A stretch of 64,000 nt of DNA from Celeribacter sp. (GCF_048266585.1 NZ_JBLWZF010000014.1); one strand, 5' to 3'. Positions 1 to 64,000 are shown, counted from the first letter of the stretch. Program-made: numbers and translations. The notes: generated by a model not told the origin, from the sequence alone.

Positions 1-905
1 TCGTCATAGACGGCGGATTGCACATAGATGCGGTTGGCGCAGACACATGTCTGGCCGTTGTTGCGGAATTTGGAAATGATCGCGCCTTCGACCGCCGCGT
101 CGAGATCGGCGTCTTCGAACACGATAAACGGCGCGTTGCCGCCCAGTTCGAGCGCGAGTTTCTTCACCGTCGGCGCACATTGGCGCATGAGTTCGACACC
201 CACTTCGGTCGAGCCGGTGAAGGTCAGCTTGCGCACCACATCGGAGCTGGTCATGACGCCGCCGATCTCCCGCGCGGAGCCGGTGAGCACGGAGAAGAGA
301 CCAGAGGGCAGGCCCGCACGTTCGGCCAGAACCGCCAAAGCGATGGCGGAGAACGGCGTTTGACCGGCGGGTTTCAACACAATGGAACAGCCCGCGGCCA
401 GCGCCGGGCCCGCCTTGCGGGTGATCATCGCGTTGGGGAAATTCCACGGCGTGATCGCGGCGACCACGCCGATGGGCTGTTTGATGACCACGATGCGCTT
501 GTCCGGCGCGTGGCCCGGAATGACGTCGCCGTAGACGCGGCGGGCTTCTTCGGCGAACCATTCGATGAAGGAGGCTCCGTAGAGAATTTCGCCCTTGGCC
601 TCAGACAGAGGTTTGCCCTGTTCGAGGGTCAGGATTTCCGCCAGATCGTCGGCGTTTTCCACCATAAGATCGTACCAGCGGCGCAGCACGGTGGCGCGCT
701 CTTTCGCGGTTTTGGCAGCCCAGTCTTTTTGTGCCGTTTCAGCGGCGGCAATGGCGGCTTCGGTCTCTTTCGCGCCCAGACGCGGCACACGACCGATCAC
801 CTCGCCCGTGGCCGGATTGGTCACTTTGATCCCGTCATCGCCAGCGGCGATCCACTCGGCGCCCACAAGGGCGGCCTCTTTCATCAGTGTCGGGTCTTTG
901 AGCAT
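1..905 (-). CDS. gabD: succinate-semialdehyde dehydrogenase, C-terminal part lies beyond window start
   Basis: My own minus-strand translation from the ATG at 905 reads MLKDPTLMKEAALVGAEWIAAGDDGIKVTNPATGEVIGRVPR... Near position 1 it reads ...FRNNGQTCVCANRIYVQ, the ALDH catalytic Cys motif. The frame runs off the window, so it is missing from the ORF track. The + ORFs 18..938 and 28..363 are antisense shadows. Confidence 0.85.
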   Translation of the reverse strand, partial: MLKDPTLMKEAALVGAEWIAAGDDGIKVTNPATGEVIGRVPRLGAKETEAAIAAAETAQKDWAAKTAKERATVLRRWYDLMVENADDLAEILTLEQGKPLSEAKGEILYGASFIEWFAEEARRVYGDVIPGHAPDKRIVVIKQPIGVVAAITPWNFPNAMITRKAGPALAAGCSIVLKPAGQTPFSAIALAVLAERAGLPSGLFSVLTGSAREIGGVMTSSDVVRKLTFTGSTEVGVELMRQCAPTVKKLALELGGNAPFIVFEDADLDAAVEGAIISKFRNNGQTCVCANRIYVQSAVYD

Positions 906-980
906 GGGGATGTCCTCGAAACAGGTCTTTTAGAGTGAGGGACAGGCACGCATGCGCCTGTCCCGGAGGTGTGATGTCAC

Positions 981-1961
981 TTACGGAGCGATGATCGGGG
1001 AGGCCGCGAGCGTGCTTTCCTGCGGCGCGATGCCTTTGAAGGTGGAGCCATGCTCGAACCAGCTGCGCGGTGCGGGCGCGCCCCAAAGCGTCTGACGCTG
1101 CGGGTCCTTGAGGTCCCATTTGATCGCTTCGAGATCCGGGTCGACGGTCTGGTAGTCGGAGCAATAGATCTCGATCCGGTGACCATCGGGGTCCAGAATG
1201 TAGAGGAAGAAGGCGTTGGAGATGCCGTGACGGCCCGGACCGCGCTCGATGTTGGTGACGTAACCGGTGGTGGCCATCAGGTCGCACAGATCGATGATGT
1301 TCAAAGGTGTCGGCACCCAGAACGCGGTGTGGTGCAGGCGCGGGCCCAGACCGTTGGTGAAGGCGATGTCATGCACGCCGCCCTTGCGGTGGGTCCATGC
1401 GGCCCAAAGCTTGCCGCTCTCTTCGTCCTCGGTGTACTCGGTGACGCGGAAGCCAAGTTCGTTGTAGAAGGCAACGCTTTCGTCCACGGAGGGCGAGTAG
1501 CAGTTGAAGTGGTCGATGCGCAGGGGCTTCACGCCTTTATAGAGCTCGTATTTCTGGTGGATCGGCGAGAGGCGGTCCATTTTGAAATAGAATTCAATCG
1601 GCATGCCGTAGTTGTCGACGGTCGCCAAAGTGCGGCCCTGATAGGGGCGCTCGACCCACTCGGTGGCGTGGCCTTTGGATTTGAACCACGCTTCGGCCTT
1701 GTCCAGCTCTTCTTCGGAGAAGACCTTGAAGGACAGGGATTTCACTTCGCTGACGTCGGATTTCTGCAGCACCATGCAGTGGTGGCCACGCTCTTCGAGG
1801 GCGCGCATGTAGACGGTGTCGGCGGTCTCGTCGGTGACCTGAAGGCCGAGGATGTCGACGTAGAATTTACGCGACGCGGCAACGTCTTTGACGCCGAACA
1901 CAACGTGGCTCAGGCGGATGATGTTGAACGGGGGATAGAGATTTGGGGCCGGGATGGGCAT
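981..1961 (-). CDS. hpaD: 3,4-dihydroxyphenylacetate (homoprotocatechuate) 2,3-dioxygenase, VOC-type extradiol dioxygenase
   Basis: ORF 981..2021. The likely start is the internal ATG at 1961 (MPIPAPNLYPPFNIIRLSHVVFGVKD...), preceded by a GAGAG-rich RBS. It has two VOC/glyoxalase-like repeats and sits between hpaE and gabD. Confidence 0.8.
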   Translation of the reverse strand: MPIPAPNLYPPFNIIRLSHVVFGVKDVAASRKFYVDILGLQVTDETADTVYMRALEERGHHCMVLQKSDVSEVKSLSFKVFSEEELDKAEAWFKSKGHATEWVERPYQGRTLATVDNYGMPIEFYFKMDRLSPIHQKYELYKGVKPLRIDHFNCYSPSVDESVAFYNELGFRVTEYTEDEESGKLWAAWTHRKGGVHDIAFTNGLGPRLHHTAFWVPTPLNIIDLCDLMATTGYVTNIERGPGRHGISNAFFLYILDPDGHRIEIYCSDYQTVDPDLEAIKWDLKDPQRQTLWGAPAPRSWFEHGSTFKGIAPQESTLAASPIIAP

Positions 1962-2045
1962 GTCTCTCACTCTCTTCTTTTGTGCGATTGGTGTTTTGTG
2001 GGGGAGGCAGCGCCAAGCCACCTCCCCATGTTTGGTTTCGGCGCG

Positions 2046-3557
2046 TCAGCCGCCGAGTTTCGGCACCTTGTGGTATTGACGCGGGAAGGACACGTTGACC
2101 GTTTCCATGTAGAAGTCGAACGACCAGTCGCCACCGTCGCGGCCGATGCCGGAGGCTTTGACGCCACCGAAGGGCGAGGGCAGGTGACGGATGTTTTCCG
2201 AGTTCACCCACATCATGCCGGCTTCGAGGTTGTCGGTCATGTACATGGCGCGGTTCAGGTCGTTGGTCCACAGGTAGGCGGCCAGACCGTATTCCACATC
2301 ATTGGCCAGTTTCAGCGCGTCTTCGTCATCCTTGAACGGGATGGCGGTCAGCACCGGGCCAAAGATCTCTTCCTGCGCGATGTCCATGTCGTTGGTCGCG
2401 TTGGTGAAGAGCGTCGGGCGCACGAAACAGCCCTCTTCGCCCACCTTCTCACCACCGGCGGCGATGGTCGCACCGGAGGCTTTGGCTTTGTCGAAATAGG
2501 ACAGAACCTTGGTCTCGTGTTCCGGGTGGATCAGCGGGCCGACCACGGTTTCCGGGTCGAGCGGGTGACCGACCTTGATGCGGCTGGCAACATCAGCGAG
2601 TTTGTTGGTGAACTCTTCGTAGATGTTCTCCTGCACGAGCACGCGCGAGGACGAGGTGCAGCGCTCGCCATTGAGCGAGTAGATCATGAAGGCGGCGGCA
2701 TCGACCGCGCGCTCCATGTCGGCGTCGTCGAACACGATGACCGGGTTTTTGCCGCCCAGCTCAAGGTGGAAGCGCTTCAGCGTGTCGGCACCCTGTTTCA
2801 TGATCATCGAGCCAGTGCGGCTTTCGCCCACAAAGGCAACCGCTTTGATATCTTTGTGCTCGGTCAGGGCCTTGCCGGCGTCTTCGCCGAACCCGTTCAC
2901 GAGGTTCAGAACACCTTTCGGCAGACCGGCCTCTTCGGCGATCTCAACGAGAAGTTTCGCGGTCATCGGCGAGAATTCGGCGGGTTTGTGCACGACGGTA
3001 CAACCGGCGGCCAGAGCGGGCGCGATTTTCCAGGTCGACAGCATGAAGGGCGTGTTCCACGGCGTGATCACACCGATCGGACCGATGGGGCGACGCGAGG
3101 TCACGTTCATCTGGTTCGGGTTGCGCAGCGCCAGACCGTCTTCGGCGGTCGGGGCCTGATCCGCGAAAAAGCGGAAGTTGGCGGCACCACGGATCGCGGC
3201 TTTGGACATGAAACGCAGCGCTTGGCCGGTGTCCATGCATTCGGTGAAAGCGATCTCTTCGGCGCGGGCTTCGATGCCTTCGGCGACTTTGATCAGGATG
3301 GCGCGGCGCTCTTTGCCCGGCATTTTGGACCAGGTTTTGAAGGCTTCTTTTGCGCTCGCGACGGCGGCGTCGATGTCGCTTTCGTCACCCTTGGCCACAG
3401 TGGCCAGCACCTTGCCATCGACCGGCGAGGTGGTTTCAAAAACCTTGCCGGATTTGGCGGGCAGGCTTTCGCCGCCGATGTGGTTCAGAACGCCGGTTTC
3501 GGCGAATTTGGCCATATAGGCCTTGGCTTTGGATAGGTTCTCTTCGAGAGCGCTCAT
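2046..3557 (-). CDS. hpaE: 5-carboxymethyl-2-hydroxymuconate semialdehyde dehydrogenase (ALDH family)
   Basis: 503 aa ALDH-family ORF (ITPWNTPFML, ELGGKNP, GERCTSSSR). It is flanked by the hpaD and hpaF homologues. Confidence 0.8.
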   Translation of the reverse strand: MSALEENLSKAKAYMAKFAETGVLNHIGGESLPAKSGKVFETTSPVDGKVLATVAKGDESDIDAAVASAKEAFKTWSKMPGKERRAILIKVAEGIEARAEEIAFTECMDTGQALRFMSKAAIRGAANFRFFADQAPTAEDGLALRNPNQMNVTSRRPIGPIGVITPWNTPFMLSTWKIAPALAAGCTVVHKPAEFSPMTAKLLVEIAEEAGLPKGVLNLVNGFGEDAGKALTEHKDIKAVAFVGESRTGSMIMKQGADTLKRFHLELGGKNPVIVFDDADMERAVDAAAFMIYSLNGERCTSSSRVLVQENIYEEFTNKLADVASRIKVGHPLDPETVVGPLIHPEHETKVLSYFDKAKASGATIAAGGEKVGEEGCFVRPTLFTNATNDMDIAQEEIFGPVLTAIPFKDDEDALKLANDVEYGLAAYLWTNDLNRAMYMTDNLEAGMMWVNSENIRHLPSPFGGVKASGIGRDGGDWSFDFYMETVNVSFPRQYHKVPKLGG

Positions 3558-3567
3558 CGTCTTTCCT

Positions 3568-3957
3568 TCAGCTTTTGCCCGACAGGCGGGCGTGAATGGG
3601 GGTGTCTTTCCAGCTCAGCTCCGGGTTGATTTCCCGGATCTCAAGCGAGAGGGCGAAATGAGGGGTGGAGAGCGGGCTTTTGAGCGCCTCTTGCACGGCG
3701 GCAAAGATCATGTCGCCTGCCTCTTTGAGCGCTTCGGTCGACCGGCCTGCGCCCACCGAGAGGGTCAGTGCGGCAAAGTCGTTGTCCGGCAAAGCGTCGC
3801 CCACGATGGCCACGTCGGCCTTGTGGGCGCGGACGCGAATCCCGGCTTTCGGAAAAATTCCGGCGGTGAGCATGGCCTCATAGGCTTTTTCACAAACGCC
3901 TTTAATATCAGCACGCGCCTCAAGGCCCGCCGAATATTCAATCGCTAGATGCGGCAC
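3568..3957 (-). CDS. hpaF: 5-carboxymethyl-2-hydroxymuconate isomerase (tautomerase superfamily)
   Basis: 129 aa ORF starting MPHLAIEYSAGLE, with an N-terminal Pro after Met as in HpcD/HpaF-type isomerases. The hpa cluster context supports the call. Confidence 0.75.
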   Translation of the reverse strand: MPHLAIEYSAGLEARADIKGVCEKAYEAMLTAGIFPKAGIRVRAHKADVAIVGDALPDNDFAALTLSVGAGRSTEALKEAGDMIFAAVQEALKSPLSTPHFALSLEIREINPELSWKDTPIHARLSGKS

Positions 3958-3981
3958 GATTCTCTCTCCCTTACTTGTTGC

Positions 3982-3993
3982 TTAACATGTTAA
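3982..3993. promoter_or_regulatory. perfect 12-bp palindrome TTAACATGTTAA in the hpaF/hpaR divergent intergenic region (candidate MarR/HpaR operator)
   Basis: Read directly from the sequence. It lies between divergent starts at 3957 (-) and 4062 (+). MarR-family operators are typically short palindromes. Confidence 0.4.
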
Positions 3994-4061
3994 ATGTAAT
4001 TCTGCTTGTCAACCCGCCCACAATCTCCGATGGGAAAAGATAACAGGGAGAATAGAGACCG

Positions 4062-4532
4062 ATGGCGCCAAATACGCATTCTGAAACGCATAAAGACGGG
4101 TTTGGACTGGCGCGCACGCACCGCACGTTGCCGATTGCGCTGTTGCGCGCCCGCGAAGTTGTGATGGAGCGCTTCCGCCCCATGCTGGCCGCCAATGACG
4201 TCACTGAACAGCAATGGCGCGTCATGCGGGTGCTCGAAGAGGCTGGGGAGACGGACGCCAGTTTCTTGGCGAACAAGGCCTGTATCCTCGCGCCTTCGCT
4301 CACCCGGATCATGCGCACGCTGGAGGCGCGTGGCTTTCTTCAGGCGCATCGCGATGAGGCGGACGGGCGGCGGATGCTGGTCGGGCTGACCGAGGAAGGA
4401 CGCTGTTTCATCCGTGAGTTGGCGCCGCAAAGCGCGCAGATTTATGCGGAAATCGAAGACAAAATTGGTGCCCAGAACATCGAGAATCTGCTGGATCAGA
4501 TCGAGCATCTGCTGCAGTCGCTCGAGCCCTGA
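4062..4532 (+). CDS. hpaR: MarR-family transcriptional regulator, homoprotocatechuate operon repressor-like
   Basis: 156 aa with a winged-helix MarR pattern (LTEQQWRVMRVLEEAGETDASFLANKACILAPSLTRIMRTLEARGFL). It is divergent from the hpa catabolic genes. Confidence 0.75.
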   Translation: MAPNTHSETHKDGFGLARTHRTLPIALLRAREVVMERFRPMLAANDVTEQQWRVMRVLEEAGETDASFLANKACILAPSLTRIMRTLEARGFLQAHRDEADGRRMLVGLTEEGRCFIRELAPQSAQIYAEIEDKIGAQNIENLLDQIEHLLQSLEP

Positions 4533-4641
4533 GTGAGGCCGGTTTCACGTTACTTCTATGCTTTAAGTGTTTTGTTTAACGCATTGTATAAACTTTCTTA
4601 AGTTGAGGAGGGGTGCGGTTTCAAAATAGGCCCGCACCCGC

Positions 4642-4878
4642 TCAGTGTCGCGGAACCAGATGTACATCGCTCAGAAACCCGTCCTCATCGCCCAAAGCAT
4701 CGGCGAAGCTCGGCGTGGCGACGGCCTGTCTCATCGCCTCCAGACTGTCGAAATGCAGCTCGGACATGCCATCAAGGTCCCAAGGCCCGCGGGCATGCGA
4801 AATGCCGAATTGCTCTTTGTCCACGATGCGGTTTTGCCAAGAGTTGCGCAGGCCTGGCATCTTCGCCGCGAGCGATCC
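4642..4878 (-). pseudogene. EthD-domain protein fragment (5'-truncated)
   Basis: The C-terminal part of ORF 4642..5142 reads LAAKMPGLRNSWQNRIV...PWDLDGMSELHFDSLEAMRQAVATPSFADALGDEDGFLSD, which resembles the EthD family. The upstream part of that frame looks like non-coding read-through. Confidence 0.45.
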
Positions 4879-5296
4879 GCATCCGCCCTGCGCGGTCTGT
4901 GCCATAGACGTCGTCGCGGGTGTTGCCGATGGGCGAAAGAAAACTCGCCACCAGATAACCATGGCCGTAATGCAGCTCGACCACATCCACCCCGGCAGCA
5001 TCGGCGCGCCGCGCGGCGTCGACATGTTGCTGACGGATTTTGGCGATCTCCTCGATGCTGAATTCCTCCGGCGTGCTCCATTCGGAACTCGCGGCGATGG
5101 CACTGGGGCCCACACGACGCCAGTCGATGCCGGCGGCGTCAATCTCGGCTGGGGTCATGGCTTGGCCGCCATGCCAGAGCGGCTGCGAAAAGGCTTTGCG
5201 CCCGGAAGGCGCGAGATGCACGCCCATCATGCCGTCATCTGGATCAGCACAAAGGGGATCACGCCGCGATTGGTTCTCCCCACTGACGTGGTCCAC
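4879..5296 (-). pseudogene. Old Yellow Enzyme / NADH:flavin oxidoreductase fragment (both ends missing)
   Basis: ORF 4772..5296 contains GVHLAPSGRKA ... EEIAKIRQQHVDAARRADAAGVDVVELHYGHGYLVASFLSPIGNTRDDVYG, which matches the central OYE barrel region only. There is no N-terminal FMN-binding part and no C-terminal part. It abuts an IS fragment. Confidence 0.6.
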
Positions 5297-5304
5297 CGTA
5301 ATAT

Positions 5305-5457
5305 TTAGCTGTTCAGTCCCGGCATCTGGCGGATCGGATTTAGGATGAATCGCTCTGGCTCTGATGTCCAGATTTTGCAGATGTATTCGTATGGCGTGAG
5401 GCCGCTGAGCGTTTTGAGACGGCGTGCGACGTTGTAGGCGTCCAAGAAGTCGGCAGG
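5305..5457 (-). mobile_element. C-terminal fragment of a DDE transposase (IS481-like)
   Basis: My own minus-strand translation gives ADFLDAYNVARRLKTLSGLTPYEYICKIWTSEPERFILNPIRQMPGLNS-stop. This is the conserved tail of IS481/IS3-superfamily transposases. No catalytic core is present. Confidence 0.6.
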
Positions 5458-6307
5458 TTGAAGTGCTTGTCGGTCAAGGTACAGCGCGTGTGGATGCGAT
5501 CCGACAGGTTCGCATTACCGAACAGACCTATTACCGCTGGCGCAAGCAATATGGTAGGATGGGATCCGACCAACGGAAGGAGCCCAAACGCCTTCAGAAA
5601 GAGAATGAGCGGCTGAGGAAAGTTGTCTCTGATCTGACCTTGGATAAGCTCATCCTCACTGAGGCCGCCCGGGGAGTGAAAGCCGTCATGGAAACGGTCT
5701 GGGGGACCGTTTCAGGCTTGAACGGGCGGAGCCCCTGAGCCCCGCCCGTCGCCGAGCTTGCATCGATCATGACCAAACAAAGTTCCGCCTGTCCGAGCGA
5801 CGCACTTGTCGTGTCCTCGGGCAGCATCGCTCGACACAGAGGAAGGCTCCTCAAGGTCGAGCCGATGAGGATCGGTTGGTCGCAGACATGATCGAACTGA
5901 CCCGCCAGTACGGCCGCTACGGCTACCGTCGCATCGCGGCCCTGCTGAGAGAAGCAGGCAGGGAGGTGAACGATAAGCGGGTGGAACGGCTATGGCGACG
6001 TGAAGGGCTGAATGACGGCTCTTGTGTCCATCTCAGGCCCCGAGCATCGCAACCATGTCTGGAGCTATGCACGTGCCCGTCAGGCGATGCCTGCATCGCT
6101 GAGAGGGACTTCGTTCATTGCCGGACGGAGGACGGAAAGGCTTTCCGTACGCTTCACCTTGATGAGCACAGCCGAGAGTGCATGGCCACCAATGTGAAGC
6201 GTCGGTTGACCTCGGGAGATATCATTGATGCATTGAGCGACCTGTTCATCCTGCGCGGCGTACCGTCGTTCATACGCTCCGAGTTGCCCATTGAAGGCGC
6301 CGTTTGA
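5458..6307 (+). mobile_element. IS3-family insertion sequence remnant (orfA fragment plus degraded orfB)
   Basis: The orfA-like part reads ...ITEQTYYRWRKQYGRMGSDQRKEPKRLQKENERLRKVVSDLTLDKLILTEAARG. The orfB-like part reads LSPARRRACIDH..., DRLVADMIELTRQYGRYGYRRIAALLREAGREVNDKRVERLWRREGL, ...RTEDGKAFRTLHLDEHSRE...FILRGVPSFIRS. Frames are broken, there are internal deletions, and the DDE core is missing. Confidence 0.7.
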
Positions 6308-6380
6308 TGGTGTGGATGGCCCCATCAAACGGCATCGCAATGTGCCAAGGTGGGTTTTACAGTCACCGAAGGCGTCATCT

Positions 6381-6850
6381 ATGCAACAGCCTATCGCGAT
6401 CGGCCTTGATCTGGCCAAGAATGCCTTTCAGGGTCATGGCGTCAGCGCGCATGGGACCGTGGTGTGCCGTCGCCAGTTGCGGCGGGCACAGCTTCTGATG
6501 TTTTTCTCGCGACTGGAGTCTTGTCTGGTTGGAATGGAAGCGTGCGCCGGCGCGCATCATTGAGGGCGGGAGATCGTCGCGTTGGGGCATGAGGTTCGTC
6601 TTATGCCGCCAGCTTACGTCAAGCCTGACGTGAATCGGGGCAAGACAGATGCGGTCGAGGCGGAAGGCATTCGAGACACATCGAGCGTCTGATCGCCGCC
6701 GCTCGGAACGTGCCGGACGCCGCACGAGCGGCCGTGGATCTACTGGCTGAACAGCTTCAGGAGACGCAGAACCGGTTCGATGCGGTCACGGCACGGATTG
6801 CTGAGAGCCAGGCCGATGATCCGTTGGCACGGCGTTTGGCAACGGTGCCC
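6381..6850 (+). mobile_element. IS110-family transposase remnant (in-frame stop, frameshift, internal deletion, 3'-truncated)
   Basis: The fragment reads MQQPIAIGLDLAKNAFQGHGVSAHGTVVCRRQLRRAQLLMFFSRLESCLVGMEACAGAHH-stop. It continues in another frame as GREIVALGHEVRLMPPAYVKPDVNRGKTDAVEAEGI, then later as AARAAVDLLAEQLQETQNRFDAVTARIAESQADDPLARRLATVP. Confidence 0.7.
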
Positions 6851-6855
6851 ATGCC

Positions 6856-7563
6856 GATTTCCTCGCCGCCTGCTACCGTCTGGCGGCGCTCTACAAGTTT
6901 ACTGATCTGATCTACACCCATATCACCGCCCGCGTGCCGGGAGAGGATGGGCATTTCCTGATCAACCCCTACGGATGGCGGTGGGAAGAGATCACCGCAT
7001 CCTCTCTGGTTAAGATTGACGTCGAGGGCAACAAGGTGGACGACAGCCCTTACCGGGTAAATCCGGCGGGATTTACCATTCATTCTGCGGTCCATATGAA
7101 CCGCCACGACGCCGCCTGGATCATGCACACGCACACCCGCGCAGGCGTGGCGGTGTCTTGCATGGAGGAGGGGCTTTTGCCGCTCAACCAGATCTCGCTG
7201 CAATTCCATAATCGCATCGGCTACCACGATTTCGAAGGCATCGCGCTCGATCTCGAGGAACGCAAGCGCATCGTCGCCGATATGGGAATGCATCCGGTCC
7301 TGATGCTGCGCAACCACGGGCTGATCGCCACGGGGCGAAGTGCGGCTGAGATGTTCAACAACATGTTCTACTTCGAGCGCGCCTGCGAAATTCAGGTGAC
7401 GGCGCCCTTGACCGGCCAGCCGCTGCGTTTGATCGGTGATGAGGTTGCCGGACGGGTGCATGAGCAATACATCCAGATGAATGAGGAAGACGGCGATCTG
7501 GAACTGGAATGGCAGGCGCATCTGCGCTCCATCGACGGGATCGGCGCCGACTATCGAAGCTAA
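6856..7563 (+). pseudogene. class II aldolase/adducin-family protein, 5'-truncated at the IS110 remnant
   Basis: The track ORF 6934..7563 starts at a GTG. The same frame is open and homologous from about 6856 (DFLAACYRLAALYKFTDLIYTHITARVPGEDGHFLINPYG...), with stops at 6802 and 6817 and no upstream start. About 25 N-terminal residues are missing. Residual expression from the GTG at 6934 cannot be excluded. Confidence 0.6.
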
Positions 7564-7578
7564 AACGAAAGGCAGCCC

Positions 7579-8586
7579 ATGAAACAAATCACGCTCAAAG
7601 CCCCCGGCGGGCTCGACAATCTTGTGGTTGAGGACGCGGCGGAGCCCGCGGCACCGGGGCCGGGAGAGATCACCGTGCGGCTGCGCGCCAGCTCGCTCAA
7701 TTTCCACGACTACCGGGTCTGTGCCGTAGAGGGCGCCTTGCCCGACGGGCGTATCCCGATGGCGGATGGCGCGGGCGAGGTGGAGGCCGTGGGCAAAGGC
7801 GTGAGCGTGTTTCGCCCCGGCGATGCCGTTGTGTCGTGCTTTTTCCCGGACTGGCAAGAGGGCGATGATCGGCCCTTCGATTTCTCCACCACGCCGGGCG
7901 ACGGGCGCGACGGTTACGCCCGCGAGCGCGTGACCTTGCCCGCCAATTGGTTCACCCCTGCGCCCAAAGGGTGGACTGCGGCCGAGGCCGCGACGATCAC
8001 CACCGCCGGGTTGACCGCCTGGCGTGCTTTGGTGGTCGATGCCGGGCTCAAGGCCGGGGATACGGTGGCGGTTCTCGGCACCGGCGGCGTGTCGATCTAT
8101 GCGCTGCAACTGGCCAAGGCGATGGGGGCGCGGGTGATTGCCACGTCCTCCTCGGATGAGAAGCTCGAACGTCTGCGCGCGTTGGGGGCCGATCACGTCA
8201 TCAACTATCGCACGACGCCCGAGTGGGGCATGGAGATGCGCCAACTCACAGGCGGGCGCGGGGTCGATATCGTGGTCGAGGTCGGTGGCCCTGCGACGCT
8301 CACGCAATCCATCGTGGCCGGGCGTCCCGGCGCGCATATCGCGCTGATTGGTGTGCTGACCGGACGGGCAGGCGAAGTGCCCACGGCGGCGCTGATGGCG
8401 CGGCAACAGCGGCTTCAGGGGCTGATCGTCGGCTCGCGCCAGCATCAACTCGATTTCGTCAAGGCGCTCGAGGTGCTAAACATCCGCCCGGTGATCGACC
8501 GGACATATCCGCTCTCAGAGCTTGCACAGGCTTTCCGCTATCAGGAAAGCGGCGCGCATTTTGGCAAGATTTGCGCCGAGATGTGA
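7579..8586 (+). CDS. zinc-type alcohol dehydrogenase / NADPH:quinone oxidoreductase family (MDR) protein
   Basis: 335 aa with a GroES-like N-terminus (ITVRLRASSLNFHDY, GAGEVEAVGKGV) and a Rossmann motif (VLGTGGVSIYALQLAKAMGARVIAT). Confidence 0.8.
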   Translation: MKQITLKAPGGLDNLVVEDAAEPAAPGPGEITVRLRASSLNFHDYRVCAVEGALPDGRIPMADGAGEVEAVGKGVSVFRPGDAVVSCFFPDWQEGDDRPFDFSTTPGDGRDGYARERVTLPANWFTPAPKGWTAAEAATITTAGLTAWRALVVDAGLKAGDTVAVLGTGGVSIYALQLAKAMGARVIATSSSDEKLERLRALGADHVINYRTTPEWGMEMRQLTGGRGVDIVVEVGGPATLTQSIVAGRPGAHIALIGVLTGRAGEVPTAALMARQQRLQGLIVGSRQHQLDFVKALEVLNIRPVIDRTYPLSELAQAFRYQESGAHFGKICAEM

Positions 8587-8618
8587 GGCTTTGATGCGGC
8601 TTTGATGCGGCTTTGATC
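8587..8618. repeat. 11-bp tandem repeat GGCTTTGATGC, about 2.9 copies
   Basis: Read directly from the sequence. It begins immediately after the stop codon of the oxidoreductase gene. Confidence 0.9.
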
Positions 8619-8625
8619 TTGTGCG

Positions 8626-9357
8626 TCAATAGCCGCGCGCAGGATCGACGATGCTGTCACAGGGCCCGCCATCTCGCAGCGCGCGGGCACAGGCGATGAC
8701 TTGCCGCACCAGTTCTTCGGGCAGGGTGTGGCTGGCGAGATGCGGGGTCAGGCGCAGTTTCGGATGCGCCCAGAACGGATGATCGGCGGGCAGGGGGTCT
8801 TGCCGAAAGACATCGAGAGAGGCGGCGGACATCTGACCGCTGTCGAGCGCCGCGATCAGATCACCTTCCACCAGATGCTCGTCGCGTCCGATCTGGATCA
8901 GCCGCGCGCCGGGCGCGAGGCGGGCGAAAAGATCGGCGTTGAGCGCGCCTTCGGTGGCCTTGGTCAGAGGCAAGAGATTGATCAGATAATCGGCACCGGT
9001 CGCGGCCTCCGTCACGGCCATGTCGCCGGAGAAATAGCGCACCTTTGGCAGGGGGCGGAGGGCGCGGATCTGGTCGAACCCGCGCTCGCAATGCAGCACC
9101 TCATGGGCGGCGAACCCGGCCATTTGATAGGCCTGCTCCGTGTCGCCAATGCGGGCGACCTTTATTTCGGGGCGCAGTTCGGGATGGGCCAGAAGCTGAT
9201 CGACACCTGCGCCCGCCGCGATCACCAGCTCCAGCGCAGGAAAAGGCCTCGGGCGCCGGTTCCCAACAGAGGGCCAAGTGGATGAGTTCTGGGGCCTCGT
9301 CCTCATCTGGTCACAACAGAAGGACGTCATCGGCAAGGGCGACGAAGACCGCGCCAT
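8626..9357 (-). pseudogene. glyoxylate/hydroxypyruvate reductase A-like 2-hydroxyacid dehydrogenase, degraded
   Basis: The fragment is clearly GhrA-like (AAGAGVDQLL ... YLINLLPLT ... LDVFRQDPLPADHPFWAHPKLRLTPHLAS ... VDPARGY). The segment that should carry the GxGxxG NAD-binding loop is absent (about 45 aa shorter than expected between HCERGFDQIR and YLINLLP). The N-terminal homology (VFVALADDVLLL-stop-PDEDEAPELIHLALCWEPAPEAF) sits in a different frame with a stop. Confidence 0.7.
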
Positions 9358-9537
9358 AGGTGGATTTCAGGTCAAAGTCCTGACTGCAATACGCACCTTA
9401 AATATTTGAATTGTATATATTTTATTTCATTTAAAGTCCTCCGTTTCGGGACTTTCTAGCAAGGCTTTTGGTTGTACAATAGCGGGCTGTCTGTGAGGAA
9501 TTTCACAGCGTCCTTGCCGGGATGCGGGCCCCCCTGA

Positions 9538-10263
9538 TCACCCGTTGCGGCGGAAATGCAGGCGCAACACAAGGATGTAGCCGATCACCATGACGGCGGC
9601 CAAGGCGAACCATGTCAAAGCGTAGCTCAGATGCGAGTTGCGGAAACTCACCACGGTTTTGCCGCCACGCGGCCAGCCGCGCGGGTCGGTCAGGTCTTGG
9701 TCGACAAAATAGGGTGCGGCTTGCGTATAACCCTTGGCCTCGGTGATTGAGGCGATGTCGCGGCGATACCAATTGCCGCCTTCGGGGTCGTTGTCGCGGG
9801 AGAACAGCCAGCCTTGGTCCTCGGAGAGGCGTAAAAGGCCGGTGAGGGTGGTCTCGCCGGTGATGTGGGTGAAGTCGCCTGCAAGGGCGCGGTCTTGCGG
9901 GACGACGCCGCGGTTGACCATCACGATGGTGCCGTCTGCGCGTTGCAAAGGGGTCAGGACCCAATAGCCGGGGCCGAAATCCGAAGGTGTGTAGATCAGA
10001 ACTTCGTCGTCATTGAGAAAACTGCCGGTCAAGGTGACGCGGGCGTATTCGTCTTTCTCCGCCGTGATTGCGGGCCACGCGTCGGGGCCGGGGGCCGGGA
10101 CGGGATCAGCGGCCAGACGTGTGTCGACCCGTTCGATCAGGTCGAGTTTCCACGACAGGCGCTTGACCTGCCAGATACCGAGGCTGGTGAAACCGGCCAG
10201 TCCAATGGCGGCGATCAGGGTGGCGACGATCAGTTTGGCGGAGAAGAAACGGGCAGGGCGCAT
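9538..10263 (-). CDS. SURF1-family cytochrome oxidase biogenesis protein
   Basis: 241 aa with an N-terminal TM segment followed by GIWQVKRLSWKLDLIERV, the typical SURF1 motif, and a C-terminal TM segment. It lies directly downstream of cyoABCD. Confidence 0.8.
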   Translation of the reverse strand: MRPARFFSAKLIVATLIAAIGLAGFTSLGIWQVKRLSWKLDLIERVDTRLAADPVPAPGPDAWPAITAEKDEYARVTLTGSFLNDDEVLIYTPSDFGPGYWVLTPLQRADGTIVMVNRGVVPQDRALAGDFTHITGETTLTGLLRLSEDQGWLFSRDNDPEGGNWYRRDIASITEAKGYTQAAPYFVDQDLTDPRGWPRGGKTVVSFRNSHLSYALTWFALAAVMVIGYILVLRLHFRRNG

Positions 10264-10331
10264 ATCGGTGTCCTTGATGGCAAACCGGGGCCACGTGGGC
10301 CCCGGCGTTTGGTGTACTCTGAGAGGAGAGA

Positions 10332-10748
10332 TCAGCCCTGTTGGGACTGAAGGCTCTGCATCTCTTCGATCATCTGATCCATTTCATGCTCGGGCATCAT
10401 GTTCTCGTTCATGTTGTGCATGACCCACAGAGAGCCCGCCAGAACGATGACGAGGATGATCACCGCCAACATGGTCGACATGAAGGTGCTGCCCTCTTCG
10501 GACTTGGTGCTCAAGTGCAGGAAGAACTTCAAATGCACGATGATCTGAACGGCGCCCAGGCCCATGATGATGCCGACCAACGTGGTGCGGTCCATCTCGA
10601 CCTCGGCCATGACGAGGCCGAAGGGGATGATGGTCAGGATCGCGGCGAGCGCGAAGCCGATCATCAGCTGTCCCATAGTGCCGTGGTCGTGATCACCGTG
10701 ATGGTCACCGTGAGGGGCGTCGTGGTGGGAATGCGTATCAGCAGACAT
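10332..10748 (-). CDS. cyoD: cytochrome o ubiquinol oxidase subunit IV
   Basis: 138 aa with three TM helices and a His-rich N-terminal extension. It holds the position after cyoC. Confidence 0.75.
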   Translation of the reverse strand: MSADTHSHHDAPHGDHHGDHDHGTMGQLMIGFALAAILTIIPFGLVMAEVEMDRTTLVGIIMGLGAVQIIVHLKFFLHLSTKSEEGSTFMSTMLAVIILVIVLAGSLWVMHNMNENMMPEHEMDQMIEEMQSLQSQQG

Positions 10749-11353
10749 CAGATCAACCTCACGAGATAGACAAAGGAAAACACGCCGATCCAGATCAGAT
10801 CAAGGAAGTGCCAGAACACCGACAACGTGCCGAGGCGACGCATGTTGGCCGTGGTGAGCCCGTGGGCCTTGATCTGCGTCAGAAGCGTCACGAGCCAGAT
10901 GAGGCCGCCCGTCACGTGCAGACCGTGGGTGCCCACGAGCGCGAAGAAGGACGACAGGAAGGCCGAACGATCCGGGCCTGCGCCGATGTGGATCAGGTGA
11001 CGGAACTCATAAAGCTCCATCGCGATAAAGCCCGCGCCCAGAAGGCCGGTGATCACCAGCCACATCATCGTGCCGTCGCGTTTGCCCTTGCTGGCCTGGA
11101 GCATGGCGAGGCCGAAGGTGATCGAGGAGAACAGCAGCAAAGCCGTCTCGATGGCGACGAACCCGGGCTCGAACAAATCCTTCGGCCCCGGCCCGCCCGC
11201 GAACCCGCCGCCCAGGACGGCATAGGTCGCGAAAAGCGCACCGAAGATGATGCAGTCGCTCATCAGGTAAATCCAGAACCCGATGGGCGTGGGGCTTTCG
11301 TGATGCACCTCGTGTTGGGCGATGCTCACGCTTGCGGTTGGGGAGTGGCTCAT
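10748..11353 (-). CDS. cyoC: cytochrome o ubiquinol oxidase subunit III
   Basis: 201 aa heme-copper oxidase subunit III-like protein ([28 protein letters not shown]). Its ends overlap the cyoB stop and the cyoD start. Confidence 0.85.
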
Positions 11354-13341
11354 ACGGCGGCTCCTTTCGCCTCGGTTGCCGCGACCTCATCCACAGGGAT
11401 GTAGTAGTCGCGTTTGTAGTTGAAGGTATGCGCGATCCCGATGCCGACCATGGCGGCAAAGCTCAGGATGGCGAGCCACCAGATGTACCAGACCATGGCA
11501 AAGCCAAAGATCATCGCGATTGCAGAGAGCACCACACCGGTCGCCGTGCCTTTCGGCATGTGGATCGGCTTGTAGTTCTCTGTCGGCCATTTGAAGCCTT
11601 GTTGCTTCATGGTCCAGAACGCTTCGCGGCCTTTCACTTCCAGATCGAAGGGGAAGTTGTAAGCGGCGGGCGGGGACTGAGTGGCCCATTCGAGTGTGCG
11701 CGCATCCCACGGATCGCCACCGACACGGTTTTGCTTCCGATCCCGGATCGAGACGTAGAAGTTCATGAAGGTGCAGAGAATGCCCATGAGGATCAGCACT
11801 GCGCCGATTGCGGCGACGATGAAATAGGGCTGCCACCCGGCGTCGACATAGGAGTTCATGCGGCGCGTGACGCCCATGAGACCCAGTGCGTAGAGCGGCA
11901 TGAAGGCGACATAGAACCCGATGAACCAGAACCAGAAACTGCGCTTGCCCCATTTGTCGGACATCTGGAACCCGAAGGCTTTCGGCCACCAGTAGCTCAC
12001 GGCCGCATAGACCGCGAAGACCACGCCGCCGATGATCACGTTATGGAAGTGTGCGATCAGGAAGAGCGTGTTGTGGAGCTGGAAGTCGACCGGCGGCACG
12101 GCCAGAAGCACGCCCGTCATCCCACCGATGGTGAAGGTGACGAGGAAGCCAATGGTCCAGAGCATCGGAACTTCGAGACGCACGCTGCCTTTGTACATGG
12201 TGAAGAGCCAGTTGAAGATCTTCACACCCGTCGGCACGGCGATGATCATCGTGGTGATGCCGAAGAAGGTGTTCACATTGGCACCGGAGCCCATGGTGAA
12301 GAAGTGGTGCAACCACACCACGAAGGACAGCACCATGATACAGGCCGTGGCCCAAACCATCGTCTTGTAGCCAAAGATCGGCTTGCGCGAGAAGGTCGAG
12401 ACGATTTCCGAGAAGACACCAAAGCAGGGGATGATCAGGATGTAGACTTCCGGGTGACCCCAGATCCAGATCAGGTTGATGTACATCATCGCATTCCCAC
12501 CGAAGTCATTGGTGAAGAAGTGGAAATCTGCGTAACGGTCGAGGGTCAGAAGCGCCAGAGTGGCGGTCAGCACCGGGAAGGCGGCGACGATCAGCACGTT
12601 GGTGATCAGCGCGGTCCAGGTGAAGATCGGCATGTCCATGAGCTTCATGCCCGGTGCGCGCATCTTGAGCACCGTGGCGATCAGGTTGATCCCCGACAGC
12701 GTGGTGCCGACACCCGCGATCTGCAACGCCCAGAGGTAGTAATCCATCCCTGGTCCTGTCGAGTAACTCGATCCCGACAAGGGCGGGAAGGCCAGCCAGC
12801 CGACGCGTGCGAATTCACCGATAAAGAGCGAGACGTTGACCAAAAGCGCGCCCGACACCGTCATCCAGAAGGAGAAGTTGTTGAGGAACGGGAAGGCCAC
12901 ATCGCGCGCGCCGATCTGCATCGGCATGACGTAGTTCATGATGCCGGTGACGAAAGGCATCGCCACAAAGAAGATCATGATCACGCCGTGGGCGGTGAAC
13001 ACCTGGTCATAGTGGTGCGGGGGCAACCAGCCCTCTGATCCGCCAGCGGCCATGGCCTGTTGCGCGCGCATCATTAGCGCGTCGGCAAAGCCGCGGATCA
13101 TCATGACAAAGCCCAGCACCATATACATGATGCCGATTTTCTTGTGATCGACAGAGACGACCCAGTCGCGCCACAACGGGCCCCAGAGTTTGAAGTAGGT
13201 CATAAGCGCGAGGACCGCGAGGCCGCCCAGGGCGACGCCCGCGAAGGTCGCGACGAGGATGGGTTCGTGGATCGGAATCCACTCGAACGTCAGACGTCCG
13301 AAGATAGGCGAGAATGTTTCCGCCGGTTGTGCGTTAGCCAT
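11350..13341 (-). CDS. cyoB: cytochrome o ubiquinol oxidase subunit I
   Basis: Heme-copper oxidase subunit I motifs are present (WFFGHPEVY-like [28 protein letters not shown]). I chose the ATG at 13341 ([17 protein letters not shown]), which overlaps the cyoA stop (ATGGCTAA), rather than the track start at 13395. Confidence 0.85.
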
Positions 13342-14410
13342 TGCTTTTCTTCTCCGCGAAAACGAAATCCGGGCGACAGATTGCGTCGGGGTCATTCCAG
13401 AAGGCTTCGTGGAAGGCCTTCACTTCAACTTCGGGCAGATCGACGAGATTGCCGAAGCCGTCGATGGTGCGGGCGCGGTCGTAGCTATAGGCCGCCGCAT
13501 GCGGAATGCCCTCAAGGCCACCGCCACCCATTTCATCCTGCATCATCATGTGGCCCATGCAGACCTTGCCGTCTTCGACGCACATTTCGACGATCCGGCG
13601 GAACAGGCCCTCTTCGACGGAGGCGTAGCTGTGCACGGGCTCGTCGATGGTCGGTTTCTCAAGTTCGAGGTAGCTCGCGCGGTCCAGCGTGGGGCCGTCG
13701 GCCTTCACGTCTGCCACCCAGGCGTTGAAATCCTCGTCGGTCATTGCCAGCGTGTCGAAGGTCATGTGAGAGAACCCCGGACCCGAGTAATGCGCCGAAC
13801 GGCCCGGGAATGTGCCGGTCTCATCCGCGATCAGATGTAGTTTCGTCTCCATGCCGGTCATGGAATAGACCATGCCGCCAAGCGCCGGGATCGACAGAGT
13901 GTTCATCACGGTCGAGGACGTCAGCGAGAAATTCACCGGACGGCCTTCGGGGATCGCCAACTCGTTGACGGATGCCACACCGAATTCCGGATAGATAAAC
14001 AGCCATTTCCAGTCGAGCGACACGGCCTGAACCTCGATCGGATCGCCTGCTTCGAGGTGATCGAGCGGGCGATAGGGGTCGAGGCGGTGCGTGTACACAT
14101 AGGTGAACCAGCCGAGCGCGACGATGATCAGGATCGGCACACCCCAGATCGCGACTTCGATCTTGTTGGAATGTTCGAAGGTCGGATCGTAATCGGAGGT
14201 ATCCTCGCGATCAGCACGGTATTTCAGCGGGAAATAAACCGACATGACCAGCACGGGGATGATGACGATGAGCATGAGCAGGGTCGAAATGATCAACAGA
14301 TTGCGCTGTTGATCGCCAACCCAACCCTGTGGCGAAAGTACATGGTACTGACACCCGGACAGCGCAATAGCGCCGGCGAGGGCCAGCAGGAGGGTCCTGA
14401 GTCTAAGCAA
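13334..14410 (-). CDS. cyoA: cytochrome o ubiquinol oxidase subunit II (lipoprotein)
   Basis: A lipobox ([14 protein letters not shown]) is followed by two TM helices and a cupredoxin-like domain. The start is uncertain. A TTG at 14410 ([13 protein letters not shown]...) with AAAGG upstream gives a normal signal peptide, whereas the track ATG at 14575 adds 55 atypical residues. Confidence 0.8.
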
Positions 14411-15159
14411 TGTGCGTGCCTTTGTTATTGTCCGGCAGTCCGGCGACTCTTGCTTTGGTCGCCAGCACGCCGACCATGAGTTTGTGCCGCCGGGGCTACG
14501 CTTCTTGGCGCCGAGTCTCAAGCGCGACGGATTGACGCACTGCAGCATTGGCCAAGTTTTTCGGTGAATTTTCACAGGGAGTTGATGACAGATTCCACAA
14601 ACCTGTGCGCTGACGCATCTGGCGCTTACGAAATCTTATCACATGCATAATCTGGAATGAGATTGCGAAAATGTAAAGATCAAATATTCCCAGAGCCTGC
14701 TGGGGGCGGGCGGCGTCGTGACGTGGCCATGAGATCCTCATGGAGGATCAGGCGTTCGGACCGCGCGGATATCGTTTGTTCGACCATTCTACCGGAATGG
14801 GCGAAGTGGGTGTGTTGCCGGAAGTGATCTTGTCTCACCAATAGATTTGTCTGAGCGGTCGTTGCAGCTGAGCCTTGAATATGTGGGCAATACACAGGGT
14901 CAAGCTGGTCGGCGTTTTAGATGAGACGGTCGTTTTGAAACCCTCAGTCAGGTGGGGCGCCGAAAACGGTCTGCTGCATACAGCCTCATGATCGGGTCAA
15001 AGAAGACCCTGCATGTGAAACGCCTCACGCGATCACTGCGAATAACGCGGCTGAGCGGGATCACCGGCATGAAATTGCTGTTCAGGGACGCAACTCCAGA
15101 GCAATATTCTGAAACGCTCGCGCTAGAGAAATACAGCCTCAGGCAGACCATGTGGGTTC

Positions 15160-15561
15160 CTAAAACCACGCAATTTCCCCGGAGTCGTCTTCGGAGAGCG
15201 CAAAGGGCGCGTCGATATTGTCAAACAGCTTATGCGCCAGATGTCTGAGGCGAATGACCTCGCTTAAAGGGTCGATCTGCACCGTGGCGGATTCGGCTTG
15301 GGCTGCCAAATGCCCCATGACGCGTTGCAGATCGTCGATGGTTTGATGCAAGCGGTCAATCGCTTGCAAGCTGCGCTGAACCGCCGGGGACAGTGATTTT
15401 GCTTCGGCAAGGGTCGGACCCAAGGCGATCTGAACCTCTGCCGCAAGGATGACAAGCGCGACCATTTCATCTTGGATGCGCTTGTTCAAAGTCCCAAGCG
15501 GGATGGCCGCCGGCGCATTTGTGCTGCTCTCTTGCGGGGCGGATTCAGCAAAGGCTTTCAT
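15160..15561 (-). CDS. hypothetical helical protein, translationally coupled to the distal cheY
   Basis: 133 aa ORF. Its ATG shares one base with the cheY stop (TGATG at 15559-15563). No motif was recognised. The sequence is predicted mainly helical (LSPAVQRSLQAIDRLHQTIDDLQRVMGHLAAQ). Confidence 0.55.
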   Translation of the reverse strand: MKAFAESAPQESSTNAPAAIPLGTLNKRIQDEMVALVILAAEVQIALGPTLAEAKSLSPAVQRSLQAIDRLHQTIDDLQRVMGHLAAQAESATVQIDPLSEVIRLRHLAHKLFDNIDAPFALSEDDSGEIAWF

Positions 15562-15947
15562 CAGAGTTTGCCCACGATTGCTTCGATCGCCCCGCGCAAC
15601 CCTGCCGGATCGAATGGTTTTTTCAGAAAGTTGTTCATACCGAGGCGCTTGCCCATGTCGATGATTTCCCTGTCGGCCCGTCCGGTGATCAGGAGAAAGC
15701 CGACACCGCGCGTCGGGCCGTTGGAGCGCAGGGCATGCAAAAGCTGCAGGCCATCCATGCCCGGCATGTTGTAATCCGAAATCACGAGATGCACGGGATA
15801 GGCGGCCAGTTTCTGAAGTGCGGACGGCCCATCTGCTGCGCTGGCAACATTTCTGATGCCATATGAATCCAAAGCGTTTGTAATTAGTCCACGGCTCGTA
15901 GACATATCATCAACGACCATGACACGGAGTTGATCTCTAAGTGCCAT
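15561..15947 (-). CDS. cheY: chemotaxis response regulator CheY (second copy)
   Basis: 128 aa single REC domain (VMVVDDMSTSR, ISDYNMPGMDG, KKPF). Confidence 0.85.
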   Translation of the reverse strand: MALRDQLRVMVVDDMSTSRGLITNALDSYGIRNVASAADGPSALQKLAAYPVHLVISDYNMPGMDGLQLLHALRSNGPTRGVGFLLITGRADREIIDMGKRLGMNNFLKKPFDPAGLRGAIEAIVGKL

Positions 15948-16864
15948 CAGACAGGTCCTTTACTTTCATGCGCACCGATTGATGCGGGTGACGAGATGGT
16001 TTGTTTTGTTTTGTAGGTCGTGACGCCTGCGCTTTCGAAAAGCTGCGTCACGCTTTCGTTGAGACGTTCCGAATGTCCGAGCATCAGCCAGCCCCCAGGT
16101 TCCAGGATGTTGGCATAGCGTTTGTACAATCGAATTTGAGTTTCCTCGTCGAAGTAGATCACGACATTTCGGCAGAAAATGGCATCAAACTTTCCCTTCA
16201 TCGGCCAATCGGCATGAAGGTTGAGCTGACGGAAGGACACCATGTTTCTGACGTTGGGATTCACCGTCAGAGTCTCTTCGCCATCCTGATGGCTTTTCGT
16301 GAAAAAGCTCGCAATCGTCTGGTCGGTGAGCCCCGTCGTCAAAGATCCGAAGTATTGGCCGCTTTTGGCACGGGCAAGCACTTCTGGATCAATGTCCGTC
16401 GCAAGGATTTTCAAATCTTTCTGTGCCAAATCTGGCGCAGCTTTCAAAAGCGTCATCGCGATGGAGTAAGGTTCCTGACCGTTCGAACAGCCGGCGGACC
16501 AGATTCTGACCTTTCCACCGTTCGCCAGCTTTTGTTTCAGATGGGGAAGGATGGTGCCTGCCAGGTATTCGAAGTGATGATTTTCCCGAAAGAAATGCGA
16601 GACATTCGTTGTGAGCGCAGAAATGAAATTGTTCATTTCCGTGCGATCTCCCGAGGCTTCCAGAAAATCAAGATAATCGTCAAAACTGGACATTTTGAGC
16701 GCGCGCAGGCGTCGTGTCAGACGCGACTTGACCATGGAAACCTTTGACGCAGCCAGAACGATCCCGGCTTCACGCGCGGCTATTGCGGCAATGCGTGAAA
16801 AGGCACGATCAGAGATTGCGCTGGCCATTTTGGGGTGGCCGTTGATGGGAGACAGTTCGCTCAA
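15947..16864 (-). CDS. cheR: chemotaxis protein methyltransferase CheR
   Basis: 305 aa. It carries a SAM-binding motif (IWSAGCSNGQEPYSIAM) and the motif FCRNVVIYFD. Confidence 0.85.
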   Translation of the reverse strand: MSELSPINGHPKMASAISDRAFSRIAAIAAREAGIVLAASKVSMVKSRLTRRLRALKMSSFDDYLDFLEASGDRTEMNNFISALTTNVSHFFRENHHFEYLAGTILPHLKQKLANGGKVRIWSAGCSNGQEPYSIAMTLLKAAPDLAQKDLKILATDIDPEVLARAKSGQYFGSLTTGLTDQTIASFFTKSHQDGEETLTVNPNVRNMVSFRQLNLHADWPMKGKFDAIFCRNVVIYFDEETQIRLYKRYANILEPGGWLMLGHSERLNESVTQLFESAGVTTYKTKQTISSPASIGAHESKGPV

Positions 16865-17328
16865 GCGACCTCCTCGCCCTGCGGGGGCATGACGGCTTCG
16901 AGGTCCAGGATGCGGATCATACGACCTTCGACGATGGTCAGGGCGGAGACGAAGGTTCTTGCCTCGTCGGCTGCGAGATCCGGTGGGGGCTGCATTTCCT
17001 CAGAGGGGATGGCCAGGATGTCGGACACGGCATCCACCATCAGACCAGCCGTGCGCTCCCCGAGATCGACCACGATGATGACGTTGCGCTCCGTGTCTTC
17101 GCCGGTTTGAAGGCCAAGGCGTGCCGCAAGGTCGATAATCGGAAGCACCGTGCCGCGCAGGTTGATCACGCCTTTGACGAAAAAGGGCGCATGCGGCAGG
17201 GACGTGGCTTTCGCAGAGCCGCGAATTTCTCGAACGGACATGATGTCCACGGAGTAATCTTGACCGCCAACGCGGAAGGACAAGAGTTCGATCGAAGTGG
17301 AATCGGTCTGTTTTTCGGTGTCAGTCAT
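16861..17328 (-). CDS. cheW: chemotaxis coupling protein CheW
   Basis: 155 aa CheW-like domain (LLSFRVGGQDYSVDIMSVREI, VINLRGTVLPIIDL). Confidence 0.85.
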   Translation of the reverse strand: MTDTEKQTDSTSIELLSFRVGGQDYSVDIMSVREIRGSAKATSLPHAPFFVKGVINLRGTVLPIIDLAARLGLQTGEDTERNVIIVVDLGERTAGLMVDAVSDILAIPSEEMQPPPDLAADEARTFVSALTIVEGRMIRILDLEAVMPPQGEEVA

Positions 17329-17332
17329 GGTC

Positions 17333-19693
17333 TTATCCTACGAGTGCTTGTTGTGGCTGGCGGATACGGGTCCGCCCCGAAGCCTGACCCACCAAATCGG
17401 TCGGATCGAGAATGAGAGCGATTTGTCCATCGCCCAGAATGGTGGCCGCTGCGATGCCGGGGACGCGACCGTAGCTGCCTTCAAGGCCTTTGATGACGAC
17501 CTGACGCTGATCTTCGATGGCATCGACGGCGAGAGCGGCGCGGTTGCCATCTTCCTGACCGATCAGGAGCACGATGCCACCGACATAGCTGTCTTGCGGT
17601 TGGCGATAGCCAAGCTCGGCGCCAAGATCGAGCAGTGGGACGAAACCGCCACGGATTTGAACGACATGTGTCTCTGGCCCGAGGGCTTTCAGATCATTAT
17701 CGGTCAATGTGAGGGTCTCGAGAATGGCATTGAGCGGCACAACGAGAGTTTCATCCGCGACACGAACCACCATCCCGTCCAGAACCGCGAGGGTCAGGGG
17801 CAGGGAGATCGAGAATGTGGTGCCTTTGCCTTCCTGAGACGTGATGCTGATCCGTCCGCCAAGAGCCTGGATCGAACTTTTGACAACATCCATGCCGACA
17901 CCGCGACCAGACAGATTGGAAATCTCGGCAGCCGTCGAAAAGCCGGGCAGGAACAGAAGGTTGTCGATGTCACTGTCGCTCATTTGCGCATCTGCGGGGA
18001 TCAATTCCTTTTCAATGGCCTTTTGCTTGACGCGCTCGCGGTTGATGCCTGCGCCATCGTCGCTCACTTCGATGACGATACGCCCGGAGCGATGCTGTGC
18101 TGTCAGGGTCACATGGCCCTCACGGCTCTTGCCGCTTTCAAGACGTTTTTCCGGGCTCTCCAGACCATGATCGACGGCGTTTCGGATCATGTGGGTGAGC
18201 GGATCGGCGAGCCGTTCAATCACGGTTTTGTCGACTTCGGTGTTTTCGCCATCCGTATAAAGGCGCACTTCCTTGCCGACGGAAGCCGAGGATTCCCGAA
18301 CAATCCGGCCCATGCGCTGGAACAGAGATTTGATCGGCTGAGCGCGGATCATCATCACGGATTCCTGAATGTCGCGGGTCAATTGCAGGAATTCTTCGAG
18401 CCCCGTGGACACGGGCGAGTTGGGCGGCAGGCCCGCCTCCGTGACGGATTGGCTTAGCATGGCCTGATTGATGACCAACTCACCAACAAGGTTCACGAGA
18501 CGGTCGATGCGTTCCAGATCGACACGGACGGTGGCCCGAGGTTGTGTCGGTGTGCCTGTGGCTTTGACCGGAGCGGAAGACCCGCTCTTTTCGTCCTTGG
18601 GAGCTTCGTTCAGCGTGTCGTCATCAGAGTTCACTGGAGAGGCTACTGGGAGCTTTGCAACGGGTGCTGCAGGAGTGGGCGCGGGTGCGGTGACCACTTC
18701 GATCGACGCTGCGGGCTTTTGAGGGGGGGCAATCGGCGCAGCTTCTGGGGTTGTGGATTCGAGAGCTTTCTCGACGACGGGAGCCGGTGCGGGAGCAGGG
18801 GCGATCATGGCGGCGGCGCCGGTGAGAGGTTTGATTTTCAGCACACAGAGGCCATCGACGAATTCGAAGACTTCGCGCACGGATTGTTCCGACTCTTCGG
18901 TGTGAACCGTCACGTCCCAAGACAAATGGCCGGTGTCCGGATCGAGCTGATCGAGGTCGGGCAGGTCACCACAATGACAGGTGACGGAAATGTCGCCAAG
19001 GTCGCGTAGGGCGCGGAACAGATAGAGCGGTTCATTGCCCGACGCATAAAGCGCATTTTCTGGCTTGAAATGGACCGTGAAGCCTTTGGCGGTGGTTTCC
19101 GCCAAGGGCTCTGCCGTAAGAGCAGGCATGTCGGCAGGCATGTCGGTGGGCAGGTCCAGAGACGGCAAACCCTCCACGGAAGGGGCCGCGGCAGGCAGGG
19201 CACTCAGGTCGGGGAGATCGGGCAGGTCTGGTAAGCCGCCACCATCGCCAAAATCCAGCGACAGAGTTGCAGGAGTGAAGTCGAGGTCTTCCTCCTCTTC
19301 CTCTTCGATGCCCACAAGTTTGTCGAGTTTTTCGAGGACGGGTTCGGTGATGCCATCGTCGACCTGATCGTCATCACGTGCGGCACGGACGAGATCGCCC
19401 AGAATGTCGGCACAGGCGAAGAACAGGCGGATGGCCTCGCCATCGGGATGGAAACGACCGGCGCGAACCTCGTCCATGGCGGTTTCGAACCGATGCGCAA
19501 AACGGACCAGATCATCCAGCCCAAAGGCGCCGGCGCCACCTTTGATCGAGTGCACGGCACGGAACACGATATTGATCGTTTCCGGGTCAGTGTCGCCATC
19601 ATCCATGAGTTGGAGGCCATCCTGGAGGCTTTCCAGGAGTTCCTCGCATTCAATGAAGAAGGAGGCGCGGATTTCTGCCATCGGGTCGGACAT
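17333..19693 (-). CDS. cheA: chemotaxis histidine kinase CheA
   Basis: 786 aa. It has an Hpt P1 domain (RAVHSIKGGAGAFG), a long Pro/Ala-rich linker, dimerisation and HATPase domains (DDGAGI, GRGVGMDVV), and a C-terminal CheW-like domain. Confidence 0.9.
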   Translation of the reverse strand: MSDPMAEIRASFFIECEELLESLQDGLQLMDDGDTDPETINIVFRAVHSIKGGAGAFGLDDLVRFAHRFETAMDEVRAGRFHPDGEAIRLFFACADILGDLVRAARDDDQVDDGITEPVLEKLDKLVGIEEEEEEDLDFTPATLSLDFGDGGGLPDLPDLPDLSALPAAAPSVEGLPSLDLPTDMPADMPALTAEPLAETTAKGFTVHFKPENALYASGNEPLYLFRALRDLGDISVTCHCGDLPDLDQLDPDTGHLSWDVTVHTEESEQSVREVFEFVDGLCVLKIKPLTGAAAMIAPAPAPAPVVEKALESTTPEAAPIAPPQKPAASIEVVTAPAPTPAAPVAKLPVASPVNSDDDTLNEAPKDEKSGSSAPVKATGTPTQPRATVRVDLERIDRLVNLVGELVINQAMLSQSVTEAGLPPNSPVSTGLEEFLQLTRDIQESVMMIRAQPIKSLFQRMGRIVRESSASVGKEVRLYTDGENTEVDKTVIERLADPLTHMIRNAVDHGLESPEKRLESGKSREGHVTLTAQHRSGRIVIEVSDDGAGINRERVKQKAIEKELIPADAQMSDSDIDNLLFLPGFSTAAEISNLSGRGVGMDVVKSSIQALGGRISITSQEGKGTTFSISLPLTLAVLDGMVVRVADETLVVPLNAILETLTLTDNDLKALGPETHVVQIRGGFVPLLDLGAELGYRQPQDSYVGGIVLLIGQEDGNRAALAVDAIEDQRQVVIKGLEGSYGRVPGIAAATILGDGQIALILDPTDLVGQASGRTRIRQPQQALVG

Positions 19694-19703
19694 AGTAAAC
19701 CTC

Positions 19704-20075
19704 TTAACCAGCCACCATTTGCAGGGCTTTTACGAGTTTTGCCGGGTCGAACGGCTTGACGATCCAGCCGGTGGCACCGGCGGCGCGGGCTTTGGCCTTG
19801 AGTTCATCGGCGCTTTCGGTGGTCAGCACGAGAATGGGGATACGGCTCCATTTCGATTCAGAACGCACCGCGTCGATGAAGCCGAACCCATCCATGCGGG
19901 GCATGTTGATGTCGGTGATGATGACGTCGGGTTCGATGTCTTCGAGGACTTCAAGGCCATGTACGCCGTCTTCGGCGAGATGGGCGGTGAAGCCGGCAGA
20001 AGAAAGAGCGAGATTGAGCATATCGCGCATGGTGCGGCTGTCGTCGACAGCGAGAACTTCCAGGCTCATGTCCAA
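19704..20075 (-). CDS. cheY: chemotaxis response regulator CheY (first copy)
   Basis: 123 aa REC domain (VLAVDDSRTMR, ITDINMPRMDG, VKPF). Confidence 0.85.
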   Translation of the reverse strand: MDMSLEVLAVDDSRTMRDMLNLALSSAGFTAHLAEDGVHGLEVLEDIEPDVIITDINMPRMDGFGFIDAVRSESKWSRIPILVLTTESADELKAKARAAGATGWIVKPFDPAKLVKALQMVAG

Positions 20076-20347
20076 GCCTCCGTTTCGGTCAGGGTTTCGG
20101 GAGAAAAGCCAAAGAGGCTCAGAATATCGACGCAGCCATCGGAGGCATTCGTCAGGCGGGTTTGTTTGCCCTGCGCGGTCCGTTGTTTGACGGTCGCAAG
20201 GATCACTTGGAGCGGCAGTGTGCCGAAGTGGCGCACGTTGCCCGCATCAATCACCAGCTCGTCATCGGTGATGGTCTTCAGTTCTTCCATGAGGGGCATC
20301 ACGGACTGATAATCGAGCCGGTCGTGGAGCTGCACATGCGTTGTCAT
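20066..20347 (-). CDS. small STAS-like protein at the head of the che operon (CheS/orf1-like)
   Basis: 93 aa. Its position upstream of cheY-cheA matches rhizobial and Rhodobacter che operons. It overlaps the cheY start by 10 nt. The family assignment rests on context and size only. Confidence 0.5.
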   Translation of the reverse strand: MTTHVQLHDRLDYQSVMPLMEELKTITDDELVIDAGNVRHFGTLPLQVILATVKQRTAQGKQTRLTNASDGCVDILSLFGFSPETLTETEAWT

Positions 20348-20436
20348 GTCCGTGCTCCGAAATTTCGGCAGTGGTGAGGCATCTCAATTTTTCCTTACAT
20401 CTGCGGTCTCTCGAACCTTTAGTAAGGGGCAGGGAG

Positions 20437-20451
20437 TTAAAACGAGGTTAC
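20437..20451. promoter_or_regulatory. CtrA-like box TTAA-N7-TTAC upstream of the che operon
   Basis: TTAAAACGAGGTTAC was read directly, about 90 bp upstream of the STAS start at 20347. It has one mismatch to the TTAA-N7-TTAAC consensus. Confidence 0.35.
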
Positions 20452-20477
20452 GTCGATCAAATTTTATTCGAGACATA

Positions 20478-20508
20478 AGAAAACGCCCCCGCCGGGGTGG
20501 CGGAGGCG
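20478..20508 (-). terminator. rho-independent terminator downstream of glk
   Basis: GC-rich hairpin CGCCCCCGCC-GGGGT-GGCGGAGGCG with one mismatch. On the minus strand it is followed by TTTTCTT. Confidence 0.6.
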
Positions 20509-20532
20509 CTTTTATGTCAGATTTAGAATGTC

Positions 20533-21507
20533 TTACGGGTAGATGTGATGCATGTGAGAGGCACAACCTGTGAGGGCGGCATAGTCGTCTTCGATCACGG
20601 AAACCGAAAAATTCTTCATGAAACCCGCGAAACGCCCCTTGTCGCGGAAGGCCTCGTCAAAGCCGAAACGGTCGAGATAGGGCGCAATATGACGCGCCAC
20701 GCCGCCCACCAGATAAACGCCGCCGAAGGGCAGTTGTACCAGCGAGAGGTTGCCGACGACGGTGCCGAGGATCTTGACGAAGAGCTGAGCCGCCGCCGTG
20801 GCGCGGGGATCGTCATCCGCCTCGACGGAGGCCATGATCTCGGCCGCGGATTTTTCATGCGCGTCGCCCTCTTCGGTGCCCAGAAACAGGTAAACACGTT
20901 CAAGACCCCGGCCCGAGAGCACATCTTCGACCGCCGGAAAGCCATGCGCGGTCTCGACGAATTGACAGAGCGCCAGCTCGTGCTCATTGCGGATCGGCAG
21001 GTTGGCGTGGCCGCATTCAGAGGGGGCCACAAGGCGGCCCGCGCCGGTCTCGAACACAGGTGCTGCGTTGAACCCGGTGCCGATGCCGACCACCAGACGC
21101 ACGGCCTGAGGAGAGGCCTCAGGCGCGGTGATGATCGGGCGGATGTTGTCGGAACTCACAAGGCCAAGCGCGTGCCCCTGGGCCTGAAGATCGTTGAGGA
21201 TCGCCACATGTTCGGCCTGACTGGCGCGGCGCAGCGTGTCCTTGTCGATGGTCCAGTCGAGATTGGTCATCGTGCCGACGCCGTCGCGCACCGGCCCCGC
21301 CACGGCAACACAGGCGCCTTTGCAATCCACATCGCCTTCTTCCGCGATATATTGCCGGAGCACGGTTTCCAGCCCCGGGAATTTGCGGTTGGAATAGCGC
21401 CGGATCGTCTCGGGCAAAAGCGTCACCCCATCGGCCAGAGCCACGCGCGTGTTGGTCCCGCCGATGTCGGCCAGAAGGGTGAGGGTGTCGGCGGGATGTT
21501 TGGGCAT
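20533..21507 (-). CDS. glk: glucokinase
   Basis: 324 aa with the N-terminal ATP motif LLADIGGTNTRVAL. The Glk-family length fits. Confidence 0.85.
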   Translation of the reverse strand: MPKHPADTLTLLADIGGTNTRVALADGVTLLPETIRRYSNRKFPGLETVLRQYIAEEGDVDCKGACVAVAGPVRDGVGTMTNLDWTIDKDTLRRASQAEHVAILNDLQAQGHALGLVSSDNIRPIITAPEASPQAVRLVVGIGTGFNAAPVFETGAGRLVAPSECGHANLPIRNEHELALCQFVETAHGFPAVEDVLSGRGLERVYLFLGTEEGDAHEKSAAEIMASVEADDDPRATAAAQLFVKILGTVVGNLSLVQLPFGGVYLVGGVARHIAPYLDRFGFDEAFRDKGRFAGFMKNFSVSVIEDDYAALTGCASHMHHIYP

Positions 21508-21509
21508 TT

Positions 21510-22850
21510 TCAGCTCCGTGCGATCATGTCTTTCAACATGTGATACGAGGCTTTGGGGGTGCGCTGCAACGTTTCAAAATCCACATGCACCATGCCGAAG
21601 CGGCGCTCATAGCCGAAAGCCCACTCATAGTTGTCCAAAAGCGACCAGTAGAAAAAGCCTTTCAGGTTCACGCCCTCGGCAATCGCCCGATGCATCGCGG
21701 CCAGATGGTCCTTGATATAGGCACAGCGCTCGGGGTCGTGCACCACGCCGTTTTTCACGTGATCGTCCCAAGCCATGCCGTTTTCCGTCACCATGATCGG
21801 CAGATCGCCGACATAGCGGTCCTTGAGGTTGACCAAAAGCGCGCGCAGACCTTCGGGGCAGATCTCCCAGCCCATTTGCGTGGTGGCCAGATGACCCTGT
21901 GCTGGTTTTGTGTGGGGCCAGGGCGAGGTGGCGTCATGGGCGACGAGTTGGCGGAAATAGTAGTTCACGCCGAGCCAGTCGACGGGCTGAGAAATCGCGG
22001 CCATATCGTCTTGCCAGCCGTTCGGCAGATGTGGTTCAAGGCCCGCGAGCGCCTCCTCAGGATAGTGCCCTTTCGCGATGGCCTCAATGAACCAACGGTT
22101 GTTGGTGGCGTCCTGCGTGGCGGTGGCTTGGATGTCTTTTGGATCGTCGCTGGCGGGCTGGGTGTGTTCGAAATTGATCACGATGCCAAGGTTTTTGCGG
22201 CCCCGGTCGCGCAGGCGGGTCATGGCTTCGCCATGCGCTTTGAGCACATGATGCATGGACCGGGCGGCGGCGCGGATGTCGCGGCGGCCGGGGGCGTGAT
22301 GGCCCAGGAAATGCGAGAGGTAAGACACGCACCACGGTTCGTTGATGGTCGCCACAGAGGCCATGCGGTCGCCGATCTTATCATCAATCACCTCGACGAA
22401 ATCGCCGAACCAAAGGTGTACATCCGGGTTGGTCCAGCCGCCCAGATCGGCCAGAGCCGCGGGCATCTCCCAATGGTAGAGCGTCAGATGCGGCTCGAAG
22501 CCTCGCTCCAAAATGGCGTCGGTGAGCCGGTCGTAATAATCAAGGCCTTCGCGGTTCACGGCGCCGCGGCCCTCCGGGATGACCCGCGCCCAGCTGGTGG
22601 AAAAGCGATAGGCGTCGAAGCCGCCGTCCTTCAACAGGTCCATGTCTTCGCCATAGCGGTGGTATTGATCACAGGCCAAGGCGCCGTCCTCTGCGCGCAA
22701 CACATTGCCCGGCGTGGCGGCGAATGTGTCCCAATGCGTGCGCCCCGCGCCGCCGAATTTATGGCCCTCGACCTGATAGGCAGCGGTGGCGGCGCCGAAG
22801 AGAAAGCCGTTCGGGAAATCTTTGCGAGTGAGGGGAGAGCGGGATGTCAT
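21510..22850 (-). CDS. GH1 beta-glucosidase
   Basis: 446 aa with FLFGAATAAYQVEGH, the TINEPW acid/base region and the VTENG nucleophile motif. Confidence 0.9.
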   Translation of the reverse strand: MTSRSPLTRKDFPNGFLFGAATAAYQVEGHKFGGAGRTHWDTFAATPGNVLRAEDGALACDQYHRYGEDMDLLKDGGFDAYRFSTSWARVIPEGRGAVNREGLDYYDRLTDAILERGFEPHLTLYHWEMPAALADLGGWTNPDVHLWFGDFVEVIDDKIGDRMASVATINEPWCVSYLSHFLGHHAPGRRDIRAAARSMHHVLKAHGEAMTRLRDRGRKNLGIVINFEHTQPASDDPKDIQATATQDATNNRWFIEAIAKGHYPEEALAGLEPHLPNGWQDDMAAISQPVDWLGVNYYFRQLVAHDATSPWPHTKPAQGHLATTQMGWEICPEGLRALLVNLKDRYVGDLPIMVTENGMAWDDHVKNGVVHDPERCAYIKDHLAAMHRAIAEGVNLKGFFYWSLLDNYEWAFGYERRFGMVHVDFETLQRTPKASYHMLKDMIARS

Positions 22851-22892
22851 GGGACCTCCTTGGGCTTTAGGCGGTGGATTCTACTGGCGTAG

Positions 22893-22901
22893 ATAGCGCT
22901 A
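22893..22901. promoter_or_regulatory. ATAGCGCTA palindromic element upstream of the beta-glucosidase gene
   Basis: The same 9-mer recurs at 24371 upstream of aglE, at a similar distance from the start codon. Confidence 0.35.
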
Positions 22902-22978
22902 ACTTTTGCGCATGGAGCGCGCCGGGGAACGCGCGCGGTTGACTCTTACATAGTCTTGAAGTCTCGCTCGAAGCAACC

Positions 22979-22992
22979 CCAAAGCGCTTTGG
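22979..22992. promoter_or_regulatory. 14-bp perfect palindrome CCAAAGCGCTTTGG (candidate LacI-family operator)
   Basis: It is identical to the site at 24316..24329. The central CG and AANCGNTT-type symmetry are typical of LacI-family operators. Confidence 0.5.
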
Positions 22993-23048
22993 ATTTGTGG
23001 CGATATAAAAATTTCTGCGAAAATACCTAAGCGGTTGAGGGGCGGGAC

Positions 23049-24080
23049 TTAGTCCTGTGGCGCCGGTCCGGTGGTGTGGCCGATGATCAATTCTGCGTCC
23101 AAAAGCACATGGCGCAGCGGGCGTTTGGGGTCGGAAATCTGTTCCATCAGAATCTCGGCACAAATCCGTCCGGCCATCCGCACAGAGGAGCGTGTCGCGG
23201 TGTAGATCGGCTCGGCTGCACCGTTGCGCAGATAGGAGAGATCGTCGTCATGGACGATCAGCGACACATCCTTGCCGATCTTCAACCCCGAGGTGTCGAG
23301 CGCCCGGCGCACGCCAAAGCCCACGATGATCGACGAGGCCAGAATGGCGGTGGGCGGACGGCGTGAGGCCAGCATCTCCATGGTGGCGGAAAACCCGTAT
23401 TCTTCTGTCATTTCAGAAGAATAACAGAGTTCCTTGCGCTCTTTCAGACCGGCGGCGGCCAGCGCTGCGCGATAGCCTTCGCGGCGTTTCATGGCGAAAT
23501 CCATGCCCTCCAAGCCGTTCAAAAGCCCAATGCGGCGATGCCCGAGATCGATCAGGAACTGGGTGGCGCGCTCGAATGCGCGGGTGTTGTTCATATCGAC
23601 CCAGGAATATTCGCTTTCCTCGGCAATGCCCGACCGGCCATGCACCACAAAGGGCATGCCGATTTCGCGCAACAGCGCGATGCGGGGATCGTTGGCCTTG
23701 GGGCCATGCACGATGACGCCATCGACCGAGCCTTTCGCGGCGATCTTGCGATAGGCTTCGGCCTCGGTTTTATCGGGCACGATGGTGAGCATCATGTCGT
23801 AATTTTCGCGCGCATATATCTCGGAGGCGCCGGCAATGAAATCGGTGAAGACGGGGTTCACCACCTCATGTTCGGTCGAAAGCGGGATCACATGGCCCAC
23901 CGCATGATTGCGCCCCGTGGCCAGCCCGCGGGCGCGAATGTTGGGGGTGTAATTGTGCTGTTTGGCGGCCTTCATCACCTTGTCTCGGGTCACCTCGGAC
24001 ACTTCGGGATAGCCGTTCAGCGCCCGCGACACGGTGGTCTGGGACAGGCCGAGCAGGGTGGAAAGCTCTTTGAGGTTCAT
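23049..24080 (-). CDS. LacI-family transcriptional regulator (AglR-like)
   Basis: I chose the ATG at 24080 (MNLKELSTLLGLSQTTVSRALNGYPEVSEVTRDKV), which gives the standard N-terminal HTH. The 448-aa track ORF carries a 105-aa non-homologous extension. Confidence 0.85.
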   Translation of the reverse strand: MNLKELSTLLGLSQTTVSRALNGYPEVSEVTRDKVMKAAKQHNYTPNIRARGLATGRNHAVGHVIPLSTEHEVVNPVFTDFIAGASEIYARENYDMMLTIVPDKTEAEAYRKIAAKGSVDGVIVHGPKANDPRIALLREIGMPFVVHGRSGIAEESEYSWVDMNNTRAFERATQFLIDLGHRRIGLLNGLEGMDFAMKRREGYRAALAAAGLKERKELCYSSEMTEEYGFSATMEMLASRRPPTAILASSIIVGFGVRRALDTSGLKIGKDVSLIVHDDDLSYLRNGAAEPIYTATRSSVRMAGRICAEILMEQISDPKRPLRHVLLDAELIIGHTTGPAPQD

Positions 24081-24315
24081 CTTGGGCCTTTTCAGTCTGC
24101 ACAGCGTGCGCAATTTTCCCCATGCTAGCCGCGGCTTAGGGTCGCGGTAAAGCCCCTTCGCACGGTCCGTGCCGGGGGTCGTAGAGCGTGAGGGGGAAGG
24201 GAAGTGACCTTGGGTCGCTTCGCGTCGGTGGTCGAAATTTTCTACGTTGAGTGCGCGTGCCGCTTGATCACAGTCATTGACAGCGAGGGTGGCTTCGGCA
24301 AGGCTTGGAGAAATG

Positions 24316-24329
24316 CCAAAGCGCTTTGG
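24316..24329. promoter_or_regulatory. 14-bp perfect palindrome CCAAAGCGCTTTGG (candidate LacI-family operator)
   Basis: It is identical to the site at 22979..22992 and lies about 95 bp upstream of the aglE start. Confidence 0.5.
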
Positions 24330-24370
24330 GTCGGGGGTGAGTCCGGGAGAACCATTTGATTTCCCGTCTG

Positions 24371-24379
24371 ATAGCGCTA
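24371..24379. promoter_or_regulatory. ATAGCGCTA palindromic element upstream of aglE
   Basis: Second copy of the 9-mer seen at 22893. Confidence 0.35.
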
Positions 24380-24423
24380 GGGTCGAGATGCCCATGTCCG
24401 GGTATGAAAACTGGGAGGTTTAC

Positions 24424-25692
24424 ATGAAAAAGACACTTTACTCCGGTGCCGCCACGCTCGCTTTGGTTGCGGGTGCCGCGCAGGCGCAGGATTTGACAAT
24501 CGCCGGTCCGTGGATCGGCGCCGACCAAGAGATGGTCGAACAGGTTTTGGCTGTTTTCGAAGAGCAGAGCGGCCTTGATGTCGCCTATGTCGGCTCCGAC
24601 AGCTTTGAACAGCAGATCGTGATCGATGCCGAAGCGGGCTCCGCGCCCAACATCGCCGTTTTCCCGCAGCCGGGGCTTGCCGCCGATATGGCGCGCCGTG
24701 GGTTCCTGACGCCGCTGAGCGAGGGCACGGATGAATGGTTGAAAGAGAATTACGCGGCGGGCGAAAGCTGGACCGCTTTGGGAACCTACACCGGCAATGA
24801 CGGCGCTGATCACCTCTATGCGTTTCCCTATAAGATCGACGTGAAATCGCTGGTTTGGTATGTGCCGGAGAACTTCGAGGATGCGGGTTATGAAATTCCC
24901 GAAACCATGGAAGAGCTCAAGGCGCTGACCGATCAGATCGTCGCCGATGGTGAGACGCCGTGGTGTATCGGTTTGGGATCGGGGGCGGCGACCGGCTGGC
25001 CGGCGACCGACTGGGTCGAAGATCTGATGCTGCGCGTTCAGCCGCCTGAGGTCTATGACGGCTGGGTCACCAATGAGGTGAAATTCGACGATCCGCGCGT
25101 GATCGAAGCCATCGAGGAATTCGGCTGGTTCGCCCGCAATGACGACTTCGTCTCCGGCGGCTCCGGCGCGGTGGCCTCCACCGATTTCCGCGACAGCCCG
25201 AAAGGCCTCTTTGCCTCCCCGCCGCAATGCTACATGCATCACATGGCCTCCTTCATCCCGGCCTTCTTCCCCGAGGACACGATGTTGGGCGAGGATGCGG
25301 ATTTCTTCTACTTCCCGGCCTATGAGAGCAAAGACCTCGGTCAGCCGGTGCTGGGCGCCGGCACGCTTTGGGCGATCACCAATGACAGCCCCGAAGCGCA
25401 TCAGTTCATGGAGTTCCTGAAAACCACCGATGCGCATGAGGCGTGGATGAAACAGAAAGGCTTCCTGACGCCCTATAAGGCCGTGGACACCTCTGTCTTC
25501 TCCGACCCGACGCTGAAGAAAATGAACGATATTCTTCTGGGCGCGACCACCTTCCGGTTTGACGCCTCCGACCTGATGCCGGGCGGTGTGGGCGCTGGCT
25601 CCTTCTGGACGGGCATGGTCGATTACGCGGGCGGCGAACCTGCTGCGGACGTGGCCAAGTCGATCCAGGACTCCTGGGACGCTCTCAAGTAA
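24424..25692 (+). CDS. aglE: alpha-glucoside ABC transporter substrate-binding protein
   Basis: The start at 24424 gives a signal peptide (MKKTLYSGAATLALVAGAAQAQD). It is a family-1 sugar SBP. Gene order matches Sinorhizobium aglEFGAK. Confidence 0.8.
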   Translation: MKKTLYSGAATLALVAGAAQAQDLTIAGPWIGADQEMVEQVLAVFEEQSGLDVAYVGSDSFEQQIVIDAEAGSAPNIAVFPQPGLAADMARRGFLTPLSEGTDEWLKENYAAGESWTALGTYTGNDGADHLYAFPYKIDVKSLVWYVPENFEDAGYEIPETMEELKALTDQIVADGETPWCIGLGSGAATGWPATDWVEDLMLRVQPPEVYDGWVTNEVKFDDPRVIEAIEEFGWFARNDDFVSGGSGAVASTDFRDSPKGLFASPPQCYMHHMASFIPAFFPEDTMLGEDADFFYFPAYESKDLGQPVLGAGTLWAITNDSPEAHQFMEFLKTTDAHEAWMKQKGFLTPYKAVDTSVFSDPTLKKMNDILLGATTFRFDASDLMPGGVGAGSFWTGMVDYAGGEPAADVAKSIQDSWDALK

Positions 25693-25711
25693 GCGTTTGA
25701 TTTGAAAAACA

Positions 25712-25746
25712 CTCCGGGCCCCTCTGAAAATATGAGAGGCCCGGAG
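25712..25746 (+). other. strong intercistronic hairpin after the SBP gene
   Basis: CTCCGGGCCCCTC-loop-GAGAGGCCCGGAG, a 13-bp stem with one mismatch. There is no clear T-tract. Confidence 0.6.
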
Positions 25747-25854
25747 ATGTCGTAGTCTCAGCGTGAGGCGCTCAGGCCTCGAAAAGGGGCAGACCGGCGC
25801 GCAAACGGACCCGTGACATGCCTGTGGCGCGGTCCTGTGAGAAGGGGAGAAGAC

Positions 25855-26856
25855 ATGCATCCGGCACTTCAGGGGCTTTTGACCATCGCCATCGGCGTGG
25901 GGGCCTGTATCGGTTATTTCTATTTTTCCAACATCATCCTCGACAAGGTGATTTTCCCCGCGCGGGGGCAAAATGCCGGGCGCAATATCAACCGTGCCAA
26001 TCTGATCCGGCCTTGGCTTTTCCTCTTGCCGGGGCTTTTGGCGCTCGGGCTTTATCTGGCCTATCCGGTGGTCGAAACGCTTCGGCTGTCGCTCACCGAC
26101 CGCGATCTCGGCGGGGCCTATGTGGGGCTTGAAAATTACCGCAAAATGTCCGGCGATCCGAAATTCTGGGAGGCGATGCGCAACAATGCCTTTTGGCTTT
26201 TGGTGGTGCCTGCGATGTCCACCGCCTTCGGGCTTTTGGTGGCGCAGCTCACCGACCGAATTCGTTGGGGCTCAATCGCCAAGTCCTTGATTTTCATGCC
26301 GATGGCGATCTCTTTCGTCGGTGCCGCCGTGATCTGGAAACTGGTCTATGATGCCCGGCCACTCGGGACGGAGCAGATCGGCATTTTGAACGCGATCTAT
26401 CTGGCTCTGGGTGGTGATCAGCCGATGAACTGGCTGACCATTCCGTTCTGGAACAACTTTTCCCTCATGGTGGTGCTGATCTGGATTCAGACCGGCTTTG
26501 CTATGGTGATCCTTTCAGCGGCTCTGCGCGGCGTGCCGGAAGAGACCATCGAGGCCGCGATCGTCGATGGCGCCAATCCGTTCCAGATTTTCTTTCGCAT
26601 CAAAGTGCCGCAGATCATGGGGACCATCGTCGTCGTCTGGACCACGATCACCATCGTGGTGCTCAAGGTCTTCGACATCGTGTTCGCCATGACCAACGGC
26701 CAATGGGAGACGCAGGTGCTCGCCAACTACATGTACGACCAATTGTTTCGCGCCCGCGATTGGGGTGTCGGCTCTGCGGCGGCCATGGTGATCATGCTCT
26801 TGGTGACGCCGATCCTTGTGTGGAACGTCTACAACGCCCGCAAAGAGATGAAGTGA
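25855..26856 (+). CDS. aglF: alpha-glucoside ABC transporter permease
   Basis: The ATG at 25855 is preceded by GGGGAG. It is a MalF-type permease with an EAA-like loop (EAAIVDGANPFQIFFRIKVP). Confidence 0.8.
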   Translation: MHPALQGLLTIAIGVGACIGYFYFSNIILDKVIFPARGQNAGRNINRANLIRPWLFLLPGLLALGLYLAYPVVETLRLSLTDRDLGGAYVGLENYRKMSGDPKFWEAMRNNAFWLLVVPAMSTAFGLLVAQLTDRIRWGSIAKSLIFMPMAISFVGAAVIWKLVYDARPLGTEQIGILNAIYLALGGDQPMNWLTIPFWNNFSLMVVLIWIQTGFAMVILSAALRGVPEETIEAAIVDGANPFQIFFRIKVPQIMGTIVVVWTTITIVVLKVFDIVFAMTNGQWETQVLANYMYDQLFRARDWGVGSAAAMVIMLLVTPILVWNVYNARKEMK

Positions 26857-26868
26857 GGGGAGAGGATC

Positions 26869-28131
26869 ATGGACAATATCGCCGGTAAGAAACCCGCCCT
26901 GATCTGGGCCACGCATATCTCGGTCGCAGTGCTCGTCCTCCTATGGCTCTTCCCGACCGTGGGCCTGTTCGTCTCGTCGTTTCGCACGGCGGATCAGATC
27001 TCCAGCTCCGGCTGGTGGAAGGCGATGTTCCCGCAGGAACAGAACACGATGATCCGCACCGCAAGCCCTGAGACGCAGCAGCAGATCGACGGCAATTACG
27101 TGATCGAAGGCAATCTTTTCGAAGAGGCGGGAGAGACGCGGGGCGAGATTTCCGCTTGGGGCATTTCGTCTCGCGACATTGCCGCCTACGCCCCCGGTGA
27201 CACCGCCGATATGGGCGAGGACGGCCAGTTGAGCGTCGCGGTCAATGGCGATTATCGCTTTGTGAATACGACAGAATTTTCGGGCCGTCGCGGCGAGCGC
27301 GTGTTCCTGACCGCTGTCACGCCGCCGTCTTTCACGCTCAATAATTACCGCACGGTTCTGGTCGACGGGCAGGCCACCGACAAGATGGGCAAGGCGTTTA
27401 TCAACACGCTGACCGTCACCATCCCGGCGACCGTCATCCCGATCCTGATCGCGGCCTTCGCGGCCTATGCTTTGGCGTGGATGGATTTCCGCGGGCGGGC
27501 GTTCTTGATTGCCGTCATCGTCGGCCTTCTCGTGGTGCCGCTGCAACTGGCGCTCATTCCGTTGTTGAGTTTCCATGGCACGGCCGTCGAATGGTTCATT
27601 GCGCTTGTCGGCACGCCGATGGAGGGCAACGCGCGGCGCTTTGCCGAAGTGGGTGCCTTGGGTCGGCTGTTCGGTTTTGAGCCGGGCGATACGATCAATT
27701 CCAAGGGGTACTTGGGCGTCTGGGCGGCGCATACCGGGTTTGGTCTGCCGCTGGCGATCTACCTCTTGCGCAACTACATGGTCGGCCTGCCGAAAGACAT
27801 CATCGAGAACGCCCGCGTGGACGGTGCCACGGATTTTCAGATTTTCACCAAAATCATCCTGCCGCTGTCTTTCCCCGCGCTTGCGTCCTTTGCGATCTTC
27901 CAATTCCTCTGGACGTGGAACGATTTGTTGGTCGCGTTGGTTTTCCTGATCGACAGCTCCGGAGAAACAACCGTGATGACGCGGCAGATCGTCGAACTTC
28001 TGGGCACCCGGGGCGGCAATTGGGAAATCCTTGCCACCGCCGCCTTCGTGTCCATCGCCGTGCCGCTGACGGTGTTCTTCTTCATGCAGAAATATCTGGT
28101 GCGCGGCCTTCTGGCCGGCTCGGTAAAGTAA
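26869..28131 (+). CDS. aglG: alpha-glucoside ABC transporter permease (with large periplasmic insert)
   Basis: 420 aa MalG-type permease (ENARVDGATDFQIFTKIILP). Confidence 0.8.
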   Translation: MDNIAGKKPALIWATHISVAVLVLLWLFPTVGLFVSSFRTADQISSSGWWKAMFPQEQNTMIRTASPETQQQIDGNYVIEGNLFEEAGETRGEISAWGISSRDIAAYAPGDTADMGEDGQLSVAVNGDYRFVNTTEFSGRRGERVFLTAVTPPSFTLNNYRTVLVDGQATDKMGKAFINTLTVTIPATVIPILIAAFAAYALAWMDFRGRAFLIAVIVGLLVVPLQLALIPLLSFHGTAVEWFIALVGTPMEGNARRFAEVGALGRLFGFEPGDTINSKGYLGVWAAHTGFGLPLAIYLLRNYMVGLPKDIIENARVDGATDFQIFTKIILPLSFPALASFAIFQFLWTWNDLLVALVFLIDSSGETTVMTRQIVELLGTRGGNWEILATAAFVSIAVPLTVFFFMQKYLVRGLLAGSVK

Positions 28132-28149
28132 CCAGACGAAATAACCAAA

Positions 28150-29817
28150 ATGAGTGATCCTATGACCGCAACTTCCTCCTCCCCTGCGCATTTCACCCGT
28201 GAAAAAGATTGGTGGCGTGGCGCCGTCATCTATCAGATCTACCCGCGCTCCTATCAGGACAGCAATGGCGACGGGATCGGCGACCTTCTGGGCATCGTCC
28301 AGCGCCTGCCTTACATCGCCTCGCTCGGCGTGGATGCGATCTGGATTTCGCCGTTTTTCACCTCACCGATGAAGGATTTCGGCTATGACGTCGCGGATTA
28401 TTGCGATGTCGATCCGATGTTCGGCTCTCTCGCGGATTTCGACGCGGTGATCGACACGGCGCATCAATATGGCGTCAAAGTGCTGATCGATCTGGTGCTT
28501 AGCCACACCTCCGATCAACACCCGTGGTTCATCGAGAGCCGTGAGGACAAGACCAACGCGAAATCCAATTGGTATGTCTGGGCCGACGCGAAACCCGATG
28601 GCACGCCGCCGAACAACTGGCTGTCGATCTTTGGCGGTTCGGCTTGGCAATGGGATGCGGGGCGGATGCAGTATTACCTGCACAACTTCCTGACCGAACA
28701 GCCGGATCTGAACTTCCACGAACCCGAGGTGCAAAAGGCGTTGTTGGATGTCGCCGAGTTTTGGCTGCACCGCGGGGTGGACGGCTTCCGTCTCGACACG
28801 ATCAACTTTTACACCCATGACGCCGAGTTGCGCGACAACCCGCCCTTGGCGCCGGAGCTGCGCACGGCAAAGACTGCGCCTGCGGTGAACCCCTACAACT
28901 GGCAACAGCACATCTACGACAAATCCCGGCCCGAAAACCTTGAGTTCCTGCGCAAACTGCGGGCGGTGATGGAGCCGTTCAACGCCGCCGCCGTGGGCGA
29001 AGTGGGCGATGAGCAGCTTGGGCTCGAAATCCTTGGCGAATATACCAAGGGCGACGATCTCATGCATATGTGCTACGCCTTCGAGCTTTTGTCCGGGGAT
29101 ACGCCGACGCCCGAGTATATCAAGGGCGTGATGGACAAGGTGGCCGAGGTGGCCGCAGACGGCTGGGCCTGTTGGGCCTATTCGAACCACGATGTGGTGC
29201 GGCATATGTCGCGCTGGCATCTCGATCCGCAGGGCGCGCGGGCCTTTACGACGCTGATGATGTGTCTGCGCGGCTCGGCCTGTATTTATCAGGGCGAAGA
29301 GTTGGGCCTGCCGGAAGCGGAGTTGAAGTTCGAAGACCTGCAAGACCCCTACGGCATCCAGTTCTGGCCGGATTTCAAAGGCCGCGACGGATGCCGCACG
29401 CCGATGGTCTGGGAACGTTCCCAACATCACGGCGGCTTTTCCAGTGCAGGCCAGACGTGGTTGCCGGTGAGTGCGGATCACTATCCTCTGGCGGTCGCCC
29501 AGTCCGAATACGACCCCGGCGCGATCCTGCACCATTACCGCCGCGCGATTGCTTTCCGCCATGCGCATGGGGCGCTGATGACGGGGACGATGGAAGATAT
29601 GCGTGTGGATGGGCCTTGCCTGATCTTCACCCGCAAGAATGACGAGGAAGAGCTGTTCTGCGCCTTCAACCTCTCCGATCAGCCCGCCACGCTGGAGGCG
29701 CCGAAGGGCAATTGGCATCAGGTCGGCAGCGAATTGAATTCCGCCTCGCCGATGGAAGACGGCAAGCTGCATCTGGGCCCGTGGCAGCCCGCGATCATGC
29801 TGAGGTATAAGGTCTGA
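28150..29817 (+). CDS. aglA: GH13 alpha-glucosidase (oligo-1,6-glucosidase/sucrose-trehalose-maltose hydrolase type)
   Basis: The ORF carries WWRGAVIYQIYPRSYQDSNGDGIGDL, QPDLN, VDGFRLDTINF, GEVGD and YSNHDV, the conserved GH13 regions. Confidence 0.9.
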   Translation: MSDPMTATSSSPAHFTREKDWWRGAVIYQIYPRSYQDSNGDGIGDLLGIVQRLPYIASLGVDAIWISPFFTSPMKDFGYDVADYCDVDPMFGSLADFDAVIDTAHQYGVKVLIDLVLSHTSDQHPWFIESREDKTNAKSNWYVWADAKPDGTPPNNWLSIFGGSAWQWDAGRMQYYLHNFLTEQPDLNFHEPEVQKALLDVAEFWLHRGVDGFRLDTINFYTHDAELRDNPPLAPELRTAKTAPAVNPYNWQQHIYDKSRPENLEFLRKLRAVMEPFNAAAVGEVGDEQLGLEILGEYTKGDDLMHMCYAFELLSGDTPTPEYIKGVMDKVAEVAADGWACWAYSNHDVVRHMSRWHLDPQGARAFTTLMMCLRGSACIYQGEELGLPEAELKFEDLQDPYGIQFWPDFKGRDGCRTPMVWERSQHHGGFSSAGQTWLPVSADHYPLAVAQSEYDPGAILHHYRRAIAFRHAHGALMTGTMEDMRVDGPCLIFTRKNDEEELFCAFNLSDQPATLEAPKGNWHQVGSELNSASPMEDGKLHLGPWQPAIMLRYKV

Positions 29818-29840
29818 GATTCAGGGAGGGGAGAGAGGTC

Positions 29841-30932
29841 ATGGCTGATCTGAAACTGGAAAATGTCGCCAAGGTTTACGGCGGCAAGGTCGAAGTCCTC
29901 AAGGACATCAATCTCGATATCGAGACCGGCGAGCTGATCGTTTTCGTCGGCCCGTCCGGCTGTGGCAAATCCACGCTTTTGCGCATGATCGCGGGGCTTG
30001 AGAAGATCTCCGGCGGCACGCTTGATATCGACGGGGTGCGGGTCAACGACGTGCCCCCCGCGCAACGCGGCATCGCCATGGTGTTCCAGTCCTACGCGCT
30101 CTATCCGCATATGACGGTCTATGACAACATGGCCTTCTCCCTGAAACTTGCCAAGAAATCCAAGGACGAGATCAAGGAAGCGGTGATGCGCGCCGCCCAT
30201 ATCCTGCAACTCGAAGACTATCTCGACCGCCTGCCGAAGGCGCTCTCTGGCGGTCAGCGGCAACGCGTCGCCATCGGCCGGGCCATCGTGCGCGACCCGA
30301 AGGTCTATCTCTTCGATGAACCGCTCTCCAACCTCGACGCAGCGCTGCGTGTCGCCACCCGGCTTGAGATCGCCCAGCTCAAGGAAAGCATGCCCGACAG
30401 CACGATGATCTATGTGACCCACGATCAGGTGGAGGCGATGACGCTCGCGGACCGCATCGTGGTGCTGGCGAACAAAGGCATCGCGCAGGTCGGAAGCCCG
30501 CTCGATCTCTACGAGAAACCCGACAATGAATTCGTCGCGCAATTCATCGGCTCGCCCTCGATGAACCTGATCCCCGGCGAGATCATCGAGACCGGTGCGC
30601 TGACCAAGGTCAAGCTCGACGGCGAAGGCATTGCGACCTCGACAATCCCGACGCAGCCCTCCGACATGGGCCGCAAGGTCAACATCGGCGTGCGCCCCGA
30701 GGACATGCATCTGGCCGAGGGCGACGCGATCGTCGACGGGGTCGTCGATGTAGTCGAGGCGCTGGGCGAGGTGACCTTGCTCTATTTCGTCGCCGAACGC
30801 GGCCTTGACCCCCTGATCGCCAAGCTTCCGGGCATTCATGCGGGGCTCAAGGGCCAAACGGTAAAACTCTCCGCGCCGCCGGAAAAGGTGCATCTCTTTG
30901 CGGACGGTCTGTCGATGCGACCGAAAGACTAA
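29841..30932 (+). CDS. aglK: sugar ABC transporter ATP-binding protein (MalK-like)
   Basis: It has Walker A (GPSGCGKST), the signature LSGGQRQRV and Walker B (YLFDEPLSNLD), plus a C-terminal regulatory domain. Confidence 0.9.
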   Translation: MADLKLENVAKVYGGKVEVLKDINLDIETGELIVFVGPSGCGKSTLLRMIAGLEKISGGTLDIDGVRVNDVPPAQRGIAMVFQSYALYPHMTVYDNMAFSLKLAKKSKDEIKEAVMRAAHILQLEDYLDRLPKALSGGQRQRVAIGRAIVRDPKVYLFDEPLSNLDAALRVATRLEIAQLKESMPDSTMIYVTHDQVEAMTLADRIVVLANKGIAQVGSPLDLYEKPDNEFVAQFIGSPSMNLIPGEIIETGALTKVKLDGEGIATSTIPTQPSDMGRKVNIGVRPEDMHLAEGDAIVDGVVDVVEALGEVTLLYFVAERGLDPLIAKLPGIHAGLKGQTVKLSAPPEKVHLFADGLSMRPKD

Positions 30933-31042
30933 AGCGTTTCGCATTAAATCTGTTTCACAGATTTGGTGTGAAGCGCTCACAACGTTTATATGTTGCTCTG
31001 CGTTTTTCTTTTTCCTGCCTCAGAAAAAAGAAAAACGCTTTA
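30930..31042. repeat. about 113-bp structured intergenic repeat (MITE/REP-like), copy A
   Basis: The termini TAAAGCGTTT ... AAACGCTTTA are inverted repeats. Internal hairpin 1 is AAATCTGT-TTC-ACAGATTT (30946..30964). Internal hairpin 2 is GCGTTTTTCTTTTT-loop-AAAAAGAAAAACGC (31000..31038). It aligns along its length with copy B at 63234..63348. Confidence 0.7.
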
Positions 31043-31139
31043 ACCCGCGACATCGCGCCCTCAATGATCCACTTGGAAACGCTTTCCTGAAACGGGGCAG
31101 GGTGATATTCAGCCTTTGAAATATATAGAGGCCGCCGTC

Positions 31140-32135
31140 ATGACCACACCGCCCCGCATCATGCCCAAACCCTTCAACGCCCCGCCGCAAGGCCTCTGGC
31201 GCGCCACGCCGCCGGCGATCTTTCCGCCCATTCTGGGGCTCTTCGGCCTTGGGCTGGGCTGGCGCAACGCGGCTCGCATCCTGCCCGCGCCCGAATGGAT
31301 TGGCGAGATGCTCCTGGGGGCGATCTCTCTGTTGTATCTCTTCGCGCTTCTGACCTATCTGGCCAAAATGGCGCGGCGTTTCGGGGTCATCTTCGAGGAC
31401 GCCAAAATCCTGCCAGGCCGCGCCGGGCTTTCGGCCATGACGGCCTCGGGCTTTCTTTTTGCCGCGACCATGGTGCCCTATAGTGCTGCCTTCGCCAAAG
31501 CCGTGCTGGTCCTCGCCCTTATAGGGCATGCTTTCGTCGCCGTCGCGATTATCATCGGCATGGCGCGGGGCCCGGCCGAACAGCGACGCGTGACCCCGGT
31601 GTGGCACCTGTCTTTCGTCGGTTTCATCATCGCGCCTCTGGCTGCCGCGCCTCTGGGCTGGACCGGCCTGTCCCAGATCATTTTCGCGACGACCCTGCCG
31701 ATTGCCGCTGCCGTCTGGATCATCTCCGCGATGCAATTTGCCAAATCCGATGTCCCGCCGCCGCTGCGTCCGCTTTTGGCGATCCATGTCGCGCCGGTCT
31801 CGCTCTTTGGCATCGTCGCCATGCTCTTGGGCTACACCACGCTTGCCCTCGCTTTCGCTTGGATCGGCGTCACTGCGCTGATCGTCTATCTCGGGGCCAT
31901 CCGCTACCTCACCAAAGGCGATTTTTCCGCGCTCTGGGGGGCCTTCACCTTTCCGCTCGCGGCCTTCGCCAACCTGATGTTCGCCGCCGCCACGCTCAAA
32001 CCGATGCCGTTTCGCCTGATCGGCGGGCTGGAACTCGTCGCCGCAACGCTGGCGATCACCTATATCGCCGTGAAAATCATGCAGCTCTGGACCAAAGGCA
32101 AACTGTCCAAAGCCACCAACGCAGCTGTGGTCTAA
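31140..32135 (+). CDS. TDT-family (TehA/Mae1/SLAC1-like) anion/dicarboxylate transporter
   Basis: Polytopic membrane protein of about 330 aa with a TDT-like pattern. I prefer the ATG at 31140, which has AGAGG upstream, over the TTG at 31116. Confidence 0.6.
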   Translation: MTTPPRIMPKPFNAPPQGLWRATPPAIFPPILGLFGLGLGWRNAARILPAPEWIGEMLLGAISLLYLFALLTYLAKMARRFGVIFEDAKILPGRAGLSAMTASGFLFAATMVPYSAAFAKAVLVLALIGHAFVAVAIIIGMARGPAEQRRVTPVWHLSFVGFIIAPLAAAPLGWTGLSQIIFATTLPIAAAVWIISAMQFAKSDVPPPLRPLLAIHVAPVSLFGIVAMLLGYTTLALAFAWIGVTALIVYLGAIRYLTKGDFSALWGAFTFPLAAFANLMFAAATLKPMPFRLIGGLELVAATLAITYIAVKIMQLWTKGKLSKATNAAVV

Positions 32136-32172
32136 CGCCTTTTTGTCGTTTCCTTTGCTGCCAAAAATACTC

Positions 32173-32204
32173 AAAAAGGGCCGCCTCTCCCCAGAGCGCG
32201 GCCC
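32173..32204. terminator. GC-rich hairpin with an A-run on the + side (T-run on the minus strand)
   Basis: AAAAA-GGGCCGC-CTCT-CCCC-AGAG-C-GCGGCCC. It may act as a weak terminator for the TDT gene, or as a minus-strand terminator with no obvious gene. Confidence 0.4.
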
Positions 32205-32273
32205 TAAATCTTGCCTGACATCTCGGTGAAAGCCACAAAACGCCCTTTCCATTGTGGGACATCCATGCAATAG

Positions 32274-33761
<1,488 letters not shown>

Positions 33762-33842
33762 GCCGACCCGTATCAAAGAAACAACGACGGCGGCCTTCGG
33801 TCGCCGTTGCTTTTTGCACCAGACCCTGTTTTTGCTGAACAC

Positions 33843-35024
33843 ATGACACCCGCTGCTCGCCTTTCCGCCGCCATAGAGATTCTCGACGATGTTCTGGTCG
33901 GCGAGAATGCAGAACGCGTTTTGACCACTTGGGCGCGCGGCCACCGCTTTGCCGGCTCGAAAGACCGTGCGGCGATCCGTGATCTCGTGTTCGACGCGAT
34001 CCGCTGCCTGCGGTCTTACGGCTGGCTCGGTGGCGCGGGGCAGGGACGGCCCTCGGCGCGTCAGGTGATGATCGGCGCTTTGCGCGCCGCTGGCACCGAT
34101 CCCGACACGTTGTTTTGCGAGGACCGTTTTGCGCCGCGTCCTTTGACTGATGAGGAACGCGCGGCGGCTCCTGCGCTGGAGGATGCGCCACAGGGGGTGC
34201 GTCTCGACTGTCCGGACTGGCTTTTGCCGCTTTATAAAGAGACGCTTGGCGAGACCACAGAAGACGTGCTGGCGGGGATGCGTCAGCGCTCCGAGGTGTA
34301 TCTTCGGGTCAATGCGGCGAAATCGACGCTGGGCCATGCTTTGGAACATTTGGCCAATGACGGCATCGAAGCGGTGCCGCATTCGCTCTCGGAAACCGCT
34401 CTAAAGGTCACCAAAGGCGCGCGCGCCGTGGCGCGGTCTCAGGCCTATCTGACCGGTCTGGTCGAGCTTCAGGATGCGGGCTCACAGGCGATCATCGACG
34501 CTCTGCCGCTGGAAGACGGCATGTCGGTGCTGGATTATTGCGCGGGCGGCGGCGGAAAATCTCTTGCCATGGGGGCGCAGGCCAAGCTCACTTTGACCGC
34601 CCATGATGTCGATCCGGCGCGGATGCAGGACATCGCGGCACGGGCCGGGCGCGCAGGGGTTAAGATCACCACGGCGCGCAAATCCGAACTGGCCGCAAGT
34701 TACGATCTGGTGCTCTGCGATGTGCCCTGTTCCGGCTCTGGCGCCTTTTCCCGCAGTCCGCAAGGCAAATGGGCGCTGACGTCCACGCGGCTCGCGCATT
34801 TGGGCGCGATCCAATCCGATATTCTCAATGAGGTTGCACCTTTGGTGCGTCCCGGTGGCTGCCTCGCCTATGCGACTTGTTCGCTCTTTGAGGCGGAAAA
34901 TGCCGGGCAGGTTTCGGCCTTCCTTGCTCGAAATTCTGATTTTTACTCGGAAAAACAGCGCCTTATAAGTCCTCTTGAGGGCGGTGACGGGTTCTTTTAT
35001 GCGGTTTTGCGTCGCAACGCCTGA
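33843..35024 (+). CDS. RsmB/NOP-family class I SAM-dependent RNA methyltransferase
   Basis: The ORF carries LVELQDAGSQ, VLDYCAGGGGKS, CDVPCSGSG and YATCS motifs. I chose the start at the ATG at 33843 (MTPAARLSAAIEIL). Confidence 0.8.
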   Translation: MTPAARLSAAIEILDDVLVGENAERVLTTWARGHRFAGSKDRAAIRDLVFDAIRCLRSYGWLGGAGQGRPSARQVMIGALRAAGTDPDTLFCEDRFAPRPLTDEERAAAPALEDAPQGVRLDCPDWLLPLYKETLGETTEDVLAGMRQRSEVYLRVNAAKSTLGHALEHLANDGIEAVPHSLSETALKVTKGARAVARSQAYLTGLVELQDAGSQAIIDALPLEDGMSVLDYCAGGGGKSLAMGAQAKLTLTAHDVDPARMQDIAARAGRAGVKITTARKSELAASYDLVLCDVPCSGSGAFSRSPQGKWALTSTRLAHLGAIQSDILNEVAPLVRPGGCLAYATCSLFEAENAGQVSAFLARNSDFYSEKQRLISPLEGGDGFFYAVLRRNA

Positions 35025-35114
35025 GACTGTTTCCACTCTGGAAACGGGAAAAGTAAGCTAACAATACAACTTTACCGATAGTTCTTCACGTTTTATCGTG
35101 AAACGGACCGGGCA

Positions 35115-35130
35115 TTAAAAGCACATTAAC
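35115..35130. promoter_or_regulatory. perfect CtrA-type box TTAA-N7-TTAAC
   Basis: TTAAAAGCACATTAAC was read directly. It lies about 135-150 bp upstream of the hybrid kinase start. Confidence 0.5.
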
Positions 35131-35277
35131 CAAACCGCTTCCACACTCGGTCTGAACGCACGGAGTTTTCAGATTCCGTTGACATATTTCCCGACGGCTG
35201 GGTCGGGCAATGATGAGACATGCCGAAGTGCAACGGCAGGACAGACGCATAGTCAGGGGGGACGTGTGCAAACCACA

Positions 35278-37572
35278 ATGACCGCAGGCCCATTGTCGAA
35301 ACAGGCCGGACGGCTGGCGCCCTATAGTTTGGCGATTTCCCTCGCTGGGGCCGCGTTATGCGCCAGTGCTTTGGTGATCCCCCTGCCGCGGCTGGGGATC
35401 ATGGCCTTTGCTGCGGGGGCGGTGCTGCTTTGGGCGGCGCTCCTCGTGAGGCTTTTGAGCTATCGTCAGAAACAGATGCGGCGCAGGCTTTACGAGGCGC
35501 TTTCTGCCTTTGTGGCCAATGATGCCGCGCCGTCTTTCACCACGGATTTGAATGGCGTGATCGGGTATGAGAACCGCGCTGCGGTGGCCCGGTTCGGCGG
35601 TCGCGGCGGCGAGACGCTTTTGGGCGCGCTCGAAGACCTCTTCGCAGCCCCCGCCGCCACGCTCAGCCGCCTGCAATCGCGCGCACTGGCCAAAGGGGCG
35701 GCGCGCGAAGACGTGGTGATGCGCCACGGGCATATGCGCCTCGCGGTGCATCTGATCGGCGAAGACGGTTTTCTGTGGCGGCTCGAAGATATGGCGGAGC
35801 GGGGTGGTGCGCTCGATGGCGATGTCATTTCCCTGCCCATGCTGACGATGAGCAAGAACAACACCATTCTTTTCATGAACGAGCCGTTGCGTCGCTTGCT
35901 CGGGCACCGCGAAAAGGCGCTGGACCGGATGATCACCGATCTGCCGATCCGTCCGGGGGACGTGCATGTTCTGGCCGGGGTCGAGGGGCGGATTTATGCC
36001 CGTGTGGCCCAGTTCGAAAGTGGAGAGTCGGGGCGTAAGGAATTGTATTTCCTGCCGGAAACCACGCCCAATGTCGGGGAATGGGACGCCTTTGATGCGC
36101 TCCCCGTTGCGCTCTTGAAGGTGGCGGTCGATGGGCGGATTTTACAGTCAAACCGACACTCGCGCGAGCTTTTGTCGATCCCTTCGCATGATCAGTTGAG
36201 CCTGAGCGATCTGGTCGAGGGGCTTGGGCGTCCGGTGCAGGATTGGGTCACCGATGTGGCGATGGGACGGGCGCGCAAGCCCGAGTTCGTGCGCGCGTCG
36301 CGGCCGCAGAATGACACCTTTTTGCAGATCACCCTCAATCGCGTCGAAGGCCAGAACAAACAGATCGAGCTGATTGCCGTGCTGTCGGATGCGACCGAAT
36401 TGAAATCGCTCGAGGCGCAGTTCGTGCAGAGCCAGAAGATGCAGGCCATCGGCCAGCTTGCGGGCGGCGTGGCGCATGATTTCAACAATCTTTTGACAGC
36501 GATTTCAGGGCATTGCGACCTGTTGTTGTTGCGTCACGACAAGGCGGACCCGGATTACAGCGATCTTGTTCAAATCCACCAAAACGCCAACCGCGCGGCC
36601 TCCCTTGTCGGTCAGCTTTTGGCGTTCTCGCGCAAACAGACGCTCAAGCCTGAGGTCATTGACCTGCGCGATACGCTGTCCGATCTGACCCATTTGCTGA
36701 ACCGTTTGGTGGGTGAGAAAGTCACCCTGACGCTCAATCACGAATCCGGGCTTTTGCCGATCCGTGTGGACAAGCGCCAGCTTGAACAGGTGATCATGAA
36801 CCTCGTGGTGAACGCCCGTGATGCGATGCCGTCGGGTGGTGAGATCAAGGTGGAAACCCGCAACGAGGTGCTGCGCGAAGGCTTTACGCGCGACCGGGCA
36901 ACGCTTCCCGTGGGAGAATATGTCATGGTAACCGTGTCGGATCAGGGCATCGGCATCCCGCCGGAGCGGCTTCAGAAAGTGTTCGAGCCGTTTTACACCA
37001 CGAAGCGCACGGGCGAGGGCACGGGGCTTGGACTGTCGACCGCCTATGGCATCATCAAACAGACGGGCGGGTTCATTTTCGTCGACAGTGTGGTGGGCTC
37101 CGGCACGGCCTTTACCATCTATCTCCCGGCCCATACGGCACGTGCTGAGGCGGTGGTCGAGGCGGCGAATAAGCCCTTGCCCGATGTCACGACCCAGGCC
37201 GAGCGGGGCTCTGGCGTGATCCTACTGGTCGAGGACGAAGCGCCCGTGCGGGCCTTTGCCTCGCGCGCGCTGCGCCTGCGCGGCTACACGGTGATCGAGG
37301 CGGAGAATGCAGAGGAGGCATTGGAAACCTTGGAAGACGACAGTCTGCATATCGATGTTTTCGTCTCCGATGTGATCATGCCGGGGATGGATGGGCCAAG
37401 TTGGGTGTCCGAGGCGCTGAAAGAGCGTCCGGGGGTCAAGGTGGTTTTCGTGTCGGGCTATGCGGAGGATCATTTTTCTGAGCAGCAATCACGCATTCCG
37501 AATTCGACCTTCCTGCCAAAACCCTTCTCTTTGTCCGAACTGACCGCGACGGTGCAGGCGCAGTTTCATTGA
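35278..37572 (+). CDS. cckA: hybrid sensor histidine kinase/response regulator, CckA-like
   Basis: It has two N-terminal TM segments, PAS-like regions, an H-box ([21 protein letters not shown]), a HATPase domain ([15 protein letters not shown]) and a C-terminal REC domain ([17 protein letters not shown]). It sits near recA-alaS, as in other alphaproteobacteria. The start is either the ATG at 35278 or an in-frame GTG at 35266. Confidence 0.7.
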
Positions 37573-37678
37573 ATGAAGCTGCGTCAGCCGTTGAAAATAA
37601 TTTCGTGTTGCCGCATTTTCGCAACCTCTCGTTAACCAGTCTTGTTTCACAGTGATTTTCGTAAATTTAAGTTGAAAT

Positions 37679-37693
37679 GTTCTCTTTTTGTGC
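37679..37693. promoter_or_regulatory. imperfect alphaproteobacterial SOS box GTTC-N7-GTGC
   Basis: GTTCTCTTTTTGTGC was read directly upstream of recA. Confidence 0.45.
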
Positions 37694-37709
37694 TCATAAG
37701 GATAAATAA

Positions 37710-37724
37710 GAACAAGAGGCGAAC
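37710..37724. promoter_or_regulatory. alphaproteobacterial LexA (SOS) box GAAC-N7-GAAC
   Basis: GAACAAGAGGCGAAC lies about 90 bp upstream of the recA ATG. It matches the direct-repeat LexA site described for Rhodobacter and Rhizobium. Confidence 0.7.
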
Positions 37725-37812
37725 ACGAGCTCCGCATAGGACCCCGACCAATACGCGCCACAGATTGCGTGATGGACGCTTTGGAACGGGTGTGAAATAA
37801 GGAATTAAACAG

Positions 37813-38892
37813 ATGGCAACGGCGACCAAAGACATGGCAAAGAACGACAAGCAAAACGGGGACAAGCAGAAGGCGCTCGACAGCGCGCTGGCCCAGATCG
37901 AGCGGCAATTTGGCAAAGGCTCGATCATGAAGCTGGGCGCCGACAACCCGGTGCAGGAAATCGCGTCGACCTCGACGGGCTCTCTGGGCCTCGACATCGC
38001 GCTTGGCATTGGCGGTATTCCGAAAGGTCGGATTGTCGAGATTTACGGCCCGGAATCTTCGGGCAAAACCACGCTGACGCTCCATTGTGTGGCCGAAGAA
38101 CAGAAAAAAGGCGGCGTTTGTGCCTTTGTCGATGCGGAACATGCGCTGGACCCGATCTATGCGAAAAAACTCGGCGTCGATCTCGATGAGTTGCTGATTT
38201 CCCAGCCGGACACCGGCGAGCAAGCGCTTGAAATCGTGGACACTCTGGTGCGTTCCGGCGCGGTGAGCCTTGTCGTCGTCGACTCGGTGGCGGCGCTGAC
38301 ACCGAAATCCGAGCTTGAAGGTGACATGGGCGACAGCTCCGTCGGTGTGCAGGCCCGTCTGATGTCTCAGGCGATGCGTAAACTGACCGGGTCGATCAGC
38401 CGCTCGAAATGTACCGTGATCTTCATCAACCAGATCCGCATGAAGATCGGCGTGATGTTCGGGTCGCCCGAAACCACCACCGGCGGCAACGCGCTGAAAT
38501 TCTACTCCTCCGTGCGTCTGGACATCCGCCGCATTGGTGCGATCAAGGATCGTGACGAAGTCGTCGGCTCCGAAACCCGCGTGAAAGTGGTGAAAAACAA
38601 AGTCGCGCCGCCGTTCAAACAGGTGGAATTCGACATCATGTATGGCGAAGGCATCTCGAAAACCGGCGAGCTTCTGGACCTCGGCGTCAAAGCCGGTGTC
38701 GTGGACAAATCCGGTGCCTGGTTCTCCTACGGCGACGAGCGTGTGGGGCAGGGCCGCGAGAACGCGAAACGCTACCTCAAGGACAACCCCCAGGTCGCGC
38801 TTGAGATCGAGGATAAAATCCGGGCCGCGCATGGTCTCGATTTCGATCTCGGCGATGATTTCGAGAAGGACGATCTGCTCGACGACGAGTGA
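37813..38892 (+). CDS. recA: recombinase RecA
   Basis: 359 aa, with [19 protein letters not shown] and Walker A (GPESSGKTT). Confidence 0.97.
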
Positions 38893-38913
38893 GATCACCG
38901 CTGAGATCACCGC
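38890..38913. repeat. 12-bp tandem duplication TGAGATCACCGC x2 that includes the recA stop codon
   Basis: Read directly from the sequence. Confidence 0.9.
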
Positions 38914-38948
38914 GACAATCTGATTTCAAAGCATTAGATTAAAACAAA

Positions 38949-38973
38949 GGGCCGACGCGTTTCGGCCCTTTTT
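38949..38973 (+). terminator. rho-independent terminator of recA
   Basis: GGGCCGA-CGCGTT-TCGGCCC followed by TTTTT. Confidence 0.8.
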
Positions 38974-39055
38974 GCTGTCGCGCGTTATGGACAGCCCCGC
39001 GTGAGAACGGTAAACCGGCTTGAATGCCAAGAAAACCCGCAAGGACGCGCCCCAC

Positions 39056-41719
39056 ATGCCCAGCGTGAACGACATCCGCTCTACCTTTCTCAACTATTTT
39101 GAACGCAACGGTCACACCGTCGTGGACAGTTCGCCGCTTGTGCCGCGCAACGACCCGACCCTGATGTTCACCAACTCCGGGATGGTGCAGTTCAAGAACT
39201 GCTTCACCGGGCTGGAAAAACGCGATTACGTGCGGGCCACCACGGCGCAGAAATGTGTGCGCGCAGGCGGCAAACACAACGATCTGGACAATGTCGGCTA
39301 CACGGCGCGGCACCACACGTTCTTTGAGATGCTCGGCAACTTTTCCTTTGGCGATTACTTCAAACACGAGGCGATCCCCTTTGCCTGGGAGCTGATCACC
39401 CGCGATTTCGACATCCCGAAAGATAAACTCTACACCACCGTCTATCACACCGATGACGAGGCGTTTGAGATTTGGAAAAAGGTCGGCGTGCCGGAAGATC
39501 GGATCATCCGCATCGCCACCTCGGACAACTTCTGGCAGATGGGCGACACCGGGCCTTGTGGTCCCTGCACCGAGATTTTCTACGATCACGGCGATCACAT
39601 CTGGGGTGGCCCTCCGGGCTCGCCCGAAGAGGACGGGGACCGTTTCATCGAGATCTGGAACCTCGTGTTCATGCAGAACGAGAAATTCGCCGACGGCACG
39701 ATGACCGATCTCGACATGCAGTCGATCGACACGGGCATGGGGCTTGAACGGATTTCGGCGCTGTTGCAGGGCAGCCACGACAACTACGACACCGACATGA
39801 TGAAGTCGCTGATCGAGGCCTCGGCGCATGCGACCTCTGTCGATCCTTATGGTGACAAGAACGTCCACCACCGGGTGATCGCGGATCACCTGCGCTCGAC
39901 GTCCTTCCTCATTGCCGATGGTGTGATGCCGTCGAATGAGGGCCGGGGCTATGTGCTCCGCCGCATCATGCGCCGCGCCATGCGTCACGCGCACCTCTTG
40001 GGCGCGAAAGATCCGATCATGCACAAACTCGTGCCGGAATTGGTGCGTCAGATGGGCGATGCCTATCCGGAGTTGCGCATCGGTCAGGCGATGATCGAAG
40101 AGACGCTTAAGCTCGAAGAAACCCGGTTTATCCAGACGCTGGATCGTGGTCTGAAACTGTTGGAAGACGAGCTTGTGGACCTGCCCGAGGGCGAAAAGCT
40201 TCCGGGCGAGGCGGCGTTCAAGCTCTATGACACCTACGGGTTCCCGCTCGATTTGACCCAGGACGCGCTGCGCGAAAAGGGCGTCGAGGTCGACACCTCC
40301 GGCTTCGATAGTGCCATGGCCGAACAAAAAGCCAAGGCACGTGCCGCTTGGGCCGGCTCTGGCGAGGCGGCGGATGCGACCGTCTGGTATGACATCGCGG
40401 AAGACAAAGGCACCACGGAATTCCTGGGCTACGACACCGAGAAGGCCGAGGGCGAGATCGTGGCACTCGTCAAAGACGGCGCGCGCGTGGACAGCGTCAA
40501 AGAGGGCGACACGGTGCAAATCGTGGTCAACCAGACGCCGTTTTATGGCGAGTCTGGTGGTCAGGTCGGGGACACCGGCGTGATCCGCGTGGAAAAATCC
40601 ATCGCCAAGGTGACCGACACGAAAAAGGTCGCGGGCGTCTTTATTCATTTCGCGACCATCGAGTCTGGCGAGATCAAAGTCGGCGCACCGGCCGCTCTTG
40701 AGGTCGATCACACCCGCCGGTCTGCCATCCGCGCCAACCACTCCGCGACGCACCTGTTGCACGAGGCGCTGCGCGAGGCTTTGGGCGATCACGTCGCACA
40801 GCGCGGCTCGCTGAATGCGCCGGATCGTCTGCGCTTCGACTTCTCGCACGCAAAGGCGCTGAGCGCCGAGGAAATCGCCAAAGTCGAGGCCGACATCAAC
40901 CTCTACATCCGCCAGAACACGGCTGTGGAAACTCGGATCATGACGCCCGACGACGCCCGCGAGTTGGGTGCGCAGGCACTCTTCGGTGAGAAATACGGCG
41001 AAGAGGTCCGCGTGGTCTCCATGGGGACGGCAGACACCGGCAAGGGCACCGATGGCAAGACCTATTCCATCGAGCTTTGCGGCGGCACCCATGTCAAACG
41101 CACGGGCGACATTGGCCTTTGTGTGATCCTGGGCGACAGCGCCTCGTCGGCCGGTGTGCGCCGGATCGAGGCCCTCACGGGGCAGGCGGCTTTGGCGCAT
41201 CTTGAGACTGAAGCGCACCGTGCGAATGAGATCGCCAACCTGTTGAAAACCCCGGTCTCCGAGGTCGTGGATCGCGTGAAATCGCTGTCGGACGAGCGCA
41301 AACGCCTCGAACAGGAAGTCGCCAATCTCAAACAACAGATCGCACTTGGTGGTGGCATGGGGGGAGGTGCCAAAGGCGGTGCCGAGGCTCAGGATGTGAA
41401 CGGCATTCCGTTCCTCGCACAAGCGCTGCAAGGCGTTTCCGGCAAGGATCTGCGTGGCTTGATCGATGCGCATAAAAACAACCTCGGCTCCGGCGTGATC
41501 CTGTTGATCGCGGAAGAGGACGGCAAGGTCGCTGTGGCCTGTGGTGTGACCGACGACCTGATCGACAAAGTCTCTGCTGTGGACGTGCTCAAGGCCGCCG
41601 TGCCTGCCGTCGGTGGCAAAGGCGGCGGTGGCCGTCCCGATATGGCGCAGGGCGGGGGTAAGGACTTCGCGGGCGCCGAGGCCGCGATTGAAGCCGCAGT
41701 TGCCCTGTTGAAAGGATAA
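39056..41719 (+). CDS. alaS: alanine--tRNA ligase
   Basis: I chose the ATG at 39056 ([20 protein letters not shown]). Class II aaRS motifs, an editing domain and a C-terminal DHHA1-like domain are present. Confidence 0.95.
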
Positions 41720-41722
41720 ACC

Positions 41723-42010
41723 ATGCCAGCCCTTTGGATTGCCCATGTGACCGTCACCGACGAGGAGGCCTATGGCAAATACGCCAAACTGGCCGGTCCT
41801 GCGATTGCCAAACACGGCGGCAAGTTCATCGCCCGCGCCGCACGTTACGTGCAGCTTGAGGGCAAAGAACGTCCGCGCAATGTGGTGGCGAAATTCGACA
41901 CGGTTGAGGCCGCTGTCGCTTGCTACCACTCGCCGGAATACCAAGAGGCCCTGAGCCATGCCAAAGGTGCTTCTGAGCGAGAGCTTTTGGTGGTCGAAAC
42001 GGAAGAGTAA
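41723..42010 (+). CDS. DUF1330 domain protein
   Basis: 95 aa (MPALWIAHVTVTDEEAYGKYAKLAGPAIAKHGGKFIARA...), the typical DUF1330 pattern. Confidence 0.7.
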   Translation: MPALWIAHVTVTDEEAYGKYAKLAGPAIAKHGGKFIARAARYVQLEGKERPRNVVAKFDTVEAAVACYHSPEYQEALSHAKGASERELLVVETEE

Positions 42011-42030
42011 GACCCCTCACCGAATGTGAG

Positions 42031-42060
42031 AACGGCGCGGGAATTTCCCGCGCCGTTTTT
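42031..42060 (+). terminator. rho-independent terminator after alaS-DUF1330
   Basis: AACGGCGCGGGA-ATT-TCCCGCGCCGTT followed by TTT. It overlaps the stop of the convergent VOC gene. Confidence 0.75.
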
Positions 42061-42647
42061 CATGTCTCAAAGGGATTTTTCGCGGCGCGATCAGAGGAGA
42101 GCGTCTTCGTCCCCTCGCGCACCAGCTCCTCAATCGCGTCTGCCAGATGTACCGTGTCGATATGGTCATCTCTCGCCGCCACACGGATCAGATGCGCGCG
42201 GTGCAGCACATCGGTGTGGGTGTAGCCCAAAGGCGGCTCAAAGCGGTAGGACGCCAGTTCGATCAACATGCCATTCGGTTCACGGAAATAGATGCTGTCC
42301 ATGAACCCGCGATCCTTGACGCCCGAGTGTTTCACGCCGCGCGCGTCGAGCCGCGCGACCACCTGATTAAAGGTCACTTTCGAGACATTGAACGCGAGGT
42401 GATGCAGAGACCCCGGCCCCTGGTCGATCCTGTGCCGTCCCGGTTTGCGATCCTCTGAGGTGAAAACCGTGATCAGCCTCCCGTCGCCCGGATCGAAATA
42501 GAGATGGCCGTCCTCGGGCTTGTCGAGATTGGGTTGATCAAAGACGAAAGGCATGCCCAGCACACCCTCCCAAAAGTCGATGGTCGACTGGCGGTCCGCG
42601 CCGGTGATAGTGATGTGATGCACGCCCTGAGTTTGGATTTTGCGCAT
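42060..42647 (-). CDS. VOC-family (glyoxalase/ring-cleaving dioxygenase-like) protein
   Basis: 195 aa (GVHHITITGADRQSTIDFWEGVLGMPFV, SLHHLAFNV, IYFREPNGMLIE). Confidence 0.7.
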   Translation of the reverse strand: MRKIQTQGVHHITITGADRQSTIDFWEGVLGMPFVFDQPNLDKPEDGHLYFDPGDGRLITVFTSEDRKPGRHRIDQGPGSLHHLAFNVSKVTFNQVVARLDARGVKHSGVKDRGFMDSIYFREPNGMLIELASYRFEPPLGYTHTDVLHRAHLIRVAARDDHIDTVHLADAIEELVREGTKTLSSDRAAKNPFET

Positions 42648-42791
42648 GGCCTGTCTCCTTTGAGATCAAGATAGCGCAATCAGGCCGAAATCCTAAGCCC
42701 GACGCCCGCACAGACTCTGCGCGCCAAAGCGAAAGGCCCGCTGGTGAGGGCGAGCCTTTGGTTTCCTTTGTGCCTGAAATACTCAGACGAT

Positions 42792-44612
42792 TTAGATCTG
42801 AGCCGCCTTGGCGTTGCGCTTGCGCTCATGCGGGTCGAGGTAGCGTTTGCGCAGGCGGATGCTCTCCGGCGTCACTTCGACCAGCTCATCGTCGTTGATG
42901 TAAGCGATGGCTTCTTCCAGAGACAGCGTCACCGGAGTCGTCAGGCGCACCGCGTCGTCCGTGCCAGAGGCGCGCACGTTGGTGAGTTTTTTGCCTTTGA
43001 GCGGGTTCACTTCGAGATCGTTGTCGCGGGAATGTTCGCCGATGATCATGCCTTGGTAAACCTTGGCTTGCGCCCCAATGAAGAGCTTGCCGCGTTCTTC
43101 GAGGTTCCACAGCGCGTAGGCCACGGATTCACCGTCTTCCATGGAGATCAGAACACCCTGACGACGGCCCGGGATCGGGCCTTTGTAGGCCACCCAGCCG
43201 TGGAACACGCGGTTCAAAACGCCGGTGCCGCGGGTGTCGGTGAGGAACTCGCCGTGGTAGCCGATGAGACCGCGCGACGGCACATGCGCGATGATGCGCG
43301 TTTTGCCGTTCTGCTGTTTCATCTCGGTCAGGTCGCCTTTGCGGGCCCCCGTCAGTTTCTCGATCACGGCGCCGGAGTATTCGTCATCCACGTCGACCGT
43401 GACTTCTTCGACTGGCTCCATGCGTTTGCCGTCTTCTTCCTTCATGATCACCTGCGGGCGGGAGATCGACAGTTCGAACCCTTCGCGACGCATGTTTTCA
43501 ATCAGCACGCCCATCTGCAATTCGCCACGGCCGGAGACCTCGAAGGCCTCGCCGCCGGGAGTGTCTTTGACCTTGATTGCGACGTTGGTTTCGGCCTCTT
43601 TCATGAGACGATCCCGGATCACGCGGGACTGGACCTTCTTGCCTTCGCGGCCAGCCAGCGGGCTGTCGTTGATGCCGAAGGTCACGGTGATGGTCGGCGG
43701 ATCGATCGGCTGAGCTTCGAGCGGCTCATCGACTTCCAGCGCACAGATCGTGTCGGAGACGGTCGCTTTCGCCATGCCCGAAAGCGATACGATGTCGCCC
43801 GCGATGGCTTCGTCGATCTCTGCCATGGCGAGACCGCGGAAGGCTTGGATTTTCTTGACCTGGAATTGTTCGATCTTTTGGCCGTTGCGGGTCAGGGCCT
43901 GCACGGTGGCACCGGCTTTGATTTTGCCGCTTTCAACGCGACCGGTCAGAAGGCGGCCGAGGAACGGGTCAGACCCCAGCGTGGTGGCGAGCATTTTGAA
44001 CGGCTCGGTCTGGTGCTTGAGCTGACGCGGGGCCGGGACGTGGTTCAGGATCAGGTTAAAGAGCGCATCGAGGTTCTTGCGCGGCCCATCGAGTTCCGCA
44101 TCACACCAGCCGGAACGACCGGAGGCGTAGAGATGCGGGAAGTCGAGCTGATCGTCATTGGCGTCCAAGGAGGCGAAGAGGTCGAAACATTCGTCCAGCG
44201 CGCGGTCGGGCTCGGCGTCCGGTTTGTCGACTTTGTTGAGGACAACGATCGGGCGCAGGCCCAGAGCCAGCGCTTTCGAGGTCACGAATTTCGTTTGCGG
44301 CATCGGACCTTCGGCGGCGTCTACCAAAAGGACGACCCCGTCCACCATGGAGAGGATGCGTTCAACCTCGGCGCCAAAGTCGGCGTGGCCGGGCGTGTCG
44401 ACGATGTTGATGCGATGGCCTTTCCATTCGACCGACGTGGCTTTCGCCAGAATGGTGATGCCGCGCTCACGCTCCAGATCGTTGGAGTCCATGGCGCGTT
44501 CGGTGGTGGCCTGGTTTTCGCGGTAAGTGCCCGACTGTTTCAGAAGCTCGTCCACAAGCGTGGTTTTGCCGTGGTCAACGTGGGCGATGATGGCGATATT
44601 GCGAAGATCCAT
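42792..44612 (-). CDS. typA: translational GTPase TypA/BipA
   Basis: I chose the ATG at 44612 ([28 protein letters not shown]). The 701-aa track ORF has a 95-aa non-homologous extension. Confidence 0.95.
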
Positions 44613-44851
44613 AGGGTAGGGGTTTCCGTGGTGAAAATGAGTTGGCTTGCGCCTACCCCGGTCCGGAACAAAAAGCCAGACGTAAAACCGCTTTTTGGCG
44701 GTTTTAGGCGGTTTGACTCGGTTGCATGCGGGGATGCCCGCCGTTGCGAGGCATCTAGGGGGAAAAACGCCGCGGAATTTTCCCTTTGCAAAATCAGGCA
44801 ATTTCCGATTTTGACGCGCAATAAACTTTCTCAACGATAAGGGACATAAGA

Positions 44852-45904
44852 GTGCAAGACCAAGAGTATCGCCCGGTGGTGTTTTCCGGGACCGCACGCG
44901 AGTATTTCGGCGTGTGGATCGTCAATCTTCTTTTGAGCATTGTGACGCTCGGCATTTATTCGGCCTGGGCCAAGGTGCGTCGGTTGAAATATTTCCACCA
45001 ACATACCGAGATCGAGGGCCGTCGCTTCGACTATCACGCCACCGGCAAACAGATTTTCATCGGCCGCCTGATCGTGATCGCCGCCATCGTGGTGTTGCAG
45101 ATCGTCACGGCCGTTCTGCCACCGCTGGGGATTTTGCTCTGGCTCGGCGTGCTGATCTATGTGCCGACGCTGATCAACAAAGCCCTTCGCTTCCGCGCCC
45201 GCATGACCTCCTGGTCGGGACTGCGGTTCGATTTCGAGGGCAGCTATTGGGGCGCGTTGCGCACGCTGATCCTCTATCCGGTGCTGTCCCTGTTCACGCT
45301 TTACCTGGCGCTGCCCTTCGTGATCCGCGCGCAGCACAGCTACACCACCAACAACCACCGCTTCGGGACGGCGAAATTCCATTTCGAAAGCCCCATCGGC
45401 CCGTTCTACAAAGCCTTCGTCTTTGCCATCCTGTGGATGGCGGTGATCGGCGGGGTTGGCTTCTGGGCGCTCGGCGCGGGCGAGCTGTTCACGTCTCTGG
45501 CGATGGAAACCGCTGAGCCGACGCCGGAAATGATGATCCGTTTCGGTCTGATCTACGTGGTGGCTCTGGTGGCGATTGTGCCGATGGCCTTCATCTATCA
45601 GGCCTTCCTGCGCAATGCCGTCTTTGCGGGCACCGAATTGGAAGGCGGGCATAAGTTCCGTTCGACCATCTCGCCGGCGGGTCTTCTCTGGGTGGCCTTC
45701 TCCAACGCCTTCTTCGTGGTGATCTCCTTGGGTCTTCTGACGCCGCTCGCCCATGTCCGCATGTCGCGCTATCTGGCCGCGAACACCTTTGTCGCGCCCA
45801 ACGGCTCGCTCGATGAATTCATCGGCGGCGAGGCTCAGAAAACTTCGGCCATTGGCGACGCCTATGTCGATATCGAGGGCATCGACCTCGGCATGGCCAT
45901 CTAA
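44852..45904 (+). CDS. DUF898 (YjgN-family) membrane protein
   Basis: 350 aa (FSGTAREYFGVWIVNLLLSIVTLGIYSAWAKVRRLKYF), with the internal duplication typical of DUF898. Confidence 0.7.
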   Translation: MQDQEYRPVVFSGTAREYFGVWIVNLLLSIVTLGIYSAWAKVRRLKYFHQHTEIEGRRFDYHATGKQIFIGRLIVIAAIVVLQIVTAVLPPLGILLWLGVLIYVPTLINKALRFRARMTSWSGLRFDFEGSYWGALRTLILYPVLSLFTLYLALPFVIRAQHSYTTNNHRFGTAKFHFESPIGPFYKAFVFAILWMAVIGGVGFWALGAGELFTSLAMETAEPTPEMMIRFGLIYVVALVAIVPMAFIYQAFLRNAVFAGTELEGGHKFRSTISPAGLLWVAFSNAFFVVISLGLLTPLAHVRMSRYLAANTFVAPNGSLDEFIGGEAQKTSAIGDAYVDIEGIDLGMAI

Positions 45905-45907
45905 GTG

Positions 45908-46921
45908 ATGGCGGAGAGCTACACATCGGTTCGGGGGCAGGCCTATGCCCCCGGCACCTCTCGCCTCATCGCGGCGGAGTTGAAACGCAATGGCGTGGAG
46001 ATCCTGTTGTGCGACGCGGCGGGCGAAGTTTTAACCCGTGGTGCGCCCATCGACCATGAGACCGGCCCTGCGGGGCGCGATGTTTTGAGCTTTGCCGATG
46101 GGATGCGGTTTGAGACGACGGACCGTGACGGCCTGCGCGCGCTTGGCGTGATCGCTTCAGACGGCTGGCTCGCCCGGCTTGAGGGCTGGCATCCGCGTCT
46201 GGCGCTTGTGGTCGTAGTCTGCCTTTTGGGCGCGATTGCGATCTGGCGCTGGGGGCTTGATCTCTTGGTCTCTCTGGCGATCCTTGCGACGCCTGCGCCT
46301 TTGGTCACAAGCATGGATCGCGGCAATATGCTGATGATCGACCGCACCATGGCCGAGGAGAGTGACCTCTCTTTAGAACGACAGGCTGAGGTCCGCGAGA
46401 TTTTCGCCACGCTGAGCGCCGTCGCGCCGGAGGCCCCCTACGGCGCCTACAGGCTTGAATTCCGTGACATTGACGACATGGGCCCCAATGCCTTTGCGCT
46501 GCCCGGTGGCACCATCGTTGTGACTGACGCTTTGGTCGAGCAATTCGGAGACGACGACATCCTCGCGGGCGTCCTTGGGCATGAGATGGCCCATATCAGC
46601 GAACGCCATTCGCTGCGCCAACTCTATCGCTCGCTGTCGGTCTATGTGCTGATCGGCATGATGGCGGGCGACGTGGGGCCGGTGTTGGAGGATCTGATCC
46701 TCGACGGCGGTGTTGTCCTGTCGCTGGCCTATTCGCGCGCGCATGAGCGCGTGGCGGATGACGTCGGCGTGCGCACGGCGGAGGCGGCGGGCTATGACGG
46801 TACAGCCTTGGCCGGGTTCTTCGACGAGTTGGATCGCCGCTATGGCGGGATTGGGCCGGAATGGATGTCGACCCATCCGGAGTCTGCGGAGCGCGCGGCG
46901 CGCATTCGCGAGATGCAATAA
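45908..46921 (+). CDS. M48-family zinc metallopeptidase
   Basis: It has the HEXXH motif (GVLGHEMAHISERH) and one or two TM segments. The start is the ATG at 45908 or the GTG at 45905, immediately after the DUF898 stop. Confidence 0.8.
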   Translation: MAESYTSVRGQAYAPGTSRLIAAELKRNGVEILLCDAAGEVLTRGAPIDHETGPAGRDVLSFADGMRFETTDRDGLRALGVIASDGWLARLEGWHPRLALVVVVCLLGAIAIWRWGLDLLVSLAILATPAPLVTSMDRGNMLMIDRTMAEESDLSLERQAEVREIFATLSAVAPEAPYGAYRLEFRDIDDMGPNAFALPGGTIVVTDALVEQFGDDDILAGVLGHEMAHISERHSLRQLYRSLSVYVLIGMMAGDVGPVLEDLILDGGVVLSLAYSRAHERVADDVGVRTAEAAGYDGTALAGFFDELDRRYGGIGPEWMSTHPESAERAARIREMQ

Positions 46922-46975
46922 GGATCGGGCGGGCTTTGGCCCGTCCGAGACCTTTCCGGGACCTTTTCCGGGACC

Positions 46976-47311
46976 TCAATGCGAGGCGGTCTGCGAGAAC
47001 AGGTGGATCACTAGAACGCCCGCGATGATCATCGACATGCCAAGGATCGCCGGCAGGTCGAGCTTTTGCCCCAGAAACACCAGCCCGATCAGAGAAATCA
47101 GCACAATCCCCAACCCCGACCAGACCGCATAGGCGATGCCGACCGGCACGACTTTGAGCGTTTGCGACAGGAAGTAGAATGACAGCCCGTAGGACACCAC
47201 GAGGATCAGAACGGGGATCAGCTTGGTGAATTGCTGGGAGGCGGCCATGGCGGTGGTGCCGATCACCTCGAAACAGATCGCAAGGATGAGAAAGATGTAT
47301 TGGGTCGGCAT
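46976..47311 (-). CDS. SMR-family small multidrug/quaternary ammonium efflux protein
   Basis: 111 aa with four TM helices and a conserved Glu in TM1 (ILAICFEVIGTTAM). Confidence 0.8.
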   Translation of the reverse strand: MPTQYIFLILAICFEVIGTTAMAASQQFTKLIPVLILVVSYGLSFYFLSQTLKVVPVGIAYAVWSGLGIVLISLIGLVFLGQKLDLPAILGMSMIIAGVLVIHLFSQTASH

Positions 47312-47341
47312 CGGCGGGCTCTTTTCGGATAAGGCGTTGAG

Positions 47342-47974
47342 TTACATGGCGATGTAGCGGTCGCGGCGGTGGTTGATGGCGATCACGAGGTTGACGACCA
47401 CGGCCCCCACAAGAGAGTAGAGCACCAGCGGCAGCGGCATGATAAAGAAGGCGACGGCAAAGAGACAGGCGTCGAACGCAAGTTGGACATAGCCCGCTTT
47501 GACCCCGGTCGCATCCTGAAGATAGAGCGCGAGGATGCCGAGGCCGCCCAGAGAGCCGCCGTGGCGAAAGATCGCCATGAGGCCCGCGCCAGTCATGAAC
47601 CCAACCATGATAGCGCCGAACAAGGGTGTGATTGCCTCAAACGAGATCATGCTCGGGAACCATTCGGACAGCACGGAGATCAGCGCGACATTGATAAAGG
47701 TCTTGCCCACGAAGGTCTTGCCCATGCGTTTGTAGCCGAACCAGTAGAACGGCAGGTTCACGGCGAAGAACACCCAGCCGAAGGGCAGGCCGGTGACATA
47801 GGAAATCAACACGGCCAAGCCCGCCATCTGACCGGTGATCAGCCCCAAGGAGCGGAGCATCACGAGCGCAAAGGCGCACATGGAGGTGCCGAAGATATAG
47901 CCCTGAAGGTCCTCGAACCACGTGTGTTTCTCGGGCTTTTGCGCATCCGTTGGCATGATGTCCTCTTCGGTCAA
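47342..47974 (-). CDS. YitT-family membrane protein (paralogue 1)
   Basis: 210 aa polytopic protein. It is similar throughout to the adjacent ORF 47984..48607. Confidence 0.65.
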   Translation of the reverse strand: MTEEDIMPTDAQKPEKHTWFEDLQGYIFGTSMCAFALVMLRSLGLITGQMAGLAVLISYVTGLPFGWVFFAVNLPFYWFGYKRMGKTFVGKTFINVALISVLSEWFPSMISFEAITPLFGAIMVGFMTGAGLMAIFRHGGSLGGLGILALYLQDATGVKAGYVQLAFDACLFAVAFFIMPLPLVLYSLVGAVVVNLVIAINHRRDRYIAM

Positions 47975-47983
47975 GCGGTGGTG

Positions 47984-48607
47984 TCAGTCGGCGATATAGC
48001 GATCACGGCGGTGATTGAAGGCGATCACACCGTTCAAAATCACTGCGCCCAAGAGCGAATACAGGACACGGCTGGGTTCGAAAAGGAAGAAGGCGACGGC
48101 AAAAAGCACAGCGTCGAAGCAGAGCTGCACAACGCCCGCGCGGATGCCGAAGCGGTCCTGGGCATAGAGCGCGACGACGCCGAGACCGCCCAGAGAACCC
48201 TTGTGTCGGAACGTGCCCAAAAGCCCGTAGCCGGTCAGAATGCCAAAAGCGATGGTGCCGAAGAGCGGATTGAGATGGGAAAACGTCATCCAGTCGGGAA
48301 TGACCGCTACGAGAATCGAGAGGATCGTCACGCAAATTGCTGATTTAATGGTGAATTCTTTCCCCATGCGGAACCAGGCGAGGGCGTAGAAGGGGATGTT
48401 GATCAGCCAGAACACCCAGGAAAACGAATAGCCCGTCAGGTAGGAAATCACCAGGGCGAGGCCTGCGGTCTGGCCGGTGATGAAGCCGAGCTGGGCAATG
48501 ATTGTGAGCCCGATCGAGGTGGTGATCAGGGCAATGGAAAAGCCCTGCACATCCTCGAGGAGGCTGTGTTTCTGGACATGTTGAGGGATCGGCATGGGCG
48601 CTGGCAT
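47984..48607 (-). CDS. YitT-family membrane protein (paralogue 2)
   Basis: 207 aa (HSLLEDVQGFSIALITTSIGLTIIAQLGFITGQTAGLALVISYLTG), a tandem paralogue of the downstream gene. Confidence 0.65.
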   Translation of the reverse strand: MPAPMPIPQHVQKHSLLEDVQGFSIALITTSIGLTIIAQLGFITGQTAGLALVISYLTGYSFSWVFWLINIPFYALAWFRMGKEFTIKSAICVTILSILVAVIPDWMTFSHLNPLFGTIAFGILTGYGLLGTFRHKGSLGGLGVVALYAQDRFGIRAGVVQLCFDAVLFAVAFFLFEPSRVLYSLLGAVILNGVIAFNHRRDRYIAD

Positions 48608-48727
48608 GGGGCAGATTTAGGACAGCTTTGCTGACCTGTCCAGCGAAATGTGAGCGCCATCGCTGTCTGGGGGGTGACGTTCCGGCTGGCTGCTAAAAAG
48701 AACGGCAGATGCCCCGGCGAGGAGGCG

Positions 48728-49345
48728 CTATTCGACCCAGAGTCTTTGCGCCTGAAACAGCACCAAGGTTTCGGCGAGTTGCGGCGCCGAGGAGGGCGCG
48801 TGGGCGACGCTGGACCGGCTCATCTGGGCCTCTTCGAGTTTGAAAAGCTGGGTCGAGAGGCGTTCCGTGTCCTGACCATAGCGTTGTGCCAGAGCAAGCT
48901 CGGAGCGCGTCTTGGCTATCAGATCGACCGGGGCGTCGGCGTCGAAATTTTGGTCGCCGATGCCGTAAACGCTGCCAGAGGCCTCCATCTCCGCGTGATA
49001 GGCGGCACCTTGGCGTTCGAGCGACATGACAAAGCCCAGATCGTCAAAACGCGCGGCTTTGAGATCGGCGGTGAGCGCGTCGATTTGGGTGGGCGTGATC
49101 TTGGTCAGGTCGTATTTGGCAAAGACATCCGCAGCTCCCCGGATGGTTTTGCGCGCCGCCGCGTTTTGCGTTGTGGTGGCGTCTTGCGCGCCGTTTTGAG
49201 CCCCGTCTTTAGTGGCATTTTTCTGGCCCTGCGCATCCGTCGCGACAGAAGAACCGCCTGCATCCTGTGCGGCGGTTTTCGGGTCTTGTGGGTCGTGACG
49301 CAGTTGCGATTGCGCCCAAAACTGTGCGGCAGAGGAAATCTGCAT
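48728..49345 (-). CDS. hypothetical protein with low-complexity N-terminal half
   Basis: 205 aa ORF. The coding assignment rests on length and codon usage only. No motif was recognised. Confidence 0.45.
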   Translation of the reverse strand: MQISSAAQFWAQSQLRHDPQDPKTAAQDAGGSSVATDAQGQKNATKDGAQNGAQDATTTQNAAARKTIRGAADVFAKYDLTKITPTQIDALTADLKAARFDDLGFVMSLERQGAAYHAEMEASGSVYGIGDQNFDADAPVDLIAKTRSELALAQRYGQDTERLSTQLFKLEEAQMSRSSVAHAPSSAPQLAETLVLFQAQRLWVE

Positions 49346-49410
49346 GATCGGGAAACCTTCTGTTCTCCGTTTGCAAAGAACATAGGGGCGCGAGACTTAA
49401 GGCCAATATA

Positions 49411-49445
49411 ACAAATAAAATTGCGCGGATTTTCGCCCGCGCAAT
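49411..49445 (-). terminator. rho-independent terminator of hupE
   Basis: ATTGCGCGG-loop-CCGCGCAAT. On the minus strand it is followed by TTTATTTGT. Confidence 0.65.
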
Positions 49446-49471
49446 CTGAGACTTATGGTTAATGAGGTGTG

Positions 49472-50038
49472 TTAGCCGATCAAAAGCGACAGGCCCATGA
49501 GCGTCGCCAAGGCGCCCAGGATACGCGGGCCATAGGGCAGCGCGCGGGCCATGACTTGTGCGGCCAGAATGCCTGCGGCGTGAAGGGCTGCGGTGGCAAT
49601 TACGAAGCCGACGCCGAAGCCGAGCGCATTGGCGGCGCCCAGTTCGGCACCATGGGCATGGCCGTGGAACAGACCGAACAGGGCCGCGATGGCCACGCCA
49701 CCTGCGAGCGCCGGTTTGACGGCGAAGGTGGCCAGAAGCCCGATCAGGATCGCGGAGGCGAGGATCATCGGTTCAACGAAGGGCAGAGACAGGCCGGTGA
49801 CACCACCGAAATAGCCCAAAGTCATGGCGCCGACAAAACCCGCGGGCACGGCCCAGACGGCTTTTCCGCCGATCTGAAGCGCCCAGATGCCGACGGCGAC
49901 CATGGCGATGATGTGATCAAGGCCGAAGAGCGGGTGGGACACGCCCGCCATGAAGGAGCCGTGCTGTTCCGGCGGAAGATGGGCGAGGGCGGGGCTGGCG
50001 GCGAGGGCGAAGAGGCCGGTCAGAAGATGTTTTTTCAT
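49472..50038 (-). CDS. hupE: HupE/UreJ-family Ni/Co transporter
   Basis: 188 aa with a signal peptide followed by HPLFGLDHIIAMVAVGIWA, and a C-terminal FHGHAHG motif. Confidence 0.8.
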   Translation of the reverse strand: MKKHLLTGLFALAASPALAHLPPEQHGSFMAGVSHPLFGLDHIIAMVAVGIWALQIGGKAVWAVPAGFVGAMTLGYFGGVTGLSLPFVEPMILASAILIGLLATFAVKPALAGGVAIAALFGLFHGHAHGAELGAANALGFGVGFVIATAALHAAGILAAQVMARALPYGPRILGALATLMGLSLLIG

Positions 50039-50527
50039 AACTGTCCCTGAGAGTTATCCAAGAATTATGTCGAGAGGCGTCCCAGTCGGGGCGCGCGTGT
50101 CGCTTTAACCTGACGAAGCGGGATCGGACACGCAAGGGCCGGGGGCGCATTGCGGCAAAAAGAACACGTTTCCCCGGGGTCAGAAAAAAACCTTTGCCTG
50201 AAATTCGGGCGTCCGGCATGGTGTGCCCACTGAAACTGACCACATTGGAGGGCGACATGACTGTTTATACGCAACGCACCCTTCGAGGACTCGCCGGACG
50301 CGGAGAAATTCGTGCGGCCGGGGTTCAACGTGGTCAGGGCGCTTTTGACGCGCGACGATCTTAACCGATCTCTTTTCCTGAAAACGTGCCTCTGCGTCTG
50401 TCTTCGTGATGGGCCGGTTGATGACCTGTGTTTGACATCCGTTCAATGTCACGGATGTCTGTCGCGGGCGGCGCGGTCCATATCCTAAAAAATCTCATAT
50501 AAGGCCGGCCTTTGCCGGGCATTTCTC

Positions 50528-50761
50528 ATGTTGGATGTTCTGCCTCCTGCGCCGCTCACCTTGCGGCATCACCTTGAACCTTTGATCGAACACCATGGCC
50601 TTTGGCGCGTGCTCAAGGCCGCCTTTGCAGCGCGGCGCAAGTTGCGGCGGGAGGCGAAACTGGCCCGGAGCCTTGCGCATCTGAGCCCGCACTTGCGCCG
50701 TGATGTGGGCCTGCCGCCCGAGGCACCGCCGGAGCGGGATTATGCGCTTTGGTTGCGCTGA
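50528..50761 (+). CDS. DUF1127-domain small protein
   Basis: The C-terminal part (RSLAHLSPHLRRDVGLPPE) resembles the DUF1127 core (LxxLsDxxLxDIGL). The true start is uncertain. Confidence 0.5.
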   Translation: MLDVLPPAPLTLRHHLEPLIEHHGLWRVLKAAFAARRKLRREAKLARSLAHLSPHLRRDVGLPPEAPPERDYALWLR

Positions 50762-50774
50762 TAAAAAAGCCCAT

Positions 50775-50806
50775 AAAAAAGGCCGGGGCGCGTGCGGACC
50801 CCGGCC
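50775..50806 (-). terminator. rho-independent terminator of icd
   Basis: GGCCGGGG-loop-CCCCGGCC. On the minus strand it is followed by TTTTTT. Confidence 0.7.
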
Positions 50807-50832
50807 ACCTGTGGCGGAAAGGACTGGGGGTC

Positions 50833-52047
50833 TTATCCCGCCAAAGCTTTGTTCAGGTTCTCGTCGATTTTCTCCAAGAAGCCCATGGTGGTGAGCCAGG
50901 CCTGATCCGGGCCGACGAGAAGGGCGAGGTCTTTCGTCATGAAGCCGCTTTCGACCGTGTTGACGATGGTTTTCTCCAGCGTCGTGGCAAAGCGCATCAG
51001 CTGTTCGTTGCCGTCGAGCTTGGCGCGGTGCTTGAGGCCGCCGGTCCAGGCGTAGATCGACGCGATCGAGTTGGTCGAGGTCGCTTCGCCCGCCTGGTGC
51101 TGGCGGTAGTGACGGGTCACGGTGCCGTGGGCGGCTTCGGCCTCGACGATCTTGCCATCCGGCGTCATGAGCTGCGAGGTCATCAGGCCCAGCGAGCCAA
51201 AGCCCTGTGCCACGGTGTCGGATTGCACGTCACCATCGTAGTTCTTACAGGCCCAGACGAATTTTCCGGACCATTTCATCGCGCAGGCGACCATGTCGTC
51301 GATCAGGCGGTGTTCGTACCAGATGCCCGCCTTTTTGAAGTCTTCCGCGAATTCCGCGTCGAACACTTCCTGGAAGATGTCTTTGAAGCGGCCGTCATAG
51401 GCCTTGAGGATGGTGTTTTTGGTCGACAGATAGACCGGCCAGCCGAGGCTGAGACCGTAGTTCAGCGAGGCGCGGGCAAAGTCGCGGATCGAGTCGTCGA
51501 GGTTGTACATCGCCTGATAGACGCCCGCGGAGGGCGCGTCATAGACGACCTTCTCGATCACCGTGCCGTCTTCGCCCTCGAATTTCATCGTGAGCTGTCC
51601 CTTGCCGGGGAAGCGGAAATCGGTGGCTTTATATTGGTCGCCAAAAGCGTGGCGGCCCACGACGATGGGATCGGTCCAGCCGGGCACGAGGCGCGGCACG
51701 TTTTTACAAATGATCGGCTGACGGAAGACGACGCCGCCCAGAATGTTGCGGATTGTGCCGTTGGGAGAGCGCCACATTTTTTTGAGGTTGAATTCCTCGA
51801 CGCGTTGCTCATCGGGCGTAATGGTCGCACATTTGACGGCGACGCCGACCTCTTTGGTCTTTTCAGCCGCATCAATGGTGATCTGATCTTCGGTCTCGTC
51901 GCGGCTCTCGATGCCCAGATCGTAATAGAGCAGATCGATGTCGAGATAGGGCAGGATGAGTTTCTTTTTGATGAAATCCCACATGATGCGGGTCATTTCA
52001 TCGCCGTCCATTTCGACGATTGGGTTGTCTACCTTGATCTTGGTCAT
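50833..52047 (-). CDS. icd: NADP-dependent isocitrate dehydrogenase (eukaryotic-like homodimeric type)
   Basis: I chose the ATG at 52047 ([23 protein letters not shown]), with GGAG 9 nt upstream. Confidence 0.95.
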
Positions 52048-52122
52048 CTGGGGGAGCTCCATGCGATGTCTGGAAGAGTCGGGTTTGTTTTAGCGCAGTT
52101 CCGGGGAGAGTGAAATGTTTAT

Positions 52123-52140
52123 TGTATGCCATTGCATACA
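52123..52140. promoter_or_regulatory. inverted repeat TGTATGC-N4-GCATACA in the icd / TonB-receptor intergenic region
   Basis: Read directly from the sequence in an AT-rich context. Confidence 0.3.
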
Positions 52141-52254
52141 TTTTTCGCCTTTTGTCTCTGAACAGCCTGTCAGGGCAGGCCACGTCTGTCTATGGGCTTG
52201 GTATCGCGGAGAGATGTTTCAAATCTGCAACGCTGTACCTAAGCGGCCCAGATT

Positions 52255-52280
52255 TATTCTTGATAAAAATAGTAAGAATA
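52255..52280. promoter_or_regulatory. AT-rich inverted repeat TATTCTT-N12-AAGAATA upstream of the TonB-dependent receptor
   Basis: Read directly from the sequence. It has a Fur-like AT-rich composition (GATAAAAATAGT core). Confidence 0.3.
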
Positions 52281-52387
52281 TGTAGGAGCAGCCTGAATGC
52301 TGGCTCCGATCCACACGGCGGAGCTTCCAGGTAGCGACAGCCCCCAAGACGCAGCACAACGAAAATGCAAACCATGAGGGGGTTTCC

Positions 52388-54481
52388 ATGACCACTTTGC
52401 ACCGGACCGCTGGGGTCCGTATGCGCCTGCACTGCAGTGTCGCCATTCTAGTTTCCTGTTTTCCGATCGCCACTTTGGCTCAGGATGTGTCGCAAAATGT
52501 CACCGTCCTCGACACCATCGTGGTCGAGGGCAACACAGGCGAGGCCAGCGTCGAGACCCTGACAGGTGGCGAGATCGCCGTCGTCGAGGGCGAGGCCGTC
52601 GCTGACAGCTACACGGGCGATGTTGCCACTGCGTTGCGCTCCGTGCCGGGGGTGTTCACACGCTCGCCGGGGGACAACCCCGCCGTCACGGTCAACATTC
52701 GCGGCATGCAGGGGTTTGGCCGCGTCAACACGATGATCGACGGTATCCCGCAGACCTTCCGCAATATGTCGGGCCATGGCGGGTCTTATGACGATCAGGT
52801 CTTTGTCGATCCCGGTCTGGTCGCCAGTGCCGATGTCGCAAAAGGCGCCGTGGCGGGGGCCGCGGGGATGGGCGCGCTGGCGGGGGCCGCGAATTTCCGC
52901 ACCATTGGCATCGACGATGTGCTTGATGGGGAGGAGCGCGTTGGCGGGATGTTGAAATTCAGCGCCGGCACCAACGGCTACGGCCCGCATGTGACGGCGG
53001 CGGGCGCCATGCAGGGCAATTTCGCCACCGGCGGCGACTGGGGGACGATGCTGGCGATTTCCGGGTATGAGAACGGGCAATATGCGGATGGCGATGGCAC
53101 CAAATCCAGCGAATATACTCAGGACGAGCCACTCACGATCCTTGCCAAAGCCCGCTTTCGCCCGTCGGACGCGCTCGAGATCAATATCGCGGCGCAGGAT
53201 TATAAGAACAAGATGTTCCCGGCGAGCAGTTCCGGTTATCTTTGGGACATGGAGCGTCAGAGCGTGTCTGCCGATGTCCATTACAACCCGGCCAGTGAGC
53301 TGATTAACATCTCCGCCAGTGCTTATTGGCAGGATATGTCCTTTGATTTTCCCGGTCACGAAGGACAAGCCTTCAATGGCAACACTGGGCGCGCGGGCAC
53401 GGATATTTCCAAGGGTCTCTCCGTGTCGAACAGCAGCCGCATCACTCCCGACCTGCGTCTGGACTATGGGCTGGCCTGGTCGAACAACGATTACGATGTG
53501 AATGAGTTGGGCGGCAACAATGGCTCTGGCGAGTTGGACAAGCTGGGCGCGTTCTTTCAGGCCAGTTACCAGATGGGCGCCTGGGATTTCGGGGCGGGGC
53601 TACGCTACGACACATGGGAGGTCTCCGGCGAGATTCCTGAGACCGTAGGTGGCGTAACCAACGTCGTGCCGCTGGACAACTCGGGCGAGGAGCTTTTGCC
53701 GAACCTGAGTGCGCGTTATCACTTTAGCGATGCGCTTTCGACCTATGCCTCTTATGCGCAAACCATGCGCGCACCGACCGCGACCGAGATGTTCTACGGC
53801 GTCAATGGCAATGCCCACACCGGCGGCGGCACCACGATCCGTGTGAACCCGGATCTCGATTCCGAAAAAGCGGAGACTTTTGAGATCGGGGTGAATTACG
53901 CCTCTGAACTCTATTATGTCTCTGCCTCGGCGTTCCAATCCAATGTCGAGGATTTCATCGTCTTTGAGACCGACAGCGACAATGAAGTACGGTTCATCAA
54001 CATTCCGGGCGAGACCAAGCTGCGTGGGATCGAACTGGCCGGGGGCTTTGAGACGGAGCGGTTCTTTGGCTCTCTCTCTGTGACGCTTTCCGACACGGAC
54101 CAGCCCGCAGCGCAACAGGCCGGTGGCGGGCATGACCAATATGGTGAGCTGCCGAATGAGTATCTGACGCTCGATCTCGGTGCGAAATTCCAGGGCGACG
54201 ACGGTCGTATCGGCGCGCGGATGCGCTATGTCGGCGACAGCGTCGTGGCGCGCTATACGAGCTTTAGCGACATGACGGCGACGATGATCGACAAACCGTC
54301 CTACACGCTCTTTGACCTCTACGGTTCCTATCAGGTCAGCGACAACGCCGAGCTGTTCGCCAGCGTGGAGAATGTCTTCGACAAATATTACGTCGAAGCG
54401 AATTCCGGTGACACCAGCCTCAATGGCGGCATCGGCGGGCGCGGGCGCACCTTTACCCTCGGGGCGACGTTCCGGTTCTGA
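52388..54481 (+). CDS. TonB-dependent outer-membrane receptor, heme/hemoglobin receptor-like
   Basis: It has a signal peptide, a plug domain and a C-terminal TonB box terminus (...TLGATFRF). A FRAP/NPNL-like pair with an intervening His is present (MRAPTATEMFYGVNGNAHTGGGTTIRVNPDL). The start may instead be the internal M at 52421. Confidence 0.8.
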   Translation: MTTLHRTAGVRMRLHCSVAILVSCFPIATLAQDVSQNVTVLDTIVVEGNTGEASVETLTGGEIAVVEGEAVADSYTGDVATALRSVPGVFTRSPGDNPAVTVNIRGMQGFGRVNTMIDGIPQTFRNMSGHGGSYDDQVFVDPGLVASADVAKGAVAGAAGMGALAGAANFRTIGIDDVLDGEERVGGMLKFSAGTNGYGPHVTAAGAMQGNFATGGDWGTMLAISGYENGQYADGDGTKSSEYTQDEPLTILAKARFRPSDALEINIAAQDYKNKMFPASSSGYLWDMERQSVSADVHYNPASELINISASAYWQDMSFDFPGHEGQAFNGNTGRAGTDISKGLSVSNSSRITPDLRLDYGLAWSNNDYDVNELGGNNGSGELDKLGAFFQASYQMGAWDFGAGLRYDTWEVSGEIPETVGGVTNVVPLDNSGEELLPNLSARYHFSDALSTYASYAQTMRAPTATEMFYGVNGNAHTGGGTTIRVNPDLDSEKAETFEIGVNYASELYYVSASAFQSNVEDFIVFETDSDNEVRFINIPGETKLRGIELAGGFETERFFGSLSVTLSDTDQPAAQQAGGGHDQYGELPNEYLTLDLGAKFQGDDGRIGARMRYVGDSVVARYTSFSDMTATMIDKPSYTLFDLYGSYQVSDNAELFASVENVFDKYYVEANSGDTSLNGGIGGRGRTFTLGATFRF

Positions 54482-54506
54482 GGTGTAAACTGTCTTAACG
54501 AGTGTT

Positions 54507-54539
54507 GGCCTGTCCTTTTCGGACGGGCCTTTTGTTTTT
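54507..54539 (+). terminator. rho-independent terminator of the receptor gene
   Basis: GGCCTGTCC-TTTTC-GGACGGGCC followed by TTTTGTTTTT. Confidence 0.8.
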
Positions 54540-54555
54540 GCGGCGTCGCGCCGCG

Positions 54556-55242
54556 TTACCCAGCGACCACCAAACCGACGCCATAGGCCACAAGCGCACA
54601 GACGCCGCCGACCAGAACCGTCTCGCTCACCGCACGCATAAGCCCGGCGCGGGTGGCGACATGGCGCAAGACTCCCAACAATGTGAGCGCGGCGGCGGCG
54701 GCGGCCACGGCGGAGCCGAAGCGGATGCCAAGAGGCAGGCCCAAAAGATAGGGCAGGATCGGGATCACGCCGAAGGCCACGAAGGACAGGAAGGTGATCA
54801 GGGCACGGGGCCACAACAACCCCTGTCCGGGATCTTCCAGCCCTTCGACCTGCGAGAGTGTCATCTCCGCCATCAACCCCGGCGATTTCGCCGCCAGCGC
54901 CGCCATGGTGGTGGCGTCGAGCGTCGACAACCCGTGGCTTTGCAGGTGCCGGGTGAGGGCGTCGATCTGTGCCGATGGGTTTTGTCTCAACTGCCTGTGT
55001 CTCAGCTTTGTCATGTCGCGGGCGGCGCGGGCCGAGAGGAATTCGCCCAAGCCCATCGAGGTCGCATCCGCAAAAAGATTGGCCAGTCCGAACACCAAGA
55101 CCGCCAGAGCGGCGATTTCGCCTGTGCCCTCGGCATTGGCGCCGGCAAAGCCTGCGACGATGGCGAAGGTGGTGACGATGCCGTCGTTGCCGCCATAGAC
55201 GATCTGTTTCAGGTGATCGGTGAGGGGGGACCTTGCAAACAT
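54556..55242 (-). CDS. VIT1/CCC1-family iron/manganese transporter
   Basis: 228 aa (VYGGNDGIVTTFAIVAGFAGA ... LGEFLS) with five TM segments. Confidence 0.8.
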   Translation of the reverse strand: MFARSPLTDHLKQIVYGGNDGIVTTFAIVAGFAGANAEGTGEIAALAVLVFGLANLFADATSMGLGEFLSARAARDMTKLRHRQLRQNPSAQIDALTRHLQSHGLSTLDATTMAALAAKSPGLMAEMTLSQVEGLEDPGQGLLWPRALITFLSFVAFGVIPILPYLLGLPLGIRFGSAVAAAAAALTLLGVLRHVATRAGLMRAVSETVLVGGVCALVAYGVGLVVAG

Positions 55243-55411
55243 GCTGGGCTCTCGTGTTTGTTTGTGCGAGAGCTTAGGCGAAAGCCCCGATTGATGCCAG
55301 ATTTTCGACTGAAACGGAGGTTTTGCGCTCGGGGAGGGCGATTTTGTTGGGGTAAAATGATACCTATTTTTTAAGATATTGTTTTTGCTGATTAAATCGC
55401 AATGTGAGCCG

Positions 55412-55439
55412 CTTGACGTGGCGCGCGAAATGCTTAGAA
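55412..55439 (+). promoter_or_regulatory. candidate sigma-70 promoter of rplM-rpsI (CTTGAC-N16-TTAGAA)
   Basis: Read directly from the sequence. It resembles the alphaproteobacterial CTTGAC/CTATAT-type consensus and lies about 40 bp upstream of the rplM ATG. Confidence 0.35.
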
Positions 55440-55478
55440 CACGCTCAATCGAATTCCTATCCCATAAGGGCTGAACCT

Positions 55479-55943
55479 ATGAAAACCTTTTCCGCAACAC
55501 CGGCGGACATCGACAAGAAATGGATCATCATCGACGCCGAAGGCGTGGTGCTGGGCCGTCTCGCGTCTATTGTCGCTATGCGTCTGCGTGGCAAGCACAA
55601 AGCCACCTTCACCCCGTCCATGGACATGGGTGACAATGTCATCGTGATCAACGCCGACAAAGTGCAACTGACCGGCAAAAAACGCACCGACGAGCGTTTC
55701 TACTGGCACACCGGCCACCCGGGCGGCATCAAATCCCGCTCCATGGGCGAGCTGCTTGAGGGCAAGTACCCCGAGCGCGTCGTGACCAAAGCCGTGCAGC
55801 GCATGCTGCCGGGCGGCAAACTGTCCCGTCAGCAAATGACCAACCTGCGCGTCTACGCCGGTGCCGAGCACCCGCATGAAGCTCAGAACCCCGAAGTTCT
55901 GGACGTGAAGTCCATGAACAAGAAAAACACCCGGAGCGCATAA
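55479..55943 (+). CDS. rplM: 50S ribosomal protein L13
   Basis: I chose the ATG at 55479 ([30 protein letters not shown]). Confidence 0.95.
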
Positions 55944-55945
55944 TC

Positions 55946-56431
55946 ATGGCTGATGAAATCAAATCCCTCGACGAGCTGAACGCCGTCGCCGGTGGCGAAA
56001 CCGTCGTCGAAGTTGCAGCTCCGCGTGAACCGGTTCGTGACGAACTGGGCCGTTCCTACGCCACCGGCAAGCGTAAAGACGCTGTCGCCCGCGTCTGGAT
56101 CAAACCGGGCTCCGGCAAAGTCACCGTCAACGGCAAAGACATGTCTGTCTACTTTGCTCGTCCGGTGCTTCAGCTGATCGTGAAACAACCGGCTCAAATC
56201 GCTGGCGTCGAAGGTGAATTCGACGTGGTTGCCACCGTCAAAGGCGGCGGCCTCTCCGGTCAGGCCGGTGCTGTGAAACACGGCATCTCCAAAGCTCTGC
56301 AGCTCTACAACCCGGAACTGCGCGCCGCTCTGAAAGCCGCTGGCTTCCTGACCCGCGACTCGCGCGTCGTCGAGCGTAAGAAATTCGGTAAGCGCAAAGC
56401 GCGTCGTTCCTTCCAGTTCTCCAAGCGTTAA
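55946..56431 (+). CDS. rpsI: 30S ribosomal protein S9
   Basis: 161 aa ending in RRSFQFSKR. Confidence 0.95.
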
Positions 56432-56457
56432 TCGCTTACTGGACCCAAGATTTGGAA

Positions 56458-56496
56458 ACCGCCACGGAGCACTCCGCTGGCGGTTTTCTCTTTTTT
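56458..56496 (+). terminator. rho-independent terminator of rplM-rpsI
   Basis: AACCGCCACGGAG-CA-CTCCGCTGGCGGTT followed by TTCTCTTTTTT. Confidence 0.8.
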
Positions 56497-56566
56497 GCGC
56501 CCGTTTTCGCCCTTGGCAGTTTTGCCATGCTGTTTCATAGTTTTCGAAACAGAGAAGGCGTGTCTT

Positions 56567-57637
56567 TTGAAAAATCCCTATTCCGACCTGCCGCCGAAAG
56601 CCTTTTGGAAAACCGGCGTCGTTCAGACGGACAAGGTCCACTGGCCCGAGCTTTTCGTGCCGAAATTCACCATCTCTTCTGACAGCGCCGTCGCAACCGC
56701 CGGTAGTTGTTTCGCGCAGCGCATCCGGCAGGCTTTGGCCGATGAGGAGATGCCGATCCTTGATGTCGAACCCGCGCCTGCGGCGGTGCAGGGCGATCTG
56801 GCGCGGGAGTTCGGCTACGGGCTGCATTCCGCGCGCTACGGCAATATCTACACGCCGCGTCAGCTTTTGGAGCTGTTGCAGGACATGCAAAAGGACGCGG
56901 TGCACAAGGCGCTGATCTGGGAGCGGGACGGGCGCTATGTCGACATGCTGCGCCCGAATGTCGAACCCGATGGCTGTGCCTCGGTGAAAGAGGTGCTCGA
57001 GTTGCGAAAGCAGCATCTGGCACGTCTGCGCGAATTGTTCGAGACGGTCGATGTCTTTGTCTTCACTTTGGGCCTGACGGAAGCGTGGATTCACGAACCG
57101 ACCGGGCGCTGCCTGCCGGTCGCGCCGGGGGTGATCGCGGGGGAGTATGATCCCAAACTCTACCAGTTCCACAATTTCACCCATTCGGAATTACTCAAGG
57201 ATCTCAAGGCGATCCGCGTTCTTCTTCGCGATATCCGCAAGGGGGTGAAGATCATCCTGACCACCTCTCCCGTGCCGATCACGGCGACGGCGTCGGGCGA
57301 TCATGCGTTGAACGCCAGCACCTACACGAAATCCACGCTGCGCTCTGTGGCGGGCGAAATGGCGATGAAATTCAAGGATGTCGATTATTTTCCCGGCTAT
57401 GAAATCGTCACCACATGGGCGCGGGAAAACCCGGCCTATGAGGCGAACCAGCGCAGCATCCGGCCCGAGGTCGTGGCGCATGTGATGGCGGTGTTTCTCG
57501 ACGCTTACGGGCTGCGCAAAACCGGCGCGGCGGATCAGGCGGAGCCCGCAAAGATCCATGACGATTCCGAGTATCTCGAAGGCCATGACGACGATCTGGT
57601 CTGTGAGGAAATCCTGATCGAGGCCCTGCAAAAATGA
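56567..57637 (+). CDS. GSCFA-domain protein (paralogue 1)
   Basis: It contains the eponymous motif AVATAGSCFAQ. I prefer the TTG at 56567 (MKNPYSDLPPKAFWKTGV) because the track start at 56495 lies inside the rpsI terminator. It is about half identical by eye to ORF 58440..59405. Confidence 0.7.
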   Translation: MKNPYSDLPPKAFWKTGVVQTDKVHWPELFVPKFTISSDSAVATAGSCFAQRIRQALADEEMPILDVEPAPAAVQGDLAREFGYGLHSARYGNIYTPRQLLELLQDMQKDAVHKALIWERDGRYVDMLRPNVEPDGCASVKEVLELRKQHLARLRELFETVDVFVFTLGLTEAWIHEPTGRCLPVAPGVIAGEYDPKLYQFHNFTHSELLKDLKAIRVLLRDIRKGVKIILTTSPVPITATASGDHALNASTYTKSTLRSVAGEMAMKFKDVDYFPGYEIVTTWARENPAYEANQRSIRPEVVAHVMAVFLDAYGLRKTGAADQAEPAKIHDDSEYLEGHDDDLVCEEILIEALQK

Positions 57638-58443
57638 CCCGCGCCTTGTTGATTGGAAACTCGCATGTTGGCCCCTATCTCAATGCGCTGAAACATGCGG
57701 AGGGGGAGGTCGCTTTGGACCTCGATTGCATCGCGGCCTTTGGCGACGGTCTGGAGCGTTACACCATTGAGGACGGCGTGTTCTGCGGCAATATCCTTGA
57801 TCCGAAGGTGACCGGGCGCAAGGGCAAGGGACCGTTTCCCGGCTCGGACGCGCGCGCGGTGCTGAAGGATTACGATGTGGTGCTGCTGACCGGGCTCAGG
57901 TTTTCGATTTTTCAGGTGATCCGTGTGTTCCGAGATCTGGGTCTTGTGACGATGGACAGCTCCCGCGATTATGCGACGGCGGCGGAAAACGGCGTGACGC
58001 TGGTCTCCGAGGCTTTGTTGCACCGGCTGATCGCAGAGCGTCTGTCGGGCAGTCTGATGATGCAGATCGCGCGCGACATCCGGGCCGCAACGGATGCGCC
58101 GATCCTTGTGCTGGCCCAACCGCGTCCAACGCGGCAGGTCTTGGTCGAAGGCACAAGGTTCGAGACCTTTTGCAACGCCGAAGAGCGCGGTGAGGGGGAC
58201 TTTGTGTCAAAAACCTATGAGCGCCTCGCGCAGGAGCTTTGCGCCGGGATCGCGGCGCACTATGTGCCGCAGCCGCCGGGAACCATCGACGGGGGGATGT
58301 TTACGGACACCTCCTATATGATGGGCACCCTGCGCCCGCCGTTTTGGAAAAAGAACGGGCGCCCGGTGGATTTTCGCCATGGCAATGCCCGCTATGGGGC
58401 ACGGATGTTGAAACATGTGGCGCGGGAGCTGGAAACGCTGTGA
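57634..58443 (+). CDS. uncharacterised protein with SGNH-hydrolase-like motifs
   Basis: 269 aa. The N-terminus (ALLIGNSHV) resembles SGNH block I, and the C-terminus (VDFRHGNARYGARML) resembles block V (DxxH). Its ATG overlaps the upstream stop (ATGA), and its stop overlaps the downstream GTG (GTGA). Confidence 0.6.
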   Translation: MTRALLIGNSHVGPYLNALKHAEGEVALDLDCIAAFGDGLERYTIEDGVFCGNILDPKVTGRKGKGPFPGSDARAVLKDYDVVLLTGLRFSIFQVIRVFRDLGLVTMDSSRDYATAAENGVTLVSEALLHRLIAERLSGSLMMQIARDIRAATDAPILVLAQPRPTRQVLVEGTRFETFCNAEERGEGDFVSKTYERLAQELCAGIAAHYVPQPPGTIDGGMFTDTSYMMGTLRPPFWKKNGRPVDFRHGNARYGARMLKHVARELETL

Positions 58444-59405
58444 GCCATCCCTATGAAACGAGCCCGGCAAAAGCGTTTTGGCGCAGTGGTGTTGTGGAGA
58501 CCGACCGGCGGCGCTGGCCGGAGATTTACACGCCGGCCTTTCCGATCCGGCCCGAGACAGCCGTCGCCACCGCCGGAAGCTGTTTTGCGCAGCACATTGG
58601 CCGGTTTCTGCGGGACGCGGGCGTCAATGTTCTCGATGTGGAACCGCGCCCTGAGGGCATGAGCGATGAGGCGGCCAAAGCGCGTGGCTATGGCCTCTAT
58701 TCGGCGCGCTACGGCAATATTTACACGGCGCGCCAGCTGCGCGAGTTGTTGGAGGATGCCTTTGAAATCTATGTGGAGGACCGCCATTTTCTGACCCGCG
58801 ACGGGGCATGGTTCGATGCGCTGCGCCCCGGTGTGGAGCCGGACGGCTTTGCCACTTTGGAGGCGGCGGTGGAGGCGCGGCGGGCGCATCTTTTGCAGGT
58901 GGTGGAATTGGCGCAGGAGATGGAGGTGTTCATCTTCACGCTGGGTCTGACCGAAGGCTGGATCGACCGTGAAACGGGGCGGGTGCTGGCGATGGCGCCC
59001 GGCGTGATTGCGGGCGATTACGACCCGGAGCGCTATGTGTTTCACAATTTCACCTATGACGAAATTTACGCCGATCTCGTTGAAATCAGAAAACTTTTGC
59101 TCGGCATCAATCCCAATGTGCAGCTGCTTTTGACGGTCTCGCCGGTGCCTTTGACCGGGACGGCCTCAAATCAGCATGTCTTGGCGGCGACGAGTTATTC
59201 GAAATCGGTTCTGCGCGCGGCAGCAGGGGATTTGGCGGAGACATACGCGACGGTGGATTATTTCCCCTCCTATGAGATCGTTACCACTTGGGCAGCACCC
59301 GAGGCGGCTTTTGCGGCGAACCTGCGTTCGGTCCGGCCAGAGATGGTCGAGGGGGTGATGGAGGTTTTTTTGACCGCGCATGGTTTGGAGACCACTGGCG
59401 GTTGA
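58440..59405 (+). CDS. GSCFA-domain protein (paralogue 2)
   Basis: It carries the motif AVATAGSCFAQH. I chose the GTG at 58440 (VSHPYETSPAKAFWRSGV) by alignment with paralogue 1. The upstream part of track ORF 58239.. overlaps the previous gene out of frame. Confidence 0.7.
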   Translation: MSHPYETSPAKAFWRSGVVETDRRRWPEIYTPAFPIRPETAVATAGSCFAQHIGRFLRDAGVNVLDVEPRPEGMSDEAAKARGYGLYSARYGNIYTARQLRELLEDAFEIYVEDRHFLTRDGAWFDALRPGVEPDGFATLEAAVEARRAHLLQVVELAQEMEVFIFTLGLTEGWIDRETGRVLAMAPGVIAGDYDPERYVFHNFTYDEIYADLVEIRKLLLGINPNVQLLLTVSPVPLTGTASNQHVLAATSYSKSVLRAAAGDLAETYATVDYFPSYEIVTTWAAPEAAFAANLRSVRPEMVEGVMEVFLTAHGLETTGG

Positions 59406-59580
59406 CAGGCGATTGAGGAGCTGCCTGTTTGATGGTCGAAGATGTGGCACATGCCATGAAATTGATCGTAGGGTCGGACTGCCTTTGGGAAAGCTCTTGC
59501 ACATTTGATCAAAATCTTTTCAGGATCGAAGAGACAGGGGATAGGGCCGGGATCGGTTCGGAAACAGGAAGGACACCAGC

Positions 59581-60495
59581 ATGGCGGCGAGCGACAGGAT
59601 ACGTCGTTTTTTCCGGACAGAGCAGGGGATCGGGATGCTTTTGGTGTCCCCGACGGCGCTCTATGCGCTGTTGCTTTTGGCCGTGCCTTTGATCGCGATT
59701 TTCGTGATTTCGTTCTGGACTCAGACCGGGGTGCGCGATTTCGACACCGGCTTTACGCTGGCGAATTACAAAGAGGCGCTCACCGATCCGCTCTATCGCC
59801 AGCTCATGCTGCGCTCTCTTATGGTGTCTGGTCTGGTGACGCTGATCACCGTGGTGCTGGCTTTTCCGATTGCCTATTTCGTGTCTTTCGGGGTGAAGCC
59901 GGAGCATAAATCGCTCTGGATTTTCCTGATCACCATCCCGTTTTGGACCTCTTACCTGATCCGCGTGTTCCTCTGGAAAGTTATTCTCGGCTATAATGGG
60001 GTGCTCAACTCCGGTCTGAAACTCGTTGGTTTGATTGACGAACCTCTGTCCTTCATCCTCTACAACGTCAATGCGGTGATCATCACGCTGGCCCATGCCT
60101 ATGCGCCTTTCGCGATCCTGCCGATCTTTGTCGCGTTGGAGAAAATCGACCGCTCTCTCTTGGAAGCGTCGCGCGATCTGGGCGAGAGCCGGACGATGAC
60201 CTTCCTGCGGGTGACGCTGCCACTGGCCGCGCCCGGCGTGGTGGCCGCTGTGTTGATCGTCTTCATCCCGACCATCGGTGATTACGTGACGCCGCGCCTT
60301 GTTGGCGGGCCGGGGGGCCTCATGATCGCCAATATGATCCAGACCCAATTCCTGCGCCTCAACAACGCGCCTTTGGGGGCCACTTTGGCCGTGCTCGCGA
60401 TGCTGATCGTCGCGGTGATTGCCGTGGCCTTCCTGCTCCTTGGCAACCGGGCCGCAGGTGGAAAAGCGGGTGGCAAGAAAGGAGCGCGCAAATGA
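59581..60495 (+). CDS. ABC transporter permease, spermidine/putrescine (PotB)-type
   Basis: 304 aa with six TM segments and an EAA loop (LEASRDLGESRTMTFLRVTLP). Confidence 0.8.
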   Translation: MAASDRIRRFFRTEQGIGMLLVSPTALYALLLLAVPLIAIFVISFWTQTGVRDFDTGFTLANYKEALTDPLYRQLMLRSLMVSGLVTLITVVLAFPIAYFVSFGVKPEHKSLWIFLITIPFWTSYLIRVFLWKVILGYNGVLNSGLKLVGLIDEPLSFILYNVNAVIITLAHAYAPFAILPIFVALEKIDRSLLEASRDLGESRTMTFLRVTLPLAAPGVVAAVLIVFIPTIGDYVTPRLVGGPGGLMIANMIQTQFLRLNNAPLGATLAVLAMLIVAVIAVAFLLLGNRAAGGKAGGKKGARK

Positions 60496-61289
60496 AATCG
60501 CTCAAGACCTATGCGATCCTCTATCTGATCTTTCTCTACGCGCCGATCTTTCTGTTGCCGCTCTTTGCTTTCAACAGCTCGACGATCATCGCCTTTCCGC
60601 TGGAGAGCTTCACGACTGAGTGGTTCACCCAGCTTTTGACGCTCTCCGAGATGCATGGCGCTTTGCTCAATTCGCTCAAGATTGCCGTGACCTCCGCCGT
60701 GTTGGCGACCACTTTGGGCATTTTCGCCGCCATGGCGGTGTCGCGTTATAGCTTTCCCGGTCAAAAGGGCATCATGGGGTTCATCATGCTGCCTTTGGTG
60801 CTGCCGGAGATCATCGTCGCCGTGTCCTTGCTCATCGTCATCCTGCGCATGGGGCTCGACACCGGCGCCTGGTCGGTGATCGCGGGGCACACGCTGATCT
60901 GCACGCCCTTCGCCATCGCGATCCTGCAATCGGCCTTCGCCGCTTTGGACCCGTCACTCGAAGAGGCGGCCTATGATCTGGGCGAAACGCCCGCCTCGAC
61001 CTTTCGCCTCGTGACCCTGCCTTTGGTCATGCCGGGGATCATTTCGGCGCTGTTGATTTCCTTCACCATCTCGATGGACGAATTCATCATCGCCTTCTTC
61101 CTGACCGGCGCCGAACCGACTTTGCCGGTCTATCTCTTCTCCATGCTGCGGTTCCCGAAACTGCTGCCTGCGGTGATGGCTTTGGGCACGATCCTCGTCG
61201 TGCTCTCCATCCTCTTGATCACAATCGCCGAATTTTTCCGCCGCCGGGGCGCCAAGCGCACGGGCAACGACACCGGGGGCTTTCTTTGA
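60492..61289 (+). CDS. ABC transporter permease, PotC-type
   Basis: 265 aa with an EAA loop (EEAAYDLGETPASTFRLVTLP). It overlaps the upstream gene by 4 nt. Confidence 0.8.
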   Translation: MKSLKTYAILYLIFLYAPIFLLPLFAFNSSTIIAFPLESFTTEWFTQLLTLSEMHGALLNSLKIAVTSAVLATTLGIFAAMAVSRYSFPGQKGIMGFIMLPLVLPEIIVAVSLLIVILRMGLDTGAWSVIAGHTLICTPFAIAILQSAFAALDPSLEEAAYDLGETPASTFRLVTLPLVMPGIISALLISFTISMDEFIIAFFLTGAEPTLPVYLFSMLRFPKLLPAVMALGTILVVLSILLITIAEFFRRRGAKRTGNDTGGFL

Positions 61290-61291
61290 CT

Positions 61292-62416
61292 ATGGCTGAC
61301 ATGACTGCTGATACACCTCTGATCTCTCTGCAAAACGTCAACAAGCACTATGGCGACTATCACGCCTTGCGGAGCATCAATCTCGACATCAAACAGGGCG
61401 AATTCTTTTCGCTTTTGGGGCCGTCGGGCTGTGGCAAGACCACGCTCTTGCGCACGATTGCGGGGTTTGAGGACTATGACACCGGCGCTGTGATGATCTC
61501 TGACCGGGACATGCGCGGCGTACCCGCGAACAAGCGTCCGACCAATATGGTGTTCCAAAGCTACGCGATTTTCCCGCATCTCTCGGTGATTGAAAACGTC
61601 GCCTTCGGGCTGCGCAAATCTAAGATGTCGAAGACCGACAAGATGCTGGCCGCCGAGGCCGCCTTGGAGATGGTCGGCCTCAAAGGCTACGGCCACCGCG
61701 CGGCTCATGCTTTGTCGGGCGGGCAACGACAGCGTGTCGCCTTGGCCCGCGCGCTGGTGTTGAAGCCCAAAGTTTTGCTGTTGGACGAGCCGCTCTCCGC
61801 GCTCGACCGCAAGATGCGCGAACAGATGCAGGTGGAGCTGATCAAGCTGCAACGCGAGGTGGGCATCACCTTTATTCTCGTGACCCACGATCAGGAAGAG
61901 GCGCTTGTGATGTCCGACCGGATCGCCGTGATGTTCGAGGGCGAGATCGCGCAATGCGACGACCCGGAGGTGCTTTATCGCAAGCCCAATTCGAAACGCG
62001 TGGCGGATTTCATCGGGGTGATGAATTTCCTGCCTGCGACGGTTCGGCAAGAGGGCGAGACCTATCTGGCCGAGATCGCCGGGCTGGGCGAAACCGAGAT
62101 CACCGAGGCGCAATGTCCAGGCGGTGTGCCTCTCCAGAATGACAACAGGGGCGAGGCCACGGTGGGCTTTCGCCCCGAGACCCTGACGCTTTTGTACGAG
62201 GGCCAAAGCGCCACCCACCGCGAAGCCCCCGCCGTGGTGGACGAGGTCGTCTATTACGGCGATATGACCTATTACGACGTGCGGTTTGAGGGTGTCGAAA
62301 AGCCGGTGCGTATTTCGATGCGCAACATCTTTGGCCGCGATGTCTTGGCCGTCGGCACGAAAGTCCGCGTCAGCTGGTCGCCGGGCGCGCTGGTGGTGTT
62401 CGACCAGAGCGCATGA
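61292..62416 (+). CDS. ABC transporter ATP-binding protein, PotA-type
   Basis: It has Walker A (GPSGCGKTT), the signature LSGGQRQRV and Walker B (LLLDEPLSALD). The ATG at 61292 follows the PotC-type stop. Confidence 0.85.
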   Translation: MADMTADTPLISLQNVNKHYGDYHALRSINLDIKQGEFFSLLGPSGCGKTTLLRTIAGFEDYDTGAVMISDRDMRGVPANKRPTNMVFQSYAIFPHLSVIENVAFGLRKSKMSKTDKMLAAEAALEMVGLKGYGHRAAHALSGGQRQRVALARALVLKPKVLLLDEPLSALDRKMREQMQVELIKLQREVGITFILVTHDQEEALVMSDRIAVMFEGEIAQCDDPEVLYRKPNSKRVADFIGVMNFLPATVRQEGETYLAEIAGLGETEITEAQCPGGVPLQNDNRGEATVGFRPETLTLLYEGQSATHREAPAVVDEVVYYGDMTYYDVRFEGVEKPVRISMRNIFGRDVLAVGTKVRVSWSPGALVVFDQSA

Positions 62417-62422
62417 GTTGGT

Positions 62423-63220
62423 TCAGCGCTGCAACACCTTCGTCACGAAGCCTGTCACAGCCCGCTCAAGATCGGGGTGATTGCCAGTGCCGAGCGTTCG
62501 GTTCACCTCGGCATGACGATAGTCTGAGCCATCGAACAGCGTCGCATCCGCGCCCTTCGCCCGGGCATTGGTGACAAAATTCGACATCGCCGTCGCGTGC
62601 CCATGGGCCTCAGAGGTGATCGCCAAAATGGGCGGCAGGTTTTTGGCCAGATTGTAGCTGGGCGACAGCGCGCCCCATTGGTCGCGGTCCTTGAACACGC
62701 TCGCGGTGCCAAAGGGCAGGTGGCCCTGATGGGCGCGCGCCAGCGTGATCAAATCGACCGCCCCGCTGTCATTGACGATGACGCCTGCGGGCAGGGGCGT
62801 CCAGCCGGTGAGCGCCGCCATGGCCACAAGATGCGCACCTGCCGAGTGGCCCATGACGATCGTGCGTTCGGGCTTAGCGACATTGGCAAAACACCAGTCC
62901 ATCGCTTGCCGCACGGCTTTGATTTGGCCGGTCACCGGGGTTTTCGGCAGCGTCGGGTAGTCGATGGAGACGAAATCGAGGCTCATGGAATTGACCCAAT
63001 CGGGTTTCGCGTCCACCGCCTTACGCGACCCTCTGCGCCACGATCCGCCATGGACATAAATCACGGCCCCACGAGGGTTCGCGGCACGGTAGATGTCCAA
63101 ATCCTCTGCGCCGTAGCTTTGGGTCTCGGGCTTTCCGGCGGCCAGTGCAGGCCAAGGGCAGGCCGCGGCCAAAGCGCTCATCAAAAGGTGGCGACGGGTC
63201 AGGATACTATGTTGCGGCAT
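62423..63220 (-). CDS. secreted alpha/beta hydrolase (esterase/lipase fold-3 type)
   Basis: It has a twin-arginine-like signal (LTRRHLLMSALAAACPWPALAAG), an oxyanion motif (VHGGSW) and a nucleophile elbow (GHSAGAH). Confidence 0.75.
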   Translation of the reverse strand: MPQHSILTRRHLLMSALAAACPWPALAAGKPETQSYGAEDLDIYRAANPRGAVIYVHGGSWRRGSRKAVDAKPDWVNSMSLDFVSIDYPTLPKTPVTGQIKAVRQAMDWCFANVAKPERTIVMGHSAGAHLVAMAALTGWTPLPAGVIVNDSGAVDLITLARAHQGHLPFGTASVFKDRDQWGALSPSYNLAKNLPPILAITSEAHGHATAMSNFVTNARAKGADATLFDGSDYRHAEVNRTLGTGNHPDLERAVTGFVTKVLQR

Positions 63221-63233
63221 CTGCTCTCCTCAC

Positions 63234-63348
63234 TAAAGCGTTTTTCGTTTAATCTGTTTCAGATTGAGCGGAAAACGTTGCCACACTGAATTGATAGTGC
63301 TGCGTTTCTCAAAAATTGAGTGCCTCAAGTTTTTTGAGAAACGCTTTA
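63234..63348. repeat. about 115-bp structured intergenic repeat (MITE/REP-like), copy B
   Basis: It has the termini TAAAGCGTTT ... AAACGCTTTA. Hairpin 1 is AATCTG-TTT-CAGATT (63251..63265). Hairpin 2 is GCGTTTCTCAAAAA-loop-TTTTTGAGAAACGC (63302..63344). It fills the whole gap between the TetR stop and the hydrolase RBS. Confidence 0.7.
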
Positions 63349-63960
63349 GTCTTGAGGAATCAACCCCAATCCGCGCAAGTATATGCCGATTCCGGTTTCC
63401 AAAAGGTCTTCGGGCGGGAAAGGCACCCGCGCGCCGGGCGTGCCACGAGCGAACAGCTCAACCACGCCATGCGCCATGGCCCAGACATGCGCCGCGAACA
63501 TCTGGGGCGGGGGGCGTTTACCCTCCGGGATTTGTTCCGAGAGTTGCGTGGCGGCGCGTTCCAACACGCCCAAGGCGCGCTCTGCCACGGCGAACAACTC
63601 GGGCGAGCGCTGCATCGAGATGCCGCTTTCGAACATGGCGATGTAATGGCCGGGGTAGCGGCGGGCAAAGGCCAGATAGGCGCGCCCCACGGCCTCAAAG
63701 GACGCCAAGGCCGAGGGCTGGCCGGTGTCATAGGCATAGTCCAAGAGATCGGCGAAGACCTCGAAACCTTGCCGGGCGATCTCGGCGATCAGGTCCTCGC
63801 GGCCCTCGAAATGGCGGTACACGGCGGCGGGGGTGACGCCTGCGGTTTTGGCGGCCTCGGAAAGGGTGAACCCCGTCGGGCCCTTTTCCTCGATCAGCAC
63901 AAGCGCCGCCTCGATCAGCGCCTGCCGCAGATTGCCGTGATGATAGCCGCGCTTGCTCAT
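63346..63960 (-). CDS. TetR-family transcriptional regulator
   Basis: 204 aa with an N-terminal HTH (FTLSEAAKTAGVTPAAVYRHFEGREDL). Confidence 0.85.
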   Translation of the reverse strand: MSKRGYHHGNLRQALIEAALVLIEEKGPTGFTLSEAAKTAGVTPAAVYRHFEGREDLIAEIARQGFEVFADLLDYAYDTGQPSALASFEAVGRAYLAFARRYPGHYIAMFESGISMQRSPELFAVAERALGVLERAATQLSEQIPEGKRPPPQMFAAHVWAMAHGVVELFARGTPGARVPFPPEDLLETGIGIYLRGLGLIPQD

Positions 63961-64000
63961 GCCTGTTCACTCATGCCTGTCACTCTCGCGGGCTTACTCA

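Follow-up and report, generated by a model that had tools for sequence, protein, structure and literature searches.

Downstream of the ribosomal protein genes rplM and rpsI, the Celeribacter genome studied here carries three consecutive genes, two of which encode GSCFA proteins while the one between them encodes a protein of no recognised family, and this raises the question of whether the trio constitutes a new enzymatic system. We examined these genes, hereafter G1, X and G2, within a window of 64,000 nucleotides, which is the whole stretch of DNA analysed. The locus probably comprises one intact and one truncated copy of a two-gene G-X module, with the module being a predicted acyl-transfer enzyme, and the three-gene arrangement in the window is thus a chance product of duplication and deletion in the course of evolution rather than a new system. 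The features on which the argument draws are the following, with positions counted from the first letter of the window.

About 56456..56496, + strand: intrinsic terminator hairpin of rpsI (AAACCGCCA...TGGCGGTTT, then a T-run), read from the sequence.
56513..56541, + strand: promoter-like TTGGCA-17-CATAGT of the G-X-G operon, from a consensus scan.
56514..56527, no strand: inverted repeat TGGCA-GTTT-TGCCA, present but probably incidental.
56567..57637, + strand: G1 (ORF1), TTG start, 356 aa, intact PipG-like GSCFA protein with the GSCFA motif at residues 46-50.
57587..57634, + strand: C-terminal tail of G1, DDDLVCEEILIEALQK, with the Cys346 codon at 57602-57604; suggested to dock on the partner or to act as a relay.
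57634..57637, + strand: G1/X start-stop overlap ATGA, read from the sequence; a 4-nt NTGA is also found elsewhere.
57634..58443, + strand: X (ORF2), 269 aa, predicted SGNH-fold partner, remote PipF homologue.
57661-57663, 58369-58371 and 58378-58380, + strand: codons of Ser10, Asp246 and His249, the putative triad of X.
58440..58443, + strand: X/G2 start-stop overlap GTGA, read from the sequence; lineage-specific.
58440..59405, + strand: G2 (ORF3), GTG start, 321 aa, tail-less GSCFA paralogue and remnant of a second module.
59388..59486, no strand: deletion scar, about 100 bp where C. neptunius has about 1.0 kb (G2 tail and X').

The three ORFs, on the + strand after the rplM-rpsI terminator, were initially picked out by a model from the DNA alone, and their coordinates as well as both 4-nt overlaps given in this sequence-only reading are correct. 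Alignment of the N-termini with those of homologues speaks for the start calls, and each overlap junction is preceded by GAGG or GGAG. The GC content of the three genes (0.60-0.61, versus 0.60 in the window) gives no sign of recent horizontal acquisition, and the proteins are devoid of signal peptides. Searches of Rfam with positions 56300-59700 returned nothing above noise, and those of PADLOC, NCBIfam and PDB sequences nothing useful.

The two flanking proteins are clear members of GSCFA (PF08885), a family listed as uncharacterised in its Pfam entry. GSCFA has been assigned to the SGNH/GDSL clan CL0264, in which a 2022 review counted it among five families without known activity or structure (PMC9487903). 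The proposed HMM check gave matches for both ORF1 (E 4.5e-46, 157.9 bits) and ORF3 (E 2.3e-51, 175.3 bits), well above the gathering score of 25 bits and covering positions 2-237 of the 237 in the model. The two paralogues, estimated by eye as roughly half identical, share 54% identity over 321 aa without a gap, including the string AVATAGSCFAQ; G46, S47, C48, F49 and A50 do not vary among 23 aligned G sequences, nor do Ser47, Cys48 and His246 in the family alignment. The strings RSIRPE and RSVRPE are also present in the two copies, which lack a recognisable D-x-x-H, in agreement with what was published for the GSCFA protein PipG (PMC12828459). That the GSCFA copies are non-catalytic, as was proposed, is nevertheless unproven, since Cys47 matters to the function of PipG, and Ser47, Cys48 and His246 do not vary here. 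A model of ORF1 built from a two-sequence alignment, too poor to serve as evidence (pLDDT 56), leans towards SGNH proteins in Foldseek (SsfX3, GDSL esterases), with none at E 1e-3, and hhalign comparison of the G and X profiles, both global and local, detected no significant similarity.

The middle protein had been described as having no recognised family, which holds for Pfam (E <= 1), NCBIfam, PADLOC and PDB sequences. None of the Pfam SGNH models (PF13472, PF00657 and others) matches X at E <= 1, and a precomputed Pfam domain is absent from every X homologue; the X family, with 326 representatives, is without a Pfam model. The two motifs singled out earlier, LLIGNSHV and VDFRHGNARYG, turned out to be conserved across 82 homologues, in which G8, H11 and N251 never vary and of which at least 90% retain S10, D246 and H249. 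The former contains the block I of X (GNSH, residues 8-11), directly after strand E2-8 of the model, and the latter the block V D-x-x-H (D246-F-R-H249). The other conserved columns (D81, S125, P163, Q213 and T224) include no clear equivalents of the block II Gly or the block III G-x-N-D. An AlphaFold2 model of X (pLDDT 90.7, pTM 0.89) retrieved SGNH/GDSL esterases or acyltransferases as all 12 of its Foldseek PDB matches at E <= 1e-3; most of them are esterases or lipases, and PatB, OafB and the perhydrolytic acyltransferase 8zbc are also among the neighbours (E ~5e-5, TM 0.4-0.5). The structure prediction suggested by the sequence-only reading thus makes X a likely SGNH-fold enzyme candidate, with Ser10, Asp246 and His249 as its probable triad, and the TM scores of only 0.4-0.5 make it a distant member. 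The predicted fold, a three-layer alpha/beta/alpha one, the block I Ser and the block V D-x-x-H are those of the SGNH/GDSL superfamily (CL0264), from which X departs by the lack of a Pfam SGNH match and, like the other proteins here, of a signal peptide. The X-family alignments contain no conserved stretch of 7-10 columns, and a word-indexed profile search with one of them (A1) recovered eight proteins only. One apparent homologue (P0112, 1965 aa) was rejected as probably spurious, being a repeat protein of the fn3/FGE-sulfatase kind with unrelated surroundings.

G and X form a conserved pair. The survey, run from the G side and ignoring kinship, covered the 80 loci with the greatest similarity to ORF1, and X lies directly 3' of G in 63 of the 76 informative ones. 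The two genes overlap by a 4-nt NTGA in 57 of these 63 G-X loci from other genomes, and they are naturally fused as G-tail-linker-X in three genomes. Sampling from the X side gave the same picture, a G or a G-sized gene adjoining X in eight contexts out of eight. Outside biosynthetic clusters, the module occurs in no fewer than 585 species-level genomes. It has a wide distribution across Alphaproteobacteria and cyanobacteria, and 9-11 Rhodobacterales loci have it nested between the CoA-transferase genes scoA and scoB. The conserved unit is hence a GSCFA protein with a Cys tail followed by a SGNH-fold Ser-Asp-His protein of about 265 aa. The claim that the overlaps reflect translational coupling stands for ORF1-ORF2, on the strength of these 57 overlaps and three fusions; the ORF2-ORF3 overlap is not conserved, its place being taken by a 48-nt gap in C. 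neptunius.

The acidic C-terminal tail reported for the first paralogue is real and is a conserved feature of the family, whose members end with an acidic linker followed by the tail CEExLLEAF. Within this tail, every row of the G alignment has C346 and at least 90% of the rows have L350 and A353; the tail is also present in PipG. Its presence tracks that of a partner: G proteins with their own partner comprise 74 with and 2 without the tail, versus 2 with and 7 without among those lacking a partner (Fisher p 2.5e-7, kinship ignored). The exceptions L010 and L041 have a tail-less G with X still downstream. Compared with GSCFA at large, the subfamily examined here is set apart by a conserved Cys tail at the C-terminus and by an obligate partner encoded downstream.

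A functional lead comes from Pseudomonas entomophila, where a genetic study of 2025 linked PipG and PipF, together with PipD, to the terminal O-acetylation of pseudotetraivprolide (PMC12828459). Removing pipD, pipF or pipG leads to the accumulation of non-O-acetylated precursors, the pipG deletion is complemented solely by pipFG together, and Ser18 and His211 of PipF and Cys47 of PipG are important (PMC12828459). The evidence on PipDFG consists of genetics and modelling, and expression of PipDFG in E. coli gave no acetylation (PMC12828459). The pair has homologues in Streptomyces, namely RmoJ/RmoK, DetH/DetI and MirD/MirC (PMC12828459, PMC9503745).

Judged from sequence and profile comparisons, ORF1 and ORF2 are homologous to PipG and PipF. 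G1 and PipG share 39% identity from end to end (E 2e-75), DLVCE tail included. For X the relationship is remote, the pairwise comparison with PipF (13% identity, BLASTP E 0.11) being not significant, whereas hhalign matched the two families with a probability of 97.5% (E 8.7e-12), in an alignment of 211 columns that extends across both proteins. This alignment places GNSH over GDSH and DxLHANAxYG over DDPIHGNLAFG, so that Ser18, Asp208 and His211 of PipF correspond to S10, D246 and H249 of X. Both partners would therefore be SGNH-fold proteins with an N-terminal G-[ND]-S-H and a C-terminal D-x-x-H-[GA]-N, both families are without a Pfam model, and the order of G then partner, on one strand and with overlapping ends, also recurs in the Pseudomonas and Streptomyces rimosus clusters. 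The differences are that X exceeds PipF in length by about 30-40 aa, and that the module here follows the ribosomal protein genes rplM and rpsI and is partly duplicated. A further difference concerns the surroundings: phmmer (E <= 10), run on six-frame ORFs from the window and from 85 loci, found no PipD homologue, and no NRPS/PKS, TauD or MbtH context exists in the 64-kb window, where the largest ORF has 1025 aa. The substrate in this Celeribacter-like bacterium would not be a detoxin/rimosamide-type peptide. Because the homologous PipG and PipF were genetically tied to O-acetylation in 2025, the earlier statements that no function is established for GSCFA and that such an arrangement has not been described are outdated. 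The only functional lead on GSCFA was the genetics of one natural-product cluster; the pairing proves not to be peculiar to such clusters, but to be a module that is conserved, coupled in translation and fused in some genomes.

Because PipG and PipF are jointly required for O-acetylation, we infer that G and X may make up a heteromeric acyl-transferase of the cytoplasm, most likely one that transfers acetyl, or possibly an esterase. X would supply the serine nucleophile and form the acyl-enzyme intermediate, and G would be the obligatory partner, binding via its C-terminal tail and contributing the conserved Cys. Our confidence in the acyl-transfer function itself is middling. Most SGNH enzymes are hydrolases, and esterase activity is therefore equally compatible with the fold of X. 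That X, and perhaps G, is instead a cytoplasmic esterase or deacetylase acting on a metabolite or sugar is rather unlikely, yet has several points in its favour: esterases or lipases make up most of its structural neighbours, hydrolases dominate the superfamily (PMC9487903), and RTX proteins with SASA-type carbohydrate-esterase domains adjoin G-X in several genomes. However, the sole genetically characterised homologues add acetyl, PatB, OafB and 8zbc are true acyltransferases among the structural neighbours, and the need for two subunits and the conserved Cys would fit transfer better than plain hydrolysis. The Pfam-less partner family with its likely catalytic triad and the Cys-bearing G tail lost together with the partner are identified by this work, and the tail, the Cys and Ser residues and the natural fusions offer testable handles on the function of GSCFA.

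A broader version of the acyl-transferase reading, improbable in our view, would make G-X a general soluble two-component acyl-relay transferase acting on a housekeeping metabolite. A CoA thioester would donate an acyl group that G loads onto Cys48, the flexible acidic linker and Cys346 would serve as a swinging arm docking on X, and the Ser10-Asp246-His249 site of X would hand the acyl group to the metabolite. The wide spread of the module and its nesting between scoA and scoB hint at CoA-thioester donors and at primary rather than natural-product metabolism. SGNH transferases described so far consist of a single domain or are joined to membrane AT3 domains; soluble pairs of two SGNH-like proteins are not known among them.

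The second GSCFA gene finds its explanation in the history of the locus. Congeners carry at one shared rplM-rpsI/ABC site a G-X pair (L005), a G-X-G-X array (C. neptunius, L001) or a solo G (Celeribacter sp. HF31, L006), which speaks against the paralogue sandwich as a functional unit. In C. neptunius, whose G1 is 79-80% identical to the G1 of the window, G2 has 378 aa, bears the tail and is 66% identical to the G2 described here; the solo G of HF31 is 89% identical to the latter. According to blastn, positions 59200-59387 of the window correspond to 11601-11789 of L001, and homology resumes at 59487 versus 12803, leaving the scar of about 100 bp. ORF3 is thus the remnant of a second tandem module, complete in C. 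neptunius, from which a deletion of about 1 kb took the tail and the partner. A second, independent deletion of tail and X is seen at the scoA/scoB locus (L051 versus L063). We are highly confident in this architecture and history, namely one intact module, ORF1 and ORF2, and one truncated copy.

This history weighs on the proposal that the three products form a dedicated 1:1:1 complex in which two non-catalytic GSCFA paralogues flank and regulate one SGNH enzyme. The single operon with its 4-nt overlap at both junctions, the purifying selection on ORF3 and the missing D-x-x-H in GSCFA agree with it, as does the same order, G(tail)-X-G(tail-less), in L004 and L071. However, the first G of these two loci shares no more than about 31% identity with the other G proteins, and their triads therefore arose separately. 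Moreover, the congeners have two, four or one genes at the same site, the X-G2 overlap is not found in C. neptunius, the ORF3 orthologue stands alone in HF31, and ORF3 is devoid of the very tail that tracks partner presence, all of which makes such a complex very unlikely.

It is just as doubtful that ORF3 is merely a decaying pseudogene left by the deletion, with ORF1-ORF2 alone being of importance. Its tail and partner are missing, and, relative to the flanking housekeeping genes, its dN is raised about 5- to 10-fold. Against this, the frame is open across 321 codons, all residues invariant in G are kept save Cys346 of the missing tail, and dN/dS is 0.14 versus the HF31 orthologue, which is intact and the sole G at that site, so that ORF3 is still maintained by purifying selection. 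The second tail-less solo G (L051) is intact as well. Solo tail-less G genes under selection imply that G can function without an adjoining X.

A link of the G/X genes with the downstream binding-protein-less ABC importer, for instance by de-esterifying or acylating an imported substrate, is highly improbable, since the same-strand adjacency in four or five Celeribacter genomes is genus-level synteny only, the ABC genes being in place whether one, two, three or four G/X genes are present, permease clusters occurring in five Celeribacter loci only out of 86, G-X lying elsewhere between scoA and scoB or beside RTX proteins or glycosyltransferases, and a 176-nt gap separating ORF3 from the permease.

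Upstream of the operon, the inverted repeat TGGCA-GTTT-TGCCA does exist at 56514-56527 as reported, but we rejected it as a regulatory site, its right arm being unconserved in the three congeners (L001, L005 and L006) and the repeat overlapping the -35 hexamer. The terminator was missed by the scan because its loop exceeds 8 nt; its stem is kept in C. neptunius through compensatory changes. Conservation of the two promoter-like hexamers extends to C. neptunius and Celeribacter sp. HF31.

Downstream of rplM-rpsI, the window carries three ORFs on one strand, two of them encoding GSCFA proteins (G) on either side of a partner gene (X):

56513-56541, + strand, promoter-like TTGGCA-17-CATAGT, conserved
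56567-57637, + strand, ORF1 (G1), TTG start, 356 aa, Pfam GSCFA PF08885 (E 4.5e-46)
57634-57637, + strand, ORF1-ORF2 overlap, ATGA, 4 nt
57634-58443, + strand, ORF2 (X), 269 aa
58440-58443, + strand, ORF2-ORF3 overlap, GTGA, 4 nt
58440-59405, + strand, ORF3 (G2), GTG start, 321 aa, Pfam GSCFA PF08885 (E 2.3e-51)
59581-62416, ABC importer (two permeases and an ATPase with a TOBE domain), same form in three congeners (L001, L005, L006)

The sequence-only reading had proposed this GSCFA / SGNH-like / GSCFA operon as a candidate new system. Its observation is confirmed and its interpretation is partly right, but its headline claim is wrong: the conserved unit is the G-X pair, not the triad, and the window pair is a variant of the recently described PipG/PipF kind.

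ORF1 and ORF3 are 54% identical over 321 residues without gaps, in agreement with the by-eye estimate of about one half, and both overlaps lie as described, with a GAGG or GGAG 11-15 nt 5' of each junction. The unusual start codons are supported by the N-termini (M-x-x-P-Y...A-F-W), which align with those of homologues. Coupled expression and the formation of a complex are plausible. The terminator hairpin of rpsI is readable in the window sequence, and compensatory changes preserve the pairing of its stem in Celeribacter neptunius. The inverted repeat noted in the promoter region is present (56514-56527), but its right arm is unconserved in three congeners and it overlaps the promoter-like site; it was rejected as a functional element, and we read the predicted promoter at 56513-56541 as the functional element upstream of ORF1. 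Rfam gave zero family matches across the operon region.

The site between rplM-rpsI and the ABC importer holds G-X-G in the window, G-X in genome CP028475 (L005), G-X-G-X' in C. neptunius (L001), where the second partner X' is 32% identical to ORF2, and, in Celeribacter sp. HF31 (L006), a single G that is 89% identical to ORF3 and lacks the conserved Cys-bearing C-terminus, or tail. The copy number of the module is very fluid within Celeribacter; C. neptunius has three G and two X genes in one genome, at two loci (L001 and L051).

Two conserved G peptides, used as queries against a single genome from each species, matched at least 600 stretches. At least 585 of these encoded relatives, and the best 80 loci were surveyed with local HMMs. 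Most come from Alphaproteobacteria, Rhodobacterales among them; some are cyanobacterial, and Anaerolineae, Opitutaceae and Arthrobacter contribute one each. X lies immediately 3' of G on the same strand in 63 of the 80 (four being uninformative because contig ends cut them), and translational coupling is near-universal, with a 4-nt NTGA overlap at 57 of these 63 junctions (ATGA 47, GTGA 7, TTGA 3). Three loci, in Pseudosulfitobacter, Sulfitobacter and Cyanobium, encode both proteins as a single chain of about 640 aa (L064 6001-7911, L083 6001-7899 and L021 3790-5721), composed of G, its tail, a linker of about 25 residues and an X-like domain (AGNSH ... DIHANA); these natural fusions would be well suited to structural work. 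When loci were sampled by X instead, a G or G-sized gene adjoined it in every context examined. Further arrangements were G-X-X, X-G and G'-X-G (L004, L071); the first G of the latter two loci shares only about 31% identity with other G proteins, indicating that their triads arose separately.

In three cyanobacterial loci, the X HMM overlooked the partner, which is divergent and reads G-x-S-H ... D-x-x-H; in the cyanobacterial loci L012, L049, L062 and L077, the partner just 3' of G is highly diverged (G-T/G/P-S-H ... D-x-x-H) and mostly undetected by this HMM. Two Roseovarius loci (L065 and L068, 7040-9300) have a variant G tail, LICDEERLE, and X is replaced by a protein of about 230 aa with a SAM-methyltransferase-like motif (ILEYGSGGST) and no Pfam match; a coiled-coil protein longer than 500 aa is also encoded 3' of G.

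ORF2, for which no family had been recognised, indeed has no match in Pfam, NCBIfam, PADLOC or PDB sequences. A word-indexed search returned two relatives only, and an exhaustive HMMER search over 1.84 billion representatives gave 326 matches at E <= 1e-3, of which 70 reached E <= 1e-10; almost all have 250-290 aa and align end to end. Alignment of 82 sequences shows G8, H11 and N251 to be invariant and S10, D246, H249 and G255 to be conserved in at least 90%, which defines the family signature G-N-S-H ... D-x-L-H-A-N-A-x-Y-G. The AlphaFold2 model built from this alignment is confident (pLDDT 90.7, pTM 0.89), and its 12 Foldseek matches in the PDB at E <= 1e-3 are all SGNH/GDSL proteins, comprising esterases, lipases and true acyltransferases (PatB, the OafB periplasmic domain and a perhydrolytic acyltransferase). 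The SGNH reading of ORF2 is thus supported by motifs, model and matches, with a conserved S10/D246/H249 triad, and TM-scores of 0.4-0.5 make X a distant member of the SGNH/GDSL group. One X-family paralogue, P0011, carries Ser to Ala (GDAH) and His to Tyr (DLWY) changes and is probably an inactive copy; G-X-X loci (L014, L023, L027, L032, L041) may pair an active with a degenerate X. P0112 (L088 4352-10249), a 1965-aa fn3/FGE-sulfatase repeat protein, matched the last 55 residues of X weakly at ten places; these matches are probably spurious, the gene sitting in an unrelated context among PEGA-domain genes.

A 2022 review (PMC9487903) counted GSCFA among the SGNH-clan families for which neither activity nor structure was known. 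The arrangement, taken as undescribed in the sequence-only reading, has a published precedent: in December 2025, terminal O-acetylation of pseudotetraivprolide in Pseudomonas entomophila was reported to require each of PipG (a GSCFA protein), PipF (a hypothetical protein always adjacent to PipG) and PipD (PMC12828459). Complementing the pipG deletion took pipF as well as pipG; PipF Ser18, PipF His211 and PipG Cys47 matter, and PipG has no canonical Ser-His-Asp triad (PMC12828459).

Using the sequences in the supplement of that paper, we found ORF1 and ORF2 to be homologous to this genetically defined acetylation pair. PipG is 39% identical to ORF1 over its full length (E 2e-75), including the tail (PipG C-terminus: ...CEDLVCEDAILDYA), and 47-48% identical to alphaproteobacterial G proteins. 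PipF and ORF2 gave no significant BLASTP match, but a PipF profile of 29 relatives (Pseudomonas, Parachitinimonas and Streptomyces, including S. rimosus) matched the X profile with a probability of 97.5% (E 8.7e-12, 211 columns), GNSH aligning on PipF GDSH and D-x-L-H-A-N-A-x-Y-G on D-D-P-I-H-G-N-L-A-F-G. In the Pseudomonas and S. rimosus clusters, G likewise precedes F on one strand with overlapping ends, among NRPS-PKS, TauD and MbtH genes. On this homology, the window genes form a PipG/PipF-type pair. It differs in lying outside any biosynthetic cluster (the largest window ORF has 1025 aa), in having no PipD homologue detectable by phmmer among six-frame ORFs of the window and 85 loci, and in a partner much diverged from PipF (about 13% identity); sequence divergence is far faster in the partner than in G. 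The G-X module is widespread, uncharacterised beyond one natural-product context, and now offers clear experimental handles.

The acidic C-terminus reported for ORF1 belongs to a general feature: nearly all G proteins end in an acidic linker followed by the tail C-[DE]-[DEQ]-x-[LIMF]-[LIMF]-[ED]-A-F (DDLVCEEILIEALQK in ORF1), whose Cys346 is invariant in 23 aligned G sequences. ORF3 has no tail. Of the G genes scored, 74 had both a tail and a partner of their own (downstream or fused), 7 had neither, 2 had a tail only and 2 a partner only; this co-occurrence has a Fisher p of 2.5e-7 and is descriptive only, being uncorrected for phylogeny. The tail-less G genes with X downstream are at L010 6993-7685, where X is short (230 aa), and L041 7088-8710, where two X genes lie beyond a 131-nt gap. 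Two independent deletions removed tail and X together and left G intact: about 100 bp at 59388-59486 of the window stands in for about 1.0 kb (G2 tail and X') of C. neptunius, and about 920 bp in C. ethanolicus scoA-G-X-scoB (L063) corresponds to about 113 bp in C. neptunius scoA-G-scoB (L051), whose G is tail-less. Between ORF3 and its HF31 orthologue, dN/dS is 0.14: this G is maintained without its tail rather than decaying. The tail would be the element by which G engages X, and the G core would have some value without a partner.

We infer that G and X, neither of which has a signal peptide, form a cytoplasmic heteromer. X would carry the acyl-serine intermediate, with G as an obligate partner that docks by its tail and contributes Cys48, and the reaction would be acyl transfer, probably of acetyl, onto a small-molecule or sugar acceptor. 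Hydrolysis by G-X is a serious alternative to transfer, and the Foldseek matches of X include enzymes of both kinds. On the G side, the G and X profiles gave no alignment that would place catalytic residues in G, and a two-sequence model of ORF1 was of low quality (pLDDT 56); the invariant Ser47, Cys48 and His246 are candidates. The RSIRPE string noted in the sequence-only reading is a putative block V.

Varied genomic neighbourhoods favour G-X as a self-contained module. Among the surveyed loci, the downstream ABC importer, which has no adjoining substrate-binding protein gene, is conserved in Celeribacter only and irrespective of G/X content; we regard its adjacency as synteny, not function. 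In nine Rhodobacterales loci (L035, L046, L047, L055, L063, L066, L067, L074 and L084; about 5200-8600 in most), scoA and scoB, which encode the two subunits of a CoA-transferase (PF01144), enclose a G-X pair in the same orientation. Counting all arrangements, 12 loci have CoA-transferase genes flanking or adjoining G, the order being scoA-scoB-G-X in L030. The nesting could reflect an insertion hot-spot or the use of CoA thioesters as acyl donors, for which it is no stronger than a hint. G-X adjoins, in at least 14 loci, genes for large RTX calcium-binding-repeat proteins (directly in L018, L019, L027, L034, L056, L069, L075, L076, L080, L082 and others) with an N-terminal SASA (sialate O-acetylesterase-like) or CAP domain and, in some, DUF4214; elsewhere, glycosyltransferases adjoin G-X.
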